A DNA stretch of 24,458 bases, taken from Leptospirales bacterium (GTDB lineage Bacteria; Spirochaetota; Leptospiria; Turneriellales; JAOUFE01). Shown here piece by piece: positions 1 through 24,458 of this stretch. Location: assembly GCA_040326155.1 (NCBI GenBank), contig JBEQLE010000065.1, forward strand, positions 1-24,458. Reading direction: 5' to 3'. The translations under genes were made by a program, and so were the position numbers. Positions within the stretch are counted from its first letter, which is position 1; each line of letters begins with the position of its first letter. The notes under the pieces were generated by a model. That model had not been told where the DNA came from and did not search any database. It saw only the letters and a program-made list of their open reading frames with translations.

Positions 1-18
1 TCAGAGTCTATGACTTAA

Positions 19-76
19 GCTGTGACTAGATAGATTATATTAAAATAAGCTAATGTAACATCTATCCAGTCACAGC
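19..76 (-). terminator. Long stem-loop just downstream of the outer-membrane barrel gene (possible terminator or 3' stability hairpin)
   Basis: GCTGTGACTAGATAGAT (19-35) pairs with ATCTATCCAGTCACAGC (60-76). The single mismatch becomes a G-U pair in the minus-strand transcript. There is no strong U-tract. Confidence 0.5.
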
Positions 77-77
77 A

Positions 78-1454
78 TTAGTAATTAATTCGAGCTCTTA
101 GATAAAAGATATCTTTTTCATCATACATTGAAATCAGTTCGTCTTTATTACCGATAAATGCCATATAGCCCGCCGTAAGTTTTAATCCATCCTGAAATTC
201 CCAGGTAAAAGAGACGGAAGGTATATAACCAGAGTCTTCGTCTACGGGTCGAATTAAGAATGCTCCGTTTACTTCGAGTTTTTCATTAAACCATTTATCT
301 TTCAACGCAACCATTAAAAAACCGCTGAAAAATTCGTTCTCAAGGTTAGAAGTGGTAATTAAAAAAGATTTTGTATATTCGATTAATACCGTACCGTAAT
401 TACCCCACAGGTTATAATCCACTCCAGTTGAAAAAGAAAAATAACCAGATTCGGCGGTTTTTTGTTCCATTATTAATGTTGTTCCTGAAACAGACTTTTG
501 AACAAATTTCTTTTTCACCAGGGCAACATGGTTTGGTGAGTATACGACCTCACCACGCGCTGCAAGCTTGCCAGTTGTAAACGCAACATCTAACCCCACT
601 TTATCGGATACATGATACAAAGGTGACGCTGTTACCGACTGTAAATTGCCTGTTAAATCGTATTTGAGTTCCGGACGAAACATAACCGAGTTGCTGACTC
701 CATGAAAATAAGAGAGGTGAACATCGACAGGACCAAAAGTTCCTCCACCTCTTAAAGCGTAAGAAAAATTCTCGGGACGATTATCTGGAAGATTTGTTAA
801 ATCGTATTGTGAAACCTGTCCTGAAACTGTAGCGGGTTGCAATCCCCAGTAACTGTCAGAATCTGGAAATGCAAAGGGATTCAAAACAGGAACAAAGATC
901 GCTTCGACCATGAAATCTCCGAATAGAACTTTGAATGCGGCTCCAAAAGTACCTCCGTACCTTTCGTCCTCTTCCTTAAAAAAAAGTTCCGAAAGATCTC
1001 TTTTATCAAGATAATTTACAACTCGAAAAGCGTCGGCAACGCCCCAGTTATAAACCATCTGCCCAACACGAAACTGAACTTTTTCCCCCATGGCCAGGTA
1101 GAGTTCATACAAAGAGATCGATCCGGAAGTTGCGGGGTCGGTTACACCCTCAAAACCGGGATAGAAAAAAGCGTCTGCTGTTGCATGAGCGAAAAAAAAC
1201 GGAGACCCTGCATGTATGGTCGTGCGATTACGCGCTTCCAGTTTGGCTACCTGCTTTAAAACAGGAGCATAAATATTTTCGTTCTCCAGATACCCATAGA
1301 CTTCCAGACGAGAGTCTGAAACTGAATCAGAAGATGATGAATCGTCGTTTAAAAACATGTCATCCATCTCCTCCTCTGACTGTTGCCCTGCAACAGGAGT
1401 AAACAGGGCTATAAAAAACAAGACGATTATGATCGGTTTTATTCGAGATAGCAT
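78..1454 (-). CDS. Putative outer-membrane beta-barrel protein (DUF1302-like)
   Basis: Signal peptide, acidic low-complexity linker, G.QxxNWGxAD-type motif (VGQMVYNWGVADAF), alternating beta-strand pattern and a C-terminal aromatic beta-signal (FYLRARINY). Last gene after the RND and LolA-like genes. Confidence 0.7.
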   Translation of the reverse strand: MLSRIKPIIIVLFFIALFTPVAGQQSEEEMDDMFLNDDSSSSDSVSDSRLEVYGYLENENIYAPVLKQVAKLEARNRTTIHAGSPFFFAHATADAFFYPGFEGVTDPATSGSISLYELYLAMGEKVQFRVGQMVYNWGVADAFRVVNYLDKRDLSELFFKEEDERYGGTFGAAFKVLFGDFMVEAIFVPVLNPFAFPDSDSYWGLQPATVSGQVSQYDLTNLPDNRPENFSYALRGGGTFGPVDVHLSYFHGVSNSVMFRPELKYDLTGNLQSVTASPLYHVSDKVGLDVAFTTGKLAARGEVVYSPNHVALVKKKFVQKSVSGTTLIMEQKTAESGYFSFSTGVDYNLWGNYGTVLIEYTKSFLITTSNLENEFFSGFLMVALKDKWFNEKLEVNGAFLIRPVDEDSGYIPSVSFTWEFQDGLKLTAGYMAFIGNKDELISMYDEKDIFYLRARINY

Positions 1455-1463
1455 TTGATTAGA

Positions 1464-2213
1464 TCAATCCAGGCCTTCACGAGTCAACAGGCTATTTGAA
1501 ACATTGGTATTATACTGAATCTTTTTCAGGTAGATTAAGGACTTTCCCTTTCCATCTGTTCGTTCCATGACAACCTTTCTTGCTGTAATAATACCGCTGA
1601 TTTTCTCTATTTTCTGCGCCCAGAATATTTTTGTATGGCCTTTCTTTTCATACAAATCAATTCTAATAATATAATAGTCAGATTTACGAACATAAATAAT
1701 GGACTTCTCATACACCTTTGTTCCGGTTTTTTTCACGCCTTCCACCAGATAGCAATTCTCACCCGCTTCCTCTTTTTCTCCCAGGTATTTATAGTTATAA
1801 TCTGAGATGTCTCGAACTCCAATATCTTCATAATAGAAATGAGATCCTACAAAAGCACCGCCCTTTTCTGATGAGGCAATTTTTCGAACAGTCCCACCCG
1901 AAAGTTTAATCCACTGCAAGGCATCTTTTCCAGGCTGCGACCAGTTGAGAAATTCGATTCGAGTCGGCGATGTAAAAGTAGAACGTGATCTGGTTTTATC
2001 GCCATACTTTTTCATCACCATACGAAATTCTTTTTTTTCTTGAGACTTGCCTTTTAAGATTACCATAACCGACTCACTCACAGTTGTTTCAGGTTCACGT
2101 AGAGCGTCATTCTTTTGCATTATAGACAGCCCCGAAGGCCCCCCTGCAAATAAACTCATGCAAGCGATGGTCGCTGCCCCGATTACTGTAATTATTTTTA
2201 TCTTTCTGGTCAT
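1464..2213 (-). CDS. Outer membrane lipoprotein-sorting protein (LolA-like periplasmic carrier)
   Basis: Signal peptide and family-type motifs (VRKIASSEKGGAFVGSHFYYEDI; CYLVEG; YEKSIIYVRK). Start moved from 2255 to ATG 2213, which follows an AAGGAG Shine-Dalgarno. Confidence 0.85.
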   Translation of the reverse strand: MTRKIKIITVIGAATIACMSLFAGGPSGLSIMQKNDALREPETTVSESVMVILKGKSQEKKEFRMVMKKYGDKTRSRSTFTSPTRIEFLNWSQPGKDALQWIKLSGGTVRKIASSEKGGAFVGSHFYYEDIGVRDISDYNYKYLGEKEEAGENCYLVEGVKKTGTKVYEKSIIYVRKSDYYIIRIDLYEKKGHTKIFWAQKIEKISGIITARKVVMERTDGKGKSLIYLKKIQYNTNVSNSLLTREGLD

Positions 2214-2276
2214 GGTATTCTCCTTGTTGTATACTTTTCTATATGGTAGCCACACTCACTCGCCATATTAACTAAA

Positions 2277-5183
2277 TTAGTCCTTTTTTTCTGCAATTTC
2301 AATGTTACGCATTTTTATATTAAATATTTTCATAAATGCCGGTAAAAAAAGTAATGCTCCGAAGGTAGTCGCAGTCATCACACTAGCCACCAAAATTCCC
2401 AGATAATAGATTGGCTTAAAGTTCGATAGAGTCAATATCGAGAATCCAAACACAAGGGCAATGGATGTGAACGTAATGGCAACTCCCGCTTCATTATAGG
2501 TTTCCTGCAAAGCCGTATTCAGGTCTTTTCCATTGCCCATATGGTGAGCAAGAGTTTTCATGAAGTGAATTGTATCGTCAATACCGATACCGATTGCTAT
2601 GGAAGATAATATCACTTTTGGAATATCCAGTGGAATATTCAAATACCCCATCATTCCGTAAACTACCGATATCCCCATAGAAATTGGTATTATCGAAACA
2701 AGCGAAGCCACACCCTTTCGGAATAATACAAAAATTAAAATAGCGATAATAACCAAACTCAGAAGAACGCTCGTTAATTGCCCCCGCAAAATATAATCTG
2801 CAAGCACTACCATGTTAATACTGTTGCCTGCCATAACCCAGGTGTAATTTTTCGGGTTATCTAATGTATCAATATAATTCAGAACGTGACTTCTAATTTC
2901 TTCTACCAGCGCCGTTGTAAATACCCGATCTTTATAGGTGCCCGTTCGTATAATTAAATTCACTCTTCGGTACTCACCATCGGTAAACTGTTCAAAAGAG
3001 TCAGCCCGCCCGTCAGAGTCGTTGTCTTCGCCGGCAAAAACTTCAAGGTAATCTACAATGGTAGATTTTTTTTCAGGAATTGAAAAATATTTCGGATCGT
3101 CATCATGAAACGCCATATTCATCCGTTTTATAAAATCTGAAAAAGAAGATTCCGATAGAATATTGTGTTTCTCTTTTTGCTCCGGTTTTTTTAACCATGT
3201 ACGAATGTTTTCAACAAAAGATAAAAATTCCGGGTCTTTTGCTCCGCCTTTTTCACCTGAATCAATAATTAAATTCAAGGATGAAGTTCCGTTGAACAAC
3301 TCACCCAACCGATTATCTGCAATACGAATATAGGAATCTTCTTTAAAGTTCAACATGGGAGATGTTTCCAGTTTCACTTGCGATAAACCAACCACTCCCG
3401 CAATAAATACAATGGCAAACAATCCCAGGACCCACTTGGTATGCTGAATACTGAAGTAGGACAATATACGTAAAAAACCCAATACGGCTCGATGTGAAAT
3501 TGCCCTGGATGACTGTATCTTTTTTACTTTTAAATCTTTCAATAATACTAAAACAGATGGAATAATAACCATCGCCGCACTCATTGAAAACAGTGCCCCG
3601 ACAGCCGCAAACATGCCAAAATCTCGTAAGGAGGTTACCTGACTTACCGAGAGTGTCATAAAACTGATAAACGTTGTAACCGCAGCCAACAGGACCGTGA
3701 CAGAAATATGAGTCATACATTTCGTAAGTAGCTCCTGCCTACGAGTTGAATCCCGAATGGTTTCAACTTCCAGTAGATACTGGTTGAACATATGAATAGA
3801 ATAGGAGCTTCCAATAGCAATTAAAAGCGGCGGCAATATGGACACCAGCATTGACATTTTAAAACCAAGGTGGCCCATAAGACCCATGGTCCAAATTGCT
3901 CCAATAACCACTGTAATCGTTGGCAATAACACTCCTCGAATAGAGCGAAAGTTTATAAAGAAAGTAATAATAACAATGAGTAAAACCAGTGGTATATAAA
4001 TAACCAGGTCGTTTTTCATAAAATCACTCATGAATTTTTCTACAACGAGATTGCCAAGGCTGTATAAAACGACCGGTTCGTGATCATACTTATCAAGAAT
4101 AGGCCAGAAAATATCCATAAACAAAATATAGTGTTCTTGAGACCTTAAAACAACACCCATCGAGAGAGCCCGAATTTCTCCATTTTCTGCTTCGGAAAAA
4201 AGTAATTTATCGTTTAAAGGGCTTAATCTGATTTTTTCTTCGTACTCTTTAAAATCGGCCGGACTTTTGGGTAATAACCGATTTCCCGATTCATCCGTCC
4301 CGATAAAGTCAATAGGTTTTAACTCCTCATCTTCTCCCGAAATATCTTCACCGGTAATGGGATTCATAAAAGTCTGTACAATTTCCATGGACTTATACAG
4401 ATAGACATCTTCCCATGCTTCGAGCAGTAATTCATACTGGTGTTTCGCCAGCATCGCCTCTTCTGAATCTGGAGATATCTCTGTTACTAAAAGAAGCGTA
4501 TCGAGCTGTTTTTGTCCAATACGGTCGAGGCTTCCGCGAATTTGTTTTAAACTTACAGGTGTATAATTTTTATATTCATATGTTCTTTTCGGGCGAGTTG
4601 GTTTTACATAGCGCTCTTCAGGTAACGGAGTATTTAAATCCCAGATATCTGTTGTATCGGGTTTTACCGTATCGAGCAACTCTTCCACTGCCTGGCCCGA
4701 TGCACCATCTTCGTCAGAAAGTAAAAGGTCATCAAGCTGTGACTCAAGATCGTCCAAATTGCTCTGGTCACCAGATTCAACAGGTTCTGTTTCTACGGCA
4801 ATCTTTTTTATAGTGGCAGAACCCAGGTCGATCAGGTTTTGCAGCCTTTCATCTTCCAGGTTTCGGTCAAAACTTTTATACTCTTCTATCTCTTCTACCA
4901 TTTCATTTATATGCTGAAATACATTCGCTGAAAATAACTTTTCACCTTCTGCGGGTTCGATAGATGTAATCATAAACGTTTTACCGTTTAAAAAGGCCAT
5001 ATTGGCTCGTTCCCCCAGTTTATACGAAGGGTCTTGCCTTGGCATTAAAAACTCAATGGAACTGTCGAATTTTACTTTTGGCAAACCAAATAAAAATGCC
5101 ACAGTGACAAGCCCACATAATAGCAATGTACGCTTTGGATATTCGATTATTTTTTCGATAAGAAGTAATATATATTTGTTCAT
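2277..5183 (-). CDS. MMPL/RND-family inner-membrane transporter
   Basis: Two repeats of 1 TM + large periplasmic loop + 5 TM. Motifs FRSIRGVLLP, AIGSSYSIH and AIGIGIDDTIHF. Confidence 0.92.
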   Translation of the reverse strand: MNKYILLLIEKIIEYPKRTLLLCGLVTVAFLFGLPKVKFDSSIEFLMPRQDPSYKLGERANMAFLNGKTFMITSIEPAEGEKLFSANVFQHINEMVEEIEEYKSFDRNLEDERLQNLIDLGSATIKKIAVETEPVESGDQSNLDDLESQLDDLLLSDEDGASGQAVEELLDTVKPDTTDIWDLNTPLPEERYVKPTRPKRTYEYKNYTPVSLKQIRGSLDRIGQKQLDTLLLVTEISPDSEEAMLAKHQYELLLEAWEDVYLYKSMEIVQTFMNPITGEDISGEDEELKPIDFIGTDESGNRLLPKSPADFKEYEEKIRLSPLNDKLLFSEAENGEIRALSMGVVLRSQEHYILFMDIFWPILDKYDHEPVVLYSLGNLVVEKFMSDFMKNDLVIYIPLVLLIVIITFFINFRSIRGVLLPTITVVIGAIWTMGLMGHLGFKMSMLVSILPPLLIAIGSSYSIHMFNQYLLEVETIRDSTRRQELLTKCMTHISVTVLLAAVTTFISFMTLSVSQVTSLRDFGMFAAVGALFSMSAAMVIIPSVLVLLKDLKVKKIQSSRAISHRAVLGFLRILSYFSIQHTKWVLGLFAIVFIAGVVGLSQVKLETSPMLNFKEDSYIRIADNRLGELFNGTSSLNLIIDSGEKGGAKDPEFLSFVENIRTWLKKPEQKEKHNILSESSFSDFIKRMNMAFHDDDPKYFSIPEKKSTIVDYLEVFAGEDNDSDGRADSFEQFTDGEYRRVNLIIRTGTYKDRVFTTALVEEIRSHVLNYIDTLDNPKNYTWVMAGNSINMVVLADYILRGQLTSVLLSLVIIAILIFVLFRKGVASLVSIIPISMGISVVYGMMGYLNIPLDIPKVILSSIAIGIGIDDTIHFMKTLAHHMGNGKDLNTALQETYNEAGVAITFTSIALVFGFSILTLSNFKPIYYLGILVASVMTATTFGALLFLPAFMKIFNIKMRNIEIAEKKD

Positions 5184-5229
5184 TTAAATTCCACCCAGGT
5201 CTACTTTCTACTCTCAGTTTGACTTCATC

Positions 5230-5257
5230 ATTATAATTGTATTTATTTTTATTGCAA
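5230..5257 (-). promoter_or_regulatory. Sigma70-type promoter for the RND operon
   Basis: Minus strand: TTGCAA (5257-5252), 16 nt spacer, TATAAT (5235-5230). Confidence 0.6.
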
Positions 5258-5277
5258 CCTGATTTATAAATCAGGTT
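5256..5277. promoter_or_regulatory. Perfect 22-bp palindrome, candidate operator
   Basis: AACCTGATTTATAAATCAGGTT is its own reverse complement and lies between the divergent RND and AraC genes. Confidence 0.65.
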
Positions 5278-5329
5278 TACTTTTTAAAATCTATTTGAAA
5301 TTACGAACCCTTGGTAAAGTAAGGTAAAG

Positions 5330-6391
5330 ATGGTTTCTTTCAGTTATTTCGGGGCTGCTTTTGCTCTCCTTTTAGGTATCGCCCAGCTTATACGACCATG
5401 GCATAAACACAATATAATATTGTCTGCGCTCTTATTTTGTCTGTCTTATATCAACTGTTATTTAGTGTTTGTTGTGGACAGATCAGTATTAGACTACCCC
5501 CATATGCTACACACCATTTTACCATTCATTTACACCATCGGACCTTTGGCATATTTATACCTTTCCATTGTTACCTCTGTAAATTTTACGTGGAAAAAAA
5601 AATACGTTTTCCACTTTCTTCCCCTTCTGGTTTCCATTATAGTGGGTTTGAAATATTGGATTTTAACCGGTGAAGAAAAAATTGAAATTTTTATGCTGAT
5701 CTACAAAGGAGAAGGCGCCGAGTATACCGCTTATTCTCTGGGGCCCGGTCTTCTACTGATCTTCGCGTACCTTGTTTTAATCTCATATGAAAATAATCCG
5801 TTTATTAATATGAAAAATCACCAGAGCTGGATGATTGGCGGGCTTTTACTGTTTTGGGTTATGGCTTCAGCAATCAGCACGGTGAGTGTTTTTGCGGGTA
5901 ATACAAAATACCTTCCATTCACGGGGGTCTTTACGACAATTTCCATTATTTATCTGTTTTTGCTTTCTCAGCGATATCCTGACCTGCTTTATAATTTCGG
6001 ACGAGCTTTGCGGAAAAAGAAATACGATCGCTCTTTATTACATAGTGTCAATACAGGAAGCCTCAGCGAAAATCTCCACATACTGATGACAGATGAGAAG
6101 ATCTACCGAAACGACACTTTGAACTTGAAAGAAACGGCCTCCATGCTTAGAGTAAGCTCTCACCAGCTATCCCAACTCTTAAACGAAATTGAGAATAAAA
6201 ACTTTAACGGTTTTATAAATGCGTATCGAATTAAAGAAGCAAAAGAACTTATTCAGGAAGATCCTTCCAAACGGATTATTACAGTCGCGTATGATGTTGG
6301 TTTTAACTCTGTCTCGGCTTTTAATACGGCTTTTCATAAATACACGAACCTTACACCCACCCAGTATAAAAAGAACTCTGCAAAAGCGTAA
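5330..6391 (+). CDS. AraC-family transcriptional regulator with N-terminal multi-pass membrane domain
   Basis: About 7 hydrophobic segments, then an AraC HTH domain (SHQLSQLLN...NFNGFINAYRIKEAK...IITVAYDVGFNSVSAFNTAFHKYTNLTPTQY). Confidence 0.93.
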   Translation: MVSFSYFGAAFALLLGIAQLIRPWHKHNIILSALLFCLSYINCYLVFVVDRSVLDYPHMLHTILPFIYTIGPLAYLYLSIVTSVNFTWKKKYVFHFLPLLVSIIVGLKYWILTGEEKIEIFMLIYKGEGAEYTAYSLGPGLLLIFAYLVLISYENNPFINMKNHQSWMIGGLLLFWVMASAISTVSVFAGNTKYLPFTGVFTTISIIYLFLLSQRYPDLLYNFGRALRKKKYDRSLLHSVNTGSLSENLHILMTDEKIYRNDTLNLKETASMLRVSSHQLSQLLNEIENKNFNGFINAYRIKEAKELIQEDPSKRIITVAYDVGFNSVSAFNTAFHKYTNLTPTQYKKNSAKA

Positions 6392-6443
6392 GCACTCTAA
6401 AAAACAGTTGTAAATATCGATGCGAACTGCCATTCCAGTAAAC

Positions 6444-7658
6444 ATGATTCGAAATTACTTCTTCATAATAATTATCATTTTCGCTTTCCATCTAGGACTT
6501 TCAGGATGTGGTTATAAAGGGCCGAAGCCGCATATTAAAGAGTTTGTTGAAAATCATTGGAAACATCCTTTGCCTGCCATGGGTAAAAAACCGGAAGGTC
6601 TTAATCCTGAAAGTATCTCGATGGACCCTTCCAGCTGTGCGGGATGCCACTCTGAGCAATTTGAGGCATGGCAAACCAGTAAACATTCCCATGCGCTCGG
6701 TCCCGGTCTAATGGGCCAGCTTGTCGATCTGGATCCGGAAAAACCGGGTAATTTCGACGCTTGTCTGAAATGCCACACTCCACTTGCCGAACAACAGGAG
6801 ACGATTATTGCCGCTGTAAAAAACTCAACCGATACCGATTCGGTAAAGGGACTACACTGCCTCGGTTGCCATGTCCGCGACTGGAAATGGTATGGTCCCA
6901 CTTCACGAAACTCCACCGCTCCAGAACCGGGCGATAAACCCGACCCGGAACTTGCACAAAAACGTATCCATGGAGGTTTTACCGAAAATCCCGCTTTCTC
7001 TGATTCGTATTTTTGCGCCTCCTGCCACCAGTTTCCCGAAAACTGGCGAAAACTCAACGGGAAGCTTATAGAGAATACATATAATGAATGGAAAGATTCG
7101 TCGTATCCTGAAAAAGGAATTCATTGTCAGAGTTGCCACATGCCTGAGCGAGCCCACCTCTGGAAAGGAATTCATGACCCGGAAATGACAAAAAGTGGTG
7201 TCGACATTAAACTCGATTATTCTACTTCGTTAGATACAATTTCCGCTACGCTCAAGATAACAAATTCCGGGACCGGCCACTATTTTCCCACCTACGTAGT
7301 ACCGATGGTTTTTGTATACGCCGCTCAGTTCGATGAAAATAACAATGAAATTGAAAATACCCGTTTTGAATATATAATCGGACGCAAAACAGACATGAGC
7401 ATACAAAACGAACTTTTCGACACCCGCATTGCGCCCGGGAAAACATCTACAATCGAATACGATAAAAAACGAGAGTCCAACGCCCGCTTTTTTACTGTTT
7501 GGATTGTTGTAGAACCAGACTACTTTTACGCTCAATTATACAGAAACTGGCTGACTCGCGATAAGTCCGCTCGCTCGAAAAAACTGATGCAAGAAGCTCT
7601 TGAGCTGACTCAAAAAAATATTTTTGAAATATACAGGGAGAAAAGAATTATAAAGTAA
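6444..7658 (+). CDS. Pentaheme c-type cytochrome, predicted lipoprotein
   Basis: Five CxxCH motifs (CAGCH, CLKCH, CLGCH, CASCH, CQSCH), lipobox LSGC after a hydrophobic stretch, and GHYFPT in the C-terminal beta domain. Start is 6444 or 6420. Confidence 0.9.
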   Translation: MIRNYFFIIIIIFAFHLGLSGCGYKGPKPHIKEFVENHWKHPLPAMGKKPEGLNPESISMDPSSCAGCHSEQFEAWQTSKHSHALGPGLMGQLVDLDPEKPGNFDACLKCHTPLAEQQETIIAAVKNSTDTDSVKGLHCLGCHVRDWKWYGPTSRNSTAPEPGDKPDPELAQKRIHGGFTENPAFSDSYFCASCHQFPENWRKLNGKLIENTYNEWKDSSYPEKGIHCQSCHMPERAHLWKGIHDPEMTKSGVDIKLDYSTSLDTISATLKITNSGTGHYFPTYVVPMVFVYAAQFDENNNEIENTRFEYIIGRKTDMSIQNELFDTRIAPGKTSTIEYDKKRESNARFFTVWIVVEPDYFYAQLYRNWLTRDKSARSKKLMQEALELTQKNIFEIYREKRIIK

Positions 7659-7750
7659 TACTTTTTCAATAACCAGATTAACTGATTTTTTGTTTTTTTT
7701 GCGCATTTTATCTTTAACCTTCATGTGGATGATGCTACCTTAAAAAATAT

Positions 7751-7774
7751 CGCAATTATCCCCTTACGGACATA
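7751..7774 (+). repeat. Terminal inverted repeat (left)
   Basis: CGCAATTATCCCCTTACGGACATA. Confidence 0.85.
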
Positions 7775-7805
7775 ATTAATGGGTATAATTTAAAGTGAAT
7801 AATTT

Positions 7806-8372
7806 TTAATCAAGCATATCGAGTACAGGGTTTAATGGAGTGCTGATATGCGCTTGAATCATTAACTCTAATGCCTGTGGTGTACTTATCCGGTAAGCTA
7901 AAGAATAAACTATTGATTTGTACAATTCAGTTAAATTGCTACCACCGTTAGTTGGTTTTGAATTATCAAACGCCATGCCAAAAGAGATATTTAGTGCGAC
8001 TTTTTCATTTATTTTTGTAAAAAGCAATCTATATTCATCAGAAATGTCGTCAGGAACATTGTCCTTTATTTGTATTGGTTTTATTTTTGCTAACCAGTAT
8101 CCAGTGTAAGCTGCAATCTTTACCGAATTAACTTTTTTTATCCCATGGAATTTTTTTAATCTGGTTATATCTGCAAAATAATTAATAACAACATCTAACA
8201 ATGTATGTTCATTTATGCAGAAATATTGCAATAGGTCTTTTGATAAAGAATTGCAGTAGGCACTTAATGATGATTCCGACTTATCTAACAACAATTCAAA
8301 CCTTTCTAGTATATATTCCTCGCCATATTCATCAACAAGATAGTTGTAGTCTTTATAGCCGGTAGAATCCAT
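7806..8372 (-). CDS. Hypothetical 188-aa passenger protein, predicted mostly helical
   Basis: Long open frame in an AT-rich segment, 22 nt downstream of the 66-aa gene. Contains a motif-like core YFADITRLKKFHGIKKVNSVKIAAYTGYWLAKIKP. Confidence 0.8.
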   Translation of the reverse strand: MDSTGYKDYNYLVDEYGEEYILERFELLLDKSESSLSAYCNSLSKDLLQYFCINEHTLLDVVINYFADITRLKKFHGIKKVNSVKIAAYTGYWLAKIKPIQIKDNVPDDISDEYRLLFTKINEKVALNISFGMAFDNSKPTNGGSNLTELYKSIVYSLAYRISTPQALELMIQAHISTPLNPVLDMLD

Positions 8373-8394
8373 TTAAAATTAGAGTATCGTATGT

Positions 8395-8595
8395 TTATTG
8401 ATTAGCTATTGATAACAGGTCAGGGTTGGTTGATAATCCGTCTATACTTTTGGCAACTTTGTCTGCATTGAATGCATTAGACGTATTTGGTAATACTTCT
8501 TTTTTAATTTTACCGCTCTTAATTAGTCCAATTAGTCTCTTGCCGACCCGTGTTGCTCTTTTGCTAGGTACATAATATTGACTCTTATTTTCCAC
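8395..8595 (-). CDS. Small 66-aa protein with basic N-terminal half (possible antitoxin or regulator)
   Basis: GTG start preceded by a strong GGAGG Shine-Dalgarno (ctGGAGGattgatagGTG), with a promoter just upstream. Confidence 0.7.
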   Translation of the reverse strand: MENKSQYYVPSKRATRVGKRLIGLIKSGKIKKEVLPNTSNAFNADKVAKSIDGLSTNPDLLSIANQ

Positions 8596-8638
8596 CTATC
8601 AATCCTCCAGAAATCGTGTCAAAATTTCATATTAAAAC

Positions 8639-8680
8639 ATATTGTCGATGACAATATAGTAAGTAGTACTATATTGTCAA
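8639..8680 (-). promoter_or_regulatory. Sigma70 promoter overlapped by nested palindromic operator
   Basis: TTGACA (8680-8675), 16 nt, TATATT (8658-8653). Perfect 13-bp inverted repeat TGACAATATAGTA-agtag-TACTATATTGTCA (8649-8679) and a second, ATATTGTC-gat-GACAATAT (8639-8657). Confidence 0.7.
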
Positions 8681-8710
8681 TATATAGTGAGACATAAACT
8701 TTACACTTTT

Positions 8711-8733
8711 AAAAAATATTCGCAATATATCCC
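8711..8733 (+). repeat. Degenerate internal copy of the left TIR and its flank
   Basis: AAAAAATATTCGCAATATATCCC compared with AAAAAATATCGCAATTATCCC at 7742-7762. Confidence 0.45.
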
Positions 8734-8790
8734 ATCAGTATTGGTTTAGATTAAAAATATACTTAAATTTTTGTCCCCCGGTTATATATT

Positions 8791-9024
8791 TTAACAAACA
8801 ACCCTCCCCAACAGATCACTAAATATATCCTTATTATGACGATTGTTAAACCTCCAGCAAAACTCGTCAACATTTCTCTGAAGCCGCTTTTCCGATACAT
8901 GGTGAAAACTACCCATAATCCCGCATTTCAAAAGAGACAAAAAGTTCTCAACATTATTAACGTGAATCCCGTCTCTTGCATATTCTCCTAAAGAGTGATT
9001 AACCTTCAAGTGAAATTGCTCCAA
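8791..9024 (-). pseudogene. IS1595-family (ISXO2-like) transposase, C-terminal fragment
   Basis: VNHS...EY...GIHVNNVENFLSLLK..IMGSFHHVSEK.LQR.VDEFCWRFNNR is the characteristic C-terminus. The N-terminal zinc ribbon and first catalytic residues are absent, and there is an in-frame stop shortly upstream. Confidence 0.9.
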
Positions 9025-9212
9025 GTCATTTACGATATTTCTTATGGCACCATACCGCTATGTTCAGATCTGCCAAAAACAATGTTACTGGCGATTACAT
9101 GGCAGTGTTTATACTTTTTTATGTAATATATTCCTTTACCTTGGCTGGTTTTTTTCTTGGTGGTTTGGCATTTGTATTTCTTGGAATATCTTTGCCACTT
9201 AGTACGTTTTTA

Positions 9213-9236
9213 TATGTCCGTAAGGGGATGATTGCG
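9213..9236 (-). repeat. Terminal inverted repeat (right)
   Basis: Reverse complement is CGCAATCATCCCCTTACGGACATA. It lies 10 nt past the stop of the 386-aa gene. Confidence 0.85.
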
Positions 9237-9246
9237 AAATTGTTTA

Positions 9247-10407
9247 TTAACGAGTAAAGCTCTGCATAATGTAATCGATGTAATAACCCGGGGGGACGTC
9301 AGGCGGTACCGTAAAGGCAAAAACCCAACTATATTCGGCGTCTTCTTTGGTAACAGGCACACATAAAAAATATATAATATCAACATTTCTGGTAAACAGA
9401 TTGTAAAATCCATAAATTCTTAAATAACCGGTGAAGCCGTTTTTCCATTCTTCATATGCGACAACACTTGTTTCTTTTAATTCCCCCCATAGATAATCTT
9501 TTTGAATTTTCAGGTAGTTGTCAAGATCGGAATAGAATTTTCCCCATGTTGTATGGGCAATACCGACCCATCCCGCATTTGCGCCGATCGGCAGACTAAA
9601 TGTATATTGTATTTTAATCGGGGCAATCTGATGCACCAGATTTTGCTGTAGAGAAAGGGTCTTTGCAAAACTCGACGGCTCCAGTTTCCAACCGTATGGG
9701 GATTTCCACATCACGGAGTCCACCTGGAGAGTATTTTCGGCAATTTGAACGGCGTGAACCAAGTCAGGACCGCGCAAATTTATATCATTGGAGTTTTTTA
9801 TACCCCATGCCATCCAGTAATAAAAAAAAGTAACCAGCATTATCCAGGCAATCGATAAATAGAACCGGTGATATCTTTTGCTTTTGCTTAATAAATCAGC
9901 AAATATAAAAATAAGAATAAGTAACACAAAGAATCCAAAAATGGGAGCAGAGAACGGGAAAAAATATAAAGGGGGAGTGCAAACGATTAACGAAATATAA
10001 AAAATTCGTCTTGTAATAACGCTAATCTGCCGGTTTATTGTTCTAAATAAATAGTACGCCGCAAAGGCCCCAAAAAATGCATAAAGGCTGACAGGCAGAA
10101 TATTATGTATTGAAAATTTTAGAATACCCGCAAGTAACGATACAAAAAAAATCAAAAATATTGAAACCCATTTGGCGACATAGAGTGGGTCCAGCCATGA
10201 AATTACTCTGCCGGCTTTTTTAAGGCTGATCAGTGTCGAATCGTTCAAAGACAAAATAACTTTTCTACCCGGCTTGACTTTGAATTGGGTAATATCTTCG
10301 CGATGAATTGTTATTTTCTTTTCCGGTATTTCGAGACGGTTATTATATAATCGGGCGGGAAAATATTCGTGATCTACTTCGGCAATAATATCTGATTTTC
10401 GAGCCAC
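9247..10407 (-). CDS. Hypothetical multi-pass membrane protein
   Basis: GTG start 6 nt after the JAB gene stop. Soluble N-terminal ~70 aa, about 5-6 TM segments and a soluble C-terminal domain. Confidence 0.75.
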   Translation of the reverse strand: MARKSDIIAEVDHEYFPARLYNNRLEIPEKKITIHREDITQFKVKPGRKVILSLNDSTLISLKKAGRVISWLDPLYVAKWVSIFLIFFVSLLAGILKFSIHNILPVSLYAFFGAFAAYYLFRTINRQISVITRRIFYISLIVCTPPLYFFPFSAPIFGFFVLLILIFIFADLLSKSKRYHRFYLSIAWIMLVTFFYYWMAWGIKNSNDINLRGPDLVHAVQIAENTLQVDSVMWKSPYGWKLEPSSFAKTLSLQQNLVHQIAPIKIQYTFSLPIGANAGWVGIAHTTWGKFYSDLDNYLKIQKDYLWGELKETSVVAYEEWKNGFTGYLRIYGFYNLFTRNVDIIYFLCVPVTKEDAEYSWVFAFTVPPDVPPGYYIDYIMQSFTR

Positions 10408-10413
10408 GTAAAG

Positions 10414-10887
10414 TTATACCAACTCAACCTTTACCAGATCGTAGTCTTTTGTATCTTTATTAAATACAAATGCTGCCGTTTCACCTTCTTCACCTTTATC
10501 TACCGAAACTACCAGGTAACAAGAAGCTGGAAATACCGGGCCCGACCCGTCAGGCAGAGTCATTTGGTGTTTATCTTCATCGGAAAAATATGCGCCGCAA
10601 TCAATGTGAGAGTGAACAATGCTGAAAAGTTCTCCACCAACTGAAGTCGCTTCCTCTATTGCATTATTGAGTTTTAAAGAGTCCATTAAAAAGGCATCTT
10701 TTGAAGTACGCGGGTAACTCTCAGAGTCGAGCTTATGATATTTATCTTGCAGGTTCGCTGCGGGAAAATATGTTAAAGCGCCATCGGCATTTTTTATAAT
10801 CCACCCACAGGCTTCTCCCGGATATTCCGCCTTCGCCTGTGCGAAAATTTCATTCCTTGTTTTTTTATCTACTTGTATTGAATTCAT
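10414..10887 (-). CDS. JAB/MPN (Mov34, M67) metallo-isopeptidase, Mec-like
   Basis: N-terminal catalytic Glu (YPGEACG) and JAMM motif HSHIDCGAYFSDED (HxHx7SxxD). Confidence 0.9.
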   Translation of the reverse strand: MNSIQVDKKTRNEIFAQAKAEYPGEACGWIIKNADGALTYFPAANLQDKYHKLDSESYPRTSKDAFLMDSLKLNNAIEEATSVGGELFSIVHSHIDCGAYFSDEDKHQMTLPDGSGPVFPASCYLVVSVDKGEEGETAAFVFNKDTKDYDLVKVELV

Positions 10888-11375
10888 TTTGATTTTAAAT
10901 ACTCCAGTATTTCACCCACATGCTCTTTTACTTTAACTTTCGGGTATGATTTTATTATTTTACCTTTCTCTATTACAAAAGTGCTTCGTTGAATTCCCAT
11001 AAAAACTTTGCCATACAACTTTTTTTCTACCCAGACCCCGAATGCTTCTGTAACTTTCCCCTCTTCGTCGCTCAAAAGTGGAAATTTCAAATCTAGCTTC
11101 CCGATAAATTTACAGTGAGACTTTACATTATCTCGTGAACATCCAATTACTCTGGTTCCCGATTTCGAGATTTTCGCCAGAGCCTCTTGAAAATCTTTTG
11201 CCTCTGTTGTACACCCCGGAGTGTTATCTCTTGGGTAAAAATACAAAACAACGGCTCCTTCTTTCCACAATGTATCAAGCTTGACTTTTTTACCGGTCTC
11301 GTAATGATCGGCATCTTCAGGATCAACCAGAATTACATCGAGTCCTTTCGGAACTTTATCACCTTCTATTAGCAT
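10884..11375 (-). CDS. bcp: Peroxiredoxin Q / thioredoxin-dependent thiol peroxidase
   Basis: VLYFYPRDNTPGCTTEAKDF active site and GIQRSTFVI. Start moved from 11408 to ATG 11375. The stop overlaps the JAB start (ATGA). Confidence 0.93.
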   Translation of the reverse strand: MLIEGDKVPKGLDVILVDPEDADHYETGKKVKLDTLWKEGAVVLYFYPRDNTPGCTTEAKDFQEALAKISKSGTRVIGCSRDNVKSHCKFIGKLDLKFPLLSDEEGKVTEAFGVWVEKKLYGKVFMGIQRSTFVIEKGKIIKSYPKVKVKEHVGEILEYLKSK

Positions 11376-11667
11376 AATCCAGACTTTAAGCGCGCAAGAG
11401 AGTGTCATTCAAAAATTAAGGCAAAAATTCAGGGCAAATTCAAAACGCTAATGCAATCAAAATAAGATAAAAGAACCCCATAAAAACTTCCGATAGAAGA
11501 AGTGCAAACCATTTCCAAAGGATGCCCATATGGGATTACAGTTTAGTCACTTATCAGTTTCGGATGGAGTCGTCATTAGCAATATTAATAATAAAATAGA
11601 ATAAATCGATTGATAGCATAAGTCTAAAGTAAAATGAAACCGTAGCACAATAAATGGATAGCGTATT

Positions 11668-12189
11668 ATGAAAAAAGTATTAGGTTTTATCGAAAAATGG
11701 TTTGAATGGATTTTATGGGAGAGCAGAATTATTGTTTTGCTGGCGGTCATTACCAGTATAATTTCGGCCATCGTTTTAACTATTTTTGGCACGCTCGATA
11801 TCTATTATTCAATGAAAGATATTATGGATGCTTTTAGCGATAAAGAAGCATTCTATGAAATTTATGTGAAGTTGCTGGGTTCGGTTGTGTCTGCCATGGA
11901 CCTTTATTTGATTGCAACGGTTTTGCTGATTTTTGGAATTGGTTTGTATGAACTTTTTATCAGTCGAATTGACCATGTAGAAGATGACAAAAAATCGAGT
12001 GGTATTTTAAAAATTCACAATCTAGACCAGCTAAAAGAAAAGCTTTTAAAAGTGATTCATGTGGTGTTGGTTGTTTACTTTTTTAAATACGCGATAAAAC
12101 TGAATTATACCACCATACTAGATCTACTTTATCTTGCCATAGCAATATTGTTGATTTCCGCTTCGGTGTATTTAACAAATAAAAAGTAA
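11668..12189 (+). CDS. YqhA-family (UPF0114) membrane protein
   Basis: Four TM segments, DLYLIATVLLIFGIGLYELFISRI and LDQLKEKL motifs. Confidence 0.88.
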   Translation: MKKVLGFIEKWFEWILWESRIIVLLAVITSIISAIVLTIFGTLDIYYSMKDIMDAFSDKEAFYEIYVKLLGSVVSAMDLYLIATVLLIFGIGLYELFISRIDHVEDDKKSSGILKIHNLDQLKEKLLKVIHVVLVVYFFKYAIKLNYTTILDLLYLAIAILLISASVYLTNKK

Positions 12190-12223
12190 TCTGGTTTCAC
12201 TTTATTTTAACTTCATTTTAACA

Positions 12224-13771
12224 TTAAAGGTCGAAACCTTCTTGCAGGGAGTCTCGATTTTTCTTCCAGAACCTGTTTATTATTTTTCCCATTTTGGCGC
12301 GCCCGAATAAGCCGAAACCCAATACCAGGGCGATAATAATGACAAGGTAGCCTATTAACCATGGAATGTCAATTAATGCCTTCCAGAGGTTTGTGACGAG
12401 TTCGATGGAAATATCCATACTAAACAAGCTGACTACGCCTTCGGTTACAACATAAAAGAATCCGAGTGAAAAAGTTACTGTCATTAAGAGGAAATGAGCT
12501 ATACGTCGAAATGTTATCCAGGTTTTGACTTTGTCTAACAGTGACGTTACACCACCGAGAGGGGATGAAATGGCAATCCATTGGTTTTGTATATTACCTA
12601 CATTGATTGTCTCTTTGTCTTTTACAACTTCAAGTTTTGTTGGCAGGTTTGTGGGACCGTACCCTTCTGGACACTGGACTATTTTTTCAAAGGTTGTGTA
12701 GTGAACTTTGGGAGTATCTGTTCCCGCTTTTTCGGATAATCGGGCAATGTCGCGCGGTAAATACCGGTAATATACATTGAGACCCGAACGAGGGTTGTAA
12801 CATTTGTCATTAATATTGCGCAAAGCTTTTATATCTTCTCTGGCCGATTTGGAAAATTGTACTCCCGCTGCTTCGGCTCTATTCATCATCCAGTCGAGAC
12901 TTACATGTGACATTCCCGACTTGGGGTAGCCCCCGCCAACGTTGGAGTGAACCCCGGAAAACCAGACTTGTTCTATGACCTGGTCTTTATTTCTGTTGTT
13001 CTGTTCTTTCCAGATATTGGGGCGTAACGTCTTTCGCTCATCGTCAATGGAAATGGCGTGGTAGGCTTTTTTAACATTTTGTCCTAAAATGTTATTGGTA
13101 AATTCAAATTTATATACATATTTGTTAATTGCATGTTTTATAATTTCAACGGGAATGCCCACAGCTGAAGTAGAGTCCCAGACTCCGATAAACTCAATGG
13201 CTGGAATTCCATCGTCATCTTTAGTTCGGTGTACTGCAAATTTTTCGCGAAAATTTTCCAGTTTCGGGGTCCGCATGATCATATGACCCAGGGAACCTAT
13301 GAGGGTATGGTATTTTCTTCTGTAAACTTTGTACGCATCTTTAGTCGCCTCACCCAGGTTCAGGTTACTTTTTCTGATGTCGACGATACCGCATGTTGCA
13401 ATTAAACCAGCCAAGGCCCTGACTGTATAAGCGCCGCGAGAAAATCCGAAAAAAAACAGTTTATCTCCGGGTTTATATACTCTTGCAATCGCCTCATATA
13501 GCTGGCAAATATTTTTACTTACCCCGTAGCCAAACATTCCTCCCAGTATTTTCAAAGGTTTCCAGTCATCATTACCGACTCCGTCGTCATAAAAGGCGAC
13601 TTGTTTTCTGAGTCCCTTTGCTTCTTTATCATAAAAACCGCCGACATTCACACTTTCAAAGATTTTAAAAACATTTGTTTTATTTGATTTTGCTGCGCTA
13701 TTGCCTGTTCCGTCCGAGCAAATTATAATATTTTTTCCGATTACTTTCTTTTTTTTTGTCTGGGTTGCCAT
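12224..13771 (-). CDS. DUF2235 (Tle1-like) alpha/beta hydrolase with C-terminal membrane helices
   Basis: KNIIICSDGTGN, TNVFK, FGFSRGAYT (nucleophile Ser), GVWD, HAISIDDER and WFSGVHSNVGGGY motifs. Two C-terminal hydrophobic helices. Confidence 0.9.
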   Translation of the reverse strand: MATQTKKKKVIGKNIIICSDGTGNSAAKSNKTNVFKIFESVNVGGFYDKEAKGLRKQVAFYDDGVGNDDWKPLKILGGMFGYGVSKNICQLYEAIARVYKPGDKLFFFGFSRGAYTVRALAGLIATCGIVDIRKSNLNLGEATKDAYKVYRRKYHTLIGSLGHMIMRTPKLENFREKFAVHRTKDDDGIPAIEFIGVWDSTSAVGIPVEIIKHAINKYVYKFEFTNNILGQNVKKAYHAISIDDERKTLRPNIWKEQNNRNKDQVIEQVWFSGVHSNVGGGYPKSGMSHVSLDWMMNRAEAAGVQFSKSAREDIKALRNINDKCYNPRSGLNVYYRYLPRDIARLSEKAGTDTPKVHYTTFEKIVQCPEGYGPTNLPTKLEVVKDKETINVGNIQNQWIAISSPLGGVTSLLDKVKTWITFRRIAHFLLMTVTFSLGFFYVVTEGVVSLFSMDISIELVTNLWKALIDIPWLIGYLVIIIALVLGFGLFGRAKMGKIINRFWKKNRDSLQEGFDL

Positions 13772-13945
13772 TTGAATTCCTTGTCATTATAAAACGACCA
13801 TTATTTCTGTATATTTGTCACTATATCATCATGGGTTGATGAATCAACAATTATATTTAATTTTTATAATTTATACAACCAAAAGAGGGGAGTCTGAAAT
13901 ACCGTTTTGTACTTGCTGCCGGATTATCAATTATTAATATGCTAC

Positions 13946-14947
13946 ATGTGGATTGCAATAGATGCAGCGGGGGCCGATCTTGGGCCAGAGCCAATTGTCA
14001 GTGGCGCGATAATGGCTATACAAGAGTACAATCTAAATGTAATACTCGTGGGTAATGGTTCTGTGCTTGAAGGCCTGGTGTCGAAGCATAGCCAATTTGC
14101 ATCTAACATTAGAATTGAACATGCGCCGCAAACAATCGATATGGACGAGTCGCCGGGCAAGGCTATACGCGATAAAAAAGATTCATCGATTATGATTGCA
14201 ACGCGGCTGGTAAAAGACGGGGAGGCCATTGGCTTTTTTTCACCCGGTAATACCGGCGCAAGTATGGCTTCGGCCTTTAAGCAGTTAGGACGTCTGCCGA
14301 AGGTAAAAAGACCTGTAATTGTTACGCCTATTCCCAGGCAAGGTCAAGCGCCGAGTGTTCTTGTCGATGCGGGAGCCAATGTTGATTCTAATCCTGATGT
14401 TCTTCTACAGTCCGCCATAATGGGTGAAATATACTCTCGTGAAATTCTTAAAGTTATACACCCGAGCATCGGAATACTATCCAATGGAGAAGAAGAGAGT
14501 AAAGGCACGGAGTTAACTCAGAAGGTATATAAGGCTTTAAAGAAACTGCCCATTAATTTCGTCGGAAACGTCGAAGGTCGAGATATGTTTGGCGATGGTA
14601 AGTTGGTAGATGTTATCGTTACCGACGGTTTTACCGGCAATATTGTTATTAAAACCATCGAGGGCGCGGCAAAAGCCATTTTCAATATTCTGAAAAATAA
14701 CATTAAAGAATCACCTCTGGCTAAAACCGGGGCTCTGCTTCTAAAGCCAACATTGCAGGCGGTGAAAAGACAAATGGACCACTCCAGTTATGGAGGGGCA
14801 CCACTTCTCGGGGTGAACGGAATTGTAATGATCGGTCACGGCTCAAGCAATGCCTGGTCCGTAAAAAACGCCTTGCGAATTACAAAAGAATTTTCAAGTC
14901 ACAAGATTAATCGCCATATTGTCGATAATATTGAACAATTCTGTTAA
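13946..14947 (+). CDS. plsX: Phosphate acyltransferase PlsX
   Basis: IAIDAxGxD, SPGNTGA, DAGAN, NGEEESKG, FVGNVEGRD, DGFTGN, YGGAPLLGV and HGSS motifs. Start moved from 13907 to ATG 13946. Confidence 0.96.
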   Translation: MWIAIDAAGADLGPEPIVSGAIMAIQEYNLNVILVGNGSVLEGLVSKHSQFASNIRIEHAPQTIDMDESPGKAIRDKKDSSIMIATRLVKDGEAIGFFSPGNTGASMASAFKQLGRLPKVKRPVIVTPIPRQGQAPSVLVDAGANVDSNPDVLLQSAIMGEIYSREILKVIHPSIGILSNGEEESKGTELTQKVYKALKKLPINFVGNVEGRDMFGDGKLVDVIVTDGFTGNIVIKTIEGAAKAIFNILKNNIKESPLAKTGALLLKPTLQAVKRQMDHSSYGGAPLLGVNGIVMIGHGSSNAWSVKNALRITKEFSSHKINRHIVDNIEQFC

Positions 14948-14984
14948 GGGCACCGTAAAAACGAAGTTTTTAGAGGTGGCCTTA
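14945..14984. terminator. Hairpin between convergent plsX and S41 protease genes
   Basis: TAAGG-G-CACC-G-TAAAAAC-GAA-GTTTTTA-GA-GGTG-G-CCTTA. The stem includes both stop codons. Confidence 0.55.
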
Positions 14985-16343
14985 GTTCAACAATTTAATT
15001 GCTTTTTTTAACTGAACATCAAACTCTAAATCGTATATCGGTCGAGGTCCGCTGAAGGTAGCTTGTTTTAAAGTAAATTGCAATGCAAAATCACTCAAAG
15101 GAAGCTTCTTATCTTCTAAGTACTTTTTAAAAAGCGCTATATTGGCTTTATTATACTCTTTGTGGTCTACGATAAATTTATCAACCAGTTTCTTCTCTCT
15201 TATAACTCGAAAATTTTGTTTATCTTCTTTAGTAAAGTCAAGCGGTTTGACTTCATGGTCAGGCATAATGCCTTTATGATGAATCGATTCTCCCGATGGA
15301 GTGTAGTACTTTTGAATTGTAAGTGCGATTCCGGTATTATAGGGCAGTTGCAACACACGCTGTACGGACCCTTTTCCAAAGGTTTTTGTTCCTACAACAA
15401 TCCCCCTTTTGTGGTCTTTTACTGCTCCGGTGACAATTTCACTGGCTGAAGCCGAACCTTCGTTTACAAGAACGACGAGTTTCATATCGGCTGCAATAGC
15501 GTTTCTAGGGTTTGCTTGAAATATCTGGTCCTCTGCTTTTCTTCGTCCTCTGGTCGAAACAATGACGCCTTCGTTAATAAAAATATTACTGATTTTATAG
15601 GCAGCGTCCAGCAGCCCACCGGGATTCCAGCGCAGGTCAAGTATAAGACTCTCGGCCCCATTTTCTTTCAGTTGCTTAACCATGTTTGCAATGTCTCTGG
15701 TAGAGGGTTCTGAAAATTGTTTTAACTTAATATACCCGATTTTGGTGCCTTCAATCATTCCACCGGTTACAACTTTAATTTTAATAATTTCACGAATAAT
15801 ATCGAAACTGAGTGATTCGGCCTCACCTTCACGTACAACCGTAATATTTACGGATGAACCGGGTTTACCGCGCAGTTTTTTTACTGCTTCGATTAAGGTT
15901 ATTCCCTGTGTCGTCTCTTTCTCAATTTCAACAATTTTATCACCGGGTTCTAGCCCGGCTCGCATAGCGGGAGTATCTTCAATGGGGGAGATCACGGTTA
16001 AGATTCCGTCTCGCAGCGCAATTTCTATACCGAGGCCGCCAAAATTGCCTCTTGTATCGTTGCGCAGGTCGTCAAATTCTTCTGGAGTCATAAAGCGGGT
16101 ATGAGGGTCGCCCGTAGCTTTTAATATTCCCTTAATGGCCCCAAACCAGAGTTCACGACTGGGAATTTCTTCAACATAGTCATTTTCAACATAATGCAGT
16201 ACGGTATTGTATAGTTCACGTAAGCCGGCTTCGGTAATATGTCCTGGTTTACTCTGTAGTTGTCCCCAAGCCCCGGCAATAAAGATAGATAATGATACGG
16301 TTATCCCGATCAGATTTTTTTTGTGTTGATGGAAGAAATTCAT
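14982..16343 (-). CDS. ctpA: S41-family carboxy-terminal processing protease with PDZ domain
   Basis: GGLGIEI PDZ loop, LILDLRWNPGG, SASASEIVTGA (catalytic Ser), TFGKGSVQ (Lys) and YYTPSG. Confidence 0.95.
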   Translation of the reverse strand: MNFFHQHKKNLIGITVSLSIFIAGAWGQLQSKPGHITEAGLRELYNTVLHYVENDYVEEIPSRELWFGAIKGILKATGDPHTRFMTPEEFDDLRNDTRGNFGGLGIEIALRDGILTVISPIEDTPAMRAGLEPGDKIVEIEKETTQGITLIEAVKKLRGKPGSSVNITVVREGEAESLSFDIIREIIKIKVVTGGMIEGTKIGYIKLKQFSEPSTRDIANMVKQLKENGAESLILDLRWNPGGLLDAAYKISNIFINEGVIVSTRGRRKAEDQIFQANPRNAIAADMKLVVLVNEGSASASEIVTGAVKDHKRGIVVGTKTFGKGSVQRVLQLPYNTGIALTIQKYYTPSGESIHHKGIMPDHEVKPLDFTKEDKQNFRVIREKKLVDKFIVDHKEYNKANIALFKKYLEDKKLPLSDFALQFTLKQATFSGPRPIYDLEFDVQLKKAIKLLN

Positions 16344-16529
16344 ACTGTCAAGTTATGATTTTTTTATCCGTGGTCAAGAAATTTATATTTGTACATCTTG
16401 TAGGTTTGCTCGATTTTTCTCTTAAATTTAGCTTGTAATCTCAACTACCGATTTTATATTCACGATTACAACCCTGTATTTTCCAATTTGAATATTATCA
16501 GCAAATACTCGAAATAAAAGTGGAACCAA

Positions 16530-17852
16530 TTGAAACAGAGTGAGAATAAAACAAAAAAGTTAACTTTTCCAAAAGAGTTATTTATATTTGTAACCCAAAA
16601 AGACAGGTTTACAACTGTCCATCTACTATTGGCTATTATAATATCAATATTTCTGGTAGAATCCTTTATTATGGGTATACTTTTATTGCTACCACCGTTG
16701 TCCTCTGTCATGTATGTCTTTATAGACTCTATTTTGCTGGTGACTTTCTTGTTTCCCGTTTTTTATTTTATACTTTTTCGACCAATGCAGTTACTTCTTC
16801 AAAAATATGCGGATAATAAAGAAGCGCGAAAAGAGAGTATGGAACAATCGCGCACATTAATGGAAACCGCAGGCGATGCCATTATCTGCCTCCAGGAAGG
16901 TGATATTATATATGAATGGAATAAAAAAGCGGAGCAGCTTTTTGGTTATACAATGAAAGAGGCAATAGGAAAACAGCTTCACCCGCTTATTGTTCCCGAA
17001 CGGTACAGAGAAAAAGCCGCTAAAGGAATGGAACAATTTTTTCGAACTGGTAAAGGCCATCTTCTTGGAAAAGTCGTTGAAATAAAAGCGTTACGACGAA
17101 ATGGCACCGAATTTGACGCTGAAATATCAATATCAGCTATGCGGGTAAATGGCATATGGAAAGCCGCAGGGATTATCAGGGACATCACCGAACGCAAACA
17201 AATGGAGTCAAATATTCGAAATTCTCTGGAAGAAAAAGAATTACTTTTAAAAGAGATACATCACCGAGTTAAAAATAACCTGCAAGTAATATCCAGCCTC
17301 ATTAGCCTTCAGTCGAGTCAAATTGAAAACAAATCTCCCGCTGAAGTACTTGATGAAAGTCAAAACCGAATTCGTGCCATGGCTTTTATCCATGAAAAGC
17401 TATACAAATCGAGTGATCTTGCTAAAATCAATTTCGGTGACTATGTACGCAGCCTCACTGAATATCTTATGTCGGCGTACCAGATAAGTACGGAAAAAAT
17501 AACGGTAAAAATTGATATCGCTGATGTCGCCCTTGATATTGCTTTCGCCATACCCTGTGGTCTGATTTTAAATGAATTAATTTCAAATGCTTTTAAACAT
17601 GCCTTTCCCGGAGATCGCAACGGCGAAATTACCATTATGCTGGTACGCCAGGAACATGGGCTTCATTTGCTTACGTTTAAAGATAATGGAATTGGCTTGC
17701 CTTCGAAAGTCAAACTTGACAAAAGTGATTCTCTTGGTTTGCAAATTATTGATAGTCTGGTAAAACAAATTGGCGGTACAATTCAAGTGAAAAAAGAAAA
17801 AGGATCTTCCTTTGAAATTAAGTTCAAAAAAGAGGAAAACAAAGATGGGTGA
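16530..17852 (+). CDS. Membrane PAS-domain sensor histidine kinase, HisKA_2 type
   Basis: Two TM segments, a PAS/PAC domain, LLKEIHHRVKNNLQ H-box, ELISNAFKHAF N-box, DNGIG and SLGLQ. The TTG start is uncertain. Confidence 0.92.
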   Translation: MKQSENKTKKLTFPKELFIFVTQKDRFTTVHLLLAIIISIFLVESFIMGILLLLPPLSSVMYVFIDSILLVTFLFPVFYFILFRPMQLLLQKYADNKEARKESMEQSRTLMETAGDAIICLQEGDIIYEWNKKAEQLFGYTMKEAIGKQLHPLIVPERYREKAAKGMEQFFRTGKGHLLGKVVEIKALRRNGTEFDAEISISAMRVNGIWKAAGIIRDITERKQMESNIRNSLEEKELLLKEIHHRVKNNLQVISSLISLQSSQIENKSPAEVLDESQNRIRAMAFIHEKLYKSSDLAKINFGDYVRSLTEYLMSAYQISTEKITVKIDIADVALDIAFAIPCGLILNELISNAFKHAFPGDRNGEITIMLVRQEHGLHLLTFKDNGIGLPSKVKLDKSDSLGLQIIDSLVKQIGGTIQVKKEKGSSFEIKFKKEENKDG

Positions 17853-20466
17853 GCCAAACAATTCGAAAAAAGTTATAATGGTCGTTGAAGATGAGCAAAT
17901 TGTAGCGCTTCATATTCGGAAAAATTTAGAAGCACAAGGGTATCTGGTTCACCATGTCGCATCTACCGGGGAAGAAGCAGTAGAAACAGCTTTAGAAACC
18001 CATCCCGATCTTATTTTAATGGATATAAGACTTATAGGAGAAATGGATGGTATTGAAGCGGCGACAAAAATCAGGGAGAGCCTGGATATACCCATTATAT
18101 ACCTGAGTGCTTATACGGATGAAAAAACACTAATTCGAGCAAAACAAACCGCCGCTTATGGGTATCTTATTAAACCCTTTGTGGAAAGGGAGCTTTATTC
18201 ATCTGTCGAGATTGCTTTCTCAAAACACCAAATGGAGCAAAAAGTCAAGCAAAGTGAGACCTCTCATCGGACGCTTGCGCAAAACCTGCCCGGCATTGTT
18301 TATAGAGTAATGCTGCGAGAAAATAACAAAATGATATTTTTTAACGATATGCTTAAAGAGATAACGGGTTATGACGAAGAAATGCTTCATAAAGATAATA
18401 TATTTAACATTGAGCCATTGATTTTCAAAGAAGATTTTGCTACGGCGAAAACGAAAATGGAAAAAGCCATTCAAACAAACAGACCTTATGAGCTTGAATA
18501 TCGAATTCGACATGCAAATGGTAGTATAAAATACGTTTCTGAACGTGGCAGGCCCGCTTATGGACCGGACAAAAAACCCATGTGCCTGGACGGAATGATT
18601 TTCGATATCACGGAACAAAAAAAAAATGAGGCCGATATTGTATCGGTACGCGCCCAACTCGAACACCTTATGGTGTTTGTTCCCGTAGTGGTGTATAGTT
18701 GCAAAATCGAAAAAGAGTTCTTTATTCCAACTTTTATTAACAGTAACATAATTAACATCCTGGGATTCCAACCTGAAGATGTGATCGGTAATCCAGATTG
18801 GTGGTCTGGCCAAATTCATACTGGAGACCGAGAAAGAGTTTTACAGCAATTGGAAACAGGGATGAAAGAAGGAGACTTCTATGAGCATGAATACCGTTTT
18901 CGTAAAAGTGATGATACTTTTCTCTGGATACATGATAAGCTAAACATTCTACGTGATGAAGCGGGTAACGCGACGGAAATTGTCGGTTCATGGAGTGATA
19001 TTACAAAACGAAAAAATGCGGAGCAAGAGGTACGCTACCTGAGCGAGATTACAGATAATATGTCAGAAGGAGTCATGTTGGCGCACCAGGAAGATCTGGT
19101 TATTACCTATGCGAATAAAAAGTTTGAAAAAATGTTTGGTTACAAAACCGGAGAATTAGTCGGAAAAAACATTACCGTGCTCAATGCACTGAGTGAAAAA
19201 ACATCAGAAGAAACAATAGAAACTGTAAATGATGTCGTCCGGTCTTTACAGGAAAAGGGGGGCTGGAAAGGTGAGGTCAAGAATATAACAAAAGATGGTG
19301 AACTTTTCTGGTCTGAAGCGAGCGTCACTCCTTTCAAACATGATAAATACGGGACCATCTGGATTACCGTGCAAAGAGACATTACACATAAAAAACAGCT
19401 GGAAGATAAAATTATCCACAATTTGAAAGCGCTCTCCAGAAGTAATGAGTTCTGGATCGAAACATTCGATACAATATCCGATCCGCTTTTTATTCATAAC
19501 AAGCAGTTTGAAATTGTCAAGGCAAATCGGGCTTACCGTGATGTCGCGGGACTATCATTTAAACAAATTGTTGGTAAAAAATACTGGGAAGTATTTCCGA
19601 TTTTGGATGGTCCTTCCATCGGTTGCCAACATGTCGTTAATACAGACCAAAGCGATGAGGAAGAGATAAAAGATGATTCATCGGGCAGCGTGTTCCGGGT
19701 TCGATATTATCCAATAGAAGAACCGGAGAAAAAAGACCCATCTTACCTACATATTCTCGAAGATGTTACGGAGTTAAAAAATACGCAAGAGATGCTTGTA
19801 CAATCGGCCAAACTGGCCTCCCTTGGGGAGTTGGCTGCCAATGTAGCGCATGAAATCAATAATCCTATGACCGCGATACTCGGGTTTGTCTCTTACGTTA
19901 CCGGAGAAATTGGAAAAGAGTCACCTTATTATGAAGACTTGAAGGCGGTGGAGGGAGAATCCCTGCGAGTAAGGGAAATTGTACGTAATCTACTTGATTT
20001 TGCAAAACCGAAAAAGTTGACTAAAGCAGTTTCGGATATAAACGAGACACTTTCCGAATCACTCCATCTGATAAAACATATGGCGGAACTTTCACAAATT
20101 AAAATAGTAACAAGACTGAGCGAAAATTTGCCGCAGGTAAAGTTTGACGTGAACCAGATTAAACAGGTTTTTATAAACCTGGTATATAATGCCTGCCAGG
20201 CAATGGATGGCGGCGGTACGTTGCAAATTAATACAGGTACTCAAAAAGATTTTATTCTTATATCGTTTAAAGATACTGGAGTTGGAATAGCCAGTGCAGA
20301 TATACCAAATATTTTCGATCCATTTTTCACAACAAAAGATAAAAAAGGAACAGGGCTGGGTTTATCGATTAGTTATGCAATTATAGAAAATCACAAAGGT
20401 GAAATAAGCGTCACAAGTACGGTGGGAAAAGGAAGTGAATTTGTCGTTAAGCTGCCTTATAAGTAA
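17845..20466 (+). CDS. Hybrid REC-4xPAS-histidine kinase (NtrB-like transmitter)
   Basis: REC domain (VVEDE, LMDI, KPF), four PAS/PAC repeats, AHEINNP H-box, N-box NACQAM, DTGVG and GTGLGL. ATG 17845 follows GAGGA and overlaps the upstream stop. Confidence 0.93.
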   Translation: MGEPNNSKKVIMVVEDEQIVALHIRKNLEAQGYLVHHVASTGEEAVETALETHPDLILMDIRLIGEMDGIEAATKIRESLDIPIIYLSAYTDEKTLIRAKQTAAYGYLIKPFVERELYSSVEIAFSKHQMEQKVKQSETSHRTLAQNLPGIVYRVMLRENNKMIFFNDMLKEITGYDEEMLHKDNIFNIEPLIFKEDFATAKTKMEKAIQTNRPYELEYRIRHANGSIKYVSERGRPAYGPDKKPMCLDGMIFDITEQKKNEADIVSVRAQLEHLMVFVPVVVYSCKIEKEFFIPTFINSNIINILGFQPEDVIGNPDWWSGQIHTGDRERVLQQLETGMKEGDFYEHEYRFRKSDDTFLWIHDKLNILRDEAGNATEIVGSWSDITKRKNAEQEVRYLSEITDNMSEGVMLAHQEDLVITYANKKFEKMFGYKTGELVGKNITVLNALSEKTSEETIETVNDVVRSLQEKGGWKGEVKNITKDGELFWSEASVTPFKHDKYGTIWITVQRDITHKKQLEDKIIHNLKALSRSNEFWIETFDTISDPLFIHNKQFEIVKANRAYRDVAGLSFKQIVGKKYWEVFPILDGPSIGCQHVVNTDQSDEEEIKDDSSGSVFRVRYYPIEEPEKKDPSYLHILEDVTELKNTQEMLVQSAKLASLGELAANVAHEINNPMTAILGFVSYVTGEIGKESPYYEDLKAVEGESLRVREIVRNLLDFAKPKKLTKAVSDINETLSESLHLIKHMAELSQIKIVTRLSENLPQVKFDVNQIKQVFINLVYNACQAMDGGGTLQINTGTQKDFILISFKDTGVGIASADIPNIFDPFFTTKDKKGTGLGLSISYAIIENHKGEISVTSTVGKGSEFVVKLPYK

Positions 20467-20537
20467 TATACTGGTAGTATATAATTCTATCCCAATAAGG
20501 GATCTCTCGAATACGCAGTGAGTTTGAGTAAGGGGAC

Positions 20538-21983
20538 ATGGTGCGAAAAGAACAAATACTGGTAGTTGATGACGAAGTATTGACACTTCGGCTCGTCCAA
20601 AAAGTCTTAAAAAAACATAACCTGGATGTTTCCACCGCTGCAAATGCCGAAGAAGCTCTGGAGATCATTAAGAATAAAAATTTTAATCTGCTTTTAACTG
20701 ATGTACGGATGCCTGGTTTAAACGGTATAGAGTTATTACATCAATTCAAGCAGCATTCACCGGGCGCTGCTGCGGTAATTTTTTCGGGTCACGGGAACCT
20801 CGATATGGCGCTTGATGCAATTAACAAAGGAAGCGACGGTTTTCTCATGAAGCCTTTTACCACGGACGAGTTAATCAACACGGTGAATTCGGCCCTTGAC
20901 CGAGTCAGACTGTTGCGTGAAAACATCAGGCTAAAATCGATTGTGCCGCTCTTTGAAGTCAGTAAAAAACTTGTAACTAAACTAAAAACCGATGAACTAT
21001 TAGACTATCTTGTAAGTGTAGCCGGGGATGAAACAGGTTCAGACTCAGTATCAATAATGCTGAAAAAAGATGAAAAGTCTCTTGAAATAAGCGCCGTCAG
21101 GGGAATAGGTGAACACTATAAAGGTAAAACTTTCAAAATCGGGGAAGGGTTTGCAGGCATGGTCGCTCAAAATGGAAAACCCCTGCTATTAAACGATGCA
21201 GACAAGGATGAAAATTTAAATGTTTCGATGAAGCGTGATAACATCTCCTCGGCAATTATAATTCCAATACAAATTGACCATGATATCAAAGGTGTTATAA
21301 ACGTAACAAAATTAAAAGGTAACTCCCCTGCATTCACAGAGGGGGACGCCGACTTTATGACTATTCTAGCCGGTCAAGCCGCCGTAGCTCTGGAAAACGT
21401 AAAACTGGTCGAGGGCTTAAACGATTTATTTATATCCACGATTCGTGTGTTATCGAATACAATTGATATGAAGTCAAAATGGACTTCGGGGCATTCCGAT
21501 AGAGTCACGCAATTTGCCCTTAAATTAGCCAGTGAACTTAACCTCGAAAACGGGCAGATTAAAAACCTGGAACTTGCCTGCCTGCTGCACGATATCGGTA
21601 AAATTGGCACTTTTGAGTATGTTCTTGATAAACCGGGTAAATTGACCGCCAAAGAGTTTGAAATGGTAAAAAATCACTCCGTCGCAGGTTTTGAATTGCT
21701 CATACCGATAAAACAACTCAAGGGAATCACCAAAATTATACGACACCACCACGAACGGTTTGACGGTGACGGGTATCCGGACGGACTGAAAGGCACTAAT
21801 ATTCCTTTTCTTTCCCGTATTATCGCCGTTGCCGATTCATACGACGCGATGAAATCAGATCGACCTTATAAACACGGAAAAGATATAAAATTTATTATGA
21901 AGGAATTAAAACAATGCTCAGGCTCCCAGTTTGATCCCGAGGTTGTCTCAGCATGTATCAAGATTCTTGAAAAAGAGAAGTAA
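20538..21983 (+). CDS. REC-GAF-HD-GYP response regulator, putative cyclic dinucleotide phosphodiesterase
   Basis: REC domain (VVDDE, TDVRMP, KPF), GAF domain, GHSDRV, LHDIGKIG, HHERFDGDGYP, ADSYDAMKSDRPY. AAGGGG Shine-Dalgarno. Confidence 0.94.
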   Translation: MVRKEQILVVDDEVLTLRLVQKVLKKHNLDVSTAANAEEALEIIKNKNFNLLLTDVRMPGLNGIELLHQFKQHSPGAAAVIFSGHGNLDMALDAINKGSDGFLMKPFTTDELINTVNSALDRVRLLRENIRLKSIVPLFEVSKKLVTKLKTDELLDYLVSVAGDETGSDSVSIMLKKDEKSLEISAVRGIGEHYKGKTFKIGEGFAGMVAQNGKPLLLNDADKDENLNVSMKRDNISSAIIIPIQIDHDIKGVINVTKLKGNSPAFTEGDADFMTILAGQAAVALENVKLVEGLNDLFISTIRVLSNTIDMKSKWTSGHSDRVTQFALKLASELNLENGQIKNLELACLLHDIGKIGTFEYVLDKPGKLTAKEFEMVKNHSVAGFELLIPIKQLKGITKIIRHHHERFDGDGYPDGLKGTNIPFLSRIIAVADSYDAMKSDRPYKHGKDIKFIMKELKQCSGSQFDPEVVSACIKILEKEK

Positions 21984-22005
21984 AGATCAGCCGGGCTTTT
22001 CCATT

Positions 22006-22866
22006 TTAAAAACAGCTGAACCTGTAACTGTCGTCCAGATCGATGTCAAGAATGAGAGTGCGAATTCCCTGAGCGTTTGAGTCATTACACATGCTGGTTC
22101 GGGCGGCACCATTTGTTTTATACAAAGAACGGTACTCTGCATTTAAAACGGGTTTATTGGCATCGAGCATCGGTTGGTAGGAAGCGCATTCCGAGTATTC
22201 ATTGCATTGTTCAGAAATGGAAAAATCGTAATAATCTACCAGAGAGCTCATTTGATCGGGGTCATTTTTTAAGGCGACGGCCAGGTTTCGGTTATGCGCC
22301 GCATTTGCAAGATTTCTGTTATATGCGATCATCTCCGATGCAGAAATATTGAAACAACTATCCTGCGTGTGTACATCGACGTTATCGGGTTCAACCCCGT
22401 CGCAACCTTTTTGCACGGCCAAATCAAGCCGCGCTTTCATTATGTTAAATACATTTTTCGAGCGAATGTCCAGCCACTTTTCTCCGTCCCATCCATCTAA
22501 AGGGTTTCCAAGGTCAGTTTTGTCAAAGTCGCTTTTATCAGATCTCCAGTTTTCATAGCTGCCGGCAGAAAAATAACAGATGACTTTTTTGCCGGCTCCC
22601 TGCAAGGCGGCAATTTCACCTGATGTTGTGTCAAACAAATCGATGTCGTAAATTTCGACGGCGTAAGCAGTGTTTACAGTCCCCGAAAGTTGCCACTGCC
22701 ATGTAACCGTTTTTGCAGGCTTATACCAACCACCGCCCGTTACCGCCGAAACATTTTTTGAATAATTCGCCGATGCAGATTTGCCGTCCGGACAGGAACC
22801 ATTGTTTTTACACGCCACCGATAAAAACCCAAATAGTAAAAATACAGTTGTTAAATAATATTTCAT
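22006..22866 (-). CDS. GH114 endo-alpha-1,4-polygalactosaminidase-like lipoprotein
   Basis: Lipobox LSVAC and motifs WQWQL, YDIDLFD, VICYFSAGSYENWR, GCDGVEPDNVD, LKND, EQC and NAEY. Start is 22866 or 22878. Confidence 0.88.
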   Translation of the reverse strand: MKYYLTTVFLLFGFLSVACKNNGSCPDGKSASANYSKNVSAVTGGGWYKPAKTVTWQWQLSGTVNTAYAVEIYDIDLFDTTSGEIAALQGAGKKVICYFSAGSYENWRSDKSDFDKTDLGNPLDGWDGEKWLDIRSKNVFNIMKARLDLAVQKGCDGVEPDNVDVHTQDSCFNISASEMIAYNRNLANAAHNRNLAVALKNDPDQMSSLVDYYDFSISEQCNEYSECASYQPMLDANKPVLNAEYRSLYKTNGAARTSMCNDSNAQGIRTLILDIDLDDSYRFSCF

Positions 22867-22988
22867 ATTTATTCTCATAGTATATAATAATTTAAAATGC
22901 CCTACATTTCCAGATTTTTTCCGATGAATGCTACTGCCTGGAACTGATAAAATATTTCGCTTTATGAACCATGAAATAGAAAAAATAA

Positions 22989-23026
22989 TTGACGATATAT
23001 CTTACAGATGTATATCTTGTAGATAT
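22989..23026 (+). promoter_or_regulatory. padR promoter with two tandem 15-bp palindromic boxes
   Basis: TTGACG (22989-22994), 18 nt, TATCTT (23013-23018). Boxes ATATCT-tac-AGATGT (22997-23011) and ATATCT-tgt-AGATAT (23012-23026). Confidence 0.65.
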
Positions 23027-23606
23027 GTCAAAAGAAAGTAAAACACCTTTTGTAATGCTCGGCCTTCTCGTCGACGGTTCGAAGTCCGGTTATGATCTAA
23101 AGAAAATTATTGAAAAATCTATAGGCTATTTTTGGCAGGAAAGTTACGGGCAAATATACCCCGTACTGAAAAAACTACATCAAAATAATTATGTAACTAA
23201 AAAAACATTAAAGCAAAACAATAAGCCCGATAAAAATATGTACTCCATTACTGCTTCCGGGAAAACACATCTCGAATTATGGCTTTCGTCCCCTATGCAG
23301 GTATCGCCAGAACGCAATGAACTTCTGCTGAGAACATTTTTTGGTCCCAATACAGATATTCAAATTACCGTTCAAATGTTGGAAAACCACTTAAAAGAGA
23401 GTATAAAAATGAAGTCGATATTCCTGGAGATTAAGTCCATAGTTAAAAGCAATTGTGTTATAGACTCAGGTTCCATTGAAAATAGCACATTTTCTATGAT
23501 AACTTTGGAATATGGAATTATGAACTTAGATATGCAAATAAAATGGGCAAAAAGTTCCATTAAGACACTTGAAGAATATGCTACAAAAAAAAGGAGTAGA
23601 AAATGA
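23025..23606 (+). CDS. PadR-family transcriptional regulator (long C-terminal helical domain)
   Basis: SGYDLKK, FWQESYGQIYPVLKKL, PDKNMYSITASGK..L..WL and RNELLLR.FF motifs. Start moved from 22989 to ATG 23025. Confidence 0.92.
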   Translation: MSKESKTPFVMLGLLVDGSKSGYDLKKIIEKSIGYFWQESYGQIYPVLKKLHQNNYVTKKTLKQNNKPDKNMYSITASGKTHLELWLSSPMQVSPERNELLLRTFFGPNTDIQITVQMLENHLKESIKMKSIFLEIKSIVKSNCVIDSGSIENSTFSMITLEYGIMNLDMQIKWAKSSIKTLEEYATKKRSRK

Positions 23607-24458
23607 AACATGCAGTATTGACAAAAATTGGCGGTCCTGAATCGCTGGAATTACAAGAGACAACAATACCTAAGCCATTAAAAGATGAGCTTTTAGTCAA
23701 GGTCGACCATGCCGGTGTTGCCTTTGCCGATGTAATGATGCGCCACGGTAAATACCCTTCTGCCCCCAAATTGCCATTCACCCCCGGTTACGACATTTGC
23801 GGAACAGTCGTAGAAACAGGCGACAATGTGTCAGATTTTAATGTAGGTGATAAAATTATTGCGCTAACGCAGTTTGGCGGTTATGCGCAATATGCTACAG
23901 TTCATCATGGTCGCGCCATTAAAGTTCCGGAACTCATTACAACATCTGAAGCTGTAGTCCTGGTTTTAAATTATATTTCCGCTTATCAAATGCTCACAAA
24001 ATACAAAAAACTTACTTCGGGCAACACTGTTCTAATTCACTCCGCCGCCGGTGGTGTTGGTACCGCAGCGTTGCAGATTGCCCGCACTATGGGTCTAAAA
24101 ACGTATGGAACATGCTCTACCGGTAAAACCAAAATTGTAGAACAAAATGGGGGGATCGCTATTGATTATAAAACGGTAGATTTTGCGCAGCAAATGAGAA
24201 AATTAGAGCCCGATGGAGTAGACTTTATTCTTGACCCGATCGGTGGTAACCATTGGATACAATCTAAGTCGGTATTAAAACCAAAAGGAACATTGGTCGG
24301 ATTTGGTTTTTTCTCCATGTTTCAAAATGACAAAGTGATTGGCAGTATAATGGATATTGGAAAAATTATGATTCCCTTAATTTTGGGGTCGATGCTGCCC
24401 GGCGCGAAAAAATTTCATATGTACAGCATTAAACCAAACCAATATGGAAAAATACAAG
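23603..24458 (+). CDS. Medium-chain dehydrogenase/reductase (quinone-oxidoreductase-like), truncated by the window end
   Basis: Not in the ORF track. Manual translation gives MKHAVLTKIGGPESLELQE...AGVAFADVMMRHGKYP...PFTPGYDICG...GGYAQY...VLIHSAAGGVGTA. ATGA overlap with the padR stop. Confidence 0.92.
   Translation, partial: MKHAVLTKIGGPESLELQETTIPKPLKDELLVKVDHAGVAFADVMMRHGKYPSAPKLPFTPGYDICGTVVETGDNVSDFNVGDKIIALTQFGGYAQYATVHHGRAIKVPELITTSEAVVLVLNYISAYQMLTKYKKLTSGNTVLIHSAAGGVGTAALQIARTMGLKTYGTCSTGKTKIVEQNGGIAIDYKTVDFAQQMRKLEPDGVDFILDPIGGNHWIQSKSVLKPKGTLVGFGFFSMFQNDKVIGSIMDIGKIMIPLILGSMLPGAKKFHMYSIKPNQYGKIQ

Follow-up and report, generated by a model that had tools for sequence, protein, structure and literature searches.

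Do the two genes that lie beside a broken transposase gene in a Leptospirales bacterium make up a toxin-antitoxin or anti-phage module, and if so, of what kind? The question is raised by a stretch of 24,458 nucleotides (positions 1 to 24,458 of contig JBEQLE010000065.1), which was analysed as a whole and is called the window in what follows. A preliminary description, made from the letters alone, had seen in it an uncharacterised two-gene passenger operon laid out like a type II toxin-antitoxin system, with a weak hint of a degenerate Fic/Doc fold in the larger product.

The gene pair and the element that carries it

Both genes are on the minus strand. The first encodes a protein of 66 aa from a GTG start (8395..8595) and has a GGAGG ribosome-binding site 8 nt 5′ of that codon, on the complement of 8604..8608, while the second encodes 188 aa from an ATG start (7806..8372) and follows after a spacer of 22 nt (8373..8394). 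Order, spacing and ribosome-binding site are as first described. Since homologues were found for each, the two ORFs are, judged by sequence comparison, real genes and not chance reading frames. They are intact beside a transposase gene that has decayed to its C-terminal third, in agreement with the preliminary description, and the AT-richness noticed by eye is real: the cassette has a GC content of 32.5% against 39.2% elsewhere in the window, and the lowest-GC stretch of 790 nt in the whole 24 kb (29.9%; mean 39.0, standard deviation 3.1) begins at 7611. Scanning the window for Rfam families and for tRNAs gave no matches.

The transposase remnant (77 aa, 8791..9024, minus strand) is of the IS1595 family. 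It matches Pfam PF12762 (DDE_Tnp_IS1595) at 4.3e-13, above the cut-off, over profile positions 97-153 of 153, and NCBIfam NF033547 at 1.7e-15, under the cut-off of that model; upstream of it there are stops in all three frames, two thirds of the gene having been lost. Two terminal inverted repeats of 34 nt, complementary at 31 of 34 positions, were found, IR-A (7741..7774) on the side distal to the transposase and IR-C (9213..9246) on the proximal side, where it abuts the stop codon of a neighbouring gene of 386 aa. The 25-nt core pattern of these repeats occurs exactly twice in the window, where 100 shuffles give an expectation of 0.00. Because the 34-nt repeats enclose both genes together with the IS1595 transposase stump, the gene pair is a true passenger of an IS-like element, now decayed and 1506 bp long (7741-9246).

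Elements of the IS1595 family are expected to generate an 8-bp direct target duplication. Such a duplication is absent here, the 8 nt outside the two ends being tgctacct (7733-7740) and ttaacgag (9247-9254), and a blastn search of plasmids with the IS remnant gave no match. A third, incomplete copy of the terminal repeat can be tentatively aligned at 8711..8737, in direct orientation to IR-A, with 15 nt that are 80% complementary to 9231-9245, and the cassette is, as tentatively, flanked by direct repeats of roughly 24 nt. 'Transporter IS' with passenger genes are described for the IS1595 family by Siguier, Gagnevin and Chandler (2009), as cited in an extract of PMC3129680. The present element is like them in having a transposase remnant and non-transposition genes between one pair of inverted repeats, and unlike them in having an extra partial copy of an end between transposase and cassette.

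The protein family and its genomic settings

The 188-aa protein belongs to an unannotated family. A word-indexed search found five relatives, at 34-60% identity, and an exhaustive search found 931 cluster representatives at E ≤ 1e-3. The family has no match in Pfam, NCBIfam, PADLOC, PHROGs or PDB sequences, and the possibility that the protein might map to a known non-toxic family was not borne out, as no family matched at all. PADLOC-DB 2.0 returned no family for either window protein at E ≤ 1 and none for 107 family members at E ≤ 1e-3; no defence or phage family of PADLOC or PHROGs is matched by any member, and hmmsearch of PDB sequences with the family profile gave no match at E ≤ 10. The best scores in the ESM Atlas, 0.75-0.78, were under the level of a lead, the Atlas's own model having a pLDDT of 0.38. 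By tblastn, the family was found in none of 50,697 phage records (two family queries) and in 1 of 72,556 plasmid records (five family queries), being nearly absent from the latter. In a limited literature search, no publication describing the family came up. When 15 longer family members were scanned with Pfam, the sole fused domain was a GlmS-type amidotransferase fragment in one protein (P0144), which is probably a chimeric gene call.

Conserved in the large protein are D68, R71, K73, F75, H76, N82, K85, W93, N122, E123, Y156, R161 and E169. D68 is present in 107/107 members, K85 in 106/107, R71 in 102/107, K73 in 101/107, H76 in 94/107 and N82 in 88/107, and the conserved polar residues from D68 to K85 cluster on one helix-linker-helix. 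In both tandem-duplicated family proteins (2/2), F75-H76 is retained in the first copy and replaced by SY or IY in the second; the loss of these residues in second copies fits a functional rather than a structural site.

DNA context was available for five loci, namely the window and loci from Leptospira, Anaerofustis, a member of the Eubacteriales and an Azospirillum plasmid, and the gene pair spans Spirochaetota, Bacillota and Alphaproteobacteria. In all five, the large gene is immediately preceded by a homologous small ORF, at an intergenic distance of -4 to 19 nt in the four other loci and 22 nt in the window. The co-oriented, small-then-large layout of type II toxin-antitoxin systems, which the preliminary description had proposed, is upheld by these five loci and by four gene fusions. 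The cassette is lower in GC than its flanks at every one of the five loci, and the neighbouring genes differ in each; in the three genome loci scanned, the flanking genes are ordinary housekeeping genes. At the four loci other than the window no transposase adjoins the pair.

A third gene follows the pair at two of the loci. In Anaerofustis it overlaps the stop codon of the large gene and encodes an enzyme that matches Pfam RelA_SpoT at 2.5e-17 and small alarmone synthetases at 5e-7, and a 40-nt direct repeat (37/40) brackets all three genes as a single unit. In the Eubacteriales locus it lies 7 nt downstream of the large gene and encodes an enzyme with a Metallophos match of 1e-14, a match to the PADLOC 'Effector, Endonuclease' model of 3.7e-27 and a weak SbcD/Mre11 match; the flanking direct repeat there is weaker (21/26). 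The presence of a third enzyme gene in these two relatives fits a regulator-plus-effector system. It could be that the pair is a sensor, an adaptor or an antitoxin half, that the killer is the variable third gene, and that the window copy is effector-less, a remnant or served from elsewhere, for which the enzymatic matches and the repeats enclosing three genes would speak. We nevertheless regard this as rather unlikely, because three-gene loci number only two, and the remaining three of the five loci have the pair alone, each gene at full length and the conserved residues intact. In the window there is moreover no room for a third gene, the stop of the large gene (7806) being 31 nt away from the repeat (7774), and the conserved polar site, with its loss in second tandem copies, suggests that the large protein itself acts.

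The small protein carries a conserved segment, hxxLxSGxIxKxxLPN, and aligns with the small proteins of the four other loci and with the N-termini of four fusion proteins. Used as query in the word-indexed search, the small protein returned itself only, its relatives having been taken from ORFs neighbouring large-protein homologues. A profile HMM built from seven other small modules, leaving the window copy out, matched the window copy at E = 2e-8, while the next best of 140 window ORFs reached only E 0.17. The basic N-terminus that had been remarked upon turns out not to be general, with a pI of 10.07 in the window copy versus 4.5-7.8 in the four others. In the natural fusions (P0069, P0121, P0128 and P0146, or 4 of the 150 listed family proteins) the small module forms the N-terminus. 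P0128 was modelled from an alignment of the four fusions and 57 large proteins, from which four free small proteins were dropped because they had been placed under the large domain. Residues 1-20 of this model, which correspond to the first helix of the small protein, have pLDDT values of 96/95 with four covering sequences, and the next 20 residues have values of 65/44. The model suggests that the small protein may bind the large protein physically. The fusions as such fit an obligate two-subunit protein equally well as a toxin-antitoxin pair.

Upstream of the two genes there is a sigma-70-like promoter (8653..8680, minus strand; 11/12 to consensus), with TTGACA as -35 box at 8680-8675, a 16-nt spacer, and TATATT as -10 box ending at 8653. 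The site is not significant by itself, because a consensus scan for sigma-70 sites in the region found 14 where 10.0 were expected. An inverted-repeat search revealed a perfect palindrome of 13+13 nt with a 5-nt centre (8649..8679), a candidate operator whose arms (8649-8661 and 8667-8679) overlie the -35 and -10 boxes; when the 195-nt intergenic region was shuffled 2000 times, arms of 13 nt turned up once. Since the perfect palindrome overlaps the single sigma-70-type promoter, the operon is probably autorepressed in the window copy. A promoter buried in palindromes, as the preliminary description had it, is a feature of the window but not a general one, nothing comparable being found upstream in the four other loci.

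The same palindrome enters into another reading, in which the pair is a non-toxic two-subunit accessory with a housekeeping, regulatory or transposition-related role and the palindrome is a site for the transposase or for a regulator. The operator half-site, ATATTGTCAATATAT at 8671-8685, resembles the IS end, ATATTCGCAATATAT at 8716-8730; the fusions show that both parts can stay permanently joined; and the absence of defence or phage family matches and the housekeeping flanks of the genome loci point the same way. A role in transposition is, however, unlikely when no transposase adjoins the pair in the four other loci, and the patchy distribution, low GC and differing neighbourhoods are typical of selfish or conflict genes. 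On balance we find such an accessory role unlikely.

Fold of the large protein and its possible relation to Fic and Doc

The AF2 model of the 188-aa protein is all-alpha (pLDDT 93.4, pTM 0.88). When the model was compared with the PDB by Foldseek, a check that the preliminary description had recommended, P1 Doc ranked first, yet the best E value was 0.72. Doc takes ranks 1, 2 and 4 (E 0.72-1.2, probability 0.77-0.92, TMq 0.39-0.44, TMt 0.55-0.61, rmsd about 5 Å), and four Doc chains and one Fic protein are among the 43 matches listed. For the fusion model there are five Fic chains among the 45 matches listed, Fic-1 at rank 1, and the TM of these Fic matches is about 0.15. Neither model has a match at E ≤ 1e-3, and the viral structures of BFVD yielded nothing usable (best E 0.66, TM ≤ 0.53). 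Profile comparison fails to connect the two families: hhalign gave a probability of 1.8% against a single Doc sequence, and with an alignment of 27 Doc sequences the probability was 0.35% (20 columns aligned, E 0.17). The Pfam Fic/DOC family PF02661, which is present in most Doc homologues among the matches listed, matches 0/107 members of the family at E ≤ 0.01, and the window protein has no match to it at E ≤ 1. The hint of a Fic/Doc fold thus keeps the standing of a lead, with the weak Foldseek ranking on one side and the failed profile comparison on the other.

The Fic signature, HPFx(D/E)GNGRxxR, sits at the linker between alpha4 and alpha5, according to an extract of PMC8401265. The preliminary description had likened the helix KIAAYTGYWLAKIKPI to the Fic/Doc helix that precedes the signature; in the only stretch that hhalign aligned, it is paired instead with the Doc helix that follows the signature. 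It was right in finding the canonical motif absent from the 188-aa protein. At the equivalent place there is an FHxIxxxNxxK loop (F75-H76-x-I78-x-x-x-N82-x-x-K85), which spans the last part of one helix, the linker and the first part of the following helix. Judged by sequence and secondary structure, the His, the hydrophobic residue at +2 and the Asn at +6 are in register with the Fic signature; that signature's acidic residue, G-N-G nest and arginines are missing from the loop. The model leads us to consider that the 188-aa protein is possibly of a Doc/Fic-like helical fold. That it is instead a divergent HEPN-type RNase, with R71-x4-H76 as the HEPN motif Rx4-6H and the small protein as its inhibitor, we hold to be very improbable. 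In its favour are the good conservation of both residues at this spacing, the all-alpha model, the occurrence of tandem-domain forms such as two-HEPN enzymes also show, and the presence of the HEPN toxin chains 7ae8, 7ae6 and 7ae9 among the Foldseek matches listed. Against it, those chains have a probability of 0.06-0.08, a TM of about 0.2 and an rmsd of 12-13 Å, the Pfam HEPN families match 0/107 members, and the model places the motif at the C-terminus of a long helix (H55-76) and not at a helix start.

Among known systems, phd-doc is a type II toxin-antitoxin system whose toxin, Doc, is a Fic-fold kinase of EF-Tu. The pair described here resembles phd-doc of phage P1 in having a small gene followed by a gene for a larger all-alpha protein in one operon (phd 222 nt, doc 381 nt), and in the predicted docking of one helix of the small protein onto its larger partner. 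It is unlike phd-doc in the size of the large protein (188 aa versus 126 aa in Doc), in the replacement of Doc's invariant H-x-F-x-D-x-N-K-R by FHxIxxxNxxK, in the lack of a sequence relationship noted above, and in that the family has no match in the phage collection. In Phd it is the C-terminus that docks on Doc, as stated in an extract of PMC10440598, whereas the predicted docking part of the small protein here is N-terminal.

For Fic proteins, the extract of PMC8401265 describes a class I, the FicTA pairs such as VbhTA and Ye_FicTA, in which the inhibitory helix is supplied by a separate small protein, and classes II and III, in which it is present in cis. Split forms and forms with an N-terminally fused regulatory module are likewise both seen in the family studied here. 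The inhibitory motif of FicTA is [S/T]xxxE[G/N]; unlike in FicTA, it is not conserved in the small proteins here, the Fic signature is missing from the large protein, and no beta-hairpin flap is evident in its model. The toxSAS systems (FaRel2/ATfaRel2 and the PanA-neutralised toxins), as far as they are covered by extracts of the literature, offer a parallel to the Anaerofustis locus, where the pair is coupled to a small RelA/SpoT-type synthetase; they differ in that the window has no synthetase gene and the pair matches no Pfam family, including Panacea/DUF4065.

Proposed action of the pair and its implications

The reading that we prefer, tentatively and with somewhat less than even confidence, is that of a two-gene toxin-antitoxin-like module consisting of an effector and its neutraliser or regulator, in which the large protein would most likely be Doc/Fic-like. 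The pair would be a self-contained, horizontally moving two-protein module, present here as the passenger of the decayed 'transporter IS' of the IS1595 family. Its two products would work as a unit, with the N-terminal helix of the small protein docking onto the large protein. Because the FHxIxxxNxxK loop stands where Fic proteins carry their signature, the large protein may be an effector that handles phosphate or nucleotides and modifies some target in the cell, and the small protein may neutralise or regulate it in the way known from phd-doc and the class I FicTA pairs. The one sigma-70-type promoter with its overlapping palindrome would drive transcription, presumably under autorepression in this copy. 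We infer from these comparisons that the large protein would have an enzymatic activity, be toxic and serve in addiction or defence, and that it would be related to Doc and Fic. In favour of this reading we count the conserved pairing, the natural fusions and the well-modelled first helix in one of them, the Doc and Fic chains in the Foldseek lists, the clustered polar residues and their pattern in the tandem proteins, the signs of mobility, and a strong promoter set in a non-random palindrome. Against it weigh the lack of any significant Foldseek match, the failed profile comparison with Doc, the missing residues of the signature, the restriction of palindrome and basic small protein to this copy, the third genes of two relatives, the near absence from plasmids, the absence from phage records and the lack of PADLOC matches.

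A more far-reaching proposal, which we think doubtful, is that the family is a new and widespread branch of the Fic/Doc fold marked by the FHxIxxxNxxK loop, that the small proteins are a new antitoxin family, and that the whole is a modular system with add-on enzymes, captured here by an IS1595 element. Under such a modular conflict system, a new chemistry or a new target would be probable, the antitoxin could be split off or fused, and the system would travel in short cassettes flanked by repeats.

Should the pair prove to be a toxin-antitoxin or defence module, the known repertoire would grow by about 1000 clusters at 50% identity that have so far gone unseen by Pfam, NCBIfam, PADLOC, PHROGs and PDB sequences. 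If the link to the Doc/Fic fold is real, the fold would tolerate wholesale change of its catalytic loop, which would imply a new chemistry or target. With its split, fused and tandem versions and its optional third enzymes, the family offers a natural series in which the regulation of such modules can be studied. The window copy, for its part, would, if these are conflict genes, be a clean example of an insertion sequence that carries them on after its own transposase has been lost.

The cassette and its carrier element

Both genes lie on the reverse strand: a small gene of 66 aa with a GTG start (8395..8595), preceded by a GGAGG 8 nt 5′ of the GTG, and, 22 nt after it, a large gene of 188 aa (7806..8372). 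A promoter-like site on the same strand (TTGACA at 8680-8675, a 16-nt spacer, and TATATT to 8653) matches at 11 of 12 positions, is the best in the region, and is enclosed by a perfect inverted repeat (8649-8661 and 8667-8679) whose 13-nt arm length was reached only once when the 195-nt intergenic region was shuffled 2000 times. Outside the cassette the window has 39.2% GC; the cassette itself has 32.5%, and no 790-nt stretch in the entire 24 kb is richer in AT than the one beginning at 7611. All particulars of the preliminary description were confirmed, that is, the two-gene layout, the ribosome binding site, the AT-richness, the promoter within a palindrome and the decayed transposase. Two traits that it took as features of the module turned out to be peculiar to the window copy: no promoter palindrome comparable to that of the window was found at any of the four other loci, and a basic small protein is likewise confined to the window (pI 10.07, versus 4.5-7.8 for the others).

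What is left of the transposase is a 77-aa ORF (8791..9024) corresponding to the C-terminal third of an IS1595-type enzyme (Pfam PF12762, 4.3e-13, profile positions 97-153 of 153), with stops closing all three frames 5′ of it. A 34-nt inverted repeat (7741-7774 and 9213-9246; 31/34 complementary), the 25-nt core of which occurs exactly twice in the window versus 0.00 times expected, bounds a 1506-bp unit comprising the transposase stump and both genes. On one side this unit faces the 3′ end of a multihaem cytochrome gene and on the other that of a gene for a 386-aa membrane protein. The two genes lie within the IS, and the layout, a stump and passenger genes within one repeat pair, is that of the passenger-carrying 'transporter IS' described for the IS1595 family (PMC3129680). 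No 8-bp target duplication was seen at the ends of the element. The IS end sequence recurs in part, as a third copy, at about 8711-8737, between the transposase stump and the operon promoter. Since this copy is in direct orientation to that at 7741 (7741-7765), direct repeats of about 24 nt flank the two-gene cassette itself. Perhaps the cassette was inserted into an IS end; alternatively, a second end may have been acquired by the IS. Similarity to the IS end sequence (8716-8730) is also seen in the operator half-site at 8671-8685.

The IS-like element starts 83 nt beyond the stop of the cytochrome gene (6420-7658, forward strand; several CxxCH motifs, Pfam Cytochrome_C554, 3.8e-08), upstream of which a membrane-anchored AraC-type regulator is encoded (5330-6391, forward). 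On the other side, the stop codon of the 386-aa gene (9247-10407, reverse) directly adjoins the IS terminal repeat; neither this protein nor that of 458 aa encoded at 78-1454 (reverse) has a Pfam match at E ≤ 1e-5. Further along, a 515-aa protein (12224-13771, reverse) contains a T6SS Tle1-like phospholipase catalytic domain (Pfam PF09994, 1.1e-71), its gene standing alone with UPF0114 and plsX-like genes on either side.

A conserved gene pair

A word-indexed search retrieved five relatives of the large protein (34-60% identity). A profile built from these matched 931 cluster representatives (clustering at 50% identity) at E ≤ 1e-3, including 424 at ≤ 1e-10; most of the 931 are 170-200 aa long. 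A scan of genome contigs gave three loci, in Leptospira sarikeiensis, an Anaerofustis MAG and a Eubacteriales MAG, and tblastn added one on an Azospirillum plasmid. DNA context was available for five loci, counting the window, and in each of them the large gene is immediately preceded by an ORF of 64-77 aa, the distance between the two ranging from -4 to 22 nt; a homologue devoid of such a partner, which the preliminary description had named as counting against its reading, was not encountered among these five. The five small proteins, when aligned, share the segment h-x-x-L-x-S-G-x-I-x-K-x-x-L-P-N, and an HMM of the other small modules, built without the window copy, recovered the 66-aa ORF at E=2e-8, the runner-up among the 140 window ORFs scoring 0.17. 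The small module is moreover fused to the N-terminus of the large protein in at least four of the 931 members (P0069, P0121, P0128 and P0146; four among the 150 matches listed). Both genes are real and belong together. Two further members are longer than most: P0144 (269 aa), whose first ~100 residues are a GlmS-type glutamine amidotransferase N-terminus (Pfam GATase_6, 2.4e-08), probably reflects a chimeric gene prediction where an insertion lies beside or within glmS, and P0083 (253 aa) has a C-terminal extension of ~80 residues with no Pfam match.

Neither window protein matches Pfam, NCBIfam or PADLOC, and the small one has a weak PHROGs match (E 0.0015) to a family of unknown function. 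None of 107 family members scanned singly gave a consistent Pfam family, a PADLOC hit or a PHROGs hit, and the family profile found nothing among PDB sequences even at E ≤ 10. With no model in four libraries and no published description in the literature searched, judging from listings, the family appears not to have been described previously within these sources. It is almost absent from plasmids (one of 72,556 records by tblastn with five queries), and no phage matched (0 of 50,697, two queries). The neighbours at the three genome loci are ordinary housekeeping genes, different at each locus, with no defence genes or prophage near the pair. At all five loci the GC content of the cassette is 7-13 points under that of its flanks, as expected of acquired DNA.

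Predicted fold and conserved site of the large protein

The AlphaFold2 model of the large protein, from a 107-sequence alignment, is all-alpha and confident (pLDDT 93.4, pTM 0.88). Foldseek gave no match in the PDB at E ≤ 1e-3 and nothing usable in a viral structure library. The top PDB entry was the phage P1 Doc toxin (3kh2_C; E 0.72, probability 0.92, TM 0.44 by query and 0.61 by target, rmsd 4.8 Å), and five of the 43 matches listed were Fic/Doc proteins (3kh2_C, 3kh2_A, 3dd7_C, 3k33_A and C. elegans Fic-1). For the fusion P0128 (pLDDT 82.6), Fic-1 ranked first and five Fic chains were among the 45 matches listed, with a poor TM of ~0.15. Comparison of the family profile by hhalign gave a probability of 1.8% when P1 Doc was used singly and of 0.35% (E 0.17, 20 columns) when an alignment of 27 Doc homologues was used. 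The sole stretch aligned, K85-D104 with Doc K73-D93, is the helix following the Fic signature and not, as had been proposed, the one preceding it. The earlier hint of a Fic/Doc relationship is a lead, Doc heading the structural matches at no significant score. Neither the family model nor the signature nor the profile comparison places the protein among Fic/Doc proteins, which leaves a possible likeness of fold; membership of that family is therefore not established.

The most conserved residues are polar and lie on one helix-linker-helix: of 107 members, D68 is kept in 107, R71 in 102, K73 in 101, F75 in 102, H76 in 94, I78 in 89, N82 in 88 and K85 in 106. W93, N122, E123, Y156, R161 and E169 are conserved further downstream. 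In the model, helix 55-76 terminates at H76 and is joined by a linker (residues 77-82) to helix 83-97, whose first turn contains K85. In Fic proteins, an α4-α5 linker of this kind, together with the start of α5, holds the signature HPFx(D/E)GNGRxxR (PMC8401265). Judging from sequence and predicted secondary structure, H76, the hydrophobic I78 at +2 and the Asn N82 at +6 would be in register with it; the acidic residue, glycine nest and arginines of the signature are missing. In P0015 (370 aa) and P0053 (363 aa), the large domain is duplicated in tandem. Both keep F75-H76 in the first copy; the second copy has SY or IY and has lost further motif residues but kept N122-E123 and Y156-R161, a pattern that would be expected of a functional site needed by only one half of a pseudo-dimer.

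In the P0128 model, residues 1-20, equivalent to the first helix of the small protein, are well defined (pLDDT 96 and 95) although covered by only four sequences, and the conserved G-x-I-x-K-x-x-L-P-N stretch that comes next is poorly so (65 and 44). This is at most indirect support for the idea that the helix in question docks on the large domain.

Third genes and possible function

A third gene immediately follows the pair at two of the five loci. In Anaerofustis its product has a RelA/SpoT domain (Pfam 2.5e-17) and, among solved structures, is closest to small alarmone synthetases (5e-7); in the Eubacteriales MAG the product is a calcineurin-like phosphoesterase (1e-14) that matches the PADLOC model 'Effector, Endonuclease' (3.7e-27) and, weakly, SbcD/Mre11. 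In Anaerofustis, a 40-nt direct repeat (5197-5236 and 7442-7481 of that locus; 37/40) bounds a 2.2-kb insert that lies between host genes and contains, besides the pair and the synthetase, a 107-aa ORF upstream of them; a weaker 26-nt repeat (5285-5310 and 7545-7570 of its own locus; 21/26) surrounds the three Eubacteriales genes. Since the repeats enclose both pair and third gene, the third enzymes travel with the pair. The repeats also suggest that insertion at these two loci was cassette-like and site-specific, the inserts themselves carrying no recombinase. Just outside the Anaerofustis insert, a 482-aa protein (7512-8960 of the same locus, forward) has a repetitive N-terminal region and a C-terminal ion-channel domain (Ion_trans_2, 1.9e-12).

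One could suppose from this a modular system in which the variable third gene encodes the killing enzyme and the pair supplies the regulation. Against this, a third gene is absent from three of the five loci, which come from three phyla and have both genes intact, and in the window there is no space for one. We regard this reading as an unlikely, if leading, alternative. A non-toxic accessory role of the pair seems to us more doubtful still. That the large protein is a HEPN-type RNase, as the R71-x4-H76 spacing might suggest, is highly improbable, since the fold and the family models speak against it.

The known kinds most alike are phd-doc, class I FicTA and transporter IS, from whose defining sequence features the module departs. 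Our preferred reading, a tentative one, is that of a toxin-antitoxin-like two-component module. The large protein would be the effector, folded much like Doc/Fic proteins and handling phosphate through a non-canonical loop, and the small protein its docking partner and probable neutraliser; the window copy of the operon would be autorepressed via the palindrome, and the whole module is carried as a passenger of a dead IS1595 element.
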